Positions 1-64,000 of a stretch of DNA of 64,000 nucleotides are shown piece by piece. Every line of letters starts with the position of its first letter. Within the stretch, counting starts at the first letter, position 1. The translations under genes were made by a program, and so were the position numbers. The notes beneath the pieces were generated by a model, which was not told where the DNA came from, searched no databases, and saw nothing but the letters and a program-made list of their open reading frames with translations. The DNA is from a virus, in the IMG/VR virus record IMGVR_UViG_3300044641_002513, positions 1 through 64,000 of that record; one strand, given 5' to 3'.

Positions 1-120
1 AATTTCAGGTAGAGGAACACCTTTTCTAAAATCTTCATAAATCAACTGTTTGTCTTCTTCTGTAAAAGGTAAACAACTAATAGGTATTAATCTACCGTCG
101 TATTTTATTTTATCTTCCAA
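1..120 (-). CDS. Hypothetical protein, partial (runs off window start)
   Basis: Open frame from TTG at 120: EDKIKYDGRLIPISCLPFTEEDKQLIYEDFRKGVPLPEI; same strand as the operon. Confidence 0.5.
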   Translation of the reverse strand, partial: MEDKIKYDGRLIPISCLPFTEEDKQLIYEDFRKGVPLPEI

Positions 121-175
121 CTACTTCTTTTTAATTAACGTGTAATTTAATAGTATTGATATATTTCTTTTGTTT

Positions 176-871
176 TTACCATTTAATAGTATCTTTCTCT
201 CCATTTAATACTGTTAATATTTCATCTACTTGTTTAAAGTTAGGACAATTCCAATCTCTATTTTCTTTAAAAGCATCAATAGGACTTTCCCAAGTAACTA
301 CATGTTGAGTAGGCTGTAACACTTCTTGATACTTTTTAGCTTCTTCTCCCCACAACATAAAAACTGTACCTGGAGAGTAACTAATTATTTCACTAAGAAC
401 TGCTCCTACAAACTTACTCCACTGCTTAGAATGCCCTTCTAAACTACCTACTTTTGACGTAAGTGATAGAGGAAGCACTAAGACTCCTTGAGTTGCTAAA
501 TAATCAAAGTCGTGGTCAACATGAAAGTATAACTTTTTTTTATTTTGATAGTAGTCTTTGTAAACACATTCAGATATTTTTCTTATACAACCGTTGTGTA
601 TAGAATCTATATAACTGTCATCAAAAGGAAAATTAAAAGCACTAATATCTACACCGTATTCTTTTACCATTATAACCACTTTAAGAGTTTCTCTTGGGCA
701 CAACTTAAAATACTTAAACAATTCTTTTTCGTGAGGATACACTTTACCAAAAACTCTTTGTAAAGACAAAAAAGTATCTAGTTTAGTCATATACTCAGAC
801 TTTAAAGTATCTTTTAATGCCAGTGCCCAAGATAATCCCAATTGGTCTACCCAATATTCTCTACCTTTCAT
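176..871 (-). CDS. Uracil-DNA glycosylase family-1-like protein with degenerate catalytic motifs
   Basis: UNG-like scaffold (VYP..LF..F.LCP...LKVVI, LATQGVLVL, GH...W..F, VFMLWGEEAK), but GQDPY, LLLN and HPSP read VKEYG, LVLP and ESP. Confidence 0.8.
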   Translation of the reverse strand: MKGREYWVDQLGLSWALALKDTLKSEYMTKLDTFLSLQRVFGKVYPHEKELFKYFKLCPRETLKVVIMVKEYGVDISAFNFPFDDSYIDSIHNGCIRKISECVYKDYYQNKKKLYFHVDHDFDYLATQGVLVLPLSLTSKVGSLEGHSKQWSKFVGAVLSEIISYSPGTVFMLWGEEAKKYQEVLQPTQHVVTWESPIDAFKENRDWNCPNFKQVDEILTVLNGEKDTIKW

Positions 872-1101
872 TAAAACTGTATAGTTACATTTTCATACCT
901 TTCTAGCCATCTATCTAAATCTTGTATAAGATTTTCTTCAATAGTATAGTAGCCAGAATATTCAAAGTGTTTCCACAAGTAGGGTAGCATATAGTATTGC
1001 TCTTCGTAAGGAATTGATTCAAACACAATTCCGTTTACTTTAGTTCCTCTATCTACTAAGTATCGACTTAGTATGTATAAATTTTTATTCATCGTTATCA
1101 A
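871..1101 (-). CDS. Hypothetical protein
   Basis: 76-aa ORF abutting its neighbours in the operon. Confidence 0.7.
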   Translation of the reverse strand: MITMNKNLYILSRYLVDRGTKVNGIVFESIPYEEQYYMLPYLWKHFEYSGYYTIEENLIQDLDRWLERYENVTIQF

Positions 1102-1104
1102 TTA

Positions 1105-1995
1105 TTAAAATATGTATCTTATCTTACACCAGCCTATCACCTCTTCAAAAATAGTAGTAAATTCTTTAATGTATTTAGCCTTTAAATCATATCTGTATCT
1201 TAAATTTTCTCCTCCATATTGAGAAGTTTTTATCTCTTGAATATCAGGCCTCCATATTAAATTCTCTCCTTCTAAATTACGTTCTACATTGTTAAGATGC
1301 CTGCCTTTGTTATGGGTTAAGAATATTACCTCAGCTTTTACTGAACTGTTATTCCAACCATGTTCCACAGCAAACCTATTTACTTTTTCAAACAGTTTTT
1401 TGTATTCCTTTAACCAACCGTCAGTTACTATCACAGGACTAAAATTTAAGTGCACTTCGTATCCAGCTTTAATAAAATCTTGCACTGCCCACAACCTATC
1501 TTCTATACTACTTGTTTTAGGTTCTAAAAAATCACTATAAGTTTGAGGCATTAAACTAAACCTAATTCTAATTTTACCTTTAGGGTTAAATTCTAATAAG
1601 TTTTTGTTTACATACTTAGTTGCAAATGAGCCCATAGCTATAGGATGGTTCTTAAAAAATTCAAATATGTACTTCCAACTATGGTGTTTTGCGTGTAAAG
1701 CAAAATCTTCGTTGCACGATAAGTCGTAGGTTATATACTCACTGTGAGTTTGATTAGGTTTTTCTACATCAGTAAAATAAGCGTGTGTGTTAATAGCTGT
1801 TAATATGTCTCCAACATTAGTAGCTACATCTAGTCCTGTAGGTTTGTGTCTTTTTAAGTAACAGTAAAGACAAGAATACAAGCAACCGAACCCAAAACTA
1901 GGAGTAATAAAGTCAGTTGATCTAAAAGATTCCCTTATGACCATACTTTTTCTTACATTATAAGTTATTTTTTTTAAATTTCCATTTATATCCAT
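1105..1995 (-). CDS. splB: Spore photoproduct lyase-like radical SAM protein
   Basis: CLYSCLYCYL (CxxxCxxC followed by Tyr), SCNED, FATK, RIRFSL, NFSPVI, RY near the C-terminus. Probable start is ATG 1995 (or 1944), overlapping the endonuclease 3' end. Confidence 0.85.
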   Translation of the reverse strand: MDINGNLKKITYNVRKSMVIRESFRSTDFITPSFGFGCLYSCLYCYLKRHKPTGLDVATNVGDILTAINTHAYFTDVEKPNQTHSEYITYDLSCNEDFALHAKHHSWKYIFEFFKNHPIAMGSFATKYVNKNLLEFNPKGKIRIRFSLMPQTYSDFLEPKTSSIEDRLWAVQDFIKAGYEVHLNFSPVIVTDGWLKEYKKLFEKVNRFAVEHGWNNSSVKAEVIFLTHNKGRHLNNVERNLEGENLIWRPDIQEIKTSQYGGENLRYRYDLKAKYIKEFTTIFEEVIGWCKIRYIF

Positions 1996-2650
1996 AAGCA
2001 GTTTTTCTTTTATTTCTACAACAACTACCAATATGACCTGATTTAACATCTTTATTTAATAAAATCAGAGCATCTTTTATGCTTTTAAAAGTCTGTATAT
2101 ATTCATTTTCTAATGAATATTGTTCAACAGGAACAATTATAGCATCAATTGTTTTTTGTGTAACTTCTTTTGATTTTTTTCTACCTGTAGAAGTTATTTT
2201 AATTTTAGCTTTAGCTTCATCTGTATGTTTAAATCCTCTTCTTCCATCAGCTTGTTTTTTTATAGTTTCTGGTTTAAACCAATAACCTCTTTTAGCTGCA
2301 TTTTCTCTTCTAACTTTTTTAGATTTTTCTATTATGTGTTTAGGCATTTTACCTATATTTCCTACACCAGTAATAGCTAGATTATAACCAAATCTTCTAT
2401 GATAAGATTTATATTCCTTTACATAATAATCTTCTCTGTCAATACATTGGTCCAAGAGACATTCTTCAAGTATAATAAAAGAAAAGTTATCTTGTCCATG
2501 CTTTTGCCAAGCATTTTGAAGATAACTATTTTCATGCATACTTTTATTTAGTTTATACTTATGAAGAACAAACCTTTTTGTAATATTAGATGAATAGCCA
2601 ATATATACTTTATTGTCTATTTTGCACTGTATTTTGTAAATTCCAACCAT
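1958..2650 (-). CDS. Free-standing GIY-YIG homing endonuclease (NUMOD3- and NUMOD1/IENR1-like C-terminal domains)
   Basis: GIYKI..KVYIG..KRF..H, LQNAWQKHG, REDYY, GYN; FKHTDEAKAKI; VEQYSL...CCRNKRKTAYGYKWKF. Confidence 0.92.
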   Translation of the reverse strand: MVGIYKIQCKIDNKVYIGYSSNITKRFVLHKYKLNKSMHENSYLQNAWQKHGQDNFSFIILEECLLDQCIDREDYYVKEYKSYHRRFGYNLAITGVGNIGKMPKHIIEKSKKVRRENAAKRGYWFKPETIKKQADGRRGFKHTDEAKAKIKITSTGRKKSKEVTQKTIDAIIVPVEQYSLENEYIQTFKSIKDALILLNKDVKSGHIGSCCRNKRKTAYGYKWKFKKNNL

Positions 2651-2753
2651 ATACAAATATAATCAAAATTTCTTTAATAAAATCGGTAGACCTACCAGAA
2701 GGCCTAATTAACATAGACTTTCTGGTAGATTTTGTTATTACCTTTTTTGTCAT
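2610..2753 (-). pseudogene. Orphaned original 5' end of the splB-like gene (26 homologous codons, then out-of-context read-through to TAA)
   Basis: MTKKVITKSTRKSMLIRPSGRSTDFI matches KKITYNVRKSMVIRESFRSTDFI of the downstream SplB ORF. Confidence 0.8.
2638..2671 (-). promoter_or_regulatory. Hairpin sequestering the GIY-YIG start codon, with an embedded TAnnTTTG promoter element
   Basis: Minus strand AAATTTTGATTATAT-TTGT-ATATGGTTGGAATTT forms 15 bp including G-U pairs; TATATTTG at 2661-2654. Confidence 0.7.
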
Positions 2754-2763
2754 TTTTTTTAAA

Positions 2764-3429
2764 TTATCCAAATTCTCCACTAGGATGTAAACTTTTCTTA
2801 AGTACTAATAAATCAGCTACTTCTTTTGTTAGTATTTCTTTATTTATACTAATTATAGGCCACACTTCTTGTTCCCCTAACACCGCTATTGACCAAGGAT
2901 TACTTAATCTCTTTTCCCAATGGTCTTTTAACACTATTGCTTTATTTAAAATTAAAGGAAGTACTAATGCTTTATCTGAAAAATAGTTATTACCTAGTAT
3001 TAATCTTTTAGCTTCTAAACTTGTCTTAGAATATTTACCTTCTAAAATTAGCTTATAATCTTCTTGATGTTCTTCAGGAATACTAAACACAAATACTACA
3101 TAGTCTTTATTATCATAGTCATCTACATAATTGGGAAAAGCTTGAATAGTAGAATAAAATCTTTCAAAATCTAAATCTCTATAACTTCTACAAACAACAA
3201 AAACATACCCTCTATCATTAAATTTAGGAATATTGCTGTCTGCTAAGTAAGCGTTTAAAAATCTTGATTTATACTTTATCCTTCCCCAGTTATCTAATAT
3301 ATTACAGTCGAAGAGATTTTTAGAAATATTTAATAACGGAAACAAAAATGTTGCTGTTTTTGTATATTTCATCTCCATTAAATTAATACTTTGCCTCCGT
3401 TTTCTAAATAATCTTTTGTATAAGTCCAC
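2764..3429 (-). CDS. Hypothetical protein (replication block)
   Basis: 221-aa ORF; true start probably a downstream ATG near 3378. Confidence 0.7.
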   Translation of the reverse strand: MDLYKRLFRKRRQSINLMEMKYTKTATFLFPLLNISKNLFDCNILDNWGRIKYKSRFLNAYLADSNIPKFNDRGYVFVVCRSYRDLDFERFYSTIQAFPNYVDDYDNKDYVVFVFSIPEEHQEDYKLILEGKYSKTSLEAKRLILGNNYFSDKALVLPLILNKAIVLKDHWEKRLSNPWSIAVLGEQEVWPIISINKEILTKEVADLLVLKKSLHPSGEFG

Positions 3430-4421
3430 TCTCCATTAACTTCTGCATATATATACATGCTAAGAGCTTGTTCAAAACCTAAATACTCTCTGTCTTCGTA
3501 CACTCCACCACTAAAACCTATGTTTAATACTTCTTGGCTAATTTCAAAGCATACAGGAACATTAGTTAAATCTTTTTCTACAACTATGTACAAGAAGTTA
3601 TTTAGTTTATATCCTTGGTCAAAATACTCTTTAAACTGAGGAGACTCTAGTATACCTTTATAATAAACAGCTGCTTGAAAATCGTATCTATACTTCCAAA
3701 ACTCATATTTAAAACCATTAATGCTTTTACTTGTAGTTTTAAAGTCAATAGGAGTAATCTCTTTAGTATTAGGATTAACAATAACTCTGTCTAACTCACC
3801 TTTTATTAGTACTCCACTATGAGTAAAAGAAATTATTACTTTATCTAATATTTGTACTCCAGCTATTTTTTGATTAGTATAGAACTTTTTATCTACGTAA
3901 GGTTTTGTATAAGGGTCTGCTTTTAATGCTGCTACACAGTTAACTGCTTTTGAATACTCACTTTGTACTACTGGAGTTTTATCTGCAATAGATTTTAGTA
4001 ACTCAAAATACTGAGCACCTTCTTTAATAATTTTATCTACTCTAGTATCATCTTTCCAGTTAGCTTGGTAATTAAAATAATTACAAAAATAAAGTATTTT
4101 ATCCCCATACTCAGACAAAAATGCTTTTTGATAATTTTCATCTACTGCTTTTATATATTTATTTACATCGTCTATAATATATTTTATTGCTTCTGAACAT
4201 TTTGTTTCGTCTGGTATTACTACATACTTATCGTCAAATTCTTGTTTTGTACTAGTTAACATTAAATCTACTAATGTACCAAACAGAAAATGCTCTTCTG
4301 TAGATTGTACTGCTGACTCTTGTTTTTCCTTAGCTTTTTTAAATTCTAAAGGACTTGTAAGTATCTTTTTTAAGATACTTTGGTTAATACCAGGAAGATT
4401 TCTATAATTCTCCATTTCCAT
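3378..4421 (-). CDS. PD-(D/E)XK exonuclease
   Basis: GTLVD, KGELDRV..IDFKTT, YDFQAAVY motifs. Confidence 0.85.
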   Translation of the reverse strand: MEMENYRNLPGINQSILKKILTSPLEFKKAKEKQESAVQSTEEHFLFGTLVDLMLTSTKQEFDDKYVVIPDETKCSEAIKYIIDDVNKYIKAVDENYQKAFLSEYGDKILYFCNYFNYQANWKDDTRVDKIIKEGAQYFELLKSIADKTPVVQSEYSKAVNCVAALKADPYTKPYVDKKFYTNQKIAGVQILDKVIISFTHSGVLIKGELDRVIVNPNTKEITPIDFKTTSKSINGFKYEFWKYRYDFQAAVYYKGILESPQFKEYFDQGYKLNNFLYIVVEKDLTNVPVCFEISQEVLNIGFSGGVYEDREYLGFEQALSMYIYAEVNGEWTYTKDYLENGGKVLI

Positions 4422-4422
4422 A

Positions 4423-4911
4423 CTATATTGTTTTTAATGTGTATACTAATTTTCTGTCTTTAAAATCCTTTACTGGGACAAATTCATAACTTGTTTTGTG
4501 TAAAAACTCAACAGTATCATCAGGTAATATTCCTTTTTTGATTAATACATCGTCTAAGCATTTTAACCATACTAAAGCTAAGTTTCCTATATCCCAATTA
4601 GGTTTATAATCTTTACTTGCTGGAGACCAACTTGTCCGCCTCTTCTTAGTAGTTTTGTCAACTACCATCTTCATACTTCCATAATTTAATGGAGCATATA
4701 TCACTAATTTAGTCTCTATTGGTGTTTGTATAGTTAAATTATCAGGTATATTCTTTTCAATGTAACCGTGCATAGCAGCCACTAGGGCTGCTCTTGTTGT
4801 AAAATGCACGGAAGCATGGATTTTGTTATAACCTATTTTAACCCAAGTAGATTTATTTTGTGGTATATGTGTAATAAATTCGGGAAATTCCAGTTTTATT
4901 TCACTTACCAT
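4423..4911 (-). CDS. RusA-like Holliday junction resolvase
   Basis: WDIGNL...KCLDD.L...GILPDD matches the RusA DxDN..K..D...DD pattern. Confidence 0.75.
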   Translation of the reverse strand: MVSEIKLEFPEFITHIPQNKSTWVKIGYNKIHASVHFTTRAALVAAMHGYIEKNIPDNLTIQTPIETKLVIYAPLNYGSMKMVVDKTTKKRRTSWSPASKDYKPNWDIGNLALVWLKCLDDVLIKKGILPDDTVEFLHKTSYEFVPVKDFKDRKLVYTLKTI

Positions 4912-4913
4912 CG

Positions 4914-6242
4914 TTATACGTTTTTAACTCTGTTAGATATTACTTCTGTCAATTGACATAAAGTATTTCTTAAATCTTGAATAGTTTTTCTAAAAGCATA
5001 CAAACTAATTTCTTTAGGAATAATTTCGTGTTCTTTTAAAGATTCTAGTGGAGTATTCTCAATTAAGTCTTCCAACTCTTCTTGTGTGTACTCTGCATAC
5101 TCTAACTCGAAAGTATTAGTATCAATTGGAATTACTTTACCTTCATCATTGTATTCAATAGTAGCAATTGGTAAATACTCACAACATCTTAGTTTGCCTC
5201 CGTCTGTATAAGGAACGGCAATTACATGCATTGGATTAATCAATACTGCTAAGCCTACCGAGCCAAAATACCCTGATGTTAACCAACTACTATTGGCTGC
5301 GTGTAAACCTCTAGAACAAGTTCTATCTGGGTTTGCATCACATTGTTTACGGTCAATCTTAACAGGTTGTCCTAAGATAATTTCCATACGACCTGTATAG
5401 CCATCTGTGTAAACAGTTTGTTCACTTGCTTCTAAGTTTACAAATTCTACATACAACTCTTGTAAACTACCTTGGTACTCGTACAAATCCTCCTCTTCCC
5501 ACTCTTCTACCCAAAAACCATCTTCGTCTTCATATCCTTTATCTGCTTCGTAAGTTTCATCGTTAACATTTGACCACTTATCTTCGTGCATTAACTCAAA
5601 TTCTTCGTCTTCGTAATTCCATACTACTACAAAGTTTTTAGGACCTCTTTTCTGAGTTTTAATTTTTAACCATTGTTCTGCAACAAATTCGTTTCTTTCT
5701 CGTAAACCTTCGTTTTTAACATTAACATTTCTATAAGCTACAAAGTAACCGCTAGGAGTTAAAGTTAAATCGTTGTTAATTAAGAATTTATACAAATCCT
5801 CTCTACATCTTGGATCAGGATTTAACGCACATAGTCTCCAAAAATTCATCATAGCTGATAAATCTTCTTGGTTATCTCTACGTTTTGCAAACTCTAGTGC
5901 TAAGAACTCAGGCACAGTAATATTAATCCCCTTCATATACAACTTAATGCCTATTACTTCAAAATGCTCATCTCCTAAATTTCTAATACTATCCATCCAA
6001 TCTATAAGACTTTTTTGATTTAGGGCTTTTTTCTCTTCATCTTCTAATCTTTCTTCATCCTTAGTCTTAGAAACTTCAAAACAAGCTATTAAACTTTCTA
6101 CTTCATTATAATCTGATTCATTAGTGTTTAACGCTTTCTCATACAGATTAAGAATGTCTTCATTGCTGTTACAAACTTTTTGGTACATTTTAGAGCCTAT
6201 AGTACAAACTATAGTGTTACCTACTCTCATTGCTTTAATCAT
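4914..6242 (-). CDS. rIIB: rIIB-like protein
   Basis: NFW..CALNP....EDLYKFL, GYFVAYR, CD.NP..TCS.GLH, KLRCCEY; lies next to rIIA. Confidence 0.8.
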   Translation of the reverse strand: MIKAMRVGNTIVCTIGSKMYQKVCNSNEDILNLYEKALNTNESDYNEVESLIACFEVSKTKDEERLEDEEKKALNQKSLIDWMDSIRNLGDEHFEVIGIKLYMKGINITVPEFLALEFAKRRDNQEDLSAMMNFWRLCALNPDPRCREDLYKFLINNDLTLTPSGYFVAYRNVNVKNEGLRERNEFVAEQWLKIKTQKRGPKNFVVVWNYEDEEFELMHEDKWSNVNDETYEADKGYEDEDGFWVEEWEEEDLYEYQGSLQELYVEFVNLEASEQTVYTDGYTGRMEIILGQPVKIDRKQCDANPDRTCSRGLHAANSSWLTSGYFGSVGLAVLINPMHVIAVPYTDGGKLRCCEYLPIATIEYNDEGKVIPIDTNTFELEYAEYTQEELEDLIENTPLESLKEHEIIPKEISLYAFRKTIQDLRNTLCQLTEVISNRVKNV

Positions 6243-6252
6243 ACTTCTTATT

Positions 6253-6510
6253 TTAATTGTTATTTAGTTTTGTTAAATTAATAAAGTTGTCTTTTGGGAA
6301 ATAACTCTCTACACATATTCTTTTTACGTGAGGCAATGTTTCTATTTTTTTTAATGAGTGATTATACACATATTGCCAAGCATCTACATAAATTCCTTTA
6401 TCAGTTATTTTTACTACTTTTTCTTCTAGTAATCTTGCCCATATAGGTCTAAGAATAGTGTCACCTACTTCTATTAGATTGCCAAATCTATCATAATGTT
6501 CTACATTCAT
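6253..6510 (-). CDS. Hypothetical protein
   Basis: 85-aa ORF with a D..G..I.VGD motif common in small phage proteins. Confidence 0.7.
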   Translation of the reverse strand: MNVEHYDRFGNLIEVGDTILRPIWARLLEEKVVKITDKGIYVDAWQYVYNHSLKKIETLPHVKRICVESYFPKDNFINLTKLNNN

Positions 6511-6514
6511 ATTT

Positions 6515-8908
6515 TTAGCATTTACAGTGTTTAAATTTACTATTAAAATAGATTTTATAGTGAATGTTTAGAGGAAACCTATGTTTAGTTTTAAACTTGT
6601 TTTGTAGATAAATAGCTTCTGCAATAAATTCTACAATACCTCCAATGTTTTTATTAAACCTGTATCCAGAAGTATCTATAAAATCTATAATATCTAACTG
6701 CTCAGAATATCTTAATATTTTAAAGAAATCTTCTTCTATTTTTTTATCAAAACTATTATTTTGTACAGCTAGTTTATAACAAGTGTCTTGTAAAAACTTT
6801 TCATCCCCATATATTCTATTTTCTGCATCTATTAGTTTATTAAACTTTGAAAAAGTATCTGATAACATTTTTAAATCTGAAGAAACAGTAGGGCTTAACA
6901 CTTTAAGTAACTTTATTCTATTTTCATCTGCCAGCATTCTTTTTAACTTACTAAATGCGTCTGAATGGTTTTTATAAAGCTTAACCATACTAACCATTCT
7001 GCGAAAAACTTTATTTTCTTCTGATAAGAAACTTTCCATTGTAACTTGATTTTTTACATTTTTTAATTTTTTTAAATTAGTAGGAGCTACTTCACAATAT
7101 TCTAAATACTTATCTGGAGTTTTTGTAAGAGCTTTATAAGTAAGATATACAAGCCTCATATTTCTATTAACTTCAGGCGTAGCATCATTAGAGTTAAGGA
7201 AAAATAAGGTTCTATTACTACCTAAAAAATCAGATACTTTTCTTTTTTCTGTATTTTTAGAATCCGAAGTATTAAAATAAAACGTAGAAGTTTTAACTTG
7301 AATTTCTGTAGTATCTCTTTTTGCTTTTGTCTTTTTTTGAGATTCTAACCATTCTTTAGTAGGCATTACTTTATCGTAACTAGTAGTTTTATCAATAACT
7401 TCTTTTTGTATTATTTTTTGATAAGCAGTAATAATACCTCTCCACTTGTCTTTTGATACAGTTTTAAGTTTTAACGTACTTACATAATACTTTAAGTATA
7501 ACCTAGTCTTTTTTCTAATAAAAAACAAAACATCTTTTTTAAAAGTGTGTTTAATAAACTTACTTTTACGAGGTTCGTGTTCTTGAGAAATTCTCATTAC
7601 TAGTTGATACGGACTTCTATTTGCTTTTGTTAACAACGCACCTGCATCACCATTATACTTTTGAAATCTAGCAGAAAACTGGCCACTAGTATAGTAGTCA
7701 AAGAATAAACTAGTATAGTCTTTAGGCAACATAAATGCTGCTAAACCTGCATCTTGAAAAGGTTTATAATAATAGCCATTCTCTTGAATAGAAAATAATC
7801 CATTCTGCTTTAAGTTTAAAGCAATTTGATTTTGAGCAAAATATAAAGTAGGAACTTCATTTCTTTTTACATAAAACTCTTCAATTGTACTACATTCTTT
7901 AGAACTTTCTGCCCATCTTTTTCTTAACTCTGTTTCAAATTCTATTAGCTTTTTGTAAATAGCTTCTTTAGTTCTAGGAGTATACTTAACGTCTTCTCTT
8001 GTTTGAATAACATCTAGTTCACCTATTTGAAATTGAAGTGCTACAGGAAAATCTATTCTAGGTATCTCAAGTATCTTCCAATCTATTGGATAAGCTACTT
8101 TACCTAGGCAAATATGCAAATCGTTTTGAGGAGTTTCTCCAGTAGTAGCTAACCACGAATCGCCTTTAATAATCTGAAAGTTATTAGGAATCTCACAGTA
8201 ATAAGAAAAGTAAACATTGTCAAAATAAGCTAACTGTTCTTTACAGTTGTTTCTAAACTTTGCTACATCTTCTATTTCTATATAAACTTTAATCTCCGTG
8301 CCATTTCTTTCTGTTGTTGCCGTTTCTCCAATAATATCTAGTCTAGGACCATTCTCACCTTTTCTTAGCATATAACTATACTCTATGCTATTATATCTAG
8401 TACGAATAAAAACTATATCAGCATAACTTAAACCGCTCTTAGAGCCCATACCGAACGCACCTATCATCGTATTACTTGTTTCTTTAGTAGATTTCAAGTA
8501 ATTAACAAATACATCTTTAATTCTACTTGGAGATAAGCCTACACCAAAATCTTCAGTTGCCCAAAACCAACCTGTATCATCTTTGTCAATAGTAACAATT
8601 ACAGCATCGTCATTAAAAATTTCTACAGATTTTTTTAGAGCTTCTAACTCTTCGATTGGAGCAGTTTGATAGATAGAATATTCGTTTTTAACTTCTTCTA
8701 TCGAGTGCTCTTTAATAAATTTAGCCTCTGCGTGACTGTCAAAACTATTACTAACATATTCTCTTACAACTGCACCAATAGGATTCTTGTAAGGATTTTG
8801 TAGCATATCCCACAGTTTATGCATGTCATGTTTGCTAATAGTAGCATCGTAACCATCAAAAGAAGCATTAGAAGTAAAATCAATTTGTTTTTTTGTTTCT
8901 AATTTCAT
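6515..8908 (-). CDS. rIIA: rIIA-like protein with N-terminal GHKL/Hsp90-like ATPase
   Basis: YKNPIGAVVREYVSNSFDSH, DFGVGLS, STK...IGAFGMGSKS, NGTEI. Confidence 0.85.
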   Translation of the reverse strand: MKLETKKQIDFTSNASFDGYDATISKHDMHKLWDMLQNPYKNPIGAVVREYVSNSFDSHAEAKFIKEHSIEEVKNEYSIYQTAPIEELEALKKSVEIFNDDAVIVTIDKDDTGWFWATEDFGVGLSPSRIKDVFVNYLKSTKETSNTMIGAFGMGSKSGLSYADIVFIRTRYNSIEYSYMLRKGENGPRLDIIGETATTERNGTEIKVYIEIEDVAKFRNNCKEQLAYFDNVYFSYYCEIPNNFQIIKGDSWLATTGETPQNDLHICLGKVAYPIDWKILEIPRIDFPVALQFQIGELDVIQTREDVKYTPRTKEAIYKKLIEFETELRKRWAESSKECSTIEEFYVKRNEVPTLYFAQNQIALNLKQNGLFSIQENGYYYKPFQDAGLAAFMLPKDYTSLFFDYYTSGQFSARFQKYNGDAGALLTKANRSPYQLVMRISQEHEPRKSKFIKHTFKKDVLFFIRKKTRLYLKYYVSTLKLKTVSKDKWRGIITAYQKIIQKEVIDKTTSYDKVMPTKEWLESQKKTKAKRDTTEIQVKTSTFYFNTSDSKNTEKRKVSDFLGSNRTLFFLNSNDATPEVNRNMRLVYLTYKALTKTPDKYLEYCEVAPTNLKKLKNVKNQVTMESFLSEENKVFRRMVSMVKLYKNHSDAFSKLKRMLADENRIKLLKVLSPTVSSDLKMLSDTFSKFNKLIDAENRIYGDEKFLQDTCYKLAVQNNSFDKKIEEDFFKILRYSEQLDIIDFIDTSGYRFNKNIGGIVEFIAEAIYLQNKFKTKHRFPLNIHYKIYFNSKFKHCKC

Positions 8909-9906
8909 ATTTCTTTAATTAATTTTTTTAAAATTTCAACAGCTTCTTGCTGTCCTACTGCTTTTACTAAGTCACTAAAGTCTGTTACTTTAGGTAACTC
9001 AGGTACAAATATGTGTGGAACATCATACCTTTCTGTAAAACCCACAGATAACTTTTTACCTGCTTCATCATTGTCAAATAGACAAATTACTTTTTTAAAT
9101 CTTGATTTATATTCTTCCATTACAGAATCTTTCATCATTACACTTTCTGATTGTAAGCCTACTGAAGGTATTCCTACTGCATCGTGTAAAGCCATTACAT
9201 CTTTTAGGGATTTAGTAATAATTAATAAATCTCCTACTATAGGTAATTGAGTATAACCTTGATGCACAGTATAGTTAGCGTTATTAATCCACTTTCTATT
9301 CTTTGCTTCATAAGGTTGATAGATTTTATAAGTAGTACTACCGTCTTTGCTTTCTACATACACATAAGCGTAGTTATGAGCTTTTACAGCAGCATTGTTA
9401 TAAAACACATAGCATATAGGATGCACATTAAACTTCTTTAGAGTACTTTTCTTTATGCCAAAACTAGACCAATATATCTTATCTCGCAATTCCCAAGGAC
9501 GTAGTTTTACTCCTAAGTCTACTTTTTCTTTTTGTACTATCTTAGTATAATTTCCTACAGCTCTGTTAGCTTGTACATTCATATTAGTAATGTTCATATC
9601 ATAAGCTATTTTCCACAATGCTTCATAATAGCTTAGGTTAAACATCTTCATTACCATCACTACAAAATCACCACTATCACCTGTTGCAAAGTCTTTAAAC
9701 ATTAGTACACCTCTCTCTACTCTGTGAAAGTATAAAGCAAAAGAAGGAATATTATCTTCTCTTAACGGACTATGAAAAACTCCTAAAGAATCTACTTTCT
9801 CTCCTAAATAATGGCTATAAATCTGTTCTTGAGATGTGTACATTAGTAAATCATCTCTACTAATCAATTCATTAAACATTATAGAGTTTAAATCTAATTT
9901 TTCCAT
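8905..9906 (-). CDS. DNA primase (crAss-type, TOPRIM)
   Basis: SPLRED..PSF, FKDFATG, ITKSLKDVM, FDNDEAG, KVTDFSD. Confidence 0.88.
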   Translation of the reverse strand: MEKLDLNSIMFNELISRDDLLMYTSQEQIYSHYLGEKVDSLGVFHSPLREDNIPSFALYFHRVERGVLMFKDFATGDSGDFVVMVMKMFNLSYYEALWKIAYDMNITNMNVQANRAVGNYTKIVQKEKVDLGVKLRPWELRDKIYWSSFGIKKSTLKKFNVHPICYVFYNNAAVKAHNYAYVYVESKDGSTTYKIYQPYEAKNRKWINNANYTVHQGYTQLPIVGDLLIITKSLKDVMALHDAVGIPSVGLQSESVMMKDSVMEEYKSRFKKVICLFDNDEAGKKLSVGFTERYDVPHIFVPELPKVTDFSDLVKAVGQQEAVEILKKLIKEI

Positions 9907-9967
9907 AATCTAAAGATTAAAATTATTTACCTCTAATAACTATACTATTGAAATACAGCTTAAAAAT

Positions 9968-10001
9968 AAAAAACCGCAAAGTTAATACTCTGCGGCTTTT
10001 T
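9968..10001 (-). terminator. Probable intrinsic terminator
   Basis: CCGCA...TGCGG stem flanked by A and T runs, downstream of 10015..10626. Confidence 0.6.
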
Positions 10002-10014
10002 ATTAGTTATTTTC

Positions 10015-10626
10015 TTACCACTCGTCTCCTTCAAGGATAGAGTTAGCTTTTGCTAGTGCTGTTGGTTCAGCTTTTACGTCGTCTTTTACTGGACGTACAA
10101 TAGCATCTACTTTTGGAGATAATTTCAATACTGTTTCTTCAACTGGTACTTCCATATTCTCGATAAAAGGAACCCAAGAACGTGGTTGAATATACTCTTT
10201 AGTACTAGTTAAAGTACCGTAAGTAGCAAATACTCTGTAAGTAGTAGCTGGATTTGCTGTAATACCATCACGAATTACTTTCATTGATTGATCTAACAAC
10301 TGCTCTGGAGTAGTAGCATTTACAGGAATCTGAAATCCTTTACCATAGATAGCGTGGATAACATGTTTCATTGCTGTACCTTGTTTCTTTACTAACTCTT
10401 CAACAGTAGCATAATTAGTAGCTTGTTTTACATACCAATAAGAGCTAGAAACTTCTGCTCCACCTGCATCTTTAAAAGTTAATTTGTAATCAGGAGCATT
10501 TTCCTTGTCTTCTGGTTTTTTCTTAGAGATACTAATAGTTACATTTTCTACTAAACCTGCTTCTCCGTTGTTAAAGATTGCACTCACTTCTTTTGCGTCA
10601 AACGCATTGTCATTTAAATTATACAT
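10015..10626 (-). CDS. Putative single-stranded DNA-binding protein
   Basis: Sits between primase and the Sak4-like ATPase; beta-rich core with an acidic tail ending in W. Confidence 0.5.
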   Translation of the reverse strand: MYNLNDNAFDAKEVSAIFNNGEAGLVENVTISISKKKPEDKENAPDYKLTFKDAGGAEVSSSYWYVKQATNYATVEELVKKQGTAMKHVIHAIYGKGFQIPVNATTPEQLLDQSMKVIRDGITANPATTYRVFATYGTLTSTKEYIQPRSWVPFIENMEVPVEETVLKLSPKVDAIVRPVKDDVKAEPTALAKANSILEGDEW

Positions 10627-10669
10627 ACTTATTTATTTATTTGATTTTTTTAATTATTAATTGTTTTAA

Positions 10670-10701
10670 TTCACAGAGTACCATCAATGATACTCTGTGA
10701 A
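10670..10701. other. Intergenic 11-bp hairpin
   Basis: TTCACAGAGTA...TACTCTGTGAA with no U-tract. Confidence 0.55.
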
Positions 10702-10709
10702 AGTTAATT

Positions 10710-11303
10710 TTACCACTCTTCTTCTACGTCTGTTTCAGAAATTTCTTCTTCTTCAACTTCTGAATCTTCGTAAAAATCTGTAGGTAATACTTCTTCTTCT
10801 TCTACAACTTCTTCATCACTCACTTCTCCTAAGTCTGTAGTATGAAATTCAATAACAGGTTTGTCTTCATACATAGCTTGATTAGATTCTACGTTATCAG
10901 TAACGATATTATTAGAATCAGTATCTAATACTCGTAAAGAAAGAGTAAAATAGTTATTAGTAGCTATTAAGTCAAAGTTGTTTTCTGTCTCAATGTTTAA
11001 ACCAAAATGTTTAGCAATAAACTCAAACCATTCTTTGTTACTTACAGTACAAGTTTTAGTCAATTGTAAGCTTTTATCTGTTGTTGATTTACGTACAGCA
11101 ATTACATTGTTAACTTTATCAAAACCAAAAGAGATTCTATCTTCTCCTACGATTTCTAAGTCTGCTTGAGCTGCTTTGTTAAATACAAATTTACGACCAC
11201 CACCTACTTTTTCTACTGCTGCCATTGTTAATACAGCGGTTGAAAATTTCTCTTCTTTTCTTACTCTTTGTTTTGGGAGCTCTCCCCACATTAAATCTTC
11301 CAT
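10710..11303 (-). CDS. Hypothetical protein with highly acidic C-terminus
   Basis: 197-aa ORF, E/D-rich tail ending EEEW. Confidence 0.75.
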   Translation of the reverse strand: MEDLMWGELPKQRVRKEEKFSTAVLTMAAVEKVGGGRKFVFNKAAQADLEIVGEDRISFGFDKVNNVIAVRKSTTDKSLQLTKTCTVSNKEWFEFIAKHFGLNIETENNFDLIATNNYFTLSLRVLDTDSNNIVTDNVESNQAMYEDKPVIEFHTTDLGEVSDEEVVEEEEVLPTDFYEDSEVEEEEISETDVEEEW

Positions 11304-11336
11304 TTTTTGTTTTGTTTTTATTGATAATTAATTGTT

Positions 11337-12011
11337 TTAAATTCCGTAATACTCTCTAATAGCTTCGTTAACTACTACTAAATCATTTTCAACAGTATTA
11401 GTTTCAAACATTTCTAAAGGAGTCTTACAAGTATCTGAACCTGATGATACAGTTCTAAATACGTGTTTGTTTTCTTTACCAGGTATTTTAGTAATCTCTG
11501 CATATAGCACTATAGTACTAAAAGACTCTGGTACAAATTTTTCTAACATCTTACCTTGTACAGCAATACGCTCTGAACCAAATCCTAATTCATCGTGATG
11601 AGTTTCAGGATGAGCAAATAGATATACAATAACATCATCTCTCATACTATCATTAATAAAGTTAATTAGATCGTACTGAGCTGAAGCCATTTTAGACCAT
11701 TTGTCAAAACCTTTCTCTGCTCTAAAACCAGGATTCATAATAGCATCAGTCATTATACGTGACCAAGTATCTATTACAATAGTTTTAACGTTAGGCAGGT
11801 TGTTAGCTTTTTGCAATGTAGCAATAACTATACTTACGTCTGAAGTCTTACGATAGTTACGTTTTTCTTCATTGTATTTTAAGTTAAACTGTTTAAAAGG
11901 TAAAGCCTTTTGGTCTGTGTTAATAATAACTGTTTCTTCAGGATTTAGGTTCCTTAATGAGGTAGATTTACCCATACCTGATTTACCAACCAGGAATACT
12001 AATTGTGCCAT
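11337..12011 (-). CDS. AAA-family ATPase, Sak4-like ssDNA annealing protein
   Basis: GKSGMGKST Walker A, IVIDT Walker B, FAH, KTP. Confidence 0.82.
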   Translation of the reverse strand: MAQLVFLVGKSGMGKSTSLRNLNPEETVIINTDQKALPFKQFNLKYNEEKRNYRKTSDVSIVIATLQKANNLPNVKTIVIDTWSRIMTDAIMNPGFRAEKGFDKWSKMASAQYDLINFINDSMRDDVIVYLFAHPETHHDELGFGSERIAVQGKMLEKFVPESFSTIVLYAEITKIPGKENKHVFRTVSSGSDTCKTPLEMFETNTVENDLVVVNEAIREYYGI

Positions 12012-12149
12012 TTTTCTATAAATTATTGATTGTTATTAGTTATAAATATAGTGATAATTCTTCTAATTCTAAAGCATTTAGCTATTAAATTTGTTTAAAA
12101 CTTACGTCAATTTCCGTAGTGTTTAGCTTACTTTATTAGGATAATAAAA

Positions 12150-12440
12150 CTATATACTTTTAATTTCTTCTCTTACTTCTTCTTCTTTCTTCTTTCTTTT
12201 TTTGTAATCTTCTCCTTGTAAATGTGGATGCATCTCTTGTACTTTTCTGCTAGCTCTACCTATTGAATCTAAATAAGGTATTGTTCTACTTTCCATAGCT
12301 TTTAGAGCATCTTTAAAAGACACATTAACATCAAACCCTATAGCTAATAAATAGTGATAATACAAACGTTCATTACTATCTCTTAGCTCAGGATGATGAG
12401 TTAACTTATCTTTTACCCACTCAAGCTTCTCCTTTATCAT
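12150..12440 (-). CDS. Hypothetical protein
   Basis: PELRDS...SIGRASRKVQE.HP.L, a small phage protein pattern. Confidence 0.7.
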   Translation of the reverse strand: MIKEKLEWVKDKLTHHPELRDSNERLYYHYLLAIGFDVNVSFKDALKAMESRTIPYLDSIGRASRKVQEMHPHLQGEDYKKRKKKEEEVREEIKSI

Positions 12441-12882
12441 AATGCACTACTGTTATTAATAAATGTTCTTGCATCTCAAACAATTGTTTAATGATAGCCC
12501 AATCACCTGCACCTATTCCTGCACCTATTTGAGGCACTGCTAGCTCTATATAACTATCTGATTTAAGAGCTTCTATAGATAACTTTCTCAAACAAGCTTT
12601 CAAAGCACAGTATTCAAAATTACTACCTGGTTTTAACTGTGTGTAGAAATTTAATATAGCTCCATATTCAGTTTGTGCTACAGAGTAATCTCCTAATCTG
12701 TACAAAGGAGGTAAAGCAAATTCTTTATCTGCTTTTGGTACTTCAGGAAAATTATCAGCAAGTTGTAATGCTATACCAGCTCCCATTATATTTAAACAAT
12801 TAGCTCCGTGAGCTATTAAGGTAAACTCTCTATTTTTAAACATTTCTATCAAATCCCCTTTTACTTCTTTTACTATTGGCAT
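12421..12882 (-). CDS. Macrodomain protein (ADP-ribose binding or hydrolase)
   Basis: VKGDL, IAHGANC..MGAGIA, P.IGAGIGAGDW. Confidence 0.9.
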   Translation of the reverse strand: MPIVKEVKGDLIEMFKNREFTLIAHGANCLNIMGAGIALQLADNFPEVPKADKEFALPPLYRLGDYSVAQTEYGAILNFYTQLKPGSNFEYCALKACLRKLSIEALKSDSYIELAVPQIGAGIGAGDWAIIKQLFEMQEHLLITVVHYDKGEA

Positions 12883-12883
12883 A

Positions 12884-13165
12884 CTACTTATTATTTAATT
12901 GTTTTTTATAATACTCATCAATTTTTGCAAGTTCTTCAGGTTTTCCTCTTAACTCACTTATAGGAGGCAATTGATAATAACCACCGTACTCGCCTACAAA
13001 TAGAAAGCTTACTAACAAGTTTCTCTTACCATCACGATTTTTTAAGATTTTTAAAAGTCTATACCTGTCTTTAAACTTAGTTATATCGTAACCTAAACAA
13101 TTGTCTACACCAACATAAAAAGGACTTTCTATACCCATTACGGTATTAGCATCTTCTGCTAGATT
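12884..13165 (-). CDS. dnaB: DnaB-like replicative helicase, exon 2
   Basis: NLAEDAN..., ILKNRDG; joins exon 1 in frame as DIKDTG|NLAEDA (359 aa in total). Confidence 0.88.
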   Translation of the reverse strand, partial: NLAEDANTVMGIESPFYVGVDNCLGYDITKFKDRYRLLKILKNRDGKRNLLVSFLFVGEYGGYYQLPPISELRGKPEELAKIDEYYKKQLNNK

Positions 13166-13476
13166 CAGAGTTGTTATCCACAAAGTTTTTTATCTCTGTG
13201 TTCTATATATTTCTATATAGCTCGGCATACGTTTTCATCTTCACTAAAAAGTGTTAAGATGCTGAGGACTCGTGGGAGAATTATATTCTATTTCTAGTTT
13301 CATCTCCTATGCTCTGCCCCTGACTATTTTTTTACAAATAGCCTTCGGTTCAAGTTACCTTCATCTTGCAATGGTCAGGCTTTCTTGCTTTATTCCTCAG
13401 TGCAATTTAAGAATTTCTTCTTAAATGGGCTATTAATATTTGCGTTTTTGTCTTATAATACAAACATTTTTATTAA
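13166..13476 (-). mobile_element. Group I intron without ORF (311 nt) in dnaB
   Basis: 5' exon ends in U, intron ends in G; P3 CUGAGGA/UCCUCAG, P7 GCAUA/UAUGC, P8 CAUCUU/AAGAUG, P9 CUAUAUA-GAAA-UAUAUAG; splicing restores the helicase motif. Confidence 0.9.
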
Positions 13477-14274
13477 ACCTGTGTCCTTAATGTCCTGTAA
13501 CTCAGGCATCCAGCCTTCTTCCATTTGTCTATGCTTCTGATTCTTGTCACGATTAATCTGAGATACTACTACTGGACTGAAGTTACACGTATTTCTAAAG
13601 AATACTAAGTGTTTAGAAGCCATATCTATAGCTTCTTTCTTACTAGTAAAGTCTTTATAATTGATGTGGCCTATATGGTCAATAATAATTAAAGTTATTA
13701 AGCCTGGATTGTTAGGAGTATAACTAAGAATATTGCCTTCGTCATCTCTAAAAAAAGTACCTCGTTTTTCAGCATACACCACTAAATCTCTAAACAATGA
13801 TTTAGGACTAAGAGCTGTTTTAAATCTGATATACTTTTCTTGTATCTCATTCATTCTTTCCTCGTAACTCAGCAACAACTGTTTAACTATAGGCCTAATC
13901 TGCTTATTACCCTTTGATTTAATCTCGTTAGTATCACTAAGAATACCGTGTTCTTTCCATAGCAAACTTACAATGTGTTTAGCAATCTGGTCTTCTGGCG
14001 GTATTTCTAGTGAGTAATAGATTATTTCTAAATTGTGAATATAGTTAGGATTGTTTTGTAAGAAACTTATAGCACCGTAAACATAGGTAGAATCTAAGAA
14101 AGCAGATTTACCAATTGATGTAGGAGCAAATATAAGGTCGTACCTTCTTTGTTGAATGTTTTGAATATGGTCGCTTAAAGTAGTAAAGCCTTCAAAAGGA
14201 ATACCTGTATTTAAGCCTTTCTCGCCACGTTCAATTTCTTCTTTTAATCTATCCCAATATTTAACTTTTGCCAT
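13477..14274 (-). CDS. dnaB: DnaB-like replicative helicase, exon 1
   Basis: APTSIGKS Walker A, YSLE, IIIDH, VSQINR, PELQDIKDTG. Confidence 0.9.
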
Positions 14275-14300
14275 TGTTTTACTTTTTTTACTTATTAATA

Positions 14301-14507
14301 CTACATAGCAATATCAGAAATAATTGTGAAATATTCATCGTACCAATTGTTAAATCTTTCCTGTATTTCATCTTTGTATATTAAACAATCAGGGTCATCT
14401 TGTATGTACATTTCATCCTCATTGTTACATATATCTCCAGATTCATACAGAGTTCTGTTATGAGCTAACTCACTAGCTAACTCTACAATATTAACTAATA
14501 CGTCCAT
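14301..14507 (-). CDS. Hypothetical protein
   Basis: Small ORF coupled to its neighbours. Confidence 0.65.
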   Translation of the reverse strand: MDVLVNIVELASELAHNRTLYESGDICNNEDEMYIQDDPDCLIYKDEIQERFNNWYDEYFTIISDIAM

Positions 14508-14725
14508 TATTCTTTAGGTTTTAAATTTAAACTATTAGTAATTATGTCAATACTTTCAAAAATCTGTTGAATAACGTATTCATTATTAAATACTCTTTCT
14601 AATACTTTCATTGCTTCTTCTTCTGTACAATCATAATTCATTGTAACATCATCAGTATTCCAAAGATTATTTACATAATAACCTTTTGATTTTAATAATT
14701 CTTTTGCTTTGTCTATTTCTGTCAT
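14507..14725 (-). CDS. Hypothetical protein
   Basis: Small ORF coupled to its neighbours. Confidence 0.65.
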   Translation of the reverse strand: MTEIDKAKELLKSKGYYVNNLWNTDDVTMNYDCTEEEAMKVLERVFNNEYVIQQIFESIDIITNSLNLKPKE

Positions 14726-14726
14726 T

Positions 14727-14984
14727 TTAGTAGTCTTTAAATTCTGTTTCTAGCCATTGTCTGAATGCTCTCTGAATATTCACTTGTTGAGATTGAGCAT
14801 CTAATTCAGCATCTTTAATAATTACATCATCAACTTTACGTACTTCATCTATAAATGCGTTACCGTGTTTTTTACACATTCTATATAAATCTATATCTTC
14901 CATTAAATCTGCAATCACTGGCAACAATGCTACTATTGCTACCAGCTTTTGTTCGTGTGTCATATTACTTTTTTTAAATTGCAT
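14727..14984 (-). CDS. Hypothetical protein
   Basis: Small ORF coupled to its neighbours. Confidence 0.65.
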   Translation of the reverse strand: MQFKKSNMTHEQKLVAIVALLPVIADLMEDIDLYRMCKKHGNAFIDEVRKVDDVIIKDAELDAQSQQVNIQRAFRQWLETEFKDY

Positions 14985-15534
14985 CAGTATTCCAGTCTTG
15001 TTGCTCTGTTCCTGATTCTTGAATAAATACTTCCCATTGTTCCCACATACTATTATTCATTACTGTTTCCATATTAGGCAGAAATTCTAGTTTACCTGCC
15101 TGTTTTTGTTTAGCAACAAATGCTTCTAATGCTTTAACAGCTGTTTCGTGAGCTTCTTTAGTTCTTACCCTAGCCAAATACTTTTTCTCGTGTTTCTGAG
15201 CTACTTGAGCACTATCTCCAGAGGCTCTAAGAATCCTAGAACCTACTTTTATAGGATATTTAGCATAGAACTCCCAAAAGTTAATTTGGTCTGCTCTAAT
15301 ATTAAATAGTTTTTCTACGTGCCTGTTGCTCAGTATAGTATCTCTAAAAGTAGTTTGTTGACTAAGTATATAATTTGAATCTAATAAAGTATTTCTTATC
15401 TCTATAGCATCTTTTTTACTAAAAATAGCTGCTATGTCGTCAAAGTTTTTATAGTACATCAGATATAGTAAAACAAGTTGATTAGGAGTAAGATTGCTTC
15501 TTTTTAGTGTTCCTAAATCTATTTTTATTTCCAT
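14974..15534 (-). CDS. Putative replication-associated DNA-binding protein
   Basis: wHTH-like N-terminus and FWEFYAKYP.KV motif; lies between the two helicases. Confidence 0.5.
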   Translation of the reverse strand: MEIKIDLGTLKRSNLTPNQLVLLYLMYYKNFDDIAAIFSKKDAIEIRNTLLDSNYILSQQTTFRDTILSNRHVEKLFNIRADQINFWEFYAKYPIKVGSRILRASGDSAQVAQKHEKKYLARVRTKEAHETAVKALEAFVAKQKQAGKLEFLPNMETVMNNSMWEQWEVFIQESGTEQQDWNTDAI

Positions 15535-15536
15535 CT

Positions 15537-16643
15537 CTATACAATTAAATGTGTTTGATACTTTATTTTACTAGGAGTAAAGCCTTGTAGAGCTGATTTT
15601 AACCATACTTCATCTTGAGTATTTTGTAGATACACCACGTATATTGTAGCTTTTTTGCCTCCTTCCATATTCATAGCTCTCATTGCTTGCTGAATAGCCA
15701 TATTTTCATCACTTTTTAACTGATTAAATATTGCTATTTTTAAGTTAGGCAGGGTAACACCCATACTAACCATTGATACAACACTGAGTTTGTTTACAGA
15801 TTCTTGTTTAAAAGCGTCAATAGTAGTCTTGTCGGATTTACTATGGAAAGATGCTTCTCCTAACTTATCAGCAATTTCTTGCCTACCTGAAAAGATTATA
15901 CATCTATCTACACTATCTACGATTTGTTTAGTTACCTGATACTTTGTTTTAGAGTTATAAATAACTCCTAAACGTTTAGACATAGGAAATCTTAATTGAG
16001 ACCATTTCTGTTGACTTTTAGCAACATCGTATCTATGATTCCAATAATTGTAAGCTTCTACTTCTGTCTGGTAAAAAGGTTTTTCTTCATTACCAGCTGG
16101 TACATATTTATCTACACCATCTAACTGACAACCAATACACACAATTTCGTAATCTGAAATAATGTTATCTGTAATAGCTTGTTCTACGCTATAGCTATAC
16201 AACACCTCTAACTTTAGGCTGTTTTGTACCAAAAACTCTGTGTTAGGGTCTAAAGTACCTGTTAGAGCTAATATACGAGAACCTTTCTGCTGTTCTTTAG
16301 ATAATAAAGCAATTACTTTAAGATTATAGCTATGTATCTCATCACAAATTATTAGATGATAAGCTTTTGTATTCTTTTTTAAACTGTTAGACCACAAAAA
16401 CTCTACGTTGATATTATCTCTTAGATTCCATTTATCAAACTCTACTTTCCAACTCTCAAAGATTTCTTTTCTAGGAGCCATTATAAGCACGTTAATATCT
16501 TTAGTTATTGTATTTAAAGCATCTATAGTTATTTTAGATTTACCTACACGAGGTGCTACTTCTACTACGCCTACAAATCTATTTTGAACAATACTATCTG
16601 TAGCTTCCCTCTGTATTCGTTCTCGTATATTTACCTGTTCCAT
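15537..16643 (-). CDS. Superfamily 2 DExH helicase
   Basis: APRVGKS, CDEIH, LTGT, MGVTLP, QQAMRAM. Confidence 0.88.
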   Translation of the reverse strand: MEQVNIRERIQREATDSIVQNRFVGVVEVAPRVGKSKITIDALNTITKDINVLIMAPRKEIFESWKVEFDKWNLRDNINVEFLWSNSLKKNTKAYHLIICDEIHSYNLKVIALLSKEQQKGSRILALTGTLDPNTEFLVQNSLKLEVLYSYSVEQAITDNIISDYEIVCIGCQLDGVDKYVPAGNEEKPFYQTEVEAYNYWNHRYDVAKSQQKWSQLRFPMSKRLGVIYNSKTKYQVTKQIVDSVDRCIIFSGRQEIADKLGEASFHSKSDKTTIDAFKQESVNKLSVVSMVSMGVTLPNLKIAIFNQLKSDENMAIQQAMRAMNMEGGKKATIYVVYLQNTQDEVWLKSALQGFTPSKIKYQTHLIV

Positions 16644-16659
16644 ATTATTTGTTTTTTTA

Positions 16660-16905
16660 CTAATGTTCCCAATATTTAGTTATTTGAGGCTCAGCCCTAA
16701 GTTTTACTACTTTACAAAATACATCACCAGCCCTTTCCATACATTCTTGCAACTCTTTAGAGATTACAGCAGCTATTTCTTCACTACATTCTACAATCCA
16801 CTCGTCGTGTACTACATTAGGCATTAGCACTTTAAATACTAAGTTGTTAGCAACAAGATACCTAAAAAAGTAAATACCTGCTAGCTTAGTCACGTCGGCA
16901 CTTGT
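16660..16905 (-). CDS. polA: Family A DNA polymerase, exon 2
   Basis: TSADVTK, VHDE motif C; joins exon 1 as NYPVQG|TSAD (669 aa in total). Confidence 0.9.
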   Translation of the reverse strand, partial: TSADVTKLAGIYFFRYLVANNLVFKVLMPNVVHDEWIVECSEEIAAVISKELQECMERAGDVFCKVVKLRAEPQITKYWEH

Positions 16906-16982
16906 CATTTTGTTATCATAAGAGTTCTTTATCTCTTATTTCTATAGATTATTATTCTCTATAGTTCAGACTATATCTTAAT

Positions 16983-17663
16983 CTATTTATAATTTTTTAA
17001 TATCCAATCTGCAAATAATAATAATTCTTCAGATGTTGCTGAATTTTTCATACTATTAGCCTTTTTTGTTATAATTTGTACATTATTTTTTATGTATCCT
17101 AAATTGTTATTAATTCTATCTAAAGAGGGAGTGTGCTCATAATTACCTTTAGTTCCTACTATAAAAGGAATCTTAAGTATTGGACATAAGTCTGGAACAA
17201 CAATATCTTCTAAAGTTAAATTAAAATTTAAATTTTTTTTAAAAGCTCTACGCTTAGCATTAGATAACATAACATTTTTAAAATGTAATCTACTATTTAA
17301 TTTTTTTTGTTCATTAATTTTTTTTCTATATTCAGGGTCTAAAAGCATTTTTTCTTTTTTATTCTTATTAGACTGAATATGATAATTTTTTTGAACTCTA
17401 GTAGAATTTGAACATTCTTTACACCATGTATGAAGCCCTCCTATATGTCTAGGATTTTTAGCAAAATCTTTAAAATTTTTTACTTTTTGACAATGATTGC
17501 ATTTTTTTTCTAATAAAGTAATTTCATATCTTACACTTAGTCTTTTTTCTTTTTCGCACATTTTACAATGTCCTGTGCGACCATCTAAAGTTTGTGTGTG
17601 TTTAGGAAATTCTGCTAATTCTTTGGATAATTTACATTTTGTACAAATTTTCATAATGTGCAT
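16983..17663 (-). CDS. Intron-encoded HNH homing endonuclease with two N-terminal zinc-finger repeats
   Basis: CTKC..CKMC, CNHC..CKEC, CPIL, SLDRINNNLGY..NNVQII...AN.MK. Confidence 0.88.
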   Translation of the reverse strand: MHIMKICTKCKLSKELAEFPKHTQTLDGRTGHCKMCEKEKRLSVRYEITLLEKKCNHCQKVKNFKDFAKNPRHIGGLHTWCKECSNSTRVQKNYHIQSNKNKKEKMLLDPEYRKKINEQKKLNSRLHFKNVMLSNAKRRAFKKNLNFNLTLEDIVVPDLCPILKIPFIVGTKGNYEHTPSLDRINNNLGYIKNNVQIITKKANSMKNSATSEELLLFADWILKNYK

Positions 17664-17688
17664 TTTTAGTTATTTCTGCACAAATATA
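17657..17688 (-). promoter_or_regulatory. TAnnTTTG promoter overlapping a hairpin at the HNH start
   Basis: TATATTTG at 17688-17681; TGTGCA/TGCACA stem overlaps ATG 17663. Confidence 0.6.
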
Positions 17689-17862
17689 ATAAAAGTTATT
17701 GATATTAATAAATAGATTTCCCGCTTTCGTGGAAGAATTATTGTCCGTTCTGGACTCACTTCTAGTCGTTGCACCTTTCCTCAAAATTCCTAATGAGGCT
17801 TGGCTCAGTATTCCCATTTCAGGGTTCACTGAGTTAACGGAATTTAATCAGGGCAAAAGTTC

Positions 17863-19626
17863 ACCCTGTACTGGATAATTCAAAGACATTCTTTCAATTT
17901 CTCCTCGTTTCATAAAGTATTGCCTTACTTTAGGCTTGTAATAGCTTGTAAACTCAGGTGAGTTTTCGTTTTTATGTAGCTTATACTCGTCCCAAAATCC
18001 TTTTGTATCATAAATTTCTTTATGTAGCTTCTCATACTCATCAAAATAAGGAATAAAGCATTTACGACCACTAATAGTATTAAATTGTATATAACCTAAC
18101 TTTAATGCTCTAGCTTTCTCAGTCTTAAAATAATTAGCCAATCCAGGAAATGCTTTAAAGTATTCTTCGTACACTGTATTGCCTTCTTCCATAGAAATAT
18201 TAAGGTTTTGAGCAATAGTAATGCCTGTACCACCGTAATTGATAGCAAAGCCTGCACCTTTAGCAATTTGGCGTTTAGCTTTGTGCTTATCTTTAATCTC
18301 ATCTAAACTAAGTCCTTCTAATTCAGGAAATATCTTAGAAGCAATAAAAGAATGCATGTCACTTAGTCCACTACTATAAAAATAAAGCAAATCTTTATCT
18401 AAACTCTTGTTAGCTAGTACTATCTGTTCTTGCCCTGAGTAATCGCTTACTATTAACATATTACCTGCTTGAGCTTGAAAACAACTTCTTGTTCTACTAT
18501 CACTAGGTATGTTTTGCATATTAGGTAACTGAGGTAAGCCTTTTTTCTTATCTCCTTTTTGACCGCTAGACAATCTGCCTGTATTCATGATTTGCTGATA
18601 GTTACTATGTATTCTACCTGTAGCAGAATTAATGTAACTAAACCAGTTTTCACCATAGGTACTTACAACTTTTTGATGCTCAGTAAATTCTATATAAGTA
18701 CTAATAATAGGATGTTTTTTCTTTTGTGGTCCTAATACTTTCTTATCAATAGAATCTTTCATCATACCTGTTACTTTGTCTTTGGTAAGAGTATCTACTC
18801 CTAAAGACTGCATAAAAGGAATTACTTGTTGAGAAGAAGCCCAATTGATTTTACATTTTATTCCTTCATCAAATAAAGAAAGTTGATTATCAATTAAATG
18901 TCTGTACTCATCACTATTGTTTAAGATAAAATTATCTAACCGTTCTTTTACTACTAGCAAATCTTTTTTATCCTCCTCACATTTCTTTTGCCATTGCTCT
19001 GCATTAAGGTAAAAACCGCAAAACTCTATGTAAGCAAGAGTTATAACAAATTCATTGTCTAAGCTTGCCGTTCTGTTTAATTCGTGTACAGTAAGAGCTA
19101 TTTCTTGCTTACTCTTTACTTTATGTAAGTATTTAACATCATCAGCAGCATATTTAATAACTCTAGCACTTAATCCTTCTTTTTGTATGTGACTACGTAC
19201 ACTTTTATCTAGTTCTACATTACAATATCTTTGTACTACTGCATCTAAAGAACGTCTTACTGTGTCTATACCTGTAGTTAATATACGTTCTACTAGAAAA
19301 GTATCGTAAATCTTTGTAGGTACAATTTTTTGATAAAATAAGAATTTTAAGTCAAACTTTGCATTATGAAATATTAAAGTTTTGCTTTCTAATAAAGGTT
19401 TGTATTCTAAAATATTTATAGTAGATACATCTATTACAAATTGTTTAGTTTCATCGCCTAATTGTAAAGAAAGCAGACTACAAGTATGTGAATCCATTCC
19501 CATAGTCTCAGTATCTGCGCCTATAACGTCCAGTGTTTCTAAATATTCTAAAGACTCTTTAACAGAGCATAAAGAATAACCAACTGGAGCATATAACTCC
19601 AATTGGTTAGTTACTAAGTAAATCAT
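17863..19626 (-). CDS. polA: Family A DNA polymerase with 3'-5' exonuclease, exon 1
   Basis: DTETMG, HNAKFD, YAADD, TGRLSS, NMQNIP, DYSGQE, R..AK...F...YG. Confidence 0.95.
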
Positions 19627-19658
19627 ATAATATTAAGTCTCCTTAATTCAGATAAAAA

Positions 19659-19835
19659 TTATCTTTTTCTATTTAAAACGTTTATAAATGCTTGAGCACC
19701 TCGTTTTGTTTTAGCTGACCATATTACTCTAGGAGCATCAGGTCTAGGAACATATTCCCAAAAGAAAAATAATACTTTCTTTTTAACACTAAAAGTTCCG
19801 TCTTGATTTTCTACAATTTTAAATTTTGCTGTCAT
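19659..19835 (-). CDS. Small hypothetical protein (58 aa, not in the ORF track)
   Basis: MTAKFKIVENQDGTFSVKRKVLFFFW...NRKR, with an A-rich upstream region. Confidence 0.6.
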   Translation of the reverse strand: MTAKFKIVENQDGTFSVKKKVLFFFWEYVPRPDAPRVIWSAKTKRGAQAFINVLNRKR

Positions 19836-19846
19836 ATTGTTTGTTT

Positions 19847-20137
19847 TTAAATTGTTTTTAATTTTTCGTTAATTGCATTTTGAATAAATACTCCTAATTC
19901 GTTTTGAAAAGCCTCTGCTTCTTCGTAACTTTTAAATAAGTGCTGAATTGCTCCCCAACCACGAATAGAAACTAAAGGTGTTTCTTCAGTATTATCTCCG
20001 TTAAGAGGTAATTCTTCAACTTGAGCAATCATTTGGTCTCCATTATTTTTATCTGTTCCCCAAATATAACCACCACCGTATTCATCGTATCTTACTGATT
20101 CTCCAATAAATTTTTTAATTTCTTTTAAATACTTCAT
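19847..20137 (-). CDS. Hypothetical protein
   Basis: 96-aa ORF with an IRGWGAIQ motif. Confidence 0.7.
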   Translation of the reverse strand: MKYLKEIKKFIGESVRYDEYGGGYIWGTDKNNGDQMIAQVEELPLNGDNTEETPLVSIRGWGAIQHLFKSYEEAEAFQNELGVFIQNAINEKLKTI

Positions 20138-20341
20138 TTATTGGTTTTTATTGTTAAAAATTACTAATCCTGCTATATACGTAATAGGTCCTAATAATCC
20201 CATTAGTGGAATTAAATCTATTTGAGTTTTTCTCCATTTTTTATAATGAAGTCTATTATATTTATTAACCCAGTGTATATAACTTTGAGTTCCTAAAAGA
20301 AACCATATAGCTCCTAATGCCACTAATTGAATTGTTTCCAT
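20138..20341 (-). CDS. Small membrane protein
   Basis: Two hydrophobic segments. Confidence 0.6.
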   Translation of the reverse strand: METIQLVALGAIWFLLGTQSYIHWVNKYNRLHYKKWRKTQIDLIPLMGLLGPITYIAGLVIFNNKNQ

Positions 20342-20476
20342 TTGTTTAAGTTTTTTCTATTAATACTGCTACGGATAGCCAAGTAAATATAATAGATTTA
20401 TAGTCTAAATCTATTATAATTGTTGGAATAAGTGTAAAATTTCTATATACTTTAATAGTATTTTGTATGTGTACTT

Positions 20477-20740
20477 TCATTGTTTAAGTTTTAAAAAATA
20501 TTCATGTTTTCTATTTTCTAATTCAAAATCTTCTCCAAAAAACTTTTCTTCCCAGTATTCAGACATTTCAAAATCTTCAAACTCTTTTTCTGTAATTACT
20601 ATTTCAAAATATTGTTTTAGTAAAGAAATTCTTTGCTCATTATTACTTGGCTTAAAATCCAGTTCAATAGTAGTAAGGTAAAGCCTAAGTTCGTCTACAC
20701 TTACCTTTTCTTTTTTCTGTTCTACTATTTTATACATCAC
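20477..20740 (-). CDS. Hypothetical protein
   Basis: ORF coupled to 20737..21186. Confidence 0.6.
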   Translation of the reverse strand: MMYKIVEQKKEKVSVDELRLYLTTIELDFKPSNNEQRISLLKQYFEIVITEKEFEDFEMSEYWEEKFFGEDFELENRKHEYFLKLKQ

Positions 20741-21186
20741 TTGCCTTGAATAAATTCTAATGCTTTAGAGCTATTAGTCATATTAAATTCATAAATTTCA
20801 GAAGAACAATGACTTTCATTTACTCTTATTCTAACAATTCCCGCATTTTTAAAATCTGTTACAAAATCTGCATTTACTAAATCCCATATTAAAAATAAAC
20901 TTTTCTTATTATTAGAAGTATTAGCAGTAATTGTGTATTTTTTATAAGAACCTGCTACTAAAAAAGAAATATCTACTTTAATATCTTCATCACAAAAATA
21001 CCCATTAGCTAAATAAAAAACAATATTGCCTTCTACTTCTTCTAACTTCATTATTACTCCGTCTGAAGGTCTACTATAGCAAATTCTATAAGGTTCATCA
21101 AAACCGTTGTTAACATTGTCCATTGTCCATTGTCCAAAACTTGTTGTGCTCAATAGTAGTAGAGCTCCTAATAATAACTTTTTCAT
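20737..21186 (-). CDS. Secreted or periplasmic protein
   Basis: Signal peptide MKKLLLGALLLLSTTSFG followed by Q, typical of Bacteroidota exported proteins. Confidence 0.75.
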   Translation of the reverse strand: MKKLLLGALLLLSTTSFGQWTMDNVNNGFDEPYRICYSRPSDGVIMKLEEVEGNIVFYLANGYFCDEDIKVDISFLVAGSYKKYTITANTSNNKKSLFLIWDLVNADFVTDFKNAGIVRIRVNESHCSSEIYEFNMTNSSKALEFIQGK

Positions 21187-21463
21187 CTGTTGTTGTGTAA
21201 ATTAATTGTTTATAACTGCACTTAAATTTTCACTATTTATCATCATTGCTTTTGCTGCACATACCTTTAAATAGTGACTAGTGTTAAACCTAGCATCTTT
21301 TTTACTATTCCACCAAGCTAAGATTTCTGGTGTAGTTAAATGTTTTTTTTCTCTCATTTTCTTTCATTTTTACAATGCATCAAATAAACTAATTCCTAAA
21401 TATACTCCGATAAACACTGCTATATAAATAAACATTGCTAGTACTATACTTAATAATAAATAC

Positions 21464-21754
21464 TCAATTATCTTCTTCATAATCTTCTCCTTCTAATTCT
21501 TGATAATACCATTGCTCTCCTATAGATTCCATATCTTCTATAAAATAATCTATTAAAGATTCTAATAATATTTCATCTTCATCAAGTTCATATAACTTAG
21601 TTTTAAAAGTATGAGTATAATTATCATCTTCTCCTACAGCTTCCATTTTAAGGTAATAGTAGCTATCATCTTTCCAGCATTCTAAGTAAACTATTATGCT
21701 GTAGCCTGTAGTTGTGTTTAATTCATATTGGTAATCCTCTGGTTTGCTTTTCAC
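21464..21754 (-). CDS. Acidic hypothetical protein
   Basis: 96-aa D/E-rich ORF. Confidence 0.65.
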   Translation of the reverse strand: MKSKPEDYQYELNTTTGYSIIVYLECWKDDSYYYLKMEAVGEDDNYTHTFKTKLYELDEDEILLESLIDYFIEDMESIGEQWYYQELEGEDYEEDN

Positions 21755-21942
21755 TTTTTCGCCTTTAAATATTCAATTACTCTCTCCCAATAGTCTCGTG
21801 CCATCATTCGTCCATCTCTTGATGGAGCTAAGGCGTAGATAGATTCTGCGGACTTAATCGCCTCTTCTTTGCCTCTTGCTAATCCGTGTAGTGATACTGC
21901 TCTTATGTATATCTCTTCAGCTTTTGTAGATTCTTTAATCAT
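21751..21942 (-). CDS. Hypothetical protein
   Basis: Coupled small ORF. Confidence 0.6.
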   Translation of the reverse strand: MIKESTKAEEIYIRAVSLHGLARGKEEAIKSAESIYALAPSRDGRMMARDYWERVIEYLKAKK

Positions 21943-22240
21943 ATTCAGGGTTTATTGTAGTTGTTATTACTTTTTCATTTATAATTGGCATTTTAACTAA
22001 TCTATTAAAAAGACGATTTTTAAGAATACTCTTTCTTTTATCACTACTATTGACTATTTTCCATTTAAAGTCTGTAGTATATCCAATAGTGTCTCCTACA
22101 TCGTTACTATGTAACACTAACATTGTATTAGCTCTATCTTCCATCATTTCTTTAAACCAATCTAATTCGCTTTTGTCTTTAAAATTGCAACAAAAGTCTT
22201 CTACTTTAATTTCTGCTACTATTTTTATAAGCATCTCCAA
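21935..22240 (-). CDS. Hypothetical protein
   Basis: Coupled small ORF. Confidence 0.6.
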   Translation of the reverse strand: MEMLIKIVAEIKVEDFCCNFKDKSELDWFKEMMEDRANTMLVLHSNDVGDTIGYTTDFKWKIVNSSDKRKSILKNRLFNRLVKMPIINEKVITTTINPEYD

Positions 22241-22422
22241 ACATTTTTAATAATTTGTAATATTCTTTCTTCTCCTAGTTCTTTATCTAACATAATACTT
22301 ATGTAATTAGTACTAAATATATAGTCTTCTGCTTGCTCTATAACACTAATTTTTTCTTTTTTACAAAATTCTTCTATCTTTTCCATATTTTTTCTCAAAT
22401 TTATCCCAGCCTTTTTTATCAA
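22225..22422 (-). CDS. Hypothetical protein
   Basis: Small ORF; true start probably the internal MEKIEE. Confidence 0.5.
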   Translation of the reverse strand: MIKKAGINLRKNMEKIEEFCKKEKISVIEQAEDYIFSTNYISIMLDKELGEERILQIIKNVWRCL

Positions 22423-22546
22423 ACTGAGTAATTAATAAATCCATTTTTATTTCTTCTGCATGCTCATCACACATTCCTATACCTTTAATATCAAGGTCTG
22501 GACTGTATCTTTTGGTAGCTTTAGCTCCACATTTTACACATTCCAT
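22361..22546 (-). CDS. Small zinc-binding protein
   Basis: CVKC...CDEH. Confidence 0.6.
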   Translation of the reverse strand: MECVKCGAKATKRYSPDLDIKGIGMCDEHAEEIKMDLLITQFDKKGWDKFEKKYGKDRRIL

Positions 22547-22699
22547 TTTATTCTGATTTAAAGTTTATATCTTTCTACTCTTTCCAGGTGTCAAAGTCTT
22601 GTAATTTTTCTAACATCCACTTAGCACCTGCAATCCAATTGTCTGTCTTGTCTACATTTGGGTCAGCTAAATTAGCAGCAGCTTCTTCTAATTCTGTTT

Positions 22700-23224
22700 T
22701 CATAATTTTCTAAGTATTAAATTTCCGTTTGAATCTAATTTTGGTACTTTCTTTTGAAAAAGTCTTTCAGCTTCGTAATAAGTTAAGTAGTTACTATTAA
22801 GAATGAAATCATTTTCTTCTACCGAAAACATATACTCAATCTCAACTTCAATTTCTGTTGGTTGTTGGACTATTTTTTCAAACTCTTGCTCATTCTTTTC
22901 CAGCATATAAGTGTCAGCTGCCCCATTGTGTCCTAATTCAAAAGCTTTTCGCATTTGGTCTTCAGTAAACAACTTGTCTTTATTTAACTCCATTGCTTTG
23001 TTGAAGCCTGTTTTGAATCCACTCTTTTCTAATTGCCAATCAACAGCCATAGCATGACCATTATATAGTTCATCAGCCAACTTCTCAACATCAACTACTC
23101 CAAATATTTCATCACAATTTGATTGTGATAATTTTTTACCAGTTACATTAGCCCAAGATGCTGCAATAGTTTCTCCTGATTCATTGTAAAGACAATAATC
23201 ATTATCTCTTTTAACTAGTTTCAT
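22700..23224 (-). CDS. Hypothetical protein
   Basis: 174-aa ORF. Confidence 0.7.
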   Translation of the reverse strand: MKLVKRDNDYCLYNESGETIAASWANVTGKKLSQSNCDEIFGVVDVEKLADELYNGHAMAVDWQLEKSGFKTGFNKAMELNKDKLFTEDQMRKAFELGHNGAADTYMLEKNEQEFEKIVQQPTEIEVEIEYMFSVEENDFILNSNYLTYYEAERLFQKKVPKLDSNGNLILRKL

Positions 23225-23392
23225 ATTATTTTGTTTTAAGGGTTGATAATTTACTTTGTGCTACTTCAATTTGTTTATTAAAATAGTAAGGTTTTTTATT
23301 TTTATAAGCTATTCTAGGTGAGTTAAGATATACTAATTGACACTCACAATAGTCAATATGATTTATTAATTTTTGTTTCTTTTTCATATTAA

Positions 23393-23629
23393 TTAAATTG
23401 GTTCGTGTTGTTCGTACCATTGTACAACTTCACATTGGTTATTAAATTTGTTAACTACATATTGATTATTAATCCAACGAATATTACTAAGTGTTCTTAA
23501 TGCTTGCATAAAATCACAAGTCTTACATATTTTAACTGTTCCTTTATCAGTTGGTAAATTGAATTTAGAGTTTATTTTGAACTCTGTTAGTGGTAGTATT
23601 TGATTACATTTAAAACATTTCTTTGTCAT
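23393..23629 (-). CDS. Zinc-finger protein
   Basis: KKCFKC...EF...CKTC, resembling HNH-associated zinc fingers. Confidence 0.65.
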   Translation of the reverse strand: MTKKCFKCNQILPLTEFKINSKFNLPTDKGTVKICKTCDFMQALRTLSNIRWINNQYVVNKFNNQCEVVQWYEQHEPI

Positions 23630-23648
23630 TTTATTTGTTTTAAGTTAG

Positions 23649-23755
23649 TGAAGTGGACAGGATTCGAACCTGCAAGATGACATTCCGACTGCGCAGGAGC
23701 TACCTCGCGAGTATTCATCACTTCTTGTCGCGTCTACCAATTCCGCCACCACTTC
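23649..23755 (-). ncRNA. tRNA-Leu-like RNA with an abnormal elongated central arm (107 nt)
   Basis: Acceptor GAAGUGG/CCACUUC plus A73, D-arm UGGCGGAAUUGGUAGACGC, T-arm GCAGG-UUCGAAU-CCUGU; ~55 nt replaces the anticodon and variable arms; no encoded CCA. Confidence 0.8.
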
Positions 23756-23860
23756 TACGGTTTTAAATCAATACTATTAATTCAACTTGCACCGTAAGTT
23801 TTAAAAATAAGTAAAACCCTATGTTTCAAGGGCTTTACTTATAGTACTTAAATGATAAAA

Positions 23861-24382
23861 TTAATCATTTAATGCAGATGCAATAGCACTTTCTGCTGAA
23901 AATCCAGCTGATTTACGTACTGTATCTTGTAATACAACGTGTTTAGCAGCACCAACTACAACAGATGTACGTACATAAATGTACAAATCATCTTTCATAA
24001 TAAAGTCACCGTCTTTACCTGCACGTTTAGCACGTGTTTCAAAGTTTGCAACATCGTAAGGAGTACCTTCTGTAGTTTCTACAATCTGAATGTTTAATTC
24101 AACTTCAGGATAAGCAGCCATACGAGGATCTACTAATCCAATTTCTAACTCTGAACCTTCAGCTAAATCTGTAACATCAATGTCAAATTGTTTTTTGACG
24201 TCACTTGGTTCTGCTGTTAACCAAGCATAACGAGGTTTTGATTGAGAGAAACGCTCATCTGAAGCATTTAATAAACCTAATACGTTAGTTGCTTTTTGAC
24301 CTAAATCAACCATTTGAGAAAAGCATAATTGAACTTTTCCACCTTTAACACCTTTTGCTGATTCTAATACGATAGTTTTCAT
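23861..24382 (-). CDS. Hypothetical protein, probably highly expressed
   Basis: 173-aa ORF with CGT/GGT/GCT-rich codon use, followed by a hairpin at ~23807-23842. Confidence 0.75.
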   Translation of the reverse strand: MKTIVLESAKGVKGGKVQLCFSQMVDLGQKATNVLGLLNASDERFSQSKPRYAWLTAEPSDVKKQFDIDVTDLAEGSELEIGLVDPRMAAYPEVELNIQIVETTEGTPYDVANFETRAKRAGKDGDFIMKDDLYIYVRTSVVVGAAKHVVLQDTVRKSAGFSAESAIASALND

Positions 24383-24688
24383 AATTTTTGTTTTTAATAG
24401 TAAATAAATAAATAGATAAATAGATAAATAATTAATTAAGGTGCTTAAAAACAGACTTATAAAGTCTTAAGAATACATAACTAAGCTTGTTATATATAAT
24501 TGCATTACTACTTTTTTTTGACGATGCAAGTAGTATTAGCGATAATAAATCAAAGAACGATAATATAAAAAGGTTAAAAACCCTAGACATACACTACATC
24601 AAATCAAATAGTGTATTATCTAGGGTTCCTTTAAAACACGAAACTTTAGTAAGGGTCAGCCTACTAAAGTTTAATTAGTTAATAAGAC

Positions 24689-24919
24689 TTATAATTTATA
24701 AGTTTTTATAATTTTACTTTCTTCTTTTCTAACTCTGTTAAATAGCTCTGTATAAACAGTTTTAAGAGCTAAGAGTAAGATTAAGAATAAGTTTGTCAAT
24801 AGTATTAGTGCAGGACCTATACTGTTGTTTTTGATAATGTTTAGTATTAATGGAGCAGATAAGAATAACATACCTACAATGCTAAATACTAATAGTAATC
24901 TTTTTAAATAACTTGACAT
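24689..24919 (-). CDS. Membrane protein
   Basis: Two transmembrane segments. Confidence 0.6.
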   Translation of the reverse strand: MSSYLKRLLLVFSIVGMLFLSAPLILNIIKNNSIGPALILLTNLFLILLLALKTVYTELFNRVRKEESKIIKTYKL

Positions 24920-24977
24920 AACTAAGTTTTTGTGTTAATAAATGAGTAAATTATAGCTTAATGAAGTAAACCCTAAA

Positions 24978-25256
24978 TTAATTAGGGTTTTCTTCTACTA
25001 AGCCGTAATATGTTTCTTCTGTCCATTCTCCTGGGTTCAGGCATATACAAAAGAACACTGTATTGAATAGTTCAAATGACCAAACGCTATCATTAATAAC
25101 ATTAGTCTTTTGATTAATAACCTTTTTATCCATAAGATGAAAAGCCTCAAGATAATCTTGATAATATCTTTCACTAATTGCAGTGTGATTAGGAAAGAAT
25201 TTAGTAGCTAAACTAATAGCTGAAGTGGTTTGTTTTAAAGGTTTGATAGTTAACAT
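24978..25256 (-). CDS. Hypothetical protein
   Basis: 92-aa ORF. Confidence 0.6.
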   Translation of the reverse strand: MLTIKPLKQTTSAISLATKFFPNHTAISERYYQDYLEAFHLMDKKVINQKTNVINDSVWSFELFNTVFFCICLNPGEWTEETYYGLVEENPN

Positions 25257-25404
25257 ATTGTTGTGTTTTAAAAGATTTAACTTAATTTAATTATTGCAAT
25301 TACTATACTAATGATAAATACTGTGTAGAAATAGAATAATCCTACTGATGCTTGTCTTTTCATATTATTTGTTTTAAAAATTACTGATTTGGTTAAGAGT
25401 GGTA

Positions 25405-25638
25405 CTATAAACCGTACCACTCGTCTAAACTATTGTCTTTTTCATATTCTTTGGCTACCATTTCAAAGAAATTATCTATGAAACCACAACCTTTATTAAC
25501 TATTGGTGCTTTGTTAGTAGCAATCAATGTTTCATAATAGTTGATAATGTCTCTTACACTATATCTTGGAAGAATGTCACCGTCTAATAGATTAGTAAAT
25601 TTGTCTCTTGTTTTCTTTAATGCTTCTTCTTTTGTCAT
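25405..25638 (-). CDS. Hypothetical protein
   Basis: 77-aa ORF. Confidence 0.65.
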   Translation of the reverse strand: MTKEEALKKTRDKFTNLLDGDILPRYSVRDIINYYETLIATNKAPIVNKGCGFIDNFFEMVAKEYEKDNSLDEWYGL

Positions 25639-25672
25639 TGTTTATGTTTTAAAGGTTAATAACTAAAATAAA

Positions 25673-25788
25673 TAATACACCACAGTTGTAATAGAAGCAT
25701 TCCCTGCTTGATTACTTCTACAAGACCTTACGTATACACAGCAGTCCGAAGGTATTACAACTGTCTAACCTAAGTTAGTGGTGTATTA
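25673..25788 (-). ncRNA. Structured intergenic RNA resembling the twister-like element
   Basis: 11-bp and 12-bp inverted repeats plus inner hairpins. Confidence 0.6.
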
Positions 25789-25795
25789 ATTCTGA

Positions 25796-26098
25796 TTATT
25801 TTAATACTGGCAATTCTTCATAGTGATAACTACTGCTAGTAGTATCTCTCATAGCATGTAAATAGTTACAATAGTCTAATTCAGGATCAGAACTTACATA
25901 ACCATTATCAATACAATGTGATGTATAGTCTTCATAATTAAGAATTTCTTCTTCTATAGTAGACTCTACTATATCAGCAATTTTTTGTTTAGCAAGTTCT
26001 TCAGTGCTATAAACACCAACTATACTAGTTTCAGATTGACAATAATCATCATCTGTATCACGTATAAATGTCCAAAAAACAATGTATACTTTCTTCAT
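25796..26098 (-). CDS. Hypothetical protein
   Basis: MKKVYIV...IVGVYST.E.A, a common small early phage protein pattern. Confidence 0.7.
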   Translation of the reverse strand: MKKVYIVFWTFIRDTDDDYCQSETSIVGVYSTEELAKQKIADIVESTIEEEILNYEDYTSHCIDNGYVSSDPELDYCNYLHAMRDTTSSSYHYEELPVLK

Positions 26099-26122
26099 AA
26101 GTTTAGGTTTAAGTTTATAAAA

Positions 26123-26150
26123 TAAGCAGTTTATAGTCCTGCTTAGGACT
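26123..26150 (-). promoter_or_regulatory. Compact H-type pseudoknot in a 5' UTR
   Basis: AGUC-C-UAAGCAG-GACU-AUAAA-CUGCUUA. Confidence 0.6.
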
Positions 26151-26155
26151 TTATC

Positions 26156-26356
26156 TTATTCTGGATTCATAAACACTTCATAAGTAGTTTCTGATAATCT
26201 ATCTACTCTATATGGTTTTTTACCATTAAGAATATTATCAGCCCACCACTTATTTTGTTCTCTTATTGACTGTCTTAGTCCAGATTCTCTAAATGAATCC
26301 ATTGATACTTTTAATAAAGCATCTTGTTGTTCTTGAGTTATTGTTATTACTTGCAT
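26156..26356 (-). CDS. Hypothetical protein
   Basis: Start reassigned to MQVITI because the upstream extension overlaps the ribozyme-like element. Confidence 0.6.
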   Translation of the reverse strand: MQVITITQEQQDALLKVSMDSFRESGLRQSIREQNKWWADNILNGKKPYRVDRLSETTYEVFMNPE

Positions 26357-26405
26357 AATAAATATATTTTTAAGTGAATAAATAAAGTTTCTATAAGTTA
26401 ATAAT

Positions 26406-26557
26406 CCCTCTGCACTCAACTTGTAGTCAGTAGCTTTTGACATTCAGGATTTTAAATCCATCAGTACTACCTTTGCTGTTTTAAACCAAAGAATAAAACC
26501 ATCCTGGCCAGATATACTACAAGTTGTCTACCCTTGGGAAGTGAGAATGGTGCATTA
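26406..26557 (-). ncRNA. Candidate twister self-cleaving ribozyme with a large P5 insert
   Basis: UAA-UGCA-CC ... UCCCAAGG ... 11-bp P5 ... UGCA-GAGGG; P1 is not formed. Confidence 0.6.
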
Positions 26558-26694
26558 CAAAAGACTAAAAGTTGTAGAGAGAATGCATCAATATCTCTAC
26601 CTTTCCAAATTTTTAAATGCATTTCTTCTAACAACCTCACATGTATCCCTACATGTTACAAAGAAAGCTTTTAGTCTTGGTGGATGGTTTTTTG
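26558..26694 (-). ncRNA. Multi-stem structured RNA
   Basis: AAGACUAAAAG/CUUUUAGUCUU closing stem, with ACAUGUA/UACAUGU and GUAGAGA/UCUCUAC inside. Confidence 0.55.
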
Positions 26695-26786
26695 TACTCT
26701 CACAAGGTTGCAATCCTTGAAGTATGTGACACATTTGGAATGTACCTAATCGAAAAGGTATTCACATTACCTGCTTGGATGAGAGT
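26695..26786 (-). ncRNA. tRNA-like element (7-bp acceptor-like stem plus 5-bp/7-nt T-like arm)
   Basis: ACUCUCA/UGAGAGU-A, CAAGG-AUUGCAA-CCUUG, stemless GG-containing D-like loop, branched central arm. Confidence 0.55.
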
Positions 26787-26864
26787 AATTAATTAAGCCA
26801 TAATATTATTAATATATATGGCTTGAGTATATAAGCAAAGAACCCTAAACGCAAAGCGGTGGTC

Positions 26865-27131
26865 TTAGACCACTGCTTTGAAGAACCCTAACTCGTTGGG
26901 TTTCACGAACTTAACTACACTTAAGTCAACTTTTGCAAGAGCTAACTGTGCTTGTTCGACTGTGATTCCTTGGTTAAGTATCATTGAGCCAAACTCGGTG
27001 ATAGTCTTAATGCCTGCGAAGTCAGCAGTACGCTTGAAACATACCATAGTTCTGGTTTCTTTGTCTCCAGTTGGTGCATTGTCAACCCAAACTGGAACTG
27101 TAATTTCGATAATTTTGTGAATTGTCATCAT
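26865..27131 (-). CDS. Hypothetical protein, first gene of the leftward block
   Basis: 88-aa ORF with an A-rich start context. Confidence 0.7.
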   Translation of the reverse strand: MMTIHKIIEITVPVWVDNAPTGDKETRTMVCFKRTADFAGIKTITEFGSMILNQGITVEQAQLALAKVDLSVVKFVKPNELGFFKAVV

Positions 27132-27198
27132 AGCTTTGTGTTTTAAAGTACGGGGTTCATTCCCCGTCCAAAAATAAGCGGGGGTCGTTGACAGTGCT

Positions 27199-27336
27199 AG
27201 TAACCACTTCTGTACGTTCTACAATAAAAAAATAATATAGTAACCACCTCTATACACTCTTAAATATTTTATATAAAAACAGTAACCACTTCTGTATTGT
27301 CTGGGGGTATAAAAAATATACTAACCACCTCTGCAT
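27199..27336 (+). repeat. Four ~17-bp iteron-like direct repeats at ~40-bp spacing
   Basis: A(G/C)TAACCAC(T/C)TCT(G/A)(T/C)A at 27199, 27239, 27281 and 27320, in the strand-switch region. Confidence 0.8.
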
Positions 27337-27424
27337 ACTCAAGGGGTATAAAAAAATAAAAAATAAAAAAAAAATAAATATACTGTATTACTAAATTTAT
27401 TTTATCTAATTTTGGCCTTGTATC

Positions 27425-27718
27425 CATACTCTATAACACTTAAATTATACAGTATGACCACCCTCAAGTTTTTACGTAGGGGTTAGAAGTTGGATTATAC
27501 TTAGTAACGATTAACATTACATATACTAAGTGGTTTTCTCCGATAGATACAAAAAAGGTTTTTATATAAGTAGATACACAGGATAACACATAGCGATTAG
27601 TGAGCTGGTGAATTAACACAAAAGGGTTATCCTCTGGTTTTATGGGTTTGCACTTGTATCTATGAAGTTAAAAATTAAAGACTCTAAGTCGGCCCAAGGT
27701 AGGGAAACCCTTATGCCT
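27425..27718 (+). ncRNA. Candidate ~300-nt structured non-coding RNA
   Basis: ORF-free with many nested stems, downstream of TAATTTTG (27407-27414); strand inferred from that element. Confidence 0.5.
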
Positions 27719-27901
27719 AATTTTTAATACACTCCTACACACTACAAAACAAGTCTTTAAATGTTGTTTGTTTATACGTATTATATAATACATACAAATA
27801 ACGTACTCCCAAAACTATGCCTCACCAACACTACTATTGATACGCTTATTATAAATATTTTATAATAACTATTATTTTATTGCTAGTTATTATAATATTA
27901 T

Positions 27902-27909
27902 TATATTTG
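27902..27909 (+). promoter_or_regulatory. Bacteroidota -7 promoter element
   Basis: TATATTTG 4 nt before ATG 27914. Confidence 0.65.
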
Positions 27910-27913
27910 CCTT

Positions 27914-28183
27914 ATGATTTTAGTTCATCTAGATACAAATGATAGTATATTACTACTATGTAATGACAAAAGCTTTCATGCTTTATACTACATTATTAAA
28001 CAGATGGACTTAGATACTAATATTTGGTATGCTGATAAGATTAATAAGACTACTATTGCTAATAAGTTAGAAATATCTCTAGCATCACTAGAGAAAATGA
28101 TAGCTTCGTTAAAGAGAAATAATCTTATTAGACCTACATCAAGAGGTGTTTATCAGCTTACAGAATTATTAAGAGACTACTGA
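27914..28183 (+). CDS. Winged-HTH DNA-binding protein
   Basis: IANKLEISLASLEKMIASLKRNNLIRPTSRGVYQL. Confidence 0.75.
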   Translation: MILVHLDTNDSILLLCNDKSFHALYYIIKQMDLDTNIWYADKINKTTIANKLEISLASLEKMIASLKRNNLIRPTSRGVYQLTELLRDY

Positions 28184-28374
28184 TGGTTATTGGAGAAATT
28201 AAATCAGTTCCACTAGAACAACTTCTAATTAAGGAACAAACGCTAAAACAAAAGTTTGGGTTTTATTGTAGACAGCGCAATAAGACCCTTACTTTTAGCT
28301 ACTCAGTAGCAACACACGGAGAATTATTATTTACTATTAAAGTTAAATTAAATGACAACAACAGAAAGAGTTAA
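28183..28374 (+). CDS. Hypothetical protein
   Basis: Coupled small ORF. Confidence 0.55.
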   Translation: MVIGEIKSVPLEQLLIKEQTLKQKFGFYCRQRNKTLTFSYSVATHGELLFTIKVKLNDNNRKS

Positions 28375-28759
28375 CTTATTAAAAGAAGTATTAGCAACTT
28401 CATTTATGTTAGCAACAGAAAAATCAACAGCAAGTGGTATTAGCTTTGCATATAAGTCTGAGTCTATAGAAGTACCTGCTACTAAAGACACACCTGAGTT
28501 TAAAGCATGGCACTTTGATATTATAGTTAAAGAGTTAGGTTATGGAGAACATACTATACAACAGTTTAGATTCCCTCGTCCTAATAATATAGATGCTAAA
28601 AATATGGAGTACCACGTATTAGTAGAAGTTATTGCTTCTCTAACACAGACTTCTTTACTTACTTATTACGAAGTAGGTAAGTTACTTAATACAGACAAAG
28701 AACTTCAAAAAGAAATTATCCATGAAGCAACAGAAAGTAATTTCACTTCCAACAAATGA
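28352..28759 (+). CDS. Hypothetical protein
   Basis: 135-aa ORF. Confidence 0.7.
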   Translation: MTTTERVNLLKEVLATSFMLATEKSTASGISFAYKSESIEVPATKDTPEFKAWHFDIIVKELGYGEHTIQQFRFPRPNNIDAKNMEYHVLVEVIASLTQTSLLTYYEVGKLLNTDKELQKEIIHEATESNFTSNK

Positions 28760-29294
28760 ATCTAAAATCTATAAACAAATTTTAGCATTTATGAATTTTC
28801 TACTAGACCTTACTCCTCAAGAGAGAGGTGTACTAGCAGAAATCATAAGATTAGATAATGAGTATAGTATGTTGCCTAAAGACAAACGTGCTAAATTTAT
28901 CCTATCGACTGAGATTCGTAAAGAGATTAGAGACAATGTTGATTTAAAAGAAAAGCAGTTTAATGTAGTACTGTCAAGACTAAAGACTAAGACTTTTTTT
29001 GGTAAGCTTATACTTGATGATAACAACTATATACATCCAGATTTATCTTTTAAACCTGATAGTGATGGATTCAAGTTTGAAGTTAACTTTGTAATGACTG
29101 CTGCTAAACCTAAAACTTTTACAGAGACACTAGGCCAAGAAATAGTTAACACACAAGCCCAAGCAGTAGAAGAATTTGTAATGTCTGGAACACCTGCTGA
29201 ACCACCTGCTGAATATAAACACGATGCTTCTAAAGCACTTGTTATAGAAGAAGAAGATTTTGGTATAGAAATATTACCTACTACTAATGATTAA
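28722..29294 (+). CDS. Hypothetical protein, possible HTH
   Basis: LTPQE..VLAEI...FN.VLSRLK pattern. Confidence 0.65.
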   Translation: MKQQKVISLPTNESKIYKQILAFMNFLLDLTPQERGVLAEIIRLDNEYSMLPKDKRAKFILSTEIRKEIRDNVDLKEKQFNVVLSRLKTKTFFGKLILDDNNYIHPDLSFKPDSDGFKFEVNFVMTAAKPKTFTETLGQEIVNTQAQAVEEFVMSGTPAEPPAEYKHDASKALVIEEEDFGIEILPTTND

Positions 29295-29544
29295 CCAACA
29301 GCAAGATAATATACTTAAAGAAACAGCTAAAGACTTTGGTATAACCCAAGGTCAAGCTGAAGAAATATTTAGATTATTTTGCAACAGAGTATCAGAAGAA
29401 ATAAGTTCTGATCATAAGACTGATGGATTATTTGACACTGCTAAGTTTAAAGTTATCCATATAGACAACTTTGGAAAGTTTATTCCCAATCAACGTAAAA
29501 TAAGACATGCTAACTTTTGCTTAACTAAAAAATTAAAACCTTAA
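29287..29544 (+). CDS. HU/IHF-like DNA-binding protein
   Basis: LKETAKDFGITQGQAEEIF...IHIDNFGKF. Confidence 0.7.
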   Translation: MINQQQDNILKETAKDFGITQGQAEEIFRLFCNRVSEEISSDHKTDGLFDTAKFKVIHIDNFGKFIPNQRKIRHANFCLTKKLKP

Positions 29545-29546
29545 CA

Positions 29547-29759
29547 ATGAATATTACACTTCCTATTTTCTCTACCAATACTACTATTGACACTAAGACA
29601 AAAGTAAATTGGGACCAAGAAGCTACTCACACAGTTACCTTCTATTCTATAGATGCTATATCTCCTTTTAAGGATACTAGCCACTCTATTATCTACTCAG
29701 GCGGTAAAGAGTTTATATGTAAATACTCTTACGAAACACTATGGGACAAATTAAAATAA
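29547..29759 (+). CDS. Hypothetical protein
   Basis: 70-aa ORF. Confidence 0.6.
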   Translation: MNITLPIFSTNTTIDTKTKVNWDQEATHTVTFYSIDAISPFKDTSHSIIYSGGKEFICKYSYETLWDKLK

Positions 29760-29760
29760 G

Positions 29761-30282
29761 ATGAAACCTCAACACGAGTTTAGTTTCTGGGATTTAAACA
29801 GAGAGTTGTTGCTTATAGAGCAATTTAACTCTTTGTACACAAAAGATACTACTAAGAATAAAGAAAAAAGTTCTAAGCTGATGTGGGCAATTTACTTTGC
29901 TTACAATCCTGAATCTAAGTTCTTTAACATTCCTGATAAACTTAGTATACTAGCTAAAGACTTGTTAAAAGAACCTAAGTTTAATTGGGAATCTTGTAAA
30001 GATGTAGTAGCTTTATACAAAAGTTCTGTATTAACTGATGCTGAACGAGCGTTAGTTACTTGGGGAGAAATTATAACAATGAGAGACGAGTCACTTAAAA
30101 CTTTATACAAAGCTGCTATTCAACAAAATGATACAGATGAGTTAGTTAAGTTAGACAAAATGCTAGCTAATACTCCTAAACTATTTGAAGACTACAAAAA
30201 GATTAAGAAAGATTACGAAGAAGAAAAAGTTACTAAAAAAGGTAAACACAATAAGTCTCTAACTGAGGCTGGAGAAATTTAA
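29761..30282 (+). CDS. Conserved-type protein upstream of TerL, possible terminase small subunit
   Basis: Position and helical character only. Confidence 0.5.
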   Translation: MKPQHEFSFWDLNRELLLIEQFNSLYTKDTTKNKEKSSKLMWAIYFAYNPESKFFNIPDKLSILAKDLLKEPKFNWESCKDVVALYKSSVLTDAERALVTWGEIITMRDESLKTLYKAAIQQNDTDELVKLDKMLANTPKLFEDYKKIKKDYEEEKVTKKGKHNKSLTEAGEI

Positions 30283-30293
30283 TACTTAAGACA

Positions 30294-30554
30294 ATGGATA
30301 GCATTTGGGAAAATAAATCAAAAATTCTAGAAGGTATTAAAAATACCGTAGCTAAAAATAAATTTGTAAAAGAAGTAGCTAAGGAAAGACATCTAATATG
30401 TCAAGGTTGTATACACTTGTCTACAGATTGTCCTCCTTTAGTTAAAGAATGTTGTGCTGAATGTGGTTGTTCTGTAAAATTTAAGACCCACAGCCTAGCT
30501 TCAAGTTGTCCTATTAATAAATGGCCTGCAATAGAAACAAATGATAATAAATAA
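30294..30554 (+). CDS. Small Cys-rich zinc-binding protein
   Basis: R..IC..C...CC..CGC..K....CP..KW. Confidence 0.7.
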   Translation: MDSIWENKSKILEGIKNTVAKNKFVKEVAKERHLICQGCIHLSTDCPPLVKECCAECGCSVKFKTHSLASSCPINKWPAIETNDNK

Positions 30555-32715
30555 CTCCAATTTCAGATTACCCGAGATACCTAACTTCCATCCAATACTA
30601 GAGTATTACGATAGAATTGGTTTTTGGAAAGACCAAAAAAGAAGATGTATAGAAGGATATTGGGTATCAGGTAAATGGATGCCTGGTCCTTTATATTACT
30701 ATATCAACTTTCACAACATACAATTTGAAGACGACTCTTCTGTATCTCAAGCTTTTGGTTTACCGTTTTTAAGAGATATAGATTGGGAATTGTTTCTACT
30801 ATACGAAGAATGTAGAGGTTTTTCAGGTTTTGCTGACGACACACAGTTTACTTGTGATAGAAAATATGGACCTGAAAAAGAACTTTCTATAAAACTAAAA
30901 AGGATTACTGAAGAAGAAACTAAAAAGTTTACTTATATAACTGCTAGAGAATATCTACGTAAAAATCACGGCAAATCTTTAGGAAAACCACTATACAAAA
31001 ACTCTGCTAAGCATTTTATGTCTATACAAGCCCGTGGTTCAGGTAAATCCTACTCCTCTTCAGGCATTGTTAATCATAACTTACTATTTGACGGAGCTAC
31101 AGACTACGATGACTACCTTACTAGAAGAAAAGCTAAACAATTCTTTGCATCAGACACAGTTGTAGGAGCAATTGACACTAAGTACACAGTGCCTTTACTT
31201 AAAAAATCCTCTACTGCACTAGAACTTTTAGCAGGAAGTTATAAATTAGGAGATGAGTTTTTTCCTGCACCACTAATGATTGATTATTCAGGGTCAATGG
31301 CTCCCAATAGAGACATTACAAGTATGTCTGGTTCAGTACTTAGACATAGAACCTTTAAAGATAACCCACTAGCAGCCAATGGTACTAGACCTAACTTAGT
31401 AGTGCTGGATGAGGTAGGTTTTATGTATAACATTAAAGAGTCTTGGGGAGCAGTAGAAGCAACACAAGCATCTAAACAAAAGAAAAACCTAGTAATCTGG
31501 GCATTAGGTACAGGAGGACTAGTATCAGGTAAAGCAGCATTGTATGCTGAATCTATATTTCGTAATCCGCAAGATTATAACTGTATAGACTTTGAAGATG
31601 TATGGGAACATAGAGGACAAATAGGTTATTTTGTACCTTATTCTAAAACTCTTAATGAGTTTAAGACTGGTGAAAACAAAATAACTGATGACTTGCTAGC
31701 TAATATGTATATTGAAAACAGACGTAAAGAAGCAAAGAAGTCACCTGATCCAACTGTATACCAAACAGAAATTATCAACGGTCCTATGTTGCCTTCAGAA
31801 GCTTTCCTTGTATTAGAAGGAGCTTTCTTTCCAACACTACTAATTAAAGAACAACTAGCTGAAGTTGAAGGAGGTAAATACAAAAAATACACAGATGCTT
31901 CTTTTAAAGGTAGACTAGTCTTTACACAAGACGGAGCAGTAGACTTTGAAACAATACAAGATGAGAAACCTATTAGAAAGTTCCCTTTAAACAAGAATGA
32001 TGACAAACGAGGGTGTGTAGAACTATGGGCTAAACCACAAAGAAATCCCGACGGTACTATCAACCGAGGAGTGTACATTGCAGGAATAGACGTTGTTGAT
32101 AAAGACAAGGCTACTACTGACTCACTACCTTGTATAGTAGTAATGAATAGATTCACTAGACAAATAGTAGCAGAATACACAGGACGTACAGGTGAAGCTA
32201 AAGATTTTTATGAAATCTGCCGTAAGTTGCTAATGTACTACAATGCTATGGGAATGTATGAAAAAAACCTTATTGGTTTATACAACTACTTTGACCAAAA
32301 CAAATGTACTTATCTCCTAGCAGAAACTCCTTACCAATTACGCTCAACTGATACTTATAAAGCAGGTACTAATACTTCTAAAGGTATTAATGCATCAGGT
32401 TCTATTAACTCTGAAGGACGTAATATGGTTAAGTCTTGGTTACAAGAAAGAATATCAACAGTATCAGAGACAAGAGTGTATGAAACTATTTATTCTCCAG
32501 CAATGCTAACAGAGTTAGTGATGTGGAATCCTGATGGTAACTTTGATAGAGTATCAGCACTAATAATGTTAATGTGGTTAGACAGTACTATGTATAAAGA
32601 AGTAACACAAAAAGTCGAACAGATAAAAACATTCTTAGATAATCCTTATTTTGAAAAAATGGGAGTACTAAAAAAGAAGCCAATAGAGACTTTTAATTCA
32701 AATTATTATTCATAG
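30541..32715 (+). CDS. terL: Terminase large subunit
   Basis: ARGSGKS, VLDEVG, GTGG, YIAGID, YEKN, NFDRVSAL. Confidence 0.93.
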   Translation: MIINNSNFRLPEIPNFHPILEYYDRIGFWKDQKRRCIEGYWVSGKWMPGPLYYYINFHNIQFEDDSSVSQAFGLPFLRDIDWELFLLYEECRGFSGFADDTQFTCDRKYGPEKELSIKLKRITEEETKKFTYITAREYLRKNHGKSLGKPLYKNSAKHFMSIQARGSGKSYSSSGIVNHNLLFDGATDYDDYLTRRKAKQFFASDTVVGAIDTKYTVPLLKKSSTALELLAGSYKLGDEFFPAPLMIDYSGSMAPNRDITSMSGSVLRHRTFKDNPLAANGTRPNLVVLDEVGFMYNIKESWGAVEATQASKQKKNLVIWALGTGGLVSGKAALYAESIFRNPQDYNCIDFEDVWEHRGQIGYFVPYSKTLNEFKTGENKITDDLLANMYIENRRKEAKKSPDPTVYQTEIINGPMLPSEAFLVLEGAFFPTLLIKEQLAEVEGGKYKKYTDASFKGRLVFTQDGAVDFETIQDEKPIRKFPLNKNDDKRGCVELWAKPQRNPDGTINRGVYIAGIDVVDKDKATTDSLPCIVVMNRFTRQIVAEYTGRTGEAKDFYEICRKLLMYYNAMGMYEKNLIGLYNYFDQNKCTYLLAETPYQLRSTDTYKAGTNTSKGINASGSINSEGRNMVKSWLQERISTVSETRVYETIYSPAMLTELVMWNPDGNFDRVSALIMLMWLDSTMYKEVTQKVEQIKTFLDNPYFEKMGVLKKKPIETFNSNYYS

Positions 32716-32741
32716 ATTTGTATTTTAAATAAAATTTTACT

Positions 32742-35186
32742 ATGAGCTCTCCTGTAAAAATCCAAGGTTATATCAGTTTTCCAAGACAAAAGTTATCTGA
32801 TGCAGAAAAAACAGACCACTGGTATAAAAAGAATATAGACTTTGCAGAGCATCTATTAACATCGGACGTTAATCTACGTTCTAACTTTAAAAATAAAAAA
32901 AGCAACTACAACTTAAGAGTTAACATCATCAGCTCTAAAGACTTTGAGAAGTTTATCAACCCTGATAACTTAGATTTAGAATCTTTACCTGCTTCTTTCC
33001 AACACATAGGAATAGAAAACAGTAAAATTAACTTGTTGTTAGGAGAATATGCTAAAAGAAAGAAAGACTTTAAAGCATACATATCATCTAACGATTCAGA
33101 AAGTATATCTCGTAAAGAACAAACTTTAACTGACACTATAAAAGCAGAACTAGATAACATCATACAGACTACTTCTATTAGTGATGAAGAAATACAAAAA
33201 AGATTACAACAACTAGAAAAATATAAAACTTACCAATTCCAAGATATTGCAGAGATTACTGCTAACAAAATTCTAAAGAAAGAATACAAAGAAGGAGATT
33301 TTGATTTTACTTTCTTAAGAACTTTTGAAGACTTGCTTACAGCAGGAGAAGAAATAATGTATTGTGGAGTATTAGGAGGCAACCCTGTAATGAGACGAGT
33401 TAATCCTATGAACTTATACACAATGGGCGGTAACTCAATGTATATCGAAGATGCCGACATTATTGTAGAATATGGTTATAGGTCAATAGGACAAATAATA
33501 GATGATTACTGGGACGTACTACGACCTGAAGACATTGACTTCTTAGAAAGAGGAAAAGTAGATGCATCATTAGGTTCAGGTGGTGGTATAGGATTAAACA
33601 GAGATATTTCTGTATACGATTACTACGGAGAACAAGGTGCTCTTAATATCTTTCATCCTAACGAAATGGGAGTACGTACATTTGCAGGTGCTTTTGATAC
33701 TTACGGTAACGTACGTGTGCTAAAAGTATGTTGGAGGTCTAGAAGAAAAATAGGTGAGCTTACTTACTTTGATGAAGACGGTAACGAACAAAAAGACTAT
33801 GTTCCTGAAGACTATAAAGTTAACAAAACATTAGGAGAATCTTTAAAATGGATATGGGTTAATGAGTGGATGGAAGGTACTAAGATAGCTGACCATGTAT
33901 ATACAGTAATGAGGCCTGTACCTTATGCTTCTAAATCCCTAGTTAACAAATCAAAAGGTACTCCACCTTATGTAGGTAGCGTAAACTCAACAAATGATTA
34001 CAAGGTTCAATCCTTAATGGATGTGATGAAACCGTTAGCTTATTCTTATGACATTGCTTATTACAAACGTGAATTAGCTATTGCTACCTACAAAGGTTCT
34101 TTTACAGCACTTAACAGTTCTTTAGTGCCATCAGGTTGGGACCCTAAAGAATGGATGAGATATGTAACTATCAATAAATTTGGTTGGTTAGACCCTACTA
34201 ATGAAATACTTAAAGGACCTTCTCAAGGTAAGTCAGCAGGAGCTTTCAATACACTTACAGCTCAACAAATACAAGTAGGTGACCCTAATGAAATAGGAAT
34301 GTATACTAACTTAATGTTAGATATAGAAAATACTCTAGGTAAAATAGCAGGTGTTACAGGTGCTAGAGAAGGGCAAATACAAAACAGAGAAGCCGTTAAT
34401 AATGTAGAACGTGAGGTAGCACAAACTTCTCACATTACAGAAAAATGGTTTGCAATAGATAACAACTTCCGCAAAAGAGTATTAACTAAGTTCTTAGAGT
34501 GTTGTAAATATGCTTATAAAACTAATCCTAAAAAAGGACAATACTTATTAGATGATATGGGGCAACAACTTATAACTCACTTCGACGAGTTTTGTGCTAC
34601 GGAGTATGATTTACACTTGTCTAATTCTTCTAATGACCAACAGTTGTTTAATGACCTTAAAGCATTATCTCAAGCAGCTATTCAAAACGGACAAGCTACT
34701 ATATCAGATTTAATTGCTATTAGCCAATCTGAATCTGTACAAGATGTTGCAAGAAAATTAGAAGACTCTGCTAGAAAAATTAGAGAAGAAAATCAGAAAA
34801 TACAACAACAACAATTAGCTCAACAAGACGAAGCTAATAAATTAATGATGCAAGACAAGCAAGCTCAACGAGAGTGGGAGATTAAAAAACACGACGATGA
34901 TATTGCAGTAGAAAGAGAAAGAATAGAATCTAATATACTTATTGCAAGTATAAAAGAAGAGAATAACAACTACAGAAACAGCACTAATATGGTAGACACT
35001 GATAACAATGGTGTGGGAGATTTATTAGACTTACGTCGCACTGAAGTTGATGAGAATTTTAAACAAGAACAGATTAACTTAAAGCAACAACAGTTAGAAG
35101 AAACAGTTAGAGCTAATAAAGCTAAAGAGGAACTACAGAAAAAATCTATTGCTGCTCAAGCTAACAGAGCTAATGGAGCAAAATAG
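32742..35186 (+). CDS. Portal protein
   Basis: FPRQKL...K...W N-terminus, 814 aa, coiled-coil tail, directly follows TerL. Confidence 0.9.
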   Translation: MSSPVKIQGYISFPRQKLSDAEKTDHWYKKNIDFAEHLLTSDVNLRSNFKNKKSNYNLRVNIISSKDFEKFINPDNLDLESLPASFQHIGIENSKINLLLGEYAKRKKDFKAYISSNDSESISRKEQTLTDTIKAELDNIIQTTSISDEEIQKRLQQLEKYKTYQFQDIAEITANKILKKEYKEGDFDFTFLRTFEDLLTAGEEIMYCGVLGGNPVMRRVNPMNLYTMGGNSMYIEDADIIVEYGYRSIGQIIDDYWDVLRPEDIDFLERGKVDASLGSGGGIGLNRDISVYDYYGEQGALNIFHPNEMGVRTFAGAFDTYGNVRVLKVCWRSRRKIGELTYFDEDGNEQKDYVPEDYKVNKTLGESLKWIWVNEWMEGTKIADHVYTVMRPVPYASKSLVNKSKGTPPYVGSVNSTNDYKVQSLMDVMKPLAYSYDIAYYKRELAIATYKGSFTALNSSLVPSGWDPKEWMRYVTINKFGWLDPTNEILKGPSQGKSAGAFNTLTAQQIQVGDPNEIGMYTNLMLDIENTLGKIAGVTGAREGQIQNREAVNNVEREVAQTSHITEKWFAIDNNFRKRVLTKFLECCKYAYKTNPKKGQYLLDDMGQQLITHFDEFCATEYDLHLSNSSNDQQLFNDLKALSQAAIQNGQATISDLIAISQSESVQDVARKLEDSARKIREENQKIQQQQLAQQDEANKLMMQDKQAQREWEIKKHDDDIAVERERIESNILIASIKEENNNYRNSTNMVDTDNNGVGDLLDLRRTEVDENFKQEQINLKQQQLEETVRANKAKEELQKKSIAAQANRANGAK

Positions 35187-35274
35187 AGCTATAGAACTAT
35201 AAGAGTTTTATAACAATTAATATACCCTATGTATAAAAATAATTTTAATATTGTAACCAATTAAGACAGCAAAT

Positions 35275-36414
35275 ATGAGTACAGAGAATGAAGAGTTATT
35301 TGAAGGACTTCAAATAATGACTCCCTCAGAATTAAATTCAGCAGTAGCTGAATCTAATAAAGAAGAAACTGGAGAAGAAGAAATTGAAGTAGATAACCTA
35401 CAGGAAGTAATAACTCCTGTAGAGAAAACTACTAAACAGAGTAACACTGAATCCTCAGTAGATACTGCTAGTAAAACAGAAGCAGTCTACAAAGGATTAA
35501 TGAAAGAACTTGTTAACGCAGGTATTTTAACAGCAGAAGATGTTGAAAAACTAGATGAGTTGCCAGGTACTTTAGATTCGATTAAATCGTTAGTCGATAA
35601 AACAGTAAAAACTAATTTTAAAAAGGCAGAAGAGAATTGGAAAAAAAGTATGCCAAGTGTTAAGAAACGATTTTTAGAAATCGAAGACGCATTTGACGAA
35701 ACTGACCAAGCTATCTTAATGGCCCAAAGATTAGAGTTCTTTGATAGTATTGATAATGATGCTTTAGAAAAAGATGTAACCTTGCAAAAACAAGTTTACT
35801 TTGACTTATTAAAGTCTAAAAACTTTTCTGACCAAGATGCAATGGAGGCAATAGAAGATGCAGAGTCTGTAGGTAAGCTAGCAGATAAAGCTCTAAAAGC
35901 TATTCCTGAATTAAAAAACCAAGCTCAAGGTTATGTAAAAGAAGCTAAGGCTTTTAAAGAAGAAAGAACTAAAGCAGAGATTGAAGCTCAAAACAAAGCG
36001 TTTGAAAATTTAATCTCAAACATAGAATCTAGAGATGCTTTTATTGATGGGTTAAGCCTAAATAAAGTAGCAAAGGATAGATTAAAAGGTAATATCTTAA
36101 ACCCTGTTTTTAAAGATGATGCAGGCCAAGAGTATAACAGTTTAATGTATAAACAAAAAAGAAACCCAGTAGAGTTTGAAATGCTAATCAACTACTACGA
36201 TACAATTGGGTTATTTAACTTAGATAAGCAAGGTAAGTTTAAACCTGATATTTCTAAATTAAAAAATGTAGCAAAAACAGCTGCGGTAAATGAGTTAGAC
36301 AAAATCATTTCCTCAGAAGAACAAAGAGGCGTAGGACGTAATACATCAGTAGAAACATCACAGAAAACTGAAGGATTACTAAGTATGCTAGAAAGTGCTT
36401 TTACTAAAAAATAA
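35275..36414 (+). CDS. Putative capsid scaffolding protein
   Basis: Acidic N-terminus, helical, lies between portal and MCP. Confidence 0.65.
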   Translation: MSTENEELFEGLQIMTPSELNSAVAESNKEETGEEEIEVDNLQEVITPVEKTTKQSNTESSVDTASKTEAVYKGLMKELVNAGILTAEDVEKLDELPGTLDSIKSLVDKTVKTNFKKAEENWKKSMPSVKKRFLEIEDAFDETDQAILMAQRLEFFDSIDNDALEKDVTLQKQVYFDLLKSKNFSDQDAMEAIEDAESVGKLADKALKAIPELKNQAQGYVKEAKAFKEERTKAEIEAQNKAFENLISNIESRDAFIDGLSLNKVAKDRLKGNILNPVFKDDAGQEYNSLMYKQKRNPVEFEMLINYYDTIGLFNLDKQGKFKPDISKLKNVAKTAAVNELDKIISSEEQRGVGRNTSVETSQKTEGLLSMLESAFTKK

Positions 36415-36449
36415 TAAATATATACCGTTAACAATTTAAAAAAAACAAA

Positions 36450-37961
36450 ATGGCTCAATTACTTCCATTACAAAGGTATGAAGCGAAAGATTACAATGGT
36501 CTGGTAACAGATAACCACTTCTATTCTTTATACCAACAAAAACCACAATTGATTAGTAACGTAATCAAAGAAATCTACAAAACTAATTTACAAGGTAAAC
36601 TTCGTGAATTTGTTGATAGATTTCCTGTTAAAGAAGTAGAACAAGAAAATGGTTTTTACAACTGGATGCTACAAGGACAACAAGATAAAAACTTGCCTTT
36701 AGTAGACGCTGAAACAATCAATGGTCTTACTATTTCTGCTGGAACTTTCCCTGCTAACGTAGGTGCAAACGGAGAGCGTTTCTATTTAATCTTTGACGAA
36801 CCTTTGTTTGAAGAAACAAACGTACTAAGAGGAGAAGTTGATGATTACCACTTATTAGTTAAAAAAGCTATGGATGCTGGTTCTCGTTACAAAGTAGAAG
36901 TTGAATTAGTTACAGACAATCCTAACAAAACTGTTCCTTCTGAGGAATTAGCTGTTGGAACTCGTTGGTCTAAATACTATTCATTAAGTCCTTCTACATT
37001 ATCTTATCAAGGTGCTAAACCTTACTTTACATCTCCTTGGAGAATGGAAAACCGTCCTACAACAATGAGAATGGAATATGAAGTAGCAGGTAACACTATT
37101 AATAAAGGTAAAAACGAACCATTAGAATTTGGTTTCAATTACAAAGGACAATCTGAGTCTGTATGGATTAACTACCAAGATTTAGTTGCTCATCACCAGT
37201 GTGAAGAAATGTTCGCAAGAATGTTAATGTACGGTAAGAAAAACTGGACTGCTGACCACAAATACTTGAACAAAGATGATAAAACGAAATATGCTATCGA
37301 ATCAGGTGCAGGTTTCTTTGAGCAAATTGCTCCATCTAACGTTCATTACTATAATACTTATGACCTTGACTGGCATTTAGAAATGTTGTTAGACATGGGT
37401 GTTGGTAAATTAGAGCGTGGAAAACGTACTATCCACTTGTTAACAGGTGAGTTTGGTGCTATCGAAATCTCTAAACAAATCAACGCTAAATCAGGTGCAG
37501 GTAAGTTTACAGTAATCTCTGACAAATTCTTAACTTCTAATACTAACCCAGGAAACTTAGGTGGAAAAAACACTAAAGGTTTAATGGAGCCACAATGGAA
37601 TGTTTACGAATGGTACAATGGAGTTACTATTATGGTTGAAATCGTTGATTTCTTCGATGATGATGTATACTTCCCACAACGTCACCCTGATGGTAAAGGT
37701 ATCGTAGAATCACACAGAATCCTTGCTTTAGATTATGGAGATAATGCAGGTATCTACCGTATTAAACCAAAAGGAGTTCCTGATTACAATTGGGCTTATA
37801 TCCCAGGTATGAGAGACCCATTCTCTCCAGCAGGAAAAGGTTCACCTAAAATGGTAGCTTCACCAGTTGACGGTTACTCTGTACATTTCCAGAAATGGGG
37901 TGGTATGATGATCGAAGACCCAACTAAAGTTGTAGACTTACGCTTAGTAGTTGAAAGATGA
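36450..37961 (+). CDS. Major capsid protein (crAss-like)
   Basis: 503 aa, strong codon bias, position, followed by a terminator. Confidence 0.88.
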   Translation: MAQLLPLQRYEAKDYNGLVTDNHFYSLYQQKPQLISNVIKEIYKTNLQGKLREFVDRFPVKEVEQENGFYNWMLQGQQDKNLPLVDAETINGLTISAGTFPANVGANGERFYLIFDEPLFEETNVLRGEVDDYHLLVKKAMDAGSRYKVEVELVTDNPNKTVPSEELAVGTRWSKYYSLSPSTLSYQGAKPYFTSPWRMENRPTTMRMEYEVAGNTINKGKNEPLEFGFNYKGQSESVWINYQDLVAHHQCEEMFARMLMYGKKNWTADHKYLNKDDKTKYAIESGAGFFEQIAPSNVHYYNTYDLDWHLEMLLDMGVGKLERGKRTIHLLTGEFGAIEISKQINAKSGAGKFTVISDKFLTSNTNPGNLGGKNTKGLMEPQWNVYEWYNGVTIMVEIVDFFDDDVYFPQRHPDGKGIVESHRILALDYGDNAGIYRIKPKGVPDYNWAYIPGMRDPFSPAGKGSPKMVASPVDGYSVHFQKWGGMMIEDPTKVVDLRLVVER

Positions 37962-37975
37962 TAAAATTTTAAACG

Positions 37976-38008
37976 AGTTCTCCTCCCTAAAAAGAGGAGG
38001 ACTTTTTT
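37976..38008 (+). terminator. Intrinsic terminator after MCP
   Basis: AGTTCTCCTC/GAGGAGGACT stem followed by a T run. Confidence 0.75.
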
Positions 38009-38048
38009 AAAACGGAGAATTTAATATAATAATTTAAGACAGCAAAAA

Positions 38049-38987
38049 ATGGAAACAGCAGAAAAACAAAAAACTGTTTACGGTACTTTTCTACAAAATA
38101 GATTAGTTTCTGTAAAAGCAGTAGAGTCTTCAGGCAAATGGAGCACGTTATTAGTAAAAGGTCAAGAAAAACAAAAAGACCCTTTTATGTATAACAAAGT
38201 AAAACGAAGCTATCAAGTACCACTTAATAGCGAATTAAAAGGAGGAGGAGTAAAAGTTATTTTGGACGACCAAAAGAGAGTCAAAATCCAAAAGTATATG
38301 GAATCATTTCCTAACGGAATGACCCAAAAAGAGTTCTTTGAAAAAGAGTTAGGAGTAGACTTAAACCCTACATCAGAAGCAGATAAAAACTTCTGGAGAA
38401 GTGATCGTAGAGGTAGAGTAGTTATTACTAAAGAAGGGATGACATTAAACTTGAATCAATCTTTAGATATGTTAAAGTATCTAATACTGATTTCTAATAG
38501 AATGCTTATCGCTCCATCTTACGATGAGAGAACCTTAAAAGCTACTTACGAGTTTATGATTGTAGATGAAAGTAAAGTTACATCTCAAAAACTTGAAGAA
38601 GCTAACGTAAAATCTCAAGCTTATATTAAGTTTGCTGAAGTTACAAACAGTCGTTCTTCTATCATAGGATTTATTAAATCACTAGGTAGAACTATTCCTG
38701 CTACTGCTACTGATGAATGGCTAAAAGGAGAAGTATTAAATGTTGTTGATAACAGCCCTAAATATTTCTTAGAAGTAGTTGACCATCCGCAGTATAACGA
38801 GCGTATCTTTGTACAAGAAGCTATTGAAGCTGGTGCAATAATTCGTAAAGGAGAAAAAAGATATGTTTTAGATAACGGTGCTGAATTAGGAGACTTAAAT
38901 GATACTATCAATTATCTTTTAAATCCTGATAACCAAGAATCTAAAATGAGAATAAAAGGAAAAATTGAACTATTAAAACGTAAATAA
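38049..38987 (+). CDS. Conserved crAss-like capsid-module protein
   Basis: Follows MCP, as in the crAss-like gene order. Confidence 0.65.
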   Translation: METAEKQKTVYGTFLQNRLVSVKAVESSGKWSTLLVKGQEKQKDPFMYNKVKRSYQVPLNSELKGGGVKVILDDQKRVKIQKYMESFPNGMTQKEFFEKELGVDLNPTSEADKNFWRSDRRGRVVITKEGMTLNLNQSLDMLKYLILISNRMLIAPSYDERTLKATYEFMIVDESKVTSQKLEEANVKSQAYIKFAEVTNSRSSIIGFIKSLGRTIPATATDEWLKGEVLNVVDNSPKYFLEVVDHPQYNERIFVQEAIEAGAIIRKGEKRYVLDNGAELGDLNDTINYLLNPDNQESKMRIKGKIELLKRK

Positions 38988-39751
38988 TGACGGCTAACGA
39001 AATGGCTAATTTGCTAGATGAGAAAGTAGATAGAGTATCTAGTTTTGGTTCCCCTGGGTACGAAGACTTTGACTACACTTCTGTATTATCTGAAGCACAA
39101 CAGCTATACGTTAAAAAGTTTTTTGATGAAGTAAACAATAGAAAAGGCAAAGGCTTTGAAGAAATTGAAATAAGAAACCAAGGATTAGCTGCTCTAGTAA
39201 AGGACGGTAACAACCTAACGGCTTCTGCTTCTCAAACAGGAATTATTACGAATAATTATGTTATAGGAAAGTTCTTTGATTTACCGCTTGACCACATGTA
39301 TACTATATACGAAGAGTGTACTATAGATAAAAAGATATGTGGAACAGAGGAATTTATTATTGGGTACATAGTAACAATTGCTCACAATGAAATGCAAAGG
39401 TTTAACTGGAGCAAATATAAAAAACCGTTTTACAACATTACGGGAGATTGTAGAGTTTGGCGTTCTGAGTTTTCAAGAAGCACTTCTGGTATTTTACCTA
39501 GTGCTGCTGCAACTGCTAAACGTCACGAATTGTTTACTGATAAAACTTTTAATATAACTAACTATCATATTAGATATGTTAAAAACCCATTAGACATAGT
39601 AGTTAATAGAACTACTGTTGCTAATCAAAGAAACTGTGAATTAGATACTTCAACTCACGTAGTTATAGTAGATATTGCAGCAGACTTGTTACTACAAAGA
39701 GTTAAAGAACAAAAAGTTCCTTTAATAGAAGGATTTAAAGATTTAGAATAA
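38987..39751 (+). CDS. Head-tail ring/adaptor protein
   Basis: L.EAQ..YVK, Y.IRYVKNP..I, CEL...H..IV.IA pattern. Confidence 0.7.
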   Translation: MTANEMANLLDEKVDRVSSFGSPGYEDFDYTSVLSEAQQLYVKKFFDEVNNRKGKGFEEIEIRNQGLAALVKDGNNLTASASQTGIITNNYVIGKFFDLPLDHMYTIYEECTIDKKICGTEEFIIGYIVTIAHNEMQRFNWSKYKKPFYNITGDCRVWRSEFSRSTSGILPSAAATAKRHELFTDKTFNITNYHIRYVKNPLDIVVNRTTVANQRNCELDTSTHVVIVDIAADLLLQRVKEQKVPLIEGFKDLE

Positions 39752-39782
39752 TAAAAGATTAATAATTTAAAAACAAAATAAA

Positions 39783-41078
39783 ATGTTAAGAAAAGCAAAC
39801 AATGTGTTTAGCGTAGTGCTAAACGACGTAGATGTAGCTACTACAGCATTACCGTCTGTAGGTACAGTTATTACAAACGCTAACTTACCTGCTGGTGCAG
39901 TCGTACTATGTGACTTAGGTTTACGTAGAATGTCTAACACTGAATATGCAGCGTTAGCAAATGGTGACCAATACTTTGTAGTACAAGGTAAAGGAGCTAC
40001 TGAGCCATTAATGAAATCTCCAGTTATTACTAAAGGAACTGCTAAGTTTACTATTGCTAAACACAAACCTGCTGTTCAGCAAGTTACAACTGTTGGTTAT
40101 AATGGTACAACTGGTGCTCTTCCTGTAGCTAGCAACTCTGATTTCTTTATTAAAGTTCGTAAGCACGATAACGATGCAGCTAACCGTTCTCAACCTATGA
40201 GTTTATTTGCTGGTCCAGTTCGTACTGATGCTTCAGGTACTCAAGAAGAATTGGCTTTTGCATTAGTTGCAAATGGTTTAAAAAACTTTGCACAAGAGCC
40301 TGCTAATGGTTACTTGAAATTTGAAGCATTAGTTGCTGGAACTCAAGCTGACTGGGTAGGAACTGCAACACACTTATCTTTTACTAAAGGTTCAAGAGTA
40401 GCTTTGTTTACTGATAGTGCAGGTGCAGCTTCTACAGCTACAGCTCCAACTGTAGGTGGTATCTTACGTTCATTAGGAGTAGCTTATAAAATTACAGCTT
40501 CTTCTACTACGTCTGTTACATTAAACTATGCTTACCAAGGTGATACAGGTTTAGTAGCAGGTGGTACTACAGCAGCTTCTCAAGTAGGTATTGTAGGAAC
40601 TCCAGGTGACTACGGTGTACGTTTGACAGGTGTTGCTGCTCCATTTAATGTTAACACATTTAGAGATTACTACGCTAACCGTTTCAATGTAACTTTCTCA
40701 GATACGTCTACTTTAGTTACTTTGCTTACAGGTGCTCGTAATGGTAATGGTGTATGGCAACAAGTTGCTATGGACGAATATATGAACTACGGTTTTGAAG
40801 GAGAAAATAACCAATTGGCTACTCCTTCTGTACCTCGTGACCAAGTTGTTAAAATCCCAGGAGTAAACAGCAACACTGCTGCTACTTCTAAATACTCTGC
40901 TCTTAACATTGCTTGGGAAGAGAATATTGGCGGATTAGTTTCAGCTTCAACTGCAAGAGGTAACGTAGTAGTATATCTTAATTTAGATTCTTCAGGAGAC
41001 TTAGACACAGCTACATCTAACAATGGTGAAGCATTTGTAGTAGCTTTAGGTCTTACTGCGGCAGATTTTGACGAGTAA
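39783..41078 (+). CDS. Abundant virion protein, probable auxiliary capsid protein
   Basis: Ala/Thr/Gly-rich, MCP-like codon bias, followed by a terminator. Confidence 0.65.
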   Translation: MLRKANNVFSVVLNDVDVATTALPSVGTVITNANLPAGAVVLCDLGLRRMSNTEYAALANGDQYFVVQGKGATEPLMKSPVITKGTAKFTIAKHKPAVQQVTTVGYNGTTGALPVASNSDFFIKVRKHDNDAANRSQPMSLFAGPVRTDASGTQEELAFALVANGLKNFAQEPANGYLKFEALVAGTQADWVGTATHLSFTKGSRVALFTDSAGAASTATAPTVGGILRSLGVAYKITASSTTSVTLNYAYQGDTGLVAGGTTAASQVGIVGTPGDYGVRLTGVAAPFNVNTFRDYYANRFNVTFSDTSTLVTLLTGARNGNGVWQQVAMDEYMNYGFEGENNQLATPSVPRDQVVKIPGVNSNTAATSKYSALNIAWEENIGGLVSASTARGNVVVYLNLDSSGDLDTATSNNGEAFVVALGLTAADFDE

Positions 41079-41092
41079 ATTCTCCAACCCCC

Positions 41093-41147
41093 AGTAGTCC
41101 CACCACAGAAATTTTGCTGTCTATGTGGTGGGTACTACTATTTTTTT
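41093..41147 (+). terminator. Intrinsic terminator with a large loop
   Basis: AGTAGT-CCCACCACA...TGTGGTGGG-TACTACT followed by T7. Confidence 0.8.
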
Positions 41148-41174
41148 GTTTACTTTTGAATATATAAAATTGTT

Positions 41175-42017
41175 ATGGCTCTACTCCCTAAAATTTCTAG
41201 TAGTTTATCAGGTAAATGCAACTTAATTTCTTTTACAGAGCAAACTAATCCCTATGTAATAACTACTAACACAGGAGGCTGGGGTTCGCCTAACATAGAT
41301 ACAGACGAAGTACAATACGCAAGCGTAGCGTTCTATAACTTAGAACAGACTCCTGCAATACTAGCATCAGGAAACGGAACCATTGTTGGTAACGTTTTTA
41401 CAGATGTTATACATTTAACAGGAACTTTTGCTATTGGTCAAGCACTAATAGCTCCAGGAATAGCTCCTGGTACAGTAATCACAGCATTTCTTACAGGTAA
41501 TGGTACTAATAACGGAGGTACTTATCAAGTTAATATAGCTCAACCTATTTCTTTAACTGTTATTAACGGAGTTTCTTTAGTTTCTCAATACATACTTAAA
41601 GACACTACTACAGGTCTAGACTTATATGCAAATGCAGTCTCTGCTCCTACACCTGGGAGTTTTCCTATTTTAACTGAAGCTACTTGGTCTAACCCTGATG
41701 GAATTTACCAATTAGTTTACATTGTTATAGGACCAGAAGACGAAGTATATACTAATGAAACTCAACACGTACTGTTCTTATGCAATTTATGTAATTGTAA
41801 AGATGCTTTAGTACTAAAACTAATTAATGCTTGTAACACGCCAACAGTAGCCAAGTTAAAAGAGCAAGTTGACCAAATGGAAATATTTATCTATGGAATC
41901 AAAACTGCTTTTGCTTGTGCCGACTTTGATACTGCTGATAACATACTAAACGCTGCTTCAACTTATTGTGAAACCATTGTAGGTTGTGCAAGTTGTGGGT
42001 GTTCAGGTAATTGCTAA
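41175..42017 (+). CDS. Tail-associated structural protein
   Basis: GGWGSPN and DGIY motifs, Cys-rich C-terminus. Confidence 0.6.
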   Translation: MALLPKISSSLSGKCNLISFTEQTNPYVITTNTGGWGSPNIDTDEVQYASVAFYNLEQTPAILASGNGTIVGNVFTDVIHLTGTFAIGQALIAPGIAPGTVITAFLTGNGTNNGGTYQVNIAQPISLTVINGVSLVSQYILKDTTTGLDLYANAVSAPTPGSFPILTEATWSNPDGIYQLVYIVIGPEDEVYTNETQHVLFLCNLCNCKDALVLKLINACNTPTVAKLKEQVDQMEIFIYGIKTAFACADFDTADNILNAASTYCETIVGCASCGCSGNC

Positions 42018-42039
42018 TAAATAAATAATACAACTAACT

Positions 42040-42558
42040 ATGTGTACTTGTAATAAATGCAATGAAATAACTTTGTTTAAAGGAACAAACGGAGTAGGAG
42101 TAAGCTCAACAGTAGACAATGAGGACGGTACTTTTACTATCTATTATACTGATGGCTCTAGTTTTACTAGTGAAGATTTAACGGGCCCAACAGGTGCAAC
42201 TGGATCTACTGGAGCTACAGGTGCAGCAGGTACTAATGGTACAAACGCTTTTAAGTTTGTTAAAGATTTTACTTCTAATTTAGATGGGGGTACTTGTACT
42301 ATTTCTCGTGCAGATTTAACTACTTGTTCTGCTGTTCCTAATGGTTGTTTATTTGGAAGTGTTGCCGCAGGTTTTACTAATTTACAAGTACAAGTATGGT
42401 TAAGAAATAACAGTCCTTCTCCTTCAGGAAATTGGTCTTTAGCTTTACACGGAGATACTTTAACATCTATTGTTATAGATAATTCTACAGGTTTAATTAC
42501 TGTAACATTAGGAGGAGGTTCTACTAATGTATTAGTAAGAGTTGTTGTCATAGCTTAA
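42040..42558 (+). CDS. Fibre protein with a short collagen-like repeat
   Basis: GPTGATGSTGATGAAGTNG. Confidence 0.7.
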   Translation: MCTCNKCNEITLFKGTNGVGVSSTVDNEDGTFTIYYTDGSSFTSEDLTGPTGATGSTGATGAAGTNGTNAFKFVKDFTSNLDGGTCTISRADLTTCSAVPNGCLFGSVAAGFTNLQVQVWLRNNSPSPSGNWSLALHGDTLTSIVIDNSTGLITVTLGGGSTNVLVRVVVIA

Positions 42559-42568
42559 CAATAAAAAA

Positions 42569-43117
42569 ATGTCTACTGAAAGTTGTCAATGTATTAGAAT
42601 CGTTTACACTCCAACATCAACAGGTGTTGAAATTACAACTGAACTAAGTGTTACAGGAATACTTAATAGTAGAAATTATTATGATTTTTTGTTAGCAGAA
42701 GAAATAAGTAATTTATATTATTCTATTTATTGGGACGAAGAAACGTGGATATTTAGGGATGAAAATGCTGTTATAGATTCTTTTACTACATTAACAAATT
42801 GTCCATTTGCAGAATTAGGAGAAGTAGGAATTTTTGATAAATTTTCAATTTTACCTTGCGTTGTAGTTACTACAGAAGAAGTACAATGTTATAAATTAGA
42901 AGTTTGGAATAAACAGTGTGAATATTCTAAATGTGTACTAGAGTACGTTAATAATCTAATTTTTGGAATAGACGTATGTAAACTTGAAGAGTCTTTAAAA
43001 GAACAAAGAAGAGTATTAGAAATATTAAATTGTTACGACCCTAGAGATATACCTAACAATACTGTTATTTATAACACTATTCCATACGGAACAATAAAAA
43101 AACTATTATACAAATAA
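42569..43117 (+). CDS. Putative structural protein
   Basis: ORF in the tail module. Confidence 0.55.
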   Translation: MSTESCQCIRIVYTPTSTGVEITTELSVTGILNSRNYYDFLLAEEISNLYYSIYWDEETWIFRDENAVIDSFTTLTNCPFAELGEVGIFDKFSILPCVVVTTEEVQCYKLEVWNKQCEYSKCVLEYVNNLIFGIDVCKLEESLKEQRRVLEILNCYDPRDIPNNTVIYNTIPYGTIKKLLYK

Positions 43118-43132
43118 TTAAAAAAATACAAC

Positions 43133-43552
43133 ATGTCACAAAGAGAAGTCTCTATCACAGGAAACAATAATACTAAAGTAAAAGTAACAGGGCAGGAAGA
43201 ACTGTTAGTAAGAGTTAATTCTGTCGATTTAACAGCTACAGGTTTAGCTAAAGAAAGTACTTTACAAACTGTAAACACTTCTTTAAATAATATAGAATCT
43301 GCTTTAACAGGTACATTTATTGCTGGAGCTATATTAGGTAGAACTTTAACATTTCCTTACAACCTTCCTGCTAATAAATACACAGGAGTTACATTAATAG
43401 TGCCTACAGGTCAAACTATTGATTTTGCAGGAGCTACTTTACCAAGTGGTACTTATAACTTTTCAGGAGAAGGAAACAAAACTTGTAATACATTTACTTT
43501 ATCTAATCCTTCTGCTACTCCTTCAGATATTATATTGTTAACTGTAGAATAA
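43133..43552 (+). CDS. Putative structural protein
   Basis: LAKESTL motif, Thr-rich. Confidence 0.55.
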   Translation: MSQREVSITGNNNTKVKVTGQEELLVRVNSVDLTATGLAKESTLQTVNTSLNNIESALTGTFIAGAILGRTLTFPYNLPANKYTGVTLIVPTGQTIDFAGATLPSGTYNFSGEGNKTCNTFTLSNPSATPSDIILLTVE

Positions 43553-44499
43553 TGAAAATATTTGCTTTTCTAACGACTGCTGGCGGTGGCGGTGGCACAG
43601 AAATAACTGTAGTAGACAATTATGCTGCTTTATTAGCTTACCCTCCAACGGCAGATACTTTTTATTGGTGTCAAAATTCTCAAGGTACAGCTTGGTTACC
43701 TGGCTCTTTAGGGGGTACTTTTTACCCTAAAGGAATATACTATTGTTTTACCACAAGTCCTTTAGTAATACAATTTATAGAAACACCTTATCAAGCTACT
43801 CAAGCAGATGTTGATGCAGGAACAATTACTGACCAATTTGTATCTCCTAAAACACTTACTGATAGTGCTCAATTATCTGGTAAAGTTCCATACACTGGTG
43901 CTACAGCTGATGTTAACTTAGGCACGTTTCATTTAGATGCTGGTAAAGGTACATTCACTCACAATGGTAGCACAGACACTCTTACAGCTAATCACACAAG
44001 CGGTAGTGGAATAGGTTTGTTAATTACTAAAGGTGGAAACAATGAAGGGCTGAAAGTTAATAAGACATCAGGTAGTGGTAATGCTGCAACAATTATTGGT
44101 ACATTAGAGGCTACTACATTGGTAAAGACTGGTGGAACGTCTAGTCAATTCTTAATGGCTGATGGCTCAGTAAGTACATCTATGATTCCTAGAGTTCAAA
44201 CAGTTGCGTCTAATGCTACAGTTACAGCTACAAGTACAAATGACTTAGTAACTATTACAGCGCAAGCGGTTGGTTTAACGTTAGCAAATCCAACTGGCAC
44301 ATTTACAGAAGGTCAATCTTTAATATTTAGAATCAAAGACAACGGAACTGCAAGAACAATTGGTTACGGTGCTAATTTTAGAGCAATTGGAGTAGTTGCA
44401 CCAACAACAACAGTTGCAAGTAAAACAACTTATATTGGTTGTATTTATAATTCAACAGATACAAAATTTGATATAATTGGAGTATGTACAGAAGCCTAA
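43552..44499 (+). CDS. Tail fibre protein
   Basis: VPYTGATADVNLG, GGTSSQFLMADGS, IKDNGTAR fibre modules. Confidence 0.75.
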   Translation: MKIFAFLTTAGGGGGTEITVVDNYAALLAYPPTADTFYWCQNSQGTAWLPGSLGGTFYPKGIYYCFTTSPLVIQFIETPYQATQADVDAGTITDQFVSPKTLTDSAQLSGKVPYTGATADVNLGTFHLDAGKGTFTHNGSTDTLTANHTSGSGIGLLITKGGNNEGLKVNKTSGSGNAATIIGTLEATTLVKTGGTSSQFLMADGSVSTSMIPRVQTVASNATVTATSTNDLVTITAQAVGLTLANPTGTFTEGQSLIFRIKDNGTARTIGYGANFRAIGVVAPTTTVASKTTYIGCIYNSTDTKFDIIGVCTEA

Positions 44500-45890
44500 T
44501 TTCTTTAATGCCAAAAATACAGTTTCAGTTTTTGATTGATTCATTTCCAAGTATTACGATGGGTTTCGATTTCAGAAAGTTAAGGAGTGCTTATAGTGGC
44601 AATGCTATAAGAGTACTTAGAACATCCGACAATACAGAACAAGATTTTGGCTTTGTATCAAATGAAGTTGTTGGGAGTGATATTGTTGATTTTGTTGGAT
44701 GGAATCTTTTAGCTTATTCTGAAGATATAAGTCAGACTACTTATCAGAAAGTTAATTTAGTAGCTACTGGTACACCTCCTTATATAGATGTTGAAACAGC
44801 CCCAAATGGGACATTAACTGCTGATAAATTAATTGAAAACACTTCATTCACAAACCATTTTTTAACACAAACGTTAGGTATTACAGTTGTTGGTTTAGAT
44901 TATAATTTTTCTGTTTATCTAAAAGCTGGTGAAAGAACTAAAACTGATATACAAGCTGGTGGTGTGGGACAAGCAAGAATAAATCTATTGACTGGTGCAA
45001 TTGAAACATCTACATTTCCTATTACTCCAATTGTTACTGATGCTGGTAACGGATGGTGGAGATTTTCTGTTACTTTTAATGCTAATTCAACACTTATAAA
45101 TCCATTATATAGAATTTTCACTGTAAACAACTTAAACCAATCTTCTTATGTAGGTGATGGGGTTAGCGGTGTATATGTTTGGGGCTTTCAATTAACACAG
45201 AGTTCGACTTTATTAGCCTATGATAAAACAGGGGCAACAGCGAGGGGATATGGTTCGATTTCTAAAAGATATGACCAAGCAACTGGAGGAGATGATGTTA
45301 TAAATGCAACAATAATTCGACAACCTATAATTGTAAATGGTGGAAATATAATCACAGATGGTGGTAAATTAGCTTTGCAAGGTGGTGCAACATTAGGTTT
45401 ACGCAGTACTAACACACTTTCTTTAAGCGCATACAGCGATTTATTAATGACTTTCGGATTGAATGTCACCAATGTCACGACTCAACAATACTTATTTGAA
45501 AGTTCTACAGCTTATACATCTAATAATGGTGCTTTAGGAATTTTTATACAAGGAAACATATTGTATGTAACTCAAAGAATAAGTAGTACAATATCTTCAA
45601 GAAAAACATACCCAATAAGTACAGGTAGGCAACTGATAACTATAAGATTTAGAACTGGACAAGTAGCTTCGGATGCTTCTCAAGTTTGGATAAATGGAAT
45701 AGAAATAAGTGGAACTGTAACTCTCAATAATAATTCAACAACTTTAAGTAATCAGGTTATATATCTTTTTGCTAGAGGAGGAAATTCAATTGGATTCTTA
45801 GGAAAATATCAAAATTTTACAATGTTTACAGATTCAACACAAAGAGCAGGAATTGAAAACAACATAAACAACTATTATGGCTATTATTAG
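44484..45890 (+). CDS. Putative receptor-binding protein (lectin-like beta domains)
   Basis: RKLRSAYSG.AIRV.R, NLL.YSED, GNGWWR, YVWG.QL, IE.NIN.YY. Confidence 0.7.
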   Translation: MYRSLISLMPKIQFQFLIDSFPSITMGFDFRKLRSAYSGNAIRVLRTSDNTEQDFGFVSNEVVGSDIVDFVGWNLLAYSEDISQTTYQKVNLVATGTPPYIDVETAPNGTLTADKLIENTSFTNHFLTQTLGITVVGLDYNFSVYLKAGERTKTDIQAGGVGQARINLLTGAIETSTFPITPIVTDAGNGWWRFSVTFNANSTLINPLYRIFTVNNLNQSSYVGDGVSGVYVWGFQLTQSSTLLAYDKTGATARGYGSISKRYDQATGGDDVINATIIRQPIIVNGGNIITDGGKLALQGGATLGLRSTNTLSLSAYSDLLMTFGLNVTNVTTQQYLFESSTAYTSNNGALGIFIQGNILYVTQRISSTISSRKTYPISTGRQLITIRFRTGQVASDASQVWINGIEISGTVTLNNNSTTLSNQVIYLFARGGNSIGFLGKYQNFTMFTDSTQRAGIENNINNYYGYY

Positions 45891-46113
45891 AAAAGAGTTT
45901 GACACTACTGAACAAGCTCAAACATTCATTGATGCTATTAACTTACAATTAGGTATTCCAAGTAGTGAAAACTCAGTTACTCAATCTTATACTGATTGCG
46001 TTGAAGAAGATGGAAAGTTTTATGTCGAATATGATAATGAAATTATTATTTTTGATGAAAGTATAAGAGATATATTAGGAGGATTAACTAACTTTGAAAT
46101 AAATGAAAACTAG
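45877..46113 (+). CDS. Small acidic protein, possible fibre chaperone
   Basis: Follows the receptor-binding gene. Confidence 0.5.
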   Translation: MAIIRKEFDTTEQAQTFIDAINLQLGIPSSENSVTQSYTDCVEEDGKFYVEYDNEIIIFDESIRDILGGLTNFEINEN

Positions 46114-46591
46114 ACTGTTAATAATATTACTATTGCTATCATCTTGTTCTTTAGAACGTAGATTAGAGAAGTATTGTCCTTTGTGTGTTCAGGAAACTAA
46201 AATAGAAACAATTATTGAGTATAGAGATACTACTATTGAGATACCTGGTGAAACAGTTACTATAGTAGACTCATTGTATTGCGATAGCTTAGGCAACGTT
46301 GTGTCTAGGTTTGGGGATATATTAAAAGATAAGAACGGAAAGATATTAAGTCTAGAAACAAGATTAAGAAACAACGTTTACTATTCGAGAGCTAAGGTAG
46401 ATACTGTTTACAGAACGATAAAAGGTAATACTATTATAAAAGATAAAGTAGTATATAAAAAAGGAAGAGAGATTAAAGTAAAATATATACCTTCTTGGGT
46501 TGTATTTTTTGCTTATTTAGGAGGAATATCATTAATAATTATACTTATATATTTAACTTTTAAAATAATCAAAAAATACCTTAAACCATGA
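46103..46591 (+). CDS. Probable unimolecular spanin
   Basis: Lipobox LSSC at the N-terminus, beta-rich middle, C-terminal TM helix, next to holin. Confidence 0.72.
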   Translation: MKTRLLIILLLLSSCSLERRLEKYCPLCVQETKIETIIEYRDTTIEIPGETVTIVDSLYCDSLGNVVSRFGDILKDKNGKILSLETRLRNNVYYSRAKVDTVYRTIKGNTIIKDKVVYKKGREIKVKYIPSWVVFFAYLGGISLIIILIYLTFKIIKKYLKP

Positions 46592-47049
46592 AACAGGAAG
46601 TCGTCAACATTTTAATAGGATTAAAAACATCAATAATTAAATACTTAATATTAGGAATAACTTTACTTGCTCCTATTAAAGTGTTTATAGTATTAGTAGG
46701 GTTATTTATATTCTTAGATACTTGTTTTGGGGTGTGGGCGGCTAAACAACAAAAACAACCTTTAAAAAGTAATAAATTAGCTAGGTTTATTTCTAAATTA
46801 TTTGTTTATAATACAGTAGTAATTACTGCTTATGTACTAGACATTAATTTATTAGGAGAGTTCTTTTTATTATTTTTATCTATACCTTTAGCTATTACTA
46901 AAATTACTGTTATTGCTTTAGTAGTTAACGAAGTATATTCAATAGATGAGAAAGTAGTTAACGTAAAAGGTTACGGTTTATGGGCTATGTTTAAACGTTT
47001 ACTAGGTGTAGCAAAGTTTATTAAAAAACAAAAAGACGAAATATTATAA
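46588..47049 (+). CDS. Holin
   Basis: Multiple TM helices, D...G...A and E..SI.E motifs of holin_4_1-like proteins. Confidence 0.8.
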   Translation: MKQEVVNILIGLKTSIIKYLILGITLLAPIKVFIVLVGLFIFLDTCFGVWAAKQQKQPLKSNKLARFISKLFVYNTVVITAYVLDINLLGEFFLLFLSIPLAITKITVIALVVNEVYSIDEKVVNVKGYGLWAMFKRLLGVAKFIKKQKDEIL

Positions 47050-47051
47050 TT

Positions 47052-47633
47052 ATGAAAACTTATACAGACAGTCAACTATTAGATAGAGTAAAAAGTTTAC
47101 CTGATTATAAAGGTATTCCTCAAGGACATTGGATATTAGGAGTACGTTCAACAGAGGATAAACCTGATGCTTTTGATGATAAGTTTTATCATTTTATTGG
47201 AGAGACTTTTAGACAAGTAATTAAAGGTACTACTAATCCAGGAGTAACTGTTTTAAAAAACTTTGGTAAATTTAATCCTAATGGAGCAGCGGTAGTTAAA
47301 TCTGATGAGTGGTACTACGATCTTTGGAAGTTTGGCAAACATCACGGTAAAGTAGATGCTTTACTACAATTAGGTTCTAAAATCAAAGTGCATAGAGACG
47401 GAGATAAAGATAATAAATCAGAAGAACAAGGTTTGTTGCAAGAAGGTTTCTTTGGTATTAACTATCATTCTAATGGCTACGACATTGATGCAAAGGCTAC
47501 AGGTACGGTTGTAGGAGGCTGGTCAGCAGGTTGCCAAGTACCTTGTGAAATACAAAAATATAAAAAGCAAATGCAAGAGTTTAAGTTATCTAAACAACCT
47601 ACATTTACTTATTGTTTACTAAAAGAATTTTAA
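47052..47633 (+). CDS. Probable endolysin with an L,D-transpeptidase-like His/Cys motif
   Basis: GINYH...WSAGCQV, TTNPG; follows holin. Confidence 0.7.
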   Translation: MKTYTDSQLLDRVKSLPDYKGIPQGHWILGVRSTEDKPDAFDDKFYHFIGETFRQVIKGTTNPGVTVLKNFGKFNPNGAAVVKSDEWYYDLWKFGKHHGKVDALLQLGSKIKVHRDGDKDNKSEEQGLLQEGFFGINYHSNGYDIDAKATGTVVGGWSAGCQVPCEIQKYKKQMQEFKLSKQPTFTYCLLKEF

Positions 47634-47635
47634 TT

Positions 47636-47794
47636 ATGAAAATTAGAAACGGTTGGAAATCCCACGCAAGACAATGGGATAAATTAAGAATATCAATAAG
47701 AATATCTTATGTGGACATATTAACAATAGAAGCAGATATATCAAGAGAGTTTTATTTGTTTACTATCTTAAACTTTACTTTTAAAAACAGATAG
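47636..47794 (+). CDS. Small hypothetical protein
   Basis: ATG 47636 directly after the endolysin stop. Confidence 0.6.
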   Translation: MKIRNGWKSHARQWDKLRISIRISYVDILTIEADISREFYLFTILNFTFKNR

Positions 47795-47796
47795 CT

Positions 47797-47934
47797 ATGG
47801 CTAAAGTACAAACAACAGGTGGAGCTAAAACAAGAATAAAAGTATCTAGACCTGGGATACATTCAAAAACTAAAACTTCTAAATTAAAGACTTCTAGAAA
47901 ATATAAGAAGTTATATAGAGGTCAAGGTAAGTAA
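47797..47934 (+). CDS. 45-aa highly basic peptide ending YRGQGK (not in the ORF track)
   Basis: MAKVQTTGGAKTRIKVSRPGIHSKTKTSKLKTSRKYKKLYRGQGK. Confidence 0.7.
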   Translation: MAKVQTTGGAKTRIKVSRPGIHSKTKTSKLKTSRKYKKLYRGQGK

Positions 47935-47950
47935 TTTAAAAATAAACTTA

Positions 47951-47958
47951 TATATTTG
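47951..47958 (+). promoter_or_regulatory. Bacteroidota -7 promoter element
   Basis: TATATTTG 4 nt before ATG 47963. Confidence 0.65.
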
Positions 47959-47962
47959 CTAT

Positions 47963-48676
47963 ATGTTATCATTAGACGACCTTCACGCACAGTTAGACGA
48001 ATCTTTAGCAATTAACTCTATAGAATCTTCATTCTCTTATGAATTTTTTACAGATTTAATTAATGGACAACGTGCTCTATGGTTGCGTAATGAGTATAAC
48101 AAAAATAGAAGTATTGACCCTTACGTATTACAAGATTTATCTTGTTTAGAATTAGAGTTAGTTAATCCTATTGATTGTTGTATAGATGTTCCAGCAAAAT
48201 GTAAAGTGCTACGAACTAAAGTACAGATACCTAATACTATAGAATTTTATTTTACTAAAGGTATTGCAACAATTGGTCCTGCTGATATAATGATGCCTAG
48301 ATTCGTTCTAATAGACTATTCTAGAGTTCCTTACGTAGGACACGGAAGAACAACTCAAAGAGCTATATACGCATTTCTTTATAACAATTACTTGTATATA
48401 ACTAGTAAAAATCCTAGTGTAAATTTGACTAAGTACATTACTGTTAGGGGAATATTTGAAGACCCTACTACATTAAAACAATTTGTAAGTTGTGTTAGTG
48501 GCAAACCTTGTTATTCTAGTTCTGAGCCTTATCCATTAAACTTATGGATGTGGGAATATATGAAACCACAAATACTTAATCAGTTAATGCAAAAAGGAGC
48601 TAATCAGCAAGATGATTCTAATAATGCAGAAGACGGTAAAACAGAACCAACAATGGCAAGCAATGCAGGACAATAG
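47963..48676 (+). CDS. Tail ring protein
   Basis: Q.L.C.ELE.V, VRGIFEDP, YP pattern; crAss-like gene order. Confidence 0.7.
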   Translation: MLSLDDLHAQLDESLAINSIESSFSYEFFTDLINGQRALWLRNEYNKNRSIDPYVLQDLSCLELELVNPIDCCIDVPAKCKVLRTKVQIPNTIEFYFTKGIATIGPADIMMPRFVLIDYSRVPYVGHGRTTQRAIYAFLYNNYLYITSKNPSVNLTKYITVRGIFEDPTTLKQFVSCVSGKPCYSSSEPYPLNLWMWEYMKPQILNQLMQKGANQQDDSNNAEDGKTEPTMASNAGQ

Positions 48677-49190
48677 TAGTAAAGAAAGAAAAGTAGGAGA
48701 AGTAAAAAAGAAAGACTTTTACAACCACTACTTAAAACATAAACAAGAACGAGAAGTAGACAAAAGTGTTTATAACAAGTTTTTAAAAGTATTACTCGAT
48801 AAGTTTAGTACGGCAATAGTAGAAACAGGATTAGAGTTAAAGCTAACGGGAATAGGTAAACTAAGAGTTAGAAGTAAGAAACTAAACTATTTTACTAAAG
48901 AAGGCAAGAGAGCTAAGAGTGTAAGACCTAATTGGAAAGCTACACTAGAGTACTGGAAAGTAAAGTATCCAGACCAAACATTAAAAGAATTAAAAGGAGT
49001 GCCAAATAAACCAATACTGTATCACGAGAACGATCATACATCAGGAGAGTTTTACGAACATCATTGGGATAACAACACTACTAGTTTAAAATATAAAAGC
49101 TTTTATGGCTTTAAAGCGTCAAGACAATATTCAAGATTGATTGCTAAAGTTGTAAAAGACCCTAACCGTAAAACATTTTATTATGGATGA
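48612..49190 (+). CDS. IHF-like protein (crAss-type)
   Basis: LKL.GIG.LRV, PNWKAT..YW, N.HT.G, F.ASR...R.IAK. Confidence 0.7.
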   Translation: MILIMQKTVKQNQQWQAMQDNSSKERKVGEVKKKDFYNHYLKHKQEREVDKSVYNKFLKVLLDKFSTAIVETGLELKLTGIGKLRVRSKKLNYFTKEGKRAKSVRPNWKATLEYWKVKYPDQTLKELKGVPNKPILYHENDHTSGEFYEHHWDNNTTSLKYKSFYGFKASRQYSRLIAKVVKDPNRKTFYYG

Positions 49191-49458
49191 TGAATCAGTA
49201 AACAACGAAAACTCTTCAACTGACGTAGAATCAGTTGTAAAAATTACTCGCAAAGAATTTGAAGATGGTAGTTATGAAGAAACAAGAGTAGAACAAGTAG
49301 AAGGAGGTTTTATTACTACCCTATGTACTCGTAAAAAAGTAAACGGAGAATGGGTTTACAAAGATGAAAAATCTGTAAGCACAGAAGACCCTAGTAAAGA
49401 TAAATCAACTGAAGGTATTGCTAATAGATTAGAGTCTATATTTAAAAACTTAATGTAA
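49183..49458 (+). CDS. Hypothetical protein
   Basis: 91-aa acidic ORF. Confidence 0.6.
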   Translation: MDDESVNNENSSTDVESVVKITRKEFEDGSYEETRVEQVEGGFITTLCTRKKVNGEWVYKDEKSVSTEDPSKDKSTEGIANRLESIFKNLM

Positions 49459-50279
49459 TGTTTGCAGGAAGAACCGTATCATACAAAGCTATTATAGACA
49501 AAGTACTAAGAGACTTTGCTTTTAACTACGACATTAAACAAGAAGAAGGTCTAGAGTGGTTAGCTGAGTTTATGGCTCATACTAACGTAGGTATGGTTAT
49601 GAGTAACGACATTGCTTATATTGAGATTTGCGATGGTTTAGGAGAACTTCCTTTTGACTTACATAAAATTAATCAAACAGCTTACTTAGAAGGAGTTGAC
49701 TCAATAGAAGAAGCTGAATGTGGACACGGAAGACCTTTTCCAATGCGTTGGGCTACAGACAACTTCCACAAAAGATACCACAAAGACGATAGAGATTATA
49801 CTACTGAGTCGAGAGAAACTTACACTGTAGAAAACAATTATATCTTTCCTAGTTTTAGTAAAGGATTTATAATGATGAGCTACGTAGCTATTCCAACAGA
49901 TGATTGTGGTTATCCAGTAGTACCAGCTGAACAACAATGGTTAGAAGCTGCTGCTTTTTACATTGGCCACAAAATTGCTAGAAAACTTTGGTATATGGGA
50001 CAACTAAGAGATGCTATATTCCAAAAAATAGAAACAGACAGAGATTGGTATTTTGCTCAAGCAGTTAATCACGCTAAACAATGGAACGGTGTTGACGAAG
50101 CTGAATCAGTTAAAAATGCTACTATTAGAACAATACCTGATATACAAGCACATGCTTCTTTCTTTGCTAATATGCAGTTACCAGAACAACGTAAATTTAG
50201 ACCTAAAGCAGGAAGTGCTTTAGTGTCTACTATTAATACTATTAGTGCTAGTGTACAAGGACCTAATCCAGCAATATAA
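49458..50279 (+). CDS. Tail tubular/ring protein (P22 gp4-like position)
   Basis: LP.DL, SF.KG...SY.AIPTD..GYP.VP; immediately precedes the muzzle gene. Confidence 0.75.
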   Translation: MFAGRTVSYKAIIDKVLRDFAFNYDIKQEEGLEWLAEFMAHTNVGMVMSNDIAYIEICDGLGELPFDLHKINQTAYLEGVDSIEEAECGHGRPFPMRWATDNFHKRYHKDDRDYTTESRETYTVENNYIFPSFSKGFIMMSYVAIPTDDCGYPVVPAEQQWLEAAAFYIGHKIARKLWYMGQLRDAIFQKIETDRDWYFAQAVNHAKQWNGVDEAESVKNATIRTIPDIQAHASFFANMQLPEQRKFRPKAGSALVSTINTISASVQGPNPAI

Positions 50280-53200
50280 TGAACCCACACGTTAATACTT
50301 ATACAGGACTTAATCAAGATACTGCTTACGATAGTATCCCACCTAATTTATATATTGACGCACTAGATATTAGAATTACTACTACTTCAGGTGAATCTAC
50401 AGGAGCCTTTACTAATATGAAAGGTACGGTAGAATCTTTTACTATTCCTTTTGATTCAGAAGAAGCAAATCCTTCAGGAGAACCTTTTGGTGTTTGGACT
50501 GCATCTAACCCTAAAATCATTGGCTACACTACTATTAGAAATCGAATTATAGTATTTGTAGCAGATGACTCAGGAACTAAAAGTTGGATTTACGATATAC
50601 AATATAATACATCTACTAGAGAAATACTTAGTGGCTTTCCTGCATTAAAGTATTACAGCCCTTTACTTAACTTTAGTAAAGATTGGCCTATAGAAGCATT
50701 GGGACGATATGAGTCTGATTGTACTCAAAGAGTTTATTGGACAGATTATAATAACTTCTTTAGAACTATTAACTTAGAAGACCCTAATCTAACTACACTA
50801 GACCCAGGATTAGTAGACATCTATCCTAATGTAGAATTTACTCAACCTTTACTAACATCTATTACAGGAGGAGGAGCATTAATGTCAGGTGAGTATCAAG
50901 TTGCTTATAGACTTATTACTTTTGACGGAAAACAAACATTAGTATCTCCACCCTCTAACTTAATACATATTGTATCAGATTCTGAATTAACTAATTCAGC
51001 TGATTATAACGGAGACCCTATTGCAATAAACACAGGCAAATCTCTTTCTGTTACTGTTGACACTTCTAACTACAGCATTTTTGATAAGATAGAATTTTTA
51101 GTTCTTTATTACGAAAATGGTATAGCTACTCCATCTGCAAAAAGTGTAGAGACAGTGGGAATTGGTCTTAACACTTCAATAGTATTTACTTATACTGGTT
51201 CTGAAGGAAGCCAAACTACCGAAGAGTTATTTACATTTGCTACTAAAAACTTTGCTTTTAAAACACCTAAAAGTATTACTCAAAAAGATAATAGTTTAGT
51301 AGTTGCTAATATTAAAGGTTCTCAAGTTAACCTTGCTAGTTTACTAGGGCCTAACGAAACTTTTTATGCTAAAACTAGACGATACAGAAACTTAGGAGGA
51401 ACTATCACACCACCATTTACTCCAGGCTCAGGTAACGATGATAACGATTTACAAAACGCTTTTAATCTTGCTCTAAATAAAGATGCTCATTGGGATTCTA
51501 ATTGGCAAACTAATCAGCAATATAGATACCAGTCTGACGGAGCAAGACTAGGAGGAGAAGGTCCCAACATCAGTTATACTTTTCACTTAGAACCTTACAC
51601 TGTTGACGGAGACGTACAAGCAGGTATAGCTTCATTAGCACCTGTTCCTTTTGGATTTCCAAGAGATTCTCACGATTTAAACGACGGTTACGGTGTAAGA
51701 CCTAATACTACTTTTGCTAATGCTGCATCTCCGTTTATATCAGGCTTACTACGTGGTTACAAACGAGGAGAAACTTATAGATTTGGTATTATCTTTTACA
51801 CTACAAAAGGAGAAGCTACATTTGTAGAATACATTGGAGATATTAAGTTTCCTGATATTTCAGAAGAAGATAGCGTTAATAACCTATCGGGTACTCCTTA
51901 CTTTCCTTTATCTCAAGCTGACCCTGATACACCTCAGTTTACTATTGCTTACAACTTAGGTATTCAATTTAGTATTGACTTTAGTACTTGTCCAGATTTA
52001 TTATCTAATATTACTGGCTATCAAATAGTTAGAGTACAAAGAACTGATACAGACAAACGTAGAATAACTCAAGGTACTGTTAAAGTTTTTAAAAGGTTTA
52101 CAATGGGTCCTGGTTCTAGTCGTTTTAATTTAGAAATAGATGGAAGTGATGAAGTAGTACATATAAATCACTTACAGTTATTTGACGAATTTGGATTCGT
52201 AGACCCAAATTCTACCCCTACTCATTTAGCTTTCTTTTCTCCTGAAATATCTTTTAAACATAACACAACTATAGAAAATGCTACATCAGGTAATACTGCT
52301 TTATTGGTAACAGGAGGTTATACTATACAAGATGTTGTTTTAAGTAGTTCAACATCTGATAAATCTCCTATTGATTTAGGTAAAAAAACTGTTGATTATA
52401 GAATAAAATTAAAAAATACAATACCTTCTACTTTTAATAATATTGAAAATCTTAAACGTTGGGAAAATAATATGTATATGAATATGTTAGACGATTCTAC
52501 TTATACAGATAAAGTAACTCCTTTGTTTAACGGTTTTTATATGCGTAATTATTGGGCATACAATGAAAGTTCTCTAAACGATTTAAATAATCCTGCTAAT
52601 CAAAATAGTATACCTCCAGGAGATAGTTATTTTAGTAGGTCAGGTAGTAATATCATAGGAAATACAGCAAAATATACCGTAGACCCTTTAACACAGTCTG
52701 CTGTACCTACTGTTTCTTCTTATAATTATCTTAGACCTGGTTCTATTACTTTCTTAGGAGGTTTTGGAACAGATGAAGTTTTTCCTATTGTAGATTTAAT
52801 ACAACCTAAAGTAGAAGTTTATGGAGGTTATACAACATCTGCTTTAGAATCAAATGTTTTTATTACTGCTTCTCCTATCATTGATACTTCTGAAACTAAT
52901 CCTATTGTATTTGGTGGAGATATATTTATGAATATGTTTACTCTTCAAACAGCTATGACAGATTTTGATACAAATTTGTATAAAACAAGTCTCACAGCAC
53001 CTTTTTTTCAAGGTACTTTTGTAAGAACGGAGTTGTTTGTAACAGAGTCACAAATTAATCAAGACCTTGCTTACGGTGCTACGTTACGTACTCTAGTAGA
53101 ATATACTTTTGACGGAGATGAATCTCCTGTACTAAGACAAGAAAATAATAATACAAAAGCTCCTACTGCTAAAGATGTAAGTAATATGTATGCTTACAAC

Positions 53201-54529
53201 CCAGTTAACTCTAGAGAAAACATAGATGTAGCATTTTTTGTAGAACCTACTACAAGTAGTAGTGGATGTGTTATTAACGATGTTAGAGGTTACTTGTCTA
53301 ATGTTAAAATTAACAATGAACAATTAGATTCTTGGACTCAATTTGGAGTTAATAATTATTATGATATAGATGACTACGGTCCTATTAATAAAGTACTTAA
53401 CTTTAAAGATAACATCTTCTTTATTCAAGATAGAGCTGTAGGTATTTATGCTATTAATAGAGCTGCTATTACCACAGCAACTGATGGAGTGCCTACACAA
53501 TTAGGAACAGGTTTAGGATTTGGTAAACACCAATACTACACTAAAGAACATGGTTCTATTCATCAATGGGCTGTAAAACAAACTGACTCAGGTATTTACT
53601 TTTTTGATGCTATTCACAGAAAGATATTCTTATTAGGAGAAGGCAACTCGCCTTTATCTGAAGTAAAAGGAATGCACTCTTTTTTACAAAACTTAGGTGC
53701 AGGAAATTATTTAAGAAAAGAATACGGAGGAGATAATCCTATTTTAGGTAAAGGAGTGCATATAGGAAAAGACTTAATCAACAATGAGATTATTTTTACT
53801 TTCCTTACAAGTGGAATGATTAGGGCTGTAACAAGAGAAACTACTTATAATGTTTCTGATATTATACTAATTAGTAGTACTGTTAATTATTATGTAGTAA
53901 TCACCTCTACCTTTACTACTAGTGACGGGAGTCCTGCTGAGCTTATACTAGAAGTACTAGAACATGCAAACGTATTAGAAGACTTAAAACAAGTTACAGA
54001 CTTCTCTTTAGTCTACGATGAACTAAGTGCTTCTTTTTCTTCAAGACTTTCTCAAACTCCTCCAATATGGATTGAAAACGGAGACACATTAATAACAACT
54101 AAAAAAGTTGGTAATGCTGAAAAAGGATTTGTTCACAACATAGGAAACTATGGAGAGTTTTATAACAATATAGAAGAATGTTTTATTTCTCTAGTTGTAA
54201 ATCCTCAAGCAGATTTAAACAAGATATTAAGAACTTTAGAATACAATTCAATAGTAAGAGATAATAATAAAATAGTTGATAGAACTCAAACAATAACAGC
54301 GTTTAGAATCTATAACGAATATCAAGATACAGGAAAAGTTTCTTACTCAACTGATAGAATTAAAAGAAGATTTGATAAGTGGAGAGTTAAAATTCCTAGA
54401 GATATTAATAATCAACGTGCTCGTTTGCGTAGTTCTTATTTTATTGTAAATTTATACTTTGATAACTCTGAAAATAAAGAGTTGATAATGAATAGATTAA
54501 TTTCATACTTTGATGTTCAAATGTTTTAA
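50279..54529 (+). CDS. Tail stabilization/muzzle protein
   Basis: 1416 aa; GLNQD, VYWTD, GYKRGETYRFGIIFY, FGGD.F, RRF.KWR..IPR. Confidence 0.85.
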   Translation: MNPHVNTYTGLNQDTAYDSIPPNLYIDALDIRITTTSGESTGAFTNMKGTVESFTIPFDSEEANPSGEPFGVWTASNPKIIGYTTIRNRIIVFVADDSGTKSWIYDIQYNTSTREILSGFPALKYYSPLLNFSKDWPIEALGRYESDCTQRVYWTDYNNFFRTINLEDPNLTTLDPGLVDIYPNVEFTQPLLTSITGGGALMSGEYQVAYRLITFDGKQTLVSPPSNLIHIVSDSELTNSADYNGDPIAINTGKSLSVTVDTSNYSIFDKIEFLVLYYENGIATPSAKSVETVGIGLNTSIVFTYTGSEGSQTTEELFTFATKNFAFKTPKSITQKDNSLVVANIKGSQVNLASLLGPNETFYAKTRRYRNLGGTITPPFTPGSGNDDNDLQNAFNLALNKDAHWDSNWQTNQQYRYQSDGARLGGEGPNISYTFHLEPYTVDGDVQAGIASLAPVPFGFPRDSHDLNDGYGVRPNTTFANAASPFISGLLRGYKRGETYRFGIIFYTTKGEATFVEYIGDIKFPDISEEDSVNNLSGTPYFPLSQADPDTPQFTIAYNLGIQFSIDFSTCPDLLSNITGYQIVRVQRTDTDKRRITQGTVKVFKRFTMGPGSSRFNLEIDGSDEVVHINHLQLFDEFGFVDPNSTPTHLAFFSPEISFKHNTTIENATSGNTALLVTGGYTIQDVVLSSSTSDKSPIDLGKKTVDYRIKLKNTIPSTFNNIENLKRWENNMYMNMLDDSTYTDKVTPLFNGFYMRNYWAYNESSLNDLNNPANQNSIPPGDSYFSRSGSNIIGNTAKYTVDPLTQSAVPTVSSYNYLRPGSITFLGGFGTDEVFPIVDLIQPKVEVYGGYTTSALESNVFITASPIIDTSETNPIVFGGDIFMNMFTLQTAMTDFDTNLYKTSLTAPFFQGTFVRTELFVTESQINQDLAYGATLRTLVEYTFDGDESPVLRQENNNTKAPTAKDVSNMYAYNPVNSRENIDVAFFVEPTTSSSGCVINDVRGYLSNVKINNEQLDSWTQFGVNNYYDIDDYGPINKVLNFKDNIFFIQDRAVGIYAINRAAITTATDGVPTQLGTGLGFGKHQYYTKEHGSIHQWAVKQTDSGIYFFDAIHRKIFLLGEGNSPLSEVKGMHSFLQNLGAGNYLRKEYGGDNPILGKGVHIGKDLINNEIIFTFLTSGMIRAVTRETTYNVSDIILISSTVNYYVVITSTFTTSDGSPAELILEVLEHANVLEDLKQVTDFSLVYDELSASFSSRLSQTPPIWIENGDTLITTKKVGNAEKGFVHNIGNYGEFYNNIEECFISLVVNPQADLNKILRTLEYNSIVRDNNKIVDRTQTITAFRIYNEYQDTGKVSYSTDRIKRRFDKWRVKIPRDINNQRARLRSSYFIVNLYFDNSENKELIMNRLISYFDVQMF

Positions 54530-54531
54530 CA

Positions 54532-57500
54532 ATGGATATACCTAAAAAACTTAAACCCAAAAATCCTTTCTTAACCTTACAACCTCTTTACACTAATCCT
54601 ACTACAGGGTTAGGATTTAAAGCTGCAAGTATGGAATTAGGTTTAGAAGGAAACTATGGTAAAAAGAAAGAATGGACTTTAAAACCTCACATCGGTTATA
54701 GTTATAATGCACCGCAAGGAACAAGTCCTTTAAGTGGTGGTATAGATGCAAGTTATAAAGGTATGGCTAATCCTAGTCACACAGCAAATGCTGTTGTTAA
54801 TATGGGATTAGGGTACAATAATGCTGGAGGATGGAAAGGTTTAACAGGTGGTTTTGATGCAGGCTATCAATTTAATTTTGGAGCTAAGAACAGACGTAAA
54901 GGAGAAATAAAACCTGGAAAATTTGCAGGTAGTTTAATACCTTATGCAGGAGCTAATGCTACAGATGGTCTTATTTACGGTGGAAGAGGGAATTTTGAAT
55001 GGAGACCTAAGTTTGGAAACAAAGCACCATTTACTGTATTTGGTGGAGCTAATTTAAATTTTGCACCAACAACAGGTAAAGCAAAAGAAGTACAAGATAC
55101 TGGAACTGTCTATACCGAGGGCGAAGTGGGAACTGGAGGTATAACTACAACCCCAGGAGCGTTTAAAGACAACTCTTCAGAAGGTGTAAGATTTAAACCT
55201 ACTTTTGGAGCACATTTAGGAGTAAAAATTCCTTTACATAGAATAGCAGAGCATCTACCTTCTTTTAACCGTAACCCTATACCTTATCCTGAAGACCCAC
55301 TACCTTTACAAGGAGATTTTACTTATGCACAAAGAGAGCCTGAGTTATCTGATAGAGGAAAAGATTTATTAGGTACTTACGATGAAACTCCTCAACAATT
55401 TAAACAACGTTTAGATGAAAGAAGTATAGGTAATTTAAAAGTTGACCCTAGATACATTAATCAAGATATACGTGCTGATGAACTACAAGAATTTTCTTGG
55501 CAAAATAAATCTTATATTCCTTCAGAAGATAGTGATGATGGTTATGCTTTAGGAGGTACTATAAGAACAATGGATAAAGGCGGTAGTGGTTGTCCTGAAG
55601 GATATGTTTGGGATGGTGCTAATTGTATAAAAGATGTTAATTTACCAGAACAATCAGTTTATGGTAATGAAGCTAAAAGAAAACTACAAGGTTCTTTAAT
55701 TGATAAATACAATCAAGCTAAAGGAGCATATCAAGATTATAGAGAAAATGCTGGTTTAACTAAACAAAGATTAAAAAATGAAGGAGCTTCTTCTATTGGT
55801 GTTTTACAAGGACAAATTAAAGAATATAAAAATCAACTAGAAGAAGAAAAGAAAACTTATGATAGAGCACAAAAAGCTTTAAATGTTTTACAGAAAAAAG
55901 ATTCTGCTAACTGGAAAGATAAAAAACTTAAAGATGTAATGTCTGCACAAGGTGTAGATGCACTAAGAGATTTATATAGTAAAGGAGAAATGTCTGAAGC
56001 TACTTACAGAGATTTTTATAACAATTTTGGACAAGCTTATGATACTAACGTAAAAAAAGGCACAGGTTCAGGAGCAGAGTATTCTGCAAAAGAAGCAAAA
56101 GATAAATGGGGGGAAAGTAAAGATTGGCAAGATTTTACAGGTATGGTAAATAAAGCTGCTATAGCTGCTCCTTTATTTGGTGGAGCTGGAGCTTTAACTG
56201 CAAGCATACCTGCTATGGGAGGTGCTAGTAGTGGCTTTATACCTGCGGCCCAAACAGCTTTTAATACAAGTATGTTAGGTGTACCTGGTCTTACTGCTAA
56301 TAATTTATTATGGGGAGCGGGAGCTTACCTAAGTGCCGACCAAATTATTGACCCTAAATCAGCCACAAGAACTTCAATTAATACAGCAATTAAAGACCCT
56401 TCTTTATATAATGTAGTAGATGCTGCTGGAAATGTAGGTATGACTGGTTTAGGTTTTGCTGGACTACCTGTTAAAGCTGGATTAGCTTCTTTAGCTGACG
56501 ATGTTTCTGGAGCAGGTAATTATTTACAAAAAAGCTATAATCAAGTAGCTACAGGTAATTCCGCTTTACCTATAGCTTGGAAAGTAGAAAAACCTTTAGT
56601 TAATGCAGAAGCTATTAAAAATTCAAGAGCATTAACAAATGAAGAAGCCGAAGTATTAAAAAAATATTTAAATACTCCGTACTCTGTTAATAGTAATCGT
56701 GAATATCGTAAAATACTAGATAATATTGTTAAAACAAGTTCTGCTGATTTAAGTCAGGTCAATCAACCTTTAACAAGAATTAATAATTATTATGTAGCAA
56801 AAGGGGCAAATCCTAAATTACCCACAAGATATGGGCAAAAAATTACATATCCTAGTCAAAGGTCTTGGAGTTTAGGCGATGGTGCTACAATAGGATTTGA
56901 AAATAGAGGAAGACAAAGAGTGATTATTCCTAGTAAATATGTTAAAGAAGCCGAAGGCTTTCACGCTATTGATTACACAGACCCAAGATTAGTTACAGAC
57001 GGTATAAATAGAAGTGTAGAAAAAGAAATATTTGGTAATGTACCCGAAGGATATAAAGTAATAGGTAAAAGTAATGAAGGAGGTTTTGAAAACATTATTG
57101 TAAAACCTATTAAAACGAAGCCAATTGTAAACTCTTCTGTAGATGATGTTGGTAAAGGTGTAACAAATACAAATGAATTACCTCTTCCACCAAATCAAAT
57201 TTTTATAGATAATAATGCAAGTCTCAATTTACAACGTGCTGGTAATAAATCTAAAAAAAACATATATAAAAAAACAGAAACTATTAATGAAAATGGTTTT
57301 GATATAAAAACAAGATACAGAGGAGATGAAAATATACCTGCTGATATAACTATAGAAGGTAAATCAGGTTACTGGCAATTAAAGCCTAATAAAGCAGCAG
57401 GAGACAATACATGGGCTTTTTCTGCAAATATGGACAATCAGTTAGAGTCAGGGAAAGCAATGTTAAAAATGAATGAAAAATTTCCTTTTCCTAAGCCGAG

Positions 57501-59553
57501 TATTTTAGAACCTAATAATCTTAGTTTAGACTCTTATAATACTTTACTTAATATGGGTAAAAGAAAAGATTGGTCTATGCAATTTGAAAATTATATACCT
57601 TTAAATCATAGTGCTAAACACAGTACCGTACTAAAAGAGTTGGACTTGCCCAACACTCCTAACACATCTATTTTTAAATCAGAAGCAGAAGCACAACGAG
57701 CTTTAGAAAAAGTAGATGAATTTTTGATTAAAAAAGGTATTAATGAAAAAGCAAAAATTTATTCTACAGGAGATTCTTTTGGGATAGAAATTCCTAATTT
57801 TAGATTAACAAGAAATTATGCTAACGGAGGAAGTCTAGCACCTAATATACCTACTTACTATCAATCTAAAGGTACTCCTATTTACAGAGATACTACAGCT
57901 TTACCATTTGCTACAGGAGGAGATTTAGATGGAGGAGGCGACCCAATGCCAGACAGACCTAAACTACCTAAGTTAAGTACTAATGATATGACTGCTTATA
58001 TCTATGACACAGTTGTTAAACTAATAGAAGAAGCTAAAGCATCAGGTAAGATTAAAGAAGGAGAAGATTTAAATGCAATGGGTGTAACTGCTCAGATACT
58101 ATTAGAATCAGGTAACGGTAAATCAGGTTTAACTCAAAAGTATAATAACTTTGGTGGAATAAAAGCAAACGACTCATACATTAAACGAGGAGGTAAGTAT
58201 GTAGGAATGAATGCTTCTGGTGAAAATGTAAAATCTAAATGGAGAATATACGATACTCCCGAAGAAGGTTTAAGAGACCAAATTAGTTTTTATTTAGACA
58301 ATCCTAGATACAGAAAAGCAGGAGTACTTAATGCAAAGACTGCACAAGAACATGCACAACGAGTACAAAATGCTGGATATGCTGGTAACGAAAAGAAATA
58401 TGCAAGACAAGTAATGCAAATGGCTAACTCTATTCCTAATAGGTTAAAGAAAGCTGACCCTGCTAAACTACAAACATTTGTTAGTTCTTACGCACCTGTA
58501 CAACCAGCTGTTAATCCTATAATGCCTGTACAACCAGTACAGCCTATAGTTCCTGTTGCTCCACCTATGACTATTGCAAATGCTCCTATTAACACACAAG
58601 TAGTTTCTACTCCTGTAGTTGCTACAGCTCCAGGTGGTGTACTAACTAATTCAGCTTTACAAGCACAAACAGCTGCTAACAATGCAATAATGACGAGTGC
58701 ATTAAACAATGTTGCAAACTCTAATATCAATAGTAATGTAGCTAGCCAGCAAAATCCTTCTTACCCTATTACTATTGATGAAAGTAGTATGGAACAAGAA
58801 GAAGTTCAATATCCTAGTTACAGTCCTGAATATCCACAATGGCCAGGTATAAATGTAGATTTTGATATGGCTCGTTCTAAAAGTTTTAATCTACCTAAGA
58901 TGAATAAGCCTTCTAGATGGGGTTATCAGCCTATGTTTAAAAAAGGTAGAAGTACTCAACTAGCTTTTCCTGTAATAAGTGATATAGAGGCTACTCAATA
59001 TCCTAGTCCTATATCTAAAATAGTACAAGGTGTTACTGGCTACAATCCTAACTACTATGAGAATACTTTTGACGAAGAAGGTAACTTAGTACAAGGAGAA
59101 TTAGAAAGAGCAAAAGAAGAAGGAAGACCTGTAGAGTTCCAAAAAGGTTATAGTTCTATACAAGATATATTTAACAGAAGAGCCTATAACAAACAGTTAG
59201 AACAAATGCAACCTGCTATGTCTCTTGAAGCTACAATAGAAAAAGCAGGTGGAGGATTCTTAGCAAGTGGATACGGTTCTAGCTTAGATGAGTACTACGC
59301 TAACGGAGGACAAATGAAATACACTATGTATGATGTATTTGAAAACGGTACTTACTACGGTAAAGGAGGGCAAATGATTAAACGTGCAGACGGTTCTTAT
59401 TCTCAACGTGGTCTATGGGACAACATCAGAGCTAATGCAGGTTCAGGTAAAGCTCCTACTAAAGAAATGCTAGCACAAGAACGTAAGATTAACCAAAAGA
59501 AATACGGAGGTCCTTTAACTAGATTCTATCCTTCTAACATTCAAGAATATTAA
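54532..59553 (+). CDS. Large polyvalent virion cargo protein (beta-barrel-like, TM, ART-like and GH73 domains)
   Basis: Follows the muzzle gene; AQILLESG..NNFGGIKA..Y....EG...YAG GH73 motifs; R/SxS/ExE ART-like motifs. Confidence 0.75.
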   Translation: MDIPKKLKPKNPFLTLQPLYTNPTTGLGFKAASMELGLEGNYGKKKEWTLKPHIGYSYNAPQGTSPLSGGIDASYKGMANPSHTANAVVNMGLGYNNAGGWKGLTGGFDAGYQFNFGAKNRRKGEIKPGKFAGSLIPYAGANATDGLIYGGRGNFEWRPKFGNKAPFTVFGGANLNFAPTTGKAKEVQDTGTVYTEGEVGTGGITTTPGAFKDNSSEGVRFKPTFGAHLGVKIPLHRIAEHLPSFNRNPIPYPEDPLPLQGDFTYAQREPELSDRGKDLLGTYDETPQQFKQRLDERSIGNLKVDPRYINQDIRADELQEFSWQNKSYIPSEDSDDGYALGGTIRTMDKGGSGCPEGYVWDGANCIKDVNLPEQSVYGNEAKRKLQGSLIDKYNQAKGAYQDYRENAGLTKQRLKNEGASSIGVLQGQIKEYKNQLEEEKKTYDRAQKALNVLQKKDSANWKDKKLKDVMSAQGVDALRDLYSKGEMSEATYRDFYNNFGQAYDTNVKKGTGSGAEYSAKEAKDKWGESKDWQDFTGMVNKAAIAAPLFGGAGALTASIPAMGGASSGFIPAAQTAFNTSMLGVPGLTANNLLWGAGAYLSADQIIDPKSATRTSINTAIKDPSLYNVVDAAGNVGMTGLGFAGLPVKAGLASLADDVSGAGNYLQKSYNQVATGNSALPIAWKVEKPLVNAEAIKNSRALTNEEAEVLKKYLNTPYSVNSNREYRKILDNIVKTSSADLSQVNQPLTRINNYYVAKGANPKLPTRYGQKITYPSQRSWSLGDGATIGFENRGRQRVIIPSKYVKEAEGFHAIDYTDPRLVTDGINRSVEKEIFGNVPEGYKVIGKSNEGGFENIIVKPIKTKPIVNSSVDDVGKGVTNTNELPLPPNQIFIDNNASLNLQRAGNKSKKNIYKKTETINENGFDIKTRYRGDENIPADITIEGKSGYWQLKPNKAAGDNTWAFSANMDNQLESGKAMLKMNEKFPFPKPSILEPNNLSLDSYNTLLNMGKRKDWSMQFENYIPLNHSAKHSTVLKELDLPNTPNTSIFKSEAEAQRALEKVDEFLIKKGINEKAKIYSTGDSFGIEIPNFRLTRNYANGGSLAPNIPTYYQSKGTPIYRDTTALPFATGGDLDGGGDPMPDRPKLPKLSTNDMTAYIYDTVVKLIEEAKASGKIKEGEDLNAMGVTAQILLESGNGKSGLTQKYNNFGGIKANDSYIKRGGKYVGMNASGENVKSKWRIYDTPEEGLRDQISFYLDNPRYRKAGVLNAKTAQEHAQRVQNAGYAGNEKKYARQVMQMANSIPNRLKKADPAKLQTFVSSYAPVQPAVNPIMPVQPVQPIVPVAPPMTIANAPINTQVVSTPVVATAPGGVLTNSALQAQTAANNAIMTSALNNVANSNINSNVASQQNPSYPITIDESSMEQEEVQYPSYSPEYPQWPGINVDFDMARSKSFNLPKMNKPSRWGYQPMFKKGRSTQLAFPVISDIEATQYPSPISKIVQGVTGYNPNYYENTFDEEGNLVQGELERAKEEGRPVEFQKGYSSIQDIFNRRAYNKQLEQMQPAMSLEATIEKAGGGFLASGYGSSLDEYYANGGQMKYTMYDVFENGTYYGKGGQMIKRADGSYSQRGLWDNIRANAGSGKAPTKEMLAQERKINQKKYGGPLTRFYPSNIQEY

Positions 59554-59564
59554 ATTGACTACTA

Positions 59565-60422
59565 ATGAGATTAGCTGAACTATACGCAAACAAATTACAA
59601 GAATTACAGGCACAAGACCCACCTGACGGAGGACTAAAATCGTTAAGTGTTGAAGACCGTACTAAACTAGTTTACGATTATGTAGCTAAGAGTATAGCAA
59701 AAGCAAAAGAGTCGGGTGCTATAGCTCCAGGAGAAAACTTAGATGCTTTAGGAATCACTGCTCAAATAATGTTTGAGAGTGGTAACTTAGATTCAGAATT
59801 ATCATCTAAGTACAACAATTTTGGAGGATTAAAAGCAAGTTCAAATTGGGGAGGAAAAACTGTAGCAATGAAAGCAGGCGACGGTAAAGTAGCTAATTGG
59901 AGAGCTTACGATACACCTGAAGAAGGACTAGCAGCACAAGTAAACTTTTACATAGAAAATCCTAGGTATAAAAAGAACGGAGTGTTTAATGCTAAAAATC
60001 CTAAAGAACATTTAGAAGCTGTTGCTAGAGCAGGTTACGCAGGTAACGAATCTAATTATGTTAGTAGTGTAATGACAATGGTTAATAGTATTCCACAAAG
60101 ATTAAAAAAGAGTAATCCTGAATTATTAGCACAGTGGACTGCTCAAAAATCTACTATGGGAATGCAAGGAGTAGAACCTCAAGTAATACAACAGTCTACA
60201 CCTGTACCTGTTGATGCTTATAACAAATTAAATATTTATCCAGAAATAAATAAATCTCCATATCAAAGTACTAGTATAGTAGGTATGGATAATATAAAAC
60301 TATCTAAGCAACAACAAGGAATTGAAGACCAATTAACAGAAACAATGATTACTCCTGAAAAGATGACTGCACCTAAAGGTTGGTTTGGTTCAGGTAAATC
60401 AATGTTCTTTGGAAATAAATAA
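59565..60422 (+). CDS. GH73 glucosaminidase/muramidase (FlgJ-like) virion protein
   Basis: AQIMFESG, YNNFGGLKA, RAYDTPEEG, NPRY, AGYAG. Confidence 0.85.
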   Translation: MRLAELYANKLQELQAQDPPDGGLKSLSVEDRTKLVYDYVAKSIAKAKESGAIAPGENLDALGITAQIMFESGNLDSELSSKYNNFGGLKASSNWGGKTVAMKAGDGKVANWRAYDTPEEGLAAQVNFYIENPRYKKNGVFNAKNPKEHLEAVARAGYAGNESNYVSSVMTMVNSIPQRLKKSNPELLAQWTAQKSTMGMQGVEPQVIQQSTPVPVDAYNKLNIYPEINKSPYQSTSIVGMDNIKLSKQQQGIEDQLTETMITPEKMTAPKGWFGSGKSMFFGNK

Positions 60423-60464
60423 GATTAATTGAATAAAAAATTATAATTTTATAAAAATTTTACT

Positions 60465-63017
60465 ATGAACAGAGGAATTAACAATCCAGGATTTAGAGCA
60501 TTACCACAAAGTGTACAATCTAAAATTATTTCTAATATGAAATACGGAGGAAAAATCTATGCTGAAGGAGGTAACTTAGACCAACTAACAGAGTTTACTG
60601 AAGGTGGTACTCACGAAGAAAATCCAATAGGAGGCATTCCTCAAGGCACAGCTCCTAACGGACAAATAAACTTAGTAGAACAAAATGAAACTAAATTAAA
60701 TAACCAAAATTATATATTTTCTAACCAATTAAAGGTTAACAGTAAAATTGTATCGCAGTTTAACTTACTTAAAAGTTTTATAGGTAAAACATTTGCTGAA
60801 GTTTCTAAGAAAATGGATAAACCAAATTCTAGAAGAGAAAACGATACAATTGAAATGGCTGACACAGAACGTAACTTAAATAAGTTAAAAGAAGCTCAAG
60901 AGTTTCATAAACAACAAGAAGTACAAAAAAAGATTGACGAAATTATGGCTTTAGACCCAAATGCTTTAGCTAGCATGATGGGACAAGGTCAACAAGGTCA
61001 GCCTTCTATGGAACCACCTATGGACCCTAGTATGATGGCTCCAACTTCTCCTGAACAAATGAGTCCAGAAGAAATGGCGATGATGGAGCAACAAGCTATG
61101 CAACAACAAGGTGCTGCTACTGGAGACGCTGCTATGATGCAACAAATGGGTATGATGCGTAACGGTGGAATGATGTATGCCAACGGTGGTAACATGATGG
61201 CGAATGGAGGTTTTGATGATGAGCCTCAGTTTTCTTTCCAAGTTACTAATCCTTATGGTGTACCTACTGAACCTACACCTGAACAAAAGAAATACATGAG
61301 TCCTGCTTCTGCAATAGACCCACGTTACGGTGCTCTTTCTCATTTTGAAACTAAAAAAGAAGCAAAAGAATCTTTATTAAGTGGCAGAAATAGTACTTCA
61401 AGAGCTTATTATAATAATCCTTTAACTGGTGAAGTAGGAGAGTTAATAGGAGATAATGATTACTTTGCTACTACTGGTGATACAGACCTTTCTGATGAGA
61501 GACCTACTAGAATAACTAAAGAAAATATTACAAATATTTATCCTCAACCTGGAGACAATGGAGAAATAGGTCCTTATTATACACAAAACCAAGCTACTAA
61601 TTTTCAATCTGCTGGTGCAGGAAGACCTTATGCTAATCAATTTGGCAAACCTTACGATTGGCAAAATTATCCTTATAGTGGTTATGCCTATGAAAAACAG
61701 TATAGTAAAGACGCACCTAACAAGTTTTTTACTAATCCAAATAATGAAGCTTCTCTTATTAATTTAGAAATTGAAGATTATAAATCAGATACACCTTATT
61801 ACGCAAGACCGAAAACAAATGAAAAAGATTTAGGAGGATTTATAAAAGACAACAAGCAAGGTATCTTAGGTGGCTTACAAGCTGCTGCTGGTATCGGTGC
61901 TATGTTTATTCCTGGTGCTCAAGGTTTAGGTACTAACTTAATTGGTGGAGGTATTGGAAATATCACTGGAGAAATTCAAGGAGATAAACAAGCTGAAATG
62001 CAAAAGAAAGCTATGAATCAACAACAGTTGTTAGCTAAACAGCAAGCAAATATGTTACCACAACAAGGATTAGACCCTTACGGAAACCCTATGGCTCCAC
62101 AAGGAATGTATAGTCGTTACGGGGGTAAGATGTATAATGTAGGTGGTTATATGAATGGTGGTTATGTAAACAACCTTCCTGATGAAAACAATATGATAGA
62201 CCCTAGCGATATAGCTAGTACAGGTGGTTTTTTAGAAACTCGTCCTAATACTACTTTTGGCAAAGGAGGTAATATGTATGACGACGGAGGACTTTTAAAA
62301 TTAAGACAACAAGCAGAACAAGCTGGCCAATGGAATTTTGATCCAGGAGCTCCTACATTAGCAGAAGAGGAGAAAAAAGGAAACTACGCTGACGTAGGAG
62401 ATTTAAGTGATACTACTATGGATTTAAGCATTAATCAAAGTCCTTTAGATTTTGGATTACAGTTAGCTCCAATTGCTTGGAACTTAGCTAAAGGTTTACA
62501 AAAACCAATGGAGTTTAAAGGAGAAGATTTTTATACTAAGATAGACCCTGCTTATGTTGATTATACTAATGCAGAAAACATTGCAAAAGAAACAGGAGCA
62601 GGAGTAATGAAAGGCATTAAAAACACAGTGCCAGGTGGAGGTTCTTATGCTTCTTCTATGTTAGCTTCTCAACAAAACTTAAACAAAGCGTTATCTGAAA
62701 TAGGCTCATTAGAAGAAAACACTAATAAGAAAATCAAGGGAGATGCTGATAAGTTAAATATTACTAGAAAAGATGCTGCTAATATGCAAGCTCTACAAAT
62801 GAACTTAGCTGCTCAACAAGCTAAAGAGTTGTTACTACAAGAAGCATTAACACAAGGTAAAGGTATGAGTGAGCAAGGAACTGCTAATGATTTAGCACAG
62901 AAATATGCTGTAATGTCTGCACCTGATATTAGTAGATTTAAAAAAGTAGGATACAATCCTTACTACCAACAAATATTAGAAAGTATTAAAAATAGAAAAA
63001 CAACACCAAAAATATAA
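60465..63017 (+). CDS. Virion cargo/ejection protein
   Basis: GGTHEENP.GGIP.G...VE..E....YIFSN motif, Q/M-rich linkers, amphipathic segment. Confidence 0.7.
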   Translation: MNRGINNPGFRALPQSVQSKIISNMKYGGKIYAEGGNLDQLTEFTEGGTHEENPIGGIPQGTAPNGQINLVEQNETKLNNQNYIFSNQLKVNSKIVSQFNLLKSFIGKTFAEVSKKMDKPNSRRENDTIEMADTERNLNKLKEAQEFHKQQEVQKKIDEIMALDPNALASMMGQGQQGQPSMEPPMDPSMMAPTSPEQMSPEEMAMMEQQAMQQQGAATGDAAMMQQMGMMRNGGMMYANGGNMMANGGFDDEPQFSFQVTNPYGVPTEPTPEQKKYMSPASAIDPRYGALSHFETKKEAKESLLSGRNSTSRAYYNNPLTGEVGELIGDNDYFATTGDTDLSDERPTRITKENITNIYPQPGDNGEIGPYYTQNQATNFQSAGAGRPYANQFGKPYDWQNYPYSGYAYEKQYSKDAPNKFFTNPNNEASLINLEIEDYKSDTPYYARPKTNEKDLGGFIKDNKQGILGGLQAAAGIGAMFIPGAQGLGTNLIGGGIGNITGEIQGDKQAEMQKKAMNQQQLLAKQQANMLPQQGLDPYGNPMAPQGMYSRYGGKMYNVGGYMNGGYVNNLPDENNMIDPSDIASTGGFLETRPNTTFGKGGNMYDDGGLLKLRQQAEQAGQWNFDPGAPTLAEEEKKGNYADVGDLSDTTMDLSINQSPLDFGLQLAPIAWNLAKGLQKPMEFKGEDFYTKIDPAYVDYTNAENIAKETGAGVMKGIKNTVPGGGSYASSMLASQQNLNKALSEIGSLEENTNKKIKGDADKLNITRKDAANMQALQMNLAAQQAKELLLQEALTQGKGMSEQGTANDLAQKYAVMSAPDISRFKKVGYNPYYQQILESIKNRKTTPKI

Positions 63018-63020
63018 CCG

Positions 63021-64000
63021 ATGCCAGTTAGTCCACTTTCTACGCCTTTAAAAACTGAATATAAACCTCTAGGTTTAGAAATGTTTGCACAGCCTCTTTC
63101 GGATATGCAAGCTAAGTACGATACTGCTAAAGCTGCTATCAACGACACTACTTATGAAATCAGTAGATTGTCCCAAGATGATGCAAGGGGAGCAGAATTA
63201 ATTAAAGAGTTAGATGAAAAAACTTCTAAGTTAGCTCAAGAACTAATTGCTACAGGAAACTATAGACAAGCTGCTGAACAGTTAAAAAAACTAAACAAAT
63301 CTTTTAGTCAAGACCCTGAAACTAAAGCTGTTATAAGTAACTATGAAGCTTATAAAAAAGCAGTAGAAGAACAAAAGAAACAATTAGAAAAAGGAAAGAT
63401 ATATCAAACAGATTTTGATACTTGGGATTTTATGGTTAGAAATCAGTTTAAAGGAACTGGTTTTGACCCTGCTACAGGTAATTACACTTCTATTAACACT
63501 AGACCTCCTGAAGAAAATAGAGAGAAAGAAATAGAAGATTTGAGTTTAAAAGTAGCAGGAATGATGCCTGCTCAAGGTTATGAAACTTTACAAAACTTAG
63601 GTGTTGAAGGAGTAGATAGAGCAATGTTAGAGCGAGTACATCAATATAGAGATTTAGGACAATCACAAAAAGAGATTTTTAATTTCTTATCTACTTCAGA
63701 TAGATTTAGAGAATTTATTGATGATAGAGGAAAAAGAGATTTTTACTATAGCAATGAAAATGCTAAGATGCGTGGTAAAGGACAAGAGTTCCAAGACGGT
63801 TTAGTAAATAGTGTAGTAGGAAACTTAGATAATAATATTAGAAACATTGCAGAAGCTAAAAAGAAGGACAAATCAAGAGCAAAAGAATACGATGTAATTT
63901 TAGACAACTTAAATACACAAAAAAATAATATTATAACTGGGTACAACCAAGCTAAGCAATTAGGCACAACTGATGGGTTTGCTGAAAAGTTATTTATAGA
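63021..64000 (+). CDS. Virion cargo protein, partial (runs off window end)
   Basis: MPVSPLSTPLKTEYKPLGLEMF...; open as far as read by eye, and absent from the ORF track, consistent with no stop inside the window. Confidence 0.75.
   Translation, partial: MPVSPLSTPLKTEYKPLGLEMFAQPLSDMQAKYDTAKAAINDTTYEISRLSQDDARGAELIKELDEKTSKLAQELIATGNYRQAAEQLKKLNKSFSQDPETKAVISNYEAYKKAVEEQKKQLEKGKIYQTDFDTWDFMVRNQFKGTGFDPATGNYTSINTRPPEENREKEIEDLSLKVAGMMPAQGYETLQNLGVEGVDRAMLERVHQYRDLGQSQKEIFNFLSTSDRFREFIDDRGKRDFYYSNENAKMRGKGQEFQDGLVNSVVGNLDNNIRNIAEAKKKDKSRAKEYDVILDNLNTQKNNIITGYNQAKQLGTTDGFAEKLFI

Follow-up and report, generated by a model that had tools for sequence, protein, structure and literature searches.

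Analysis of the window, a stretch of 64,000 nucleotides of viral DNA (IMG/VR record IMGVR_UViG_3300044641_002513), identified what is very probably a homing element, in which a free-standing I-TevI-type GIY-YIG endonuclease gene is paired, on one cassette, with a replacement 5′ end for splB, the DNA-repair gene that it targets. According to the usual view, homing endonucleases enter conserved coding sequence only inside an intron or an intein, or else lie between genes. The nuclease family described here would represent a third solution in phages, in which a spare gene end is carried along.

Organization of the interrupted splB locus

On the minus strand, the order is copy A of the splB 5′ end, a 25-nt spacer, the GIY-YIG gene and a complete splB. 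The features of the locus are as follows.

2764..3429, minus strand: upstream neighbour gene, a 221-aa ORF without a Pfam match, given for context only
2676..2753, minus strand: copy A, the apparent resident 5′ end of splB, 26 codons ending in ...RSTDFI, with start ATG 2753
2610..2753, minus strand: orphan 47-aa ORF consisting of copy A and an out-of-register tail; overlaps the nuclease start
1906..2675, minus strand: 770-bp insertion relative to empty alleles, made up of spacer, nuclease gene and copy B
2651..2675, minus strand: 25-nt spacer forming the left end of the cassette; TATATTTG 3 nt before the nuclease ATG
1958..2650, minus strand: free-standing GIY-YIG homing endonuclease gene, 230 aa, with Pfam and PDB matches and start ATG 2650
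1906..1995, minus strand: copy B, the apparent cassette-borne 5′ end of splB, 30 codons, MDINGNLKKITYNVRKSMVIRESFRSTDFI; likely start ATG 1995
1858..1905, minus strand: divergent right flank with 8 window-specific changes in 48 nt
1105..1995, minus strand: intact splB, 296 aa, radical SAM, Pfam SPL PF20903 at 7.9e-25

An earlier note made from the nucleotide sequence had described an orphan ORF start at 2753, upstream of the GIY-YIG gene, and this was found on the minus strand at that position. The frame opens there as MTKKVITKSTRKSMLIRPSGRSTDFI, leaves register and stops at 2610 (47 aa). The downstream SPL/radical-SAM ORF carries copy B and reads ...VRKSMVIRESFRSTDFITPSFGFGC. The note had also reported that the copy-A peptide reappears downstream in different codons. 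Alignment over RKSM..STDFI bore this out: 13/16 residues and 33/48 bases are identical between the two copies, and the longest identical run is 6 nt. Joining 2753-2676 to 1905-1105 gave 879 nt in frame with a single terminal stop, and the joined product is identical to the uninterrupted protein of the relative L001 at 282/293 positions; deletion of 1906-2675 does, as had been proposed, restore one in-frame gene.

ATG 1995 lies in the splB frame and overlaps the last 38 nt of the nuclease gene out of frame, in agreement with the overlap seen previously. The part of the insert that belongs neither to the nuclease gene nor to copy B amounts to only 25 nt. This leaves no room for an intron core, the absence of which had also been claimed. 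The 25-nt spacer is kept in the cassettes of relatives. The orphan 47-aa ORF is probably a by-product, because the frame of its tail is not conserved between loci; in L016 the tail stops 2 codons past the junction. Both junctions are spanned, with 2 mismatches, by a 973-nt contig from an independent study, which demonstrates that the arrangement is not an assembly artefact. DNA and protein searches of the GenBank phage collection found no relatives of the region.

The nuclease and its target gene

The nuclease matched the Pfam families GIY-YIG (PF01541, 1.2e-8) and, in its C-terminal part, NUMOD1 (1.4e-4), the latter with 22.4 bits, just under the curated cut-off of 22.8. Comparison with the I-TevI catalytic domain (PDB 1MK0/1LN0) gave an E value of 3e-10, and the equivalents of R27 and E75 are kept. 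Residues Y5, Y16, R26, H30, H39, E73 and N90 are invariant among 18 relatives (64-87% identity); the reference was the set of catalytic residues of I-TevI (Y6, Y17, R27, H31, H40, E75 and N90). An N-terminal GIY-YIG catalytic domain of the I-TevI/Seg type with its catalytic residues is present and, with the Tyr, Arg27, His, Glu75 and Asn90 equivalents of this I-TevI-like domain invariant, the nuclease looks active. The C-terminal motif AYGYKWKY is conserved among the relatives, the closest of which are P0002 (87%) and P0018, the latter on a 95-kb contig.

In all cassettes, the sequence TAnnTTTG precedes the nuclease ATG by 3-4 nt. A promoter role was not adopted for it because the window as a whole shows no enrichment (98 occurrences versus 100.9 expected). 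A scan for sigma-70 promoters and terminators gave nothing above shuffles. A hairpin can be folded over the nuclease ATG, but the 91-nt stretch is no stabler than shuffles (z -0.76). A CNNNG cleavage motif of the I-TevI type, noticed by eye 23-27 nt upstream of the junction in some native alleles, is absent in the lineage of the window and was rejected.

The splB product combines the SPL domain with a radical-SAM CxxxCxxC motif, present as CLYSCLYC, which places it in the spore photoproduct lyase family; 4402 relatives of the protein were found. The STDFI/SPSF codons fall within the most conserved block of SplB. Within the target block, which is otherwise invariant, the position that varies most is P/F/E/S in IR-x-SG, 25-27 nt upstream of the insertion point, and this variation could be the trace of an arms race where the nuclease cuts.

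Filled and empty alleles

Comparison with endonuclease-free splB alleles had been suggested as a check in the earlier note, and such alleles were identified both in assembled relatives and in lake DNA. In L001 and L002 the same upstream gene is accompanied by an uninterrupted splB that opens with copy-A sequence. The upstream gene is 96.5% identical in bases to its counterpart in L001, and the splB bodies of the window and of this nuclease-free relative share 97.5% identity. Lake metagenome DNA contigs (X15, X13) skip exactly 770 bp, with joins at 1904>2675 and 1912>2683. In run X2 the depth of the nuclease-spanning contig was ~9 versus ~52 for the flanks. Filled and empty alleles thus exist at one fixed site in near-identical genomes, and their gene bodies differ by 0-3%. 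The protein of L011, for example, differs from that of the uninterrupted P0134 at 1/201 residues, 2 codons after the junction. No occupied allele was present among 79 further splB loci, a sample that favoured uninterrupted matches, which suggests that the element is uncommon.

The changes in the right flank (1858..1905) include Ser>Thr and Asp>Ser, and this segment is probably a co-conversion tract. One nuclease-free contig (run X15) bears the same divergent 48-nt flank; the divergence may be older than the insertion, or it may be what a precise loss left behind.

Recurrence of the layout in related loci

Copy A, nuclease and complete splB were found in this order in every locus with a 67-84%-identical nuclease and enough flanking sequence. 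The recurrent layout consists of a splB 5′ fragment ending in ...RSTD[FY][IM], the nuclease gene and a complete splB with its own 5′ copy. It is present in full in L009, L010, L012-L016 and L089, which together with the window represent five distinct cassette forms; in L017 only copy A and the nuclease are seen, as the contig ends there. Three cassette subtypes could be distinguished, and at least four different genes precede the recurrent layouts.

A screen for peptide repeats in the flanks gave 13-14/16 identities for the seven splB cassette loci whose flanks were of sufficient length. The background was at most 10/16, as determined for ~140 loci with more distant GIY-YIG genes, so the A/B repeat is more than chance. 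The same flank duplication was found at none of these ~140 loci, indicating that the layout belongs to this nuclease family and not to GIY-YIG genes generally. In L016 and L011 a second, decayed remnant (GRFTDYL and RFTDFM, respectively) lies between copy A and the nuclease. Such remnants would be expected from serial invasions, in parallel with the formation of WHO clusters in yeasts discussed below.

Origins of the two 5′ ends

Copy A shares 93.6-94.9% of its bases with the beginning of the uninterrupted gene in L001 and L002. Over RKSM..STDFI, a native allele with 47/48 identical bases was found both for copy A of the window and for that of L010, and the values across lineages are 47/48, 47/48 and 44/48. 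Copy B of the window is without a close native allele: its best match among 69 unique native alleles is 35/48, and B copies overall reach at most 34-40/48. The B subtypes follow the nuclease clades, and the gene bodies nearest to that of L089 (P0141, P0146) bear the N-terminus of L089's copy A. Judged by these comparisons, copy A is the resident end and copy B a foreign one that travels with the nuclease, and splB at 1105..1995 appears as a chimera in which copy B has been joined to the body of the resident gene.

Copy B had previously been regarded as a recoded copy. The codon differences are real; deliberate recoding is not supported. The A-B base identity (29-33/48) falls short of the value for randomly paired native alleles (34.5 +/- 4.1) by only ~1 standard deviation, so that this comparison gave no clear sign of recoding beyond ordinary allele divergence, and copy B is better described as a separately evolving lineage. 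The residue changes in copy B are PSG>ESF in subtype 1, which includes the window, and the changes are purely synonymous in subtype 2 (the L010 group), where the native PSG residues are kept. An amino-acid change is therefore not needed for whatever protects copy B.

These data bear on the possibility that the arrangement is a passive scar: an illegitimate landing upstream of splB would have duplicated the 5′ end, inheritance would have been vertical, copy A would have no role in mobility, and empty alleles would be losses or lineages never invaded. Divergence between lineages is indeed similar for the nuclease (65-84%) and the splB body (60-88%), so vertical descent, with a gain or a loss now and then, could account for much of the history, and no near-identical nuclease pairs were seen in distant hosts. 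The junction sequence is common to the cassette subtypes, which fits a single origin, and the nuclease-free contig with the window-like right flank could have arisen by precise loss via a shared 7-nt TTTATTA. However, a single old duplication would let copy A decay, because A is untranslated past codon 26, whereas A was found to match a resident-type allele in each lineage next to a common cassette interior. The small difference between filled and empty gene bodies and the nested remnants in L016 and L011 also disagree with this explanation. So do the nuclease and body trees: the nuclease of the window is nearest to that of L009, while the closest bodies to that of L009 belong to L012 and L089, which have a nuclease sharing only 73% identity with the L009 enzyme. 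Overall, we consider a passive scar unlikely and prefer the homing element.

Probable translation of copy B and evidence against an intron

The pN/pS ratio among B copies is 0.16. Copy B is under purifying selection and is a working coding sequence. An in-frame ATG is present upstream of RKSM in all three cassette subtypes, and the same overlapping start as ATG 1995 was found in L005, L011, L013, L016 and P0056. The 20 nt preceding ATG 1995 are 60% A. ATG 1995, which is formed by the conserved AYGYKW codons of the nuclease, is the likely start of splB.

I-TevI-type GIY-YIG nucleases are classically intron-encoded, and JGI annotates relatives of the present nuclease as 'group I intron endonuclease'. 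The insert could then be a group I or other self-splicing intron, 770 bp long and carrying the nuclease ORF, with copy A as exon 1 spliced to TPSF; the exact in-frame effect of the 770-bp deletion would be explained as well. This is very improbable. A catalytic RNA core would have to fit into 25 nt of non-coding sequence, and copy B would have to be intron sequence, yet it shows the selection and the start codons just described. An intron would separate contiguous exons, but here the insert contains a redundant copy, B duplicating A. In L009 it also contains an extra 143-aa ORF, and the joined form exists as DNA. Rfam searches gave no intron match in the region at E <= 10 and none over the whole window at the gathering score; a control region (12900-13800) with a proposed intron at 13166-13476 was blank too, which makes the Rfam negative weak evidence. 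It is the anatomy of the insert and the selection on copy B that would exclude splicing. A gene in pieces, in which function would require the 26-residue A peptide to assemble with the downstream protein, as in phage Aeh1 with its nrdA split by mobE, is hardly credible even though nuclease-split genes are documented in T4-like phages and the copy-A ORF retains its native start, since the downstream ORF has every residue of the conserved N-terminal block, making copy A redundant, and the tail of the A ORF, with its early stop in L016, is not conserved.

Proposed mechanism of homing

The empty alleles, the recurrence, the separate origins of copies A and B and the 25-nt limit together uphold the earlier proposal that the 770-bp cassette provides a substitute 5′ end and can do without an intron. 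During mixed infection, an empty splB allele would be cut by the nuclease near the STDFI|SPSF codons. The broken left end, consisting of the first 26 codons of the recipient, would pair with donor copy A and the right end with the donor gene body, and repair would copy the spacer, the nuclease gene and copy B lying in between. The recipient's own 5′ end would stay as a stranded fragment (A), and a chimeric complete splB would be gained. Translation of this new splB would start inside the 3′ end of the nuclease gene, and neither RNA nor protein splicing would be required. The target would be lost at both junctions, as the A junction is without the right half-site and the B junction has a diverged left half. 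Copy A probably serves as the left homology arm for homing; as it travels in this role, the element would be independent of the upstream neighbour gene.

A more tentative suggestion concerns subtype 1, where the splB start codon and the A-rich initiation region would be encoded by the nuclease motif ..KRKTAYGYKW... It is conceivable, although we regard it as doubtful, that SplB translation has thereby become nuclease-dependent, creating an addiction-like lock. If this is true, any nuclease deletion other than exact A/B excision would silence splB, and the element would have a distinct third route, besides introns and inteins, into the 5′ part of conserved phage genes.

Relation to known systems

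WHO elements of Torulaspora and Lachancea yeasts show splicing-free homing into FBA1, a conserved housekeeping gene for which they bring a replacement 3′ end (Coughlan et al. 2020, eLife, PMC7282813). A role as homology arm has been proposed for the displaced resident end, and a role in resistance for the replacement end; fragments from earlier rounds persist after repeated homing, and cleavage and allele specificity have been demonstrated for WHO6 (PMC7282813). As in WHO elements, the nuclease gene in the splB cassette has a complete, chimeric target gene on one side and, on the other, a displaced fragment of the end that was replaced, and the nested remnants in L016 and L011 resemble the older WHO fragments. 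A difference is that the 5′ end of splB is replaced and not a 3′ end. A start codon and an initiation region must consequently come with the element, and both are here inside the nuclease ORF. Furthermore, the WHO nuclease is an intein-like LAGLIDADG-zinc-finger protein of the eukaryotic nucleus, whereas the phage enzyme is of the I-TevI GIY-YIG type and does not share the WHO/HO homology; the splB cassette would work like WHO but outside that gene family.

Fungal mitochondrial mORFs form hybrid genes in Allomyces macrogynus (atp6) and Glomus sp. (atp6, atp9, cox2, nad3) (PMC3630166). Their order of gene core, foreign end, endonuclease ORF and native end remnant mirrors that of the splB cassette. 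In both, the native remnant is near-identical to that of close relatives and the inserted end is divergent, and in the atp9 case the enzyme is also a GIY-YIG nuclease (PMC3630166). A displaced fragment of resident type and a functional end that is foreign and travels with the nuclease are common to WHO elements, mORFs and, as it appears, the splB cassette. However, mORFs concern C-terminal ends, often as an in-frame fusion with the endonuclease ORF, in organelle genomes (PMC3630166), whereas the splB cassette exchanges the N-terminal end and has a 38-nt overlap between ORFs in different frames.

The free-standing T4 endonucleases SegF, SegG and MobE mediate intronless homing by double-strand-break repair with co-conversion of flanks, and the target variant of the donor is resistant (PMC2988022). 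Like Seg genes, the GIY-YIG gene described here is free-standing and adjoins its target gene. Seg and Mob genes lie between genes, with homology in both neighbours, and no duplicated target-gene end is described for them in the review (PMC2988022); the splB cassette, in contrast, lies within a gene, and both arms would be parts of the target gene. Other phage genes have been split by an inserted endonuclease gene, among them Aeh1 nrdA/mobE, T4 gene 39/60 with mobA and gene 43 of phage 25 (PMC2988022). In these, as apparently at splB, a nuclease gene interrupts conserved, functionally critical sequence without being spliced out (PMC2988022), but in the split genes two complementary polypeptides must assemble, whereas the downstream splB ORF is complete and the upstream piece redundant.

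The same mechanism has thus been demonstrated or proposed for WHO elements and mORFs at 3′ ends, and the splB cassette is not new in kind. What appears to be new is the 5′ end, the phage setting and the start codon taken from conserved C-terminal codons of the nuclease; a new translation start is a demand that has no counterpart in the published 3′-end cases. A literature search found no description of a phage 5′-end replacement cassette, although its coverage was incomplete and absence is not proven by it.

The natural data are unusually full, with filled and empty alleles in the same lakes, resident and cassette copies, three subtypes and nested remnants. Being small, the element lends itself to experiments that map what determines target choice and immunity for a GIY-YIG enzyme. 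Automatic annotation will go wrong at such loci, where gene callers will report an orphan 47-aa ORF together with an SplB whose start is wrong or truncated, and splB phylogenies built on the first ~40 codons will be chimeric.

Organization of the interrupted splB locus

The element in splB, a spore-photoproduct-lyase-like radical SAM gene, is real: a homing cassette that is natural and well documented. Its 770 bp (1906-2675) are inserted between the resident 5′ end of the gene (copy A) and the gene body (1905 onward) and bring a replacement 5′ end (copy B, 1995-1906). The locus comprises the following features:

ending at 2764, minus strand: 221-aa upstream neighbour gene
2753-2676, minus strand: copy A, ATG at 2753, 26 codons MTKKVITKSTRKSMLIRPSGRSTDFI
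between copy A and the nuclease ATG, minus strand: spacer of 25 nt
2650 (ATG) to 1958 (stop), minus strand: nuclease ORF, 230 aa, GIY-YIG domain; NUMOD1 match marginal
1995 (ATG) to 1105, minus strand: splB, 296-aa spore-photoproduct-lyase-like radical SAM protein (PF20903, 7.9e-25)

Every element reported in the earlier note (the ORFs, the A/B repeat and the in-frame join) was thus found in its place. The frame of copy A continues out of register past 2676 to a stop at 2610. ATG 1995 sits 38 nt within the nuclease ORF in a different frame, and the splB product made from it starts MDINGNLKKITYNVRKSMVIRESFRSTDFITPSFGFGCLYSCLYC. Copies A and B agree at 13 of 16 residues and at 33 of 48 bases across RKSM..STDFI, with no identical run longer than 6 nt. 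When 2753-2676 was joined to 1905-1105, a single open frame resulted, whose product is identical to the uninterrupted protein of a relative at 282 of 293 residues. Residues 1-90 of the nuclease could be aligned to the catalytic domain of I-TevI (1MK0/1LN0, E 3e-10), with the residues equivalent to Arg27 and Glu75 retained.

Within copy A, at 2687-2706, there is a weak hairpin of terminator type with a T-run behind it (1 found versus 0.6 expected). It is probably due to chance; it is built from the native codons RPSGRSTDFI and is therefore present in empty alleles too.

Empty and filled alleles

The earlier note had proposed a comparison with nuclease-free splB alleles. In two IMG/VR contigs (L001 and L002) the same upstream gene is directly followed by uninterrupted splB, the starts of which (MLKKVIKKSTRKSMLIRLSGRSTDFISPSF and MTEKVITKSTRKSMLIRPSGRSTDFISPSF) correspond to copy A. 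Base identity to L001 drops steeply over the cassette and afterwards recovers.

Base identity of window segments to the empty locus L001
Upstream gene: 96.5%
Copy A: 93.6%
Copy B: 60.9%
First 45 nt past the junction: 73%
Remainder of splB: 95.0%

Alignment of public lake metagenome contigs to window 1400-3200 confirmed both the filled and the empty form as DNA. A single 973-nt contig, assembled in an independent study, runs through both junctions and shows 2 mismatches, and others connect 1904 to 2675 and 1912 to 2683, with exactly 770 bp absent. In run X2 the k-mer depth was ~9 for the contig through the nuclease versus ~52 for flanking contigs, which is only a hint that the filled form is a minority there, since contig depth measures strain shares poorly.

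Over 48 nt the right flank is divergent, in the manner of a co-conversion tract. Across it the empty allele of run X2 is too different to align, and that of run X13 has the native Asp codon. One empty contig from run X15, in which window 1825-1904 is joined to 2675, carries the right flank of the window, including its Thr and Ser variants, next to copy A; the tract may therefore be older than the insertion, or be the trace of a precise loss via the shared 7-nt TTTATTA. This contig is either what the filled allele directly arose from or the product of a precise excision via TTTATTA.

Resident and foreign copies

The SplB N-terminal block RKSMxIRPSGRSTDFISPSFGxGC is nearly invariant in the best 120 of 4402 SplB relatives. 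Copy A has native twins (47/48 bases for the window, 47/48 for L010, 44/48 for L009), and B copies reach at most 34-40/48 against 69 unique native alleles. The gene bodies behind the cassettes are of the resident type: the window body is 97.5% identical to that of empty L001, L011 differs from the uninterrupted protein P0134 at 1 of 201 residues, two codons past the junction, and the bodies nearest to L089 have the N-terminus of its copy A.

Among B copies pS was 0.78 and pN 0.12; the ratio of 0.16 shows that copy B is maintained as protein-coding sequence. Identity of A to B within one locus is 29-33/48, slightly below the native-native mean of 34.5 (sd 4.1). Being this close to the mean, copy B acts as a separately evolving lineage, and the "recoding" suggested in the earlier note does not clearly go beyond ordinary allele divergence.

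Trees of the nuclease and of the body agree only in part: the window nuclease is nearest that of L009 (84%), while the L009 body is nearest L012 and L089 (86-88%), whose nucleases are 73% identical to that of L009. Overall divergence is similar for nuclease and host gene. The history of the cassette probably includes long vertical stretches; among the nuclease/splB loci compared, no long-distance transfer of very recent date was seen.

Recurrence and subtypes of the cassette

The window nuclease has 17 relatives at 64-87% identity, followed by a gap down to 40% or less. Eleven loci with nucleases of this group came out of scans of metagenome and viral contigs. Wherever upstream DNA was present (L009, L010, L012-L017, L089), a splB 5′ fragment ending ...RSTD[FY][IM] abuts the cassette, with the nuclease ATG ~25 nt further on (farther in L016, which has a longer spacer); wherever downstream DNA was present, what follows is a splB that is complete, including a 5′ copy of its own. 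The upstream neighbour genes are not the same among the window, the L009/L010 group, L016 and L017. The flank repeat was absent from ~140 loci with more distant GIY-YIG genes (background at most 10/16 identities versus 13-14 for splB cassettes), and the cassette was found in 0 of 79 further splB loci, a sample biased towards uninterrupted matches. Three subtypes were distinguished:

Subtype 1 (window, L005, L011, L013, L016, protein P0056): B start overlaps the nuclease, ATG from conserved ..AYGYKW.. codons; ESF or ESS replaces PSG
Subtype 2 (L010 group, L089): native-like B start (MSLVDRVTRKSM) 13 nt past the nuclease stop; PSG
Subtype 3 (L009): own B start (MVVQEVVRKSM), additional 143-aa ORF between nuclease and B; ASG

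The additional ORF (L009:1807-2238, MEKEFVPYELGVKLKELGF...) overlaps the nuclease 3′ end and appears to be a hitch-hiking gene within the cassette.

Proposed mechanism and alternative readings

The data fit homing by double-strand-break repair, with the target gene itself providing both homology arms. On one side donor copy A would pair with the 26 codons that open the recipient's gene, and on the other side the gene body would pair; repair would then transfer the spacer, nuclease gene and copy B to the recipient by copying. The recipient 5′ end would be left stranded, copy B with its new start would rescue the gene, making splicing unnecessary, and the target site would be broken at both junctions. 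We infer the cut position, the immunity, the role of copy A and the use of ATG 1995. The 20 nt before ATG 1995 are 60% A and the frame from the overlapping B start is open in 5/5 subtype-1 loci read as DNA, with the caveat that this ATG is forced by the Tyr-Gly codons of the nuclease.

Reading the insert as an intron conflicts decisively with copy B, which would be part of the intron and is conserved as protein, its start codon being kept in all subtypes. Only 25 nt of the insert code for neither nuclease nor copy B, too little for an intron core. Rfam gave no intron match at the locus (E <= 10) or in the 64-kb window (gathering score); this negative is weak because a candidate group I intron at 13166-13476 was missed too at both settings, either the model being insensitive to it or that intron call needing a re-check. 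The reading as a gene in pieces does not hold because the downstream ORF is complete.

End-replacing homing elements are a known kind; what is new is the 5′ end and the phage setting. By homing into FBA1, yeast WHO elements substitute a new 3′ end; the fragment they displace is proposed to serve as homology arm, and fragments from earlier rounds pile up (PMC7282813). Fungal mitochondrial mORFs bring in a foreign C-terminal end, and the native end remains downstream of it (PMC3630166). The splB cassette works in the same way but mirrored, replacing a 5′ end in a phage with a GIY-YIG enzyme of I-TevI type, and its start codon and initiation region come from inside the nuclease ORF. What the T4 literature consulted reports (PMC2988022) are Seg/Mob genes lying between genes, and genes that are split; this layout is not among them, and our literature search found no phage description of such a 5′-end replacement cassette.

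A second, decayed splB remnant lies between copy A and the nuclease at L016:3148-3203 (GRFTDYL) and L011:1-40 (RFTDFM). Such remnants are expected from a cassette moving on with an older stump, and suggest serial invasions, comparable to the WHO fragment clusters.

Further observations in splB

In L012 (1027-2879), and likewise in L010, L014 and L015, splB is fractured just past the radical-SAM motif CLYNC[ST]YC. One ORF terminates in an N-terminal Hint half (CVTPDTLITTP...); a 294-aa HNH-type gene follows on the opposite strand (1166-2050 in L012) and a second ORF opens with an intein C-half (...GILTHN/CYMKRH). This looks like the layout of split intein and free-standing nuclease of Dassa et al. 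2009 (PMC2677866). L089 has the same cassette without this fracture. Counting the cassette site, the first 45 splB codons therefore hold two independent homing sites.

The Pro codon of IRPSG (2704-2702 in copy A, 1934-1932 in copy B) is a variable position inside the otherwise invariant block. Native alleles in the best 120 protein relatives have P in 84 (82 PSG, one PSN, one PSS) and F in 18; the same 120 have E in 10 (nine ESG and one ESF, the latter confined to the one cassette-type protein), S in 5 and Q in 1, and A, K, Y and L occur once each in DNA loci. The insertion point is 25-27 nt downstream of this codon, roughly the I-TevI cutting distance, and the variability may have been left by selection for resistance.

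Five database SplB proteins of 275-279 aa (P0071, P0085, P0106, P0115, P0127) have their start called at the Met inside RKSM (M[IV]IRPSG...); they may stem from gene calling on cut contigs or behind a cassette.

Follow-up and report, generated by a model that had tools for sequence, protein, structure and literature searches.

The analysed window (64,000 nt) covers the opening 64 kb of a virus record in IMG/VR that is 88.9 kb long. Its terminase, its portal protein and its major capsid protein have matches among the PHROG phage families, and the capsid protein shows about 30% identity to the capsids of Bacteroides crAss-like, Flavobacterium and Cellulophaga phages. The source phage is a crAss-like freshwater (lake) phage and its DNA is also present in many lake-water metagenomes; among the public runs listed as carrying phage sequence there was no RNA run. 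A RIIB homologue of 442 aa and a RIIA homologue of 797 aa are encoded next to each other at 4914-8908 of the window (minus strand). The coding strand changes near 27.2-27.9 kb, and leftward from 27131 the ORF list and Pfam show a run of small genes without known families. The divergent intergenic region (27200-27335, plus strand) holds four direct copies of GTAACCACYTCTRYA about 40 nt apart, with 0.1 expected by chance, and these could be early promoters or protein-binding sites. Directly downstream of the first gene of the leftward block (gene 1) lies an RNA cassette on the minus strand, with the following features in the order of transcription:

26865-27131, minus strand: gene 1, first of the leftward block, 88 aa, no Pfam family (ORF list, translation, Pfam scan)
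26795-26880, minus strand: two hairpins, 26880-26852 and 26824-26795, between gene 1 and the cassette (from the sequence)
26694-26787, minus strand: tRNA-shaped scaffold RNA (alignment, pair counts, model R2)
26558-26694, minus strand: middle structured RNA, 135-138 nt (RNAalifold on six copies, metagenome copies)
26398-26557, minus strand: twister-class variant of type P1 with no P3 and a long P5 (alignment, parse of 58 copies, model R1)
26156-26356, minus strand: gene 2, 66 aa, no family (ORF list, Pfam)

For gene 1 a protein-based search for relatives returned a single locus only, L002, which encodes a 91% identical protein. The hairpin at 26880-26852 scores as terminator-like, and both hairpins between gene 1 and the cassette could serve as 3'-end protection or as weak terminators for the gene 1 mRNA.

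The preliminary description had seen a tRNA-like element, a multi-stem RNA and a twister-like element in tandem after the first early gene, and all three are indeed present at the positions it gave, on the minus strand between 26787 and 26398. Viewed in isolation, the region would not stand out. Rfam at gathering thresholds gave no match in the cassette, and a search of 23-28 kb at E<=10 returned at 26.4-26.8 kb only a chance-level match to Afu_254 and none to twister, hatchet, pistol, hammerhead or HDV. ARAGORN found 0 tRNA genes in the window, and blastn of this cassette and of one relative's cassette against GenBank phages gave no match. The folding energy of the 401-nt stretch is unremarkable compared to shuffles (z = -0.84, not significant). 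The support for the cassette comes from comparative data. Synteny and covariation across related phages, which had been proposed as a check, were examined, and each of the three elements turned out to be conserved well above chance. Judged by these comparisons, the cassette is composed of three independent, conserved and exchangeable RNA modules with sharp borders. The locus is real and unusual: neither Rfam 15 nor the literature searched contains the families of the scaffold and the middle RNA, and the ribozyme is a new variant within a class already known.

The first module, the scaffold, is built from these parts:

U26787 and ACUCUCA (26786-26780) paired with UGAGAGU (26702-26696) and A26695: closing stem, 8 bp
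26779-26770: invariant UCCAAGCAGG
following UCCAAGCAGG: variable core, 50 nt in the window
26719-26703: T-arm-like hairpin CAAGG-AUUGCAA-CCUUG
C26694: nucleotide trailing the scaffold

Its consensus reads U-ACUCUCA-UCCAAGCAGG-(47-116 nt, variable)-CAAGG-RUUGCAA-CCUUG-UGAGAGU-AC, and all 12 of the 12 pairs are formed in 20 of 20 aligned copies, four of them with compensatory change (variants ACUCUUG/CAAGAGU, ACUCUUA/UAAGAGU, ACUCCUA/UAGGAGU and CAGGG/CCCUG). The 5' motif was detected in at least 119 contigs of IMG/VR, a further 26 and then 55 copies were recovered, and the scaffold model R2 finds a single copy in the 88.9-kb genome with 93.6 bits. Of the earlier label 'tRNA-like' the covarying scaffold is real, but the element fails every tRNA test. 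ARAGORN never calls it in 30 loci, and the Rfam tRNA model has no match at 26.7 kb even at E<=10. We rejected a tRNA identity because there is neither a D nor an anticodon arm, the RUUGCAA loop is not a T loop and the core varies between 47 and 116 nt. The resemblance to a tRNA is limited to a closing stem that stacks on a hairpin of 5 bp and a 7-nt loop, giving 7 + 5 bp in tRNA style. U(-1) precedes the stem in 53 of 55 copies and the tail AC follows it in 49 of 55, and U(-1) can pair with the A of that tail to give 8 bp. The pairing of U(-1) with the would-be discriminator A speaks against an action of RNase P or RNase Z on the scaffold. Since the tRNA tests fail as well, cutting of the scaffold by these nucleases, which the preliminary description had assumed, would be a guess, and we treat it as a hypothesis only.

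The last module, the ribozyme, can be parsed as follows:

U26557, A26556 and A26555: UAA triplet, with the predicted cut between U26557 and A26556
26554-26550 with 26415-26411: P2
26546-26541 with 26531-26527: P4, one bulged C
26540-26532: loop UUCCCAAGG
26538-26536 (CCC) with 26408-26406 (GGG): T2 pseudoknot
26526-26516 with 26427-26417: P5, stem CAACUUGUAGU/ACUACAAGUUG, covarying
26428-26515, minus strand: P5 cargo, 88 nt, variable, holding GGAUGGUUUU

The family follows the consensus UAA-UGCAC-CAUU-CUCAC-UUCCCAAGG-GUGAG-(CAGUUGUAAU ... AUUACAACUG)-A-GUGCA-GAGGG, and the family model R1 scores the copy in the window with 79.5 bits. In an alignment of 50 copies P2 is paired to 99.2% with three covarying pairs, P4 to 98% with covariation at five of five pairs, and T2 to 100% with compensatory changes; among 58 parsed copies P2 shows eight and P4 twelve pair types, and T2 is formed by CCC/GGG in 50, CCA/UGG in four and CAC/GUG in three copies, with one exception. 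Taken over all 30 pairs, 92% are formed in the 50 copies against 84% in shuffles, a value reached by none of 500 shuffles, and for P2, P4 and T2 no shuffle or slid register comes near the observed pairing. The UAA triplet precedes P2 in 54 of 58 copies (75 of 80 and 90 of 94 in wider scans) and is lost in the relative L117. The T1 candidate C20-G38 is invariant in 50 of 50 copies and so gives no covariation signal, while the adjacent C pairs within P2 instead. P1 has on average 2.9 contiguous bp compared to 1.5 with shuffled partners (reached in 0 of 1000 shuffles), with 64% of the cells paired and 0 bp in 11 of 58 copies. The twister-like element of the preliminary description can thus be recognised as a true twister-class variant by the covariation of P2, P4 and T2 together with the UAA triplet. 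From these alignments we assign 26557-26398 to a distinct variant within the twister class with predicted catalysis, and we infer self-cutting between U26557 and A26556. The copy in the window retains UAA, the catalytic G, P2 and T2 as well as the loop, but with a bulged P4 and a P1 of 0 bp it is not certain to be active.

The comparison with twister type P1 (RF03160, clan CL00120) was made element by element, with the order checked on a canonical copy in L033. Both share the arrangement (P1)-UAA-P2-junction-P4 with a UCCCAAG loop-P2'-GAGGG-(P1'), T2 between the CCC of the loop and GGG, the conserved G within GAGGG and the A that follows the scissile U, and P5 is a permitted optional stem of this type. 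In contrast, the phage variant has no P3 and a P2 of 5 bp, its T1 partners are C(C)/GG and not GC/GC, and P5 is always present, with the conserved base CAGUUGUA and a cargo of 40-120 nt. Many copies, that of the window among them, have a weak P1 or none, and the variant is missed by Rfam models and nearly confined to uncultured phages. The window copy does not reach the Rfam gathering threshold for twister and gives no match even at E<=10; the Rfam twister model requires P3 and has no P5. A pattern built from the long inner stem matched in at least 119 IMG/VR contigs and a 5'-half pattern without the inner stem in at least 120 further or overlapping contigs, where 89 of 104 new copies had a matching 3' half, so that the family is present in more than 200 phage contigs. 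Among GTDB genomes the 5'-half pattern had 120 matches with the full motif in three of them, and the remainder corresponds to the chance level for 17 specified bases in 596 Gb. As only these three are real and none was found in GenBank phages, the family is essentially confined to uncultured phages and almost never cellular. The P5 cargo of the window had no match in other IMG/VR contigs, and AAGCAGG is not enriched as a shared motif (2 found, 1.1 expected).

Between scaffold and ribozyme lies the middle RNA:

5' end: leader ACAAAAAACCAUCCACC, single-stranded
26678-26668 with 26571-26561: closing stem
further parts: a short hairpin and a long hairpin

Six copies, about 90% identical, fold with RNAalifold into one consensus structure of 36 pairs, four of them compensatory, which bears out the multi-stem RNA proposed before. 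The 17-nt 5' leader is unpaired and nearly invariant and includes AAAACCAUCCACC; its complement is GGUGGAUGGUUUU. Copies are found in the window, in L072, L100, L117, L124 and L126 and in nine metagenome contigs, always preceded by a scaffold, and these scaffolds differ in their core. In most of these contexts the twister starts +133 to +135 after the leader motif, and six different P5 cargos follow. A protein-coding reading of 26597-26734 and of a start at 26443 was rejected on account of the compensatory substitutions and of a 1-nt insertion in one copy.

The preliminary description had made its reading depend on a conserved order of the elements, and the order scaffold, RNA, twister is indeed conserved: a scaffold followed by a twister within 600 nt or less on the same strand was found in 20 and 12 cases, the opposite order in one to six. 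The RNA ends predicted at 26694 and 26557 coincide with conserved module borders, with homology breakpoints between strains and with joints of 132-133 nt. L002, the close relative via gene 1, is 94% identical up to position 26789 of the window and mosaic from there on, the remaining similarity being short islands that correspond to both ends of each proposed element. In four lake metagenomes the homology of contigs breaks at 26787-89, 26690-94, 26557-61, 26398-400, 25785-90 and 25673. Two contigs join 26557 to 26691 and 26561 to 26694, so that the middle RNA, 132-133 nt, is missing or exchanged there as a single unit. The inserts between the conserved parts are diverse: 18 sequence families are represented among 33 scaffold-twister spacers, which are mostly structured and 60-150 nt long, and the scaffold cores and P5 cargos also differ greatly in length and sequence. 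A twister is, however, no obligatory partner. In a set chosen by the scaffold alone a clear twister follows 17 of 50 scaffolds and a motif similar to its 3' half follows six more, 27 of 50 have no twister within 700 nt, and in L355 and L357/L360 the middle RNA stands directly before a gene.

We consider the ribozyme-assisted production of a discrete small RNA as the best single reading of the cassette, with the chances for and against it about balanced, and favour it on account of the conserved order and the sharp borders; mRNA processing in cis comes second. According to this model the leftward early transcript would carry a modular RNA-processing cassette of three exchangeable modules. Cutting by the twister would leave a 2',3'-cyclic phosphate on the upstream RNA and a 5'-OH with a tightly folded leader on the gene 2 mRNA, and a small non-coding RNA would thereby have its 3' end fixed. 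Should a host nuclease cut at the 3' side of the closing stem of the scaffold, the product would be the 137-nt middle RNA (26694-26558), and if cutting took place at the 5' side only, scaffold and middle RNA would be released together as an RNA of about 230 nt. The leader AAAACCAUCCACC of the middle RNA would then most likely pair with or bind a host target in trans, and scaffold core, spacer RNA and P5 cargo would be swappable payloads.

A serious rival, possible though somewhat doubtful and perhaps coexisting with the release of a small RNA, is that the modules punctuate the polycistronic early mRNA in cis. Twister, scaffold (via a host nuclease) and, in relatives, hatchet would each cut at their own 5' side, so that every downstream cistron would begin with a compactly folded structure, located 20-60 nt ahead of the start codon, and the upstream hairpins would guard the 3' end of the cistron before. 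The stability and translation of the small early genes would be uncoupled in this way, as a natural counterpart of ribozyme insulators, and the middle RNA would be an extra 5'-UTR element and not a trans-acting RNA. This has to be taken seriously because scaffolds and middle RNAs occur without a twister, with genes starting nearby. A gene often begins 30-45 nt after a scaffold that has no twister, and the gene follows the middle RNA immediately in L355 and L357/L360. Measured from the end of the module to the next ORF that starts with ATG, the distance shows a peak at 20-60 nt, which includes 75 of 157 twisters and 21 of 41 scaffolds, and the ATG of gene 2 falls into this peak, 49 nt past the GAGGG of the twister. 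Such a spacing suits action in cis on the mRNA and equally the release of RNAs that act in trans. Hairpins comparable to those upstream of the cassette are also seen before the scaffold in other loci, and processing of polycistronic transcripts is a proposed role of bacterial ribozymes (PMC6765202). However, a single ribozyme would be enough to insulate gene 2, yet three modules are present within 390 nt. The middle RNA keeps about 90% identity and its near-invariant unpaired leader despite swapped neighbours, and simple end protection leaves the long P5 cargos and scaffold cores (40-120 nt) unexplained, some of which are common to otherwise different phages.

We regard it as improbable that the modules are selfish or near-neutral, that is recombination-prone repeats or remnants of mobile RNA or DNA which spread as scaffolds among related lake phages while their inserts drift without a function for the phage. 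The mosaicism with homology breakpoints exactly at the module borders would fit such an origin, as would the same modules in many combinations, degenerate copies without the catalytic nucleotides and AU-rich TTAA-like flanks at several module ends. Yet all modules lie on one strand, the transcribed one, in 31 of 31 loci with at least two modules, their order is strict, and compensatory changes keep the RNA pairing including the pseudoknot. Furthermore, there is one copy per genome of the scaffold and likewise of the active-type twister, and neither a transposase nor a reverse transcriptase was found near the cassette in the ORF list and the Pfam scan. A MITE or transposon with TTAA target duplication was rejected on the same compensatory pairing, pseudoknot included, and on the location of all copies on the transcribed strand.

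Equally hard to maintain is the idea of one composite RNA, in which pairing of the leader with the P5 cargo tethers the upstream RNA, replaces P1 and gates cleavage. The preliminary description had reported a 10-nt complement linking the middle RNA to the ribozyme insert, and AAAACCAUCC at 26691-26682 and GGAUGGUUUU at 26504-26495 are present exactly as given, but the link is not conserved. The duplex has -17.1 kcal/mol compared to -7.1 +/- 2.1 for shuffled cargo, matched by 0 of 300 shuffles (p about 0.026 for the complement in this segment pair); the cargo site is the sole match of at least 10 nt to the leader in the 88.9-kb phage genome, L100 has a weaker counterpart of 7 nt, and the window twister does lack P1. 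Against this, pairing is missing in seven of nine cargo contexts with the same leader, 42% of the shuffled versions of the whole region have a self-complement of at least 10 nt, GGUUUU can pair locally within the cargo, the long-range helix is missing from the MFE fold, and the middle RNA can be lost or replaced as a unit. The complement is probably incidental.

Coming back to the release of discrete small RNAs, a bolder form of this reading, which we think rather unlikely at present, is that in these crAss-like lake phages cassettes of ribozyme and tRNA-shaped scaffold, with twister P5, scaffold core and intervening spacer as carriers, express and excise a fast-evolving and recombining repertoire of small structured RNAs from the first transcript onwards, which act in trans on host factors. 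Such RNAs may for example be decoys or antisense RNAs against defence or RNA-processing systems. The function in anti-defence or host takeover that the preliminary description had suggested is speculation.

Several known systems show similar arrangements. In mitochondrial tRNA punctuation and in MALAT1-mascRNA a tRNA-shaped fold within a longer transcript serves as a handle for RNase P and RNase Z. By analogy, the scaffold fold could be a nuclease handle that defines RNA ends; in contrast to these cases it has no D and anticodon arms, a non-canonical 7-nt loop RUUGCAA and an 8-bp closing stem. Theta (minimal HDV-like) ribozymes adjoin tRNAs in gut phages (PMC10879173), where a phage ribozyme follows a tRNA-shaped RNA directly and, by cutting at its own 5' side, determines how the RNA before it ends, as is predicted here. 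The present cassette differs from them in its ribozyme class, in an upstream element that is not a decoding tRNA and in the separate cargo RNA that is usually found between the two. Neither twister nor crAss-like phages are mentioned in the theta paper (PMC10879173), and the literature searched contained no link of twister to crAss-like phages. Small self-cleaving ribozymes, twister and hatchet among them, cluster beside phage-like genes in bacteria, and their purpose is a standing question (PMC6765202). Twister and hatchet are likewise close together beside phage genes here, and the difference is a defined setting, the early small-gene operons of crAss-like lake phages, with a fixed order, a new scaffold partner outside Rfam and hypervariable payloads.

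What twister, hatchet and further small ribozymes do in bacteria and in phages is a question of long standing (PMC6765202), and the locus provides a concrete setting for it. It offers a large phage-specific twister subfamily with a payload-bearing P5 and a new partner RNA family outside Rfam, and the fixed order in early operons together with the sharp borders allows exact RNA ends to be predicted. Should the payload idea be true, the cassette would give phages a new way of using RNA as infection begins, and designs of ribozyme-assisted RNA expression would have a precedent in nature; if the repertoire does act in trans, self-cleaving ribozymes would have a defined biological job in phages.

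Three more elements in the vicinity had been connected with the cassette in the preliminary description:

25669-25796, minus strand: degenerate relative of the twister scaffold (model R1, 34 bits, E = 1.5e-6)
26.1 kb: a hairpin only
23649-23755, minus strand: tRNA with a 45-nt insert (Rfam tRNA 37.4 bits, threshold 29)

The element at 25.7 kb has the same P5 stem and closing helix with a cargo of its own and lacks the CCCAAGG loop and GAGGG; conserved copies are present in L002:4485-4640 and L077:3500-3660, and it is probably a non-cleaving three-way junction. The tRNA at 23.7 kb has textbook acceptor, D and T arms, its 45-nt insert replaces the normal anticodon or variable region, and it is missed by ARAGORN. 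Rfam found no hatchet (RF02678) in the window. Related phages do carry hatchets (L086:4453-4619, minus strand; L084:8766-8903, plus strand; L067:2899-3036, minus strand; L013:46-208, plus strand) with 79-83 bits (Rfam threshold 51), each with a long insert and located in the operons of scaffold and twister, 0.7-1.5 kb upstream of them on the same strand. In L033 a near-canonical twister adjoins the variant twister.

Further structured elements were observed in the related loci. A twister subtype of the form UUAAUCAG-CUCCCAAGGGUGAG-(P5)-AGUGCAGAGGG is present in L006:60-175, L015:8440-8575, L094:10330-10465 and some 25 further loci; of the twister it retains the loop and the 3' half, and 5' strands for P2 and P4 are not visible. 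In other subtypes this 3' half is paired within a simple nested helix (CCCUUUGCAC... or ACUCUCU...). A cargo hairpin of P5 with the canonical tRNA T loop UAGGUUCAAAUCCUA occurs in L070:10156-10232 and L090:4488-4564. Sub-threshold matches to the alpha-proteobacterial tmRNA model (threshold 50) lie in L100:4483-4638 (plus strand, 35.9 bits) and L021:2187-2343 (plus strand, 23.8 bits) and may represent another tRNA-like element. Finally, a recurrent structured module without an Rfam match starts with UACUGGGAGCAUGUGACCAUGAAAGAGGCAUGC directly after the twisters in L002:4640-4800, L072, L077 and L100:2115-2300.

Follow-up and report, generated by a model that had tools for sequence, protein, structure and literature searches.

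Genes and signals at the locus

The stretch of DNA analysed here (the window, 64,000 nucleotides) corresponds to positions 1-64,000 of the 88,896-bp IMG/VR record IMGVR_UViG_3300044641_002513, which derives from an uncultured lake crAss-like phage. The S gene (35275-36414, + strand) lies directly upstream of the capsid gene, at the position of crAssphage gene 77, and the g312-g254-g431 unit (38049..41078, + strand) is located between two boxes in the g312 leader and their complements. These three genes were colinear on the + strand in all 146 relatives with enough sequence. An initial annotation had called S a scaffold gene, a label for which no PHROG, Pfam or PDB match was found, and had placed the gene after the capsid gene in the capsid module; g254, however, is the crAss tail ring protein 3/4, so that the g312 operon is better assigned to the neck or tail. 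No match was obtained when S, g312 and g431 were queried by PDB sequence search, or when the region was compared with deposited phages by megablast, and the capsid protein of the closest isolates is at most 31% identical. The relatives used below belong, unless stated otherwise, to a main clade with capsid proteins at least 79% identical, and the counts refer to distinct sequences. Within this clade the intergenic surroundings have diverged, and g431 identity is only 50-60%.

Upstream of S there is a promoter-like box, TTTTAATATTGTAAC (35243..35257, + strand), which occurs once per genome and is present in all S leaders of the clade; AATATTGTAAC was found in six genomes, at the S-upstream site only. 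This box would place the start of the S transcript a few bases before the motif termed Box2 below. In the crAss-like phage phi14:2, host-RNAP promoters are located upstream of the S-homologous gene. The major capsid gene is followed by a terminator hairpin with a T-run (37975..38010, + strand; -20.2 kcal/mol, z = -3.6), behind which the g312 leader starts; this hairpin recurs at the same place in relatives, with differing stems.

The operon ends in a second hairpin (41094..41140, + strand) of about 13-15 bp (-23.9 kcal/mol, z = -4.8), and a T-run directly 3' of it (41141..41148) completes an intrinsic terminator. Its 16-nt loop GAAATTTTGCTGTCTA (41108..41123), larger than a simple terminator scanner permits, contains Box2', TTTTGCTGTCT (41112-41122). 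When the stems of 41 distinct sequences were aligned, 99.8% of the cells were paired and both-side changes were present at 9 of the 13 pairs, a result matched by none of 500 shuffles. The loop was even more conserved than this compensated stem. The pattern of the hairpin was also searched in the whole collection, where a g431 homologue lay directly upstream in 28 of 30 independent matches; since many matches were due to chance, with real hairpins in only 30 of the 75 new stretches, we give no family size. An Rfam scan of 34800-41600 (E up to 10) gave six chance-level matches, none of them to phage RNA families, and our literature search found no paper on such an element. Two further readings of the sequence were rejected. 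The loop could not be taken as the -33 box of the promoter of the next gene, because the downstream TTTG is not kept in relatives. A second composite copy at about 28.3 kb on the minus strand was discarded because the shared words fall within a small conserved ORF at non-homologous positions; the likeness there is probably mostly coding or chance. Four lake metatranscriptome runs contained only 150-300-nt contigs of this phage or its close relatives, in which neither transcript starts or ends nor a small RNA were seen; one RNA contig of a relative begins at 41093 beside adapter sequence, a single weak hint.

Conservation and covariation of two complementary boxes

The motif TTAAGACAGCAAA is located at 35261-35273, 1 nt 5' of the S ATG at 35275, and again at 38034-38046, 2 nt 5' of the g312 ATG at 38049. 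Both positions, as well as the complement in the terminator loop, had been pointed out in the initial annotation and were confirmed. The 10-mer AGACAGCAAA has exactly three sites in the whole record, namely the S leader (Box2 copy 1, 35264..35273, + strand, ending 1 nt before the ATG), the g312 leader (Box2 copy 2, AGACAGCAAAA, 38037..38047, + strand, also ending 1 nt before the ATG) and, as its complement, the terminator loop after g431, while the reversed control has none. On the two strands of the window together, the hexamer GACAGC has only 7 occurrences. A Shine-Dalgarno-like word precedes only 2 of 87 genes and the leaders are G/C-poor, so that the GACAGC tag is conspicuous at these starts. 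It was found in 72 of 74 distinct S leaders and in 103 of 109 distinct post-capsid regions, and GCTGTC was present in 58 of 58 distinct loops. Such conservation shows that the complementarity did not arise by chance. With respect to the g312 ATG, Box2 can be found upstream, overlapping it as ATGACAGCA, or within codons 4-7 in differing frames, which suggests a constraint acting at the nucleotide level inside the ribosome-binding window.

Outside the main clade the leader and loop motifs were kept, replaced or lost jointly, and the check proposed in the initial annotation, for compensatory changes in related phages, thus gave a positive result. In an outgroup at 64% identity the only two + strand GACAGC words in 13.5 kb are located at the S start (ATG +10) and on the g312 ATG, and the loop carries GCTGTC. 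In a clade at 55% identity, represented by two distinct sequences, both loops read AAGTCTGCC (GTCTGCC, the complement of GGCAGAC). Here one sequence (L157) combines ATGGCAGACTT at the S start, complementary to the loop over 9 nt, with ATGGCAGAC at the g312 start; in the other (L158), ATGGCAGAC is located at the S start and the g312 start matches only in part (GGCAG), so that GGCAGAC is present at the S start in 2/2 sequences and at the g312 start in 1/2. The two contigs of the L249/L250 lineage both lack the two start-site motifs, and L249 lacks the loop motif as well; the loss of the loop motif refers to L249, since the L250 contig ends before the hairpin. The flanks of the duplex between the S leader and the loop showed no covariation (9.2 nt for cognate and 8.9 nt for non-cognate combinations). 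Given that the Box2 core is invariant in the main clade and that the flanks bring no advantage, the Box2 covariation comes from a few deep lineages that provide three supporting contrasts. At still greater distances, the terminator of a 53% clade is plain, with a small loop that does not mirror the leaders, and in the cultured phage phi14:2, which has the same gene order and a terminator after gp099, the loop has no complement in the leaders. Hence, the hairpin seems to predate the tag system, and its basic role would be that of an operon end.

A second pair of complementary boxes, absent from the initial annotation, was found at the same locus. Box1 (GGAGAATTTA, 38014..38023, + strand) sits within the g312 leader, some 26 nt 5' of the ATG, and is a perfect 10-nt complement of Box1' (TAAATTCTCC, 41076..41085, + strand), a box that shares bases with the stop codon of g431 and is predicted to be unpaired. 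The TAA of Box1' is retained even where the true stop codon sits further upstream. At least 8 different, mutually complementary versions of this pair were detected: GAGAATTA/TAATTCTC, GAGAATTTA/TAAATTCTC, GGAGAAAAA/TTTTTCTCC, GAGAGAAAA/TTTTCTCTC, AAGAGAAAA/TTTTCTCTT, TTGGGAGA/TCTCCCAA, GAGAGAAAGA/TCTTTCTCTC and CGAGAGAAAAA/TTTTTCTCTCG. The shuffle test (p = 0.003-0.03) covers the first six versions, that is, all except GAGAGAAAGA/TCTTTCTCTC and CGAGAGAAAAA/TTTTTCTCTCG. About 6 of 20 sequence classes show weak pairing or none, and the exchange of a whole g312-g431 module between phages would move both partners together, so that there were fewer independent events than versions.

The predicted duplex energies of the loop were -14.9 kcal/mol with the S leader and -15.8 kcal/mol with the g312 leader, and Box1 with Box1' gave -13.0 kcal/mol; in each case none of 1000 shuffles was as good. 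In the predicted folds both leaders are open, and the Box1' and loop seeds are unpaired. As the order of Box1 and Box2 is the same, 5' to 3', on both partners, the two pairs cannot form one continuous duplex. An 11-bp helix within a 16-nt loop would be sterically tight.

The loop also matches a possible third target, ATGACAGCAAAATTT (19821..19833, minus strand), which is located at the start of the small ORF 19835..19659. The 13-nt complementarity, which the initial annotation had mentioned as perhaps due to chance, is real, and the predicted duplex has -17.6 kcal/mol (0/1000 shuffles as good). In other genomes, unrelated small ORFs start with ATGACAGCA. In six genomes, 23 of the 68 occurrences of GACAGCA fall in start windows, where 1.4 would be expected, and there are 10 starts of the ATGACAGCA type against 1.65 expected. 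Among the tagged starts are those of small ORFs on the minus strand, which belong to at least 4 unrelated families, and in each genome only 3-6 of about 100 genes carry the tag.

A putative RNA regulator at the operon 3' end and its alternatives

We consider it fairly probable, on the basis of these sequence comparisons, that the g431 message uses its 3' end to pair with both start regions, acting in cis or as a small RNA derived from the 3' end, and that the outcome is probably a repression of translation. The 3' end of the g312-g254-g431 message would be an RNA regulator with two exposed single-stranded parts, the pyrimidine-rich Box1' UAAAUUCUCC at the stop codon and Box2' UUUUGCUGUCU in the apical loop. 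Both could pair with the g312 leader, at Box1 (GGAGAAUUUA, some 26 nt 5' of the AUG) and at Box2 (AGACAGCAAAA, beside the AUG), whereas the very short S leader would be contacted by the loop alone. In cis the contact would amount to a 5'-3' closure of one mRNA, and in trans it would be made by a 3'-derived small RNA of about 70 nt. The hosts of these phages work without Shine-Dalgarno sites and depend on open, A-rich leaders, so that pairing should shut these starts and lower the translation of S and g312. Repression would set in when transcription has reached the operon end, and could work as a feedback or a timer. The initial annotation had proposed an sRNA or a long-range kissing interaction setting capsid protein stoichiometry; of this, an RNA-RNA contact is supported by the covariation of Box2 and of Box1. 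As with 3'-UTR-derived sRNAs, the element shares the terminator of an mRNA, its single-stranded seeds are invariant or covary in relatives, and its complementarity to translation starts is kept by co-evolution.

A broader variant of this mechanism, to which we give limited weight, is that of a two-seed riboregulator in the late-operon 3' end with two jobs, self-closure in cis and silencing in trans. In cis, g312 would be translated only until the polymerase reaches the end of the operon, a completion timer that would set the ratio of virion proteins. In trans, a stable 3' fragment would silence S together with a changing set of small opposite-strand early genes tagged at their start codons. 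If true, this would represent a general, so far undescribed control layer in the crAss-like phages of non-Shine-Dalgarno hosts.

The tagged starts can also be explained by a translation signal used by a small set of phage genes, i.e., an enhancer or a contact for the host ribosome or for a host or phage factor; the loop would then mimic that partner or act as its decoy and would not repress the mRNAs directly. Another possibility is a pairing that activates or stabilises. The enrichment of GACAGCA and ATGACAGCA at starts is in agreement with such a signal, and the tag occupies the place of a ribosome-binding signal in a host without Shine-Dalgarno sites. This explanation is nevertheless improbable, because so few genes per genome carry the tag, and because the switch of the pair in the 55% clade and the covariation of Box1 are predicted by direct pairing and not by a fixed host partner.

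Quite unlikely is a third explanation, in which the loop serves an RNA-binding protein as operator, or is required for terminating transcription or stabilising the mRNA, and the complementarity to the leaders is incidental. The more distant clades do have hairpins at this place with other or plain small loops, as such a role would allow; but the start tags match the loop in conservation, change along with it in the 55% clade and are lost with it in L249/L250, and Box1', which is outside the hairpin, has a covarying partner of its own.

The motifs might instead be double-stranded DNA sites that work in either orientation (for a late-gene regulator, a promoter element or recombination), with the hairpin being merely a terminator. 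On duplex DNA, two complementary words are by definition one and the same site, and the S copy lies just downstream of the conserved promoter-like box. We regard this as highly unlikely, since it leaves unexplained why one of the copies is always found in the unpaired loop of a hairpin with a compensatory stem, why the position of the g312 copy shifts about the start codon and even into coding sequence, and why the second, unrelated pair (Box1/Box1') covaries; moreover, the order of the boxes is unlike that of a composite inverted repeat. An invertible segment was rejected, as 146/146 loci were colinear and the box order was the same, not mirrored, on both sides. Finally, the possibility that an ordinary terminator and two A-rich leaders are complementary by chance, suggested by short words (10-11 nt), an AT-rich genome and a motif chosen after the fact, is for practical purposes refuted by rarity, conservation and covariation.

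Relation to known regulatory RNAs

Among the viruses of Bacteroidota from gut, freshwater and marine habitats, crAss-like phages rank with the most abundant, and to our knowledge hardly anything is known of their translational control in non-Shine-Dalgarno hosts. A conserved, covariation-supported element that mirrors the starts of two capsid-flanking genes offers a concrete, testable mechanism with defined seeds and defined targets, for which the natural compensatory variants can be used as ready-made controls. The element would exemplify the use of a terminator loop as an antisense seed, and a 3'-to-5' communication within a DNA-phage message.

Structured viral 3' elements that act back on upstream genes have precedents. 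In plant RNA viruses, 3' translation elements make kissing contacts with 5' leaders and enhance cap-independent translation, and in the retroregulation of phage lambda, sib creates an RNase III site. The former resemble the present case in the loop-to-leader contact, and both are mechanistic analogies only. Base-pairing sRNAs derived from 3' UTRs, of the CpxQ, SroC and DapZ type, are present in enterobacteria. In Bacteroides, a trans-acting sRNA, GibS, has been described (PMC7366714). These sRNAs and the candidate element have in common the shared terminator of a coding message, conserved single-stranded seeds and targets at translation starts; unlike them, the candidate, known here from sequence, is encoded by a phage, has phage targets and carries one seed in the terminator loop.

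Pairing between 5' and 3' UTRs is described for the icaR mRNA of Staphylococcus aureus (PMC3868564) and the hbs mRNA of Bacillus subtilis (PMC5737220). There, a pyrimidine-rich box in the 3' UTR pairs with a purine-rich box in the 5' leader of the same mRNA, whose translation or stability is controlled in this way. The g312-g254-g431 unit is likewise flanked by complementary boxes, and Box1 in the leader and Box1' in the 3' UTR would lie on one transcript. However, icaR and hbs are single cellular genes, and the 5' box of icaR is the Shine-Dalgarno site, whereas in the phage Box1 is about 26 nt upstream of the AUG, Box2 abuts it, an additional contact would be made by the terminator loop, and a second putative target gene is located 5.8 kb upstream.

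For the c4 RNA, Citron and Schuster (1990) reportedly described two short exposed stretches that bind two boxes surrounding the translation start of the following gene; between related phages, seed and target reportedly differ together. The C4 antisense RNA blocks the expression of the immI genes of phages P1 and P7 (PMC8198154). The Rfam scan of 34800-41600 revealed no sequence or structure similarity to the c4 family, so that the resemblance is functional only: as in the c4-icd-ant operon, a phage RNA from the same operon as its target would use two short seeds. c4, however, precedes its targets, arises by processing of a leader and controls an antirepressor of the immunity system, whereas the element described here is the 3' end of a late virion operon, its putative targets are head and neck genes, and its host would be Bacteroidota-like and without Shine-Dalgarno sites.

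A complementary tag and terminator loop in the capsid module

The IMG/VR virus record is 88.9 kb long, and the window, its first 64 kb, encodes a crAss-type large terminase, portal and major capsid protein (PHROGs; Pfam Crass_capsid). Near-identical DNA is present in lake-water metagenome runs; the cultured crAss-like phages are distant, with capsid proteins at most 31% identical to that of the window. The portal gene (32742-35186) is followed by S, a 379-aa gene at the crAssphage gene 77 position (35275-36414), the capsid gene (36450-37961), g312 (38049-38987), g254, which encodes crAss tail ring protein 3/4 (38987-39751), and g431 (39783-41078), and the next unit begins at 41175. A Shine-Dalgarno-like word was found in only 2 of the 87 genes and the leaders are A-rich and G/C-poor, which is the pattern of Bacteroidota.

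The initial annotation had located a motif shared by the starts of S (35261-35273) and g312 (38034-38046), and its complement (41112-41122) in the loop of the terminator after g431 (41093-41147); all its coordinates were correct on re-check. The tag AGACAGCAAA (Box2) occurs exactly three times in the entire record: directly ahead of the S ATG and of the g312 ATG, both on the + strand, and, as the complement (Box2'), in the hairpin loop. The hairpin is predicted to fold with -23.9 kcal/mol (z = -4.8), leaving an open 16-nt loop, and is followed by a T-run; both the S and g312 leaders are unstructured in prediction. The predicted duplex energies of the loop with the leaders were -14.9 and -15.8 kcal/mol, values reached by 0 of 1000 shuffles. 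No Rfam family matches the element, and a literature search gave no description of a crAss-like phage element of this kind. The coding start of g312, ATGGAAACAGCAG (38049-38062, + strand), includes AACAGCA, which nearly matches the tag; several relatives have a second, exact copy here (ATGGAGACAGCA), and some leaders thus carry two tandem tags.

Lake metatranscriptome contigs covered only fragments. Among the contigs of one lake RNA run, one has its end at 41092, and one from a close relative begins precisely where the hairpin does, at 41093, with adapter sequence immediately next to it. This lone boundary hints only weakly at an RNA end at the base of the hairpin.

Conservation and covariation of the complementary motifs

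About 230 related loci were gathered from viral and metagenome contigs, and the homologous genes were located in each. In the main clade (capsid protein at least 79% identical to that of the window; counts on distinct sequences), the rest of the intergenic DNA has diverged, and g431 identity is just 50-60%. GACAGC was present in 72 of 74 S leaders and in 103 of 109 regions after the capsid gene, and GCTGTC in all 58 loops. In the stem, 99.8% of the cells pair, with both-side changes at 9 of 13 pairs (41 distinct hairpins), and this pairing was not equalled in any of 500 shuffles. Since stem pairing is kept by double changes and the loop is near-invariant, the stem evolves as a structure, and in the loop it is the sequence that is preserved; an ordinary terminator would require the opposite. 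The position of the tag at g312 is variable: it lies up to ~15 nt upstream, on the start codon as ATGACAGCA, or at codons 4-7 in differing frames. This indicates a nucleotide-level constraint in the ribosome-binding window, and not one on protein or promoter position.

The Box2 core is invariant inside the main clade, where the flanks of the S leader and the loop showed no cognate advantage, and covariation was therefore assessed on deeper lineages (percentages denote capsid protein identity). Over 13.5 kb of the 64% outgroup, the + strand carries GACAGC at just two sites, one 10 nt downstream of the S ATG and the other on that of g312, and the loop retains GCTGTC. The 55% clade has a hairpin at the same place with a different conserved loop, AAGTCTGCC. 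In one member (L157) the S and g312 starts are its complement, ATGGCAGACTT and ATGGCAGAC; in the other (L158), ATGGCAGAC stands at the S start, and the match at the g312 start is just a partial one (GGCAG). Each locus of this clade has only three copies of GGCAGAC. In the L249/L250 lineage the S and g312 start tags are missing in both contigs, as is the loop motif in L249 (the L250 contig stops short of the hairpin). Thus, loop and start-site motifs change together in related phages, which was the check that the initial annotation had proposed for its 3'-UTR-derived sRNA or long-range kissing interaction, and a further pair described below adds to these cases.

In the 55% clade hairpin (L157:8315-8408, L158:10553-10654), the loop measures 30 nt, a T-run is lacking and a second helix encloses the structure from outside. 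Although this hairpin is not obviously a terminator, its loop complementarity is kept to the S start in both loci and to the g312 start in L157, and partly in L158. At ~53% identity (L265:10856-10946 and relatives), a plain small-loop terminator follows the g431 homologue, CTCTAGCTCTTTTG is found in the 3' UTR, and AAGAGC(T)A or AGAGAG stands directly before the ATG in S and g312-like leaders, which may represent the same principle with a linear seed.

The further pair, which was absent from the initial annotation, also covaries among relatives. Box1, GGAGAATTTA (38014-38023), lies in the g312 leader directly behind the capsid terminator, and its exact complement Box1', TAAATTCTCC (41076-41085), overlaps the g431 stop codon. 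The Box1/Box1' versions GAGAATTA/TAATTCTC, GAGAATTTA/TAAATTCTC, GGAGAAAAA/TTTTTCTCC, GAGAGAAAA/TTTTCTCTC, AAGAGAAAA/TTTTCTCTT and TTGGGAGA/TCTCCCAA gave shuffle p values of 0.003-0.03, this being six of eight versions, all but GAGAGAAAGA/TCTTTCTCTC and CGAGAGAAAAA/TTTTTCTCTCG. Relatives whose actual stop codon is located a few bases further upstream still retain the TAA of Box1'. On the capsid tree, a one-base-longer Box1 version recurs, surrounded by the shorter one, in the subclade to which the window belongs. Box1 pairing is weak or absent in ~6 of 20 sequence classes, and swapping of the entire g312-g431 module would carry both partners jointly.

Probable RNA pairing and the alternatives

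Pairing between RNAs is supported by the comparative check and strengthened by the Box1 pair, and we infer a physiological role for it. In the most likely reading, the stop-codon box and the terminator loop are two seeds exposed at the 3' end of the g431 message; the g312 leader could pair with both and the S leader with the loop only. The boxes have the same order on both partners, and therefore two separate helices would form, not one. Given a host that requires open A-rich leaders, pairing should block initiation, and the block would serve as a feedback or timer tied to operon completion, acting either in cis or via a freed 3' fragment.

One remaining alternative is that the tag itself is the translation signal of a small regulon, which the loop would modulate. 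In agreement with this, GACAGCA was found in start windows in 23 of 68 cases against 1.4 expected (six genomes), including small minus-strand ORFs from at least four unrelated families. The hairpin could instead be a protein operator or a pure terminator, but neither reading explains that the start tags switch and disappear together with the loop motif. If the motifs were DNA sites, the loop placement, the moving g312 target, the second covarying pair and the box order would all lack an explanation. An invertible segment was excluded, as 146 of 146 loci are colinear.

The loop match at the start of ORF 19835..19659, for which the initial annotation had allowed chance, is present in the sequence: ATGACAGCAAAATTT (19821-19833, - strand) is the longest loop complement of the genome (13 nt, -17.6 kcal/mol). 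Five related genomes each have 1-3 small minus-strand ORFs in which ATGACAGCA forms the start or the tag precedes the ATG (10 observed vs 1.65 expected; at least four unrelated families), and these are possible early-gene targets of a late RNA. An 11-bp hairpin at 28258-28288 (+ strand), inside a small ORF (28183-28374) and ~64 nt before the next gene, displays the sense tag in its loop (tAGACAGCg). One relative (G001) shows this loop on a hairpin with a different stem at the homologous place, and other relatives have GACAGC at non-homologous codons. This hairpin could kiss the terminator loop, or the likeness could be due to chance.

A putative promoter upstream of S

The box TTTTAATATTGTAAC (35243-35257, + strand) upstream of S occurs once per genome and is almost invariant across the clade, and the 55-75% outgroups have similar boxes. 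This box probably acts as the capsid operon promoter, and its TAATATTG resembles the Bacteroidota -7 box. If this is the promoter, the S leader would be just ~20 nt long. The crAss-like phage phi14:2 has host-RNAP promoters at the corresponding position.
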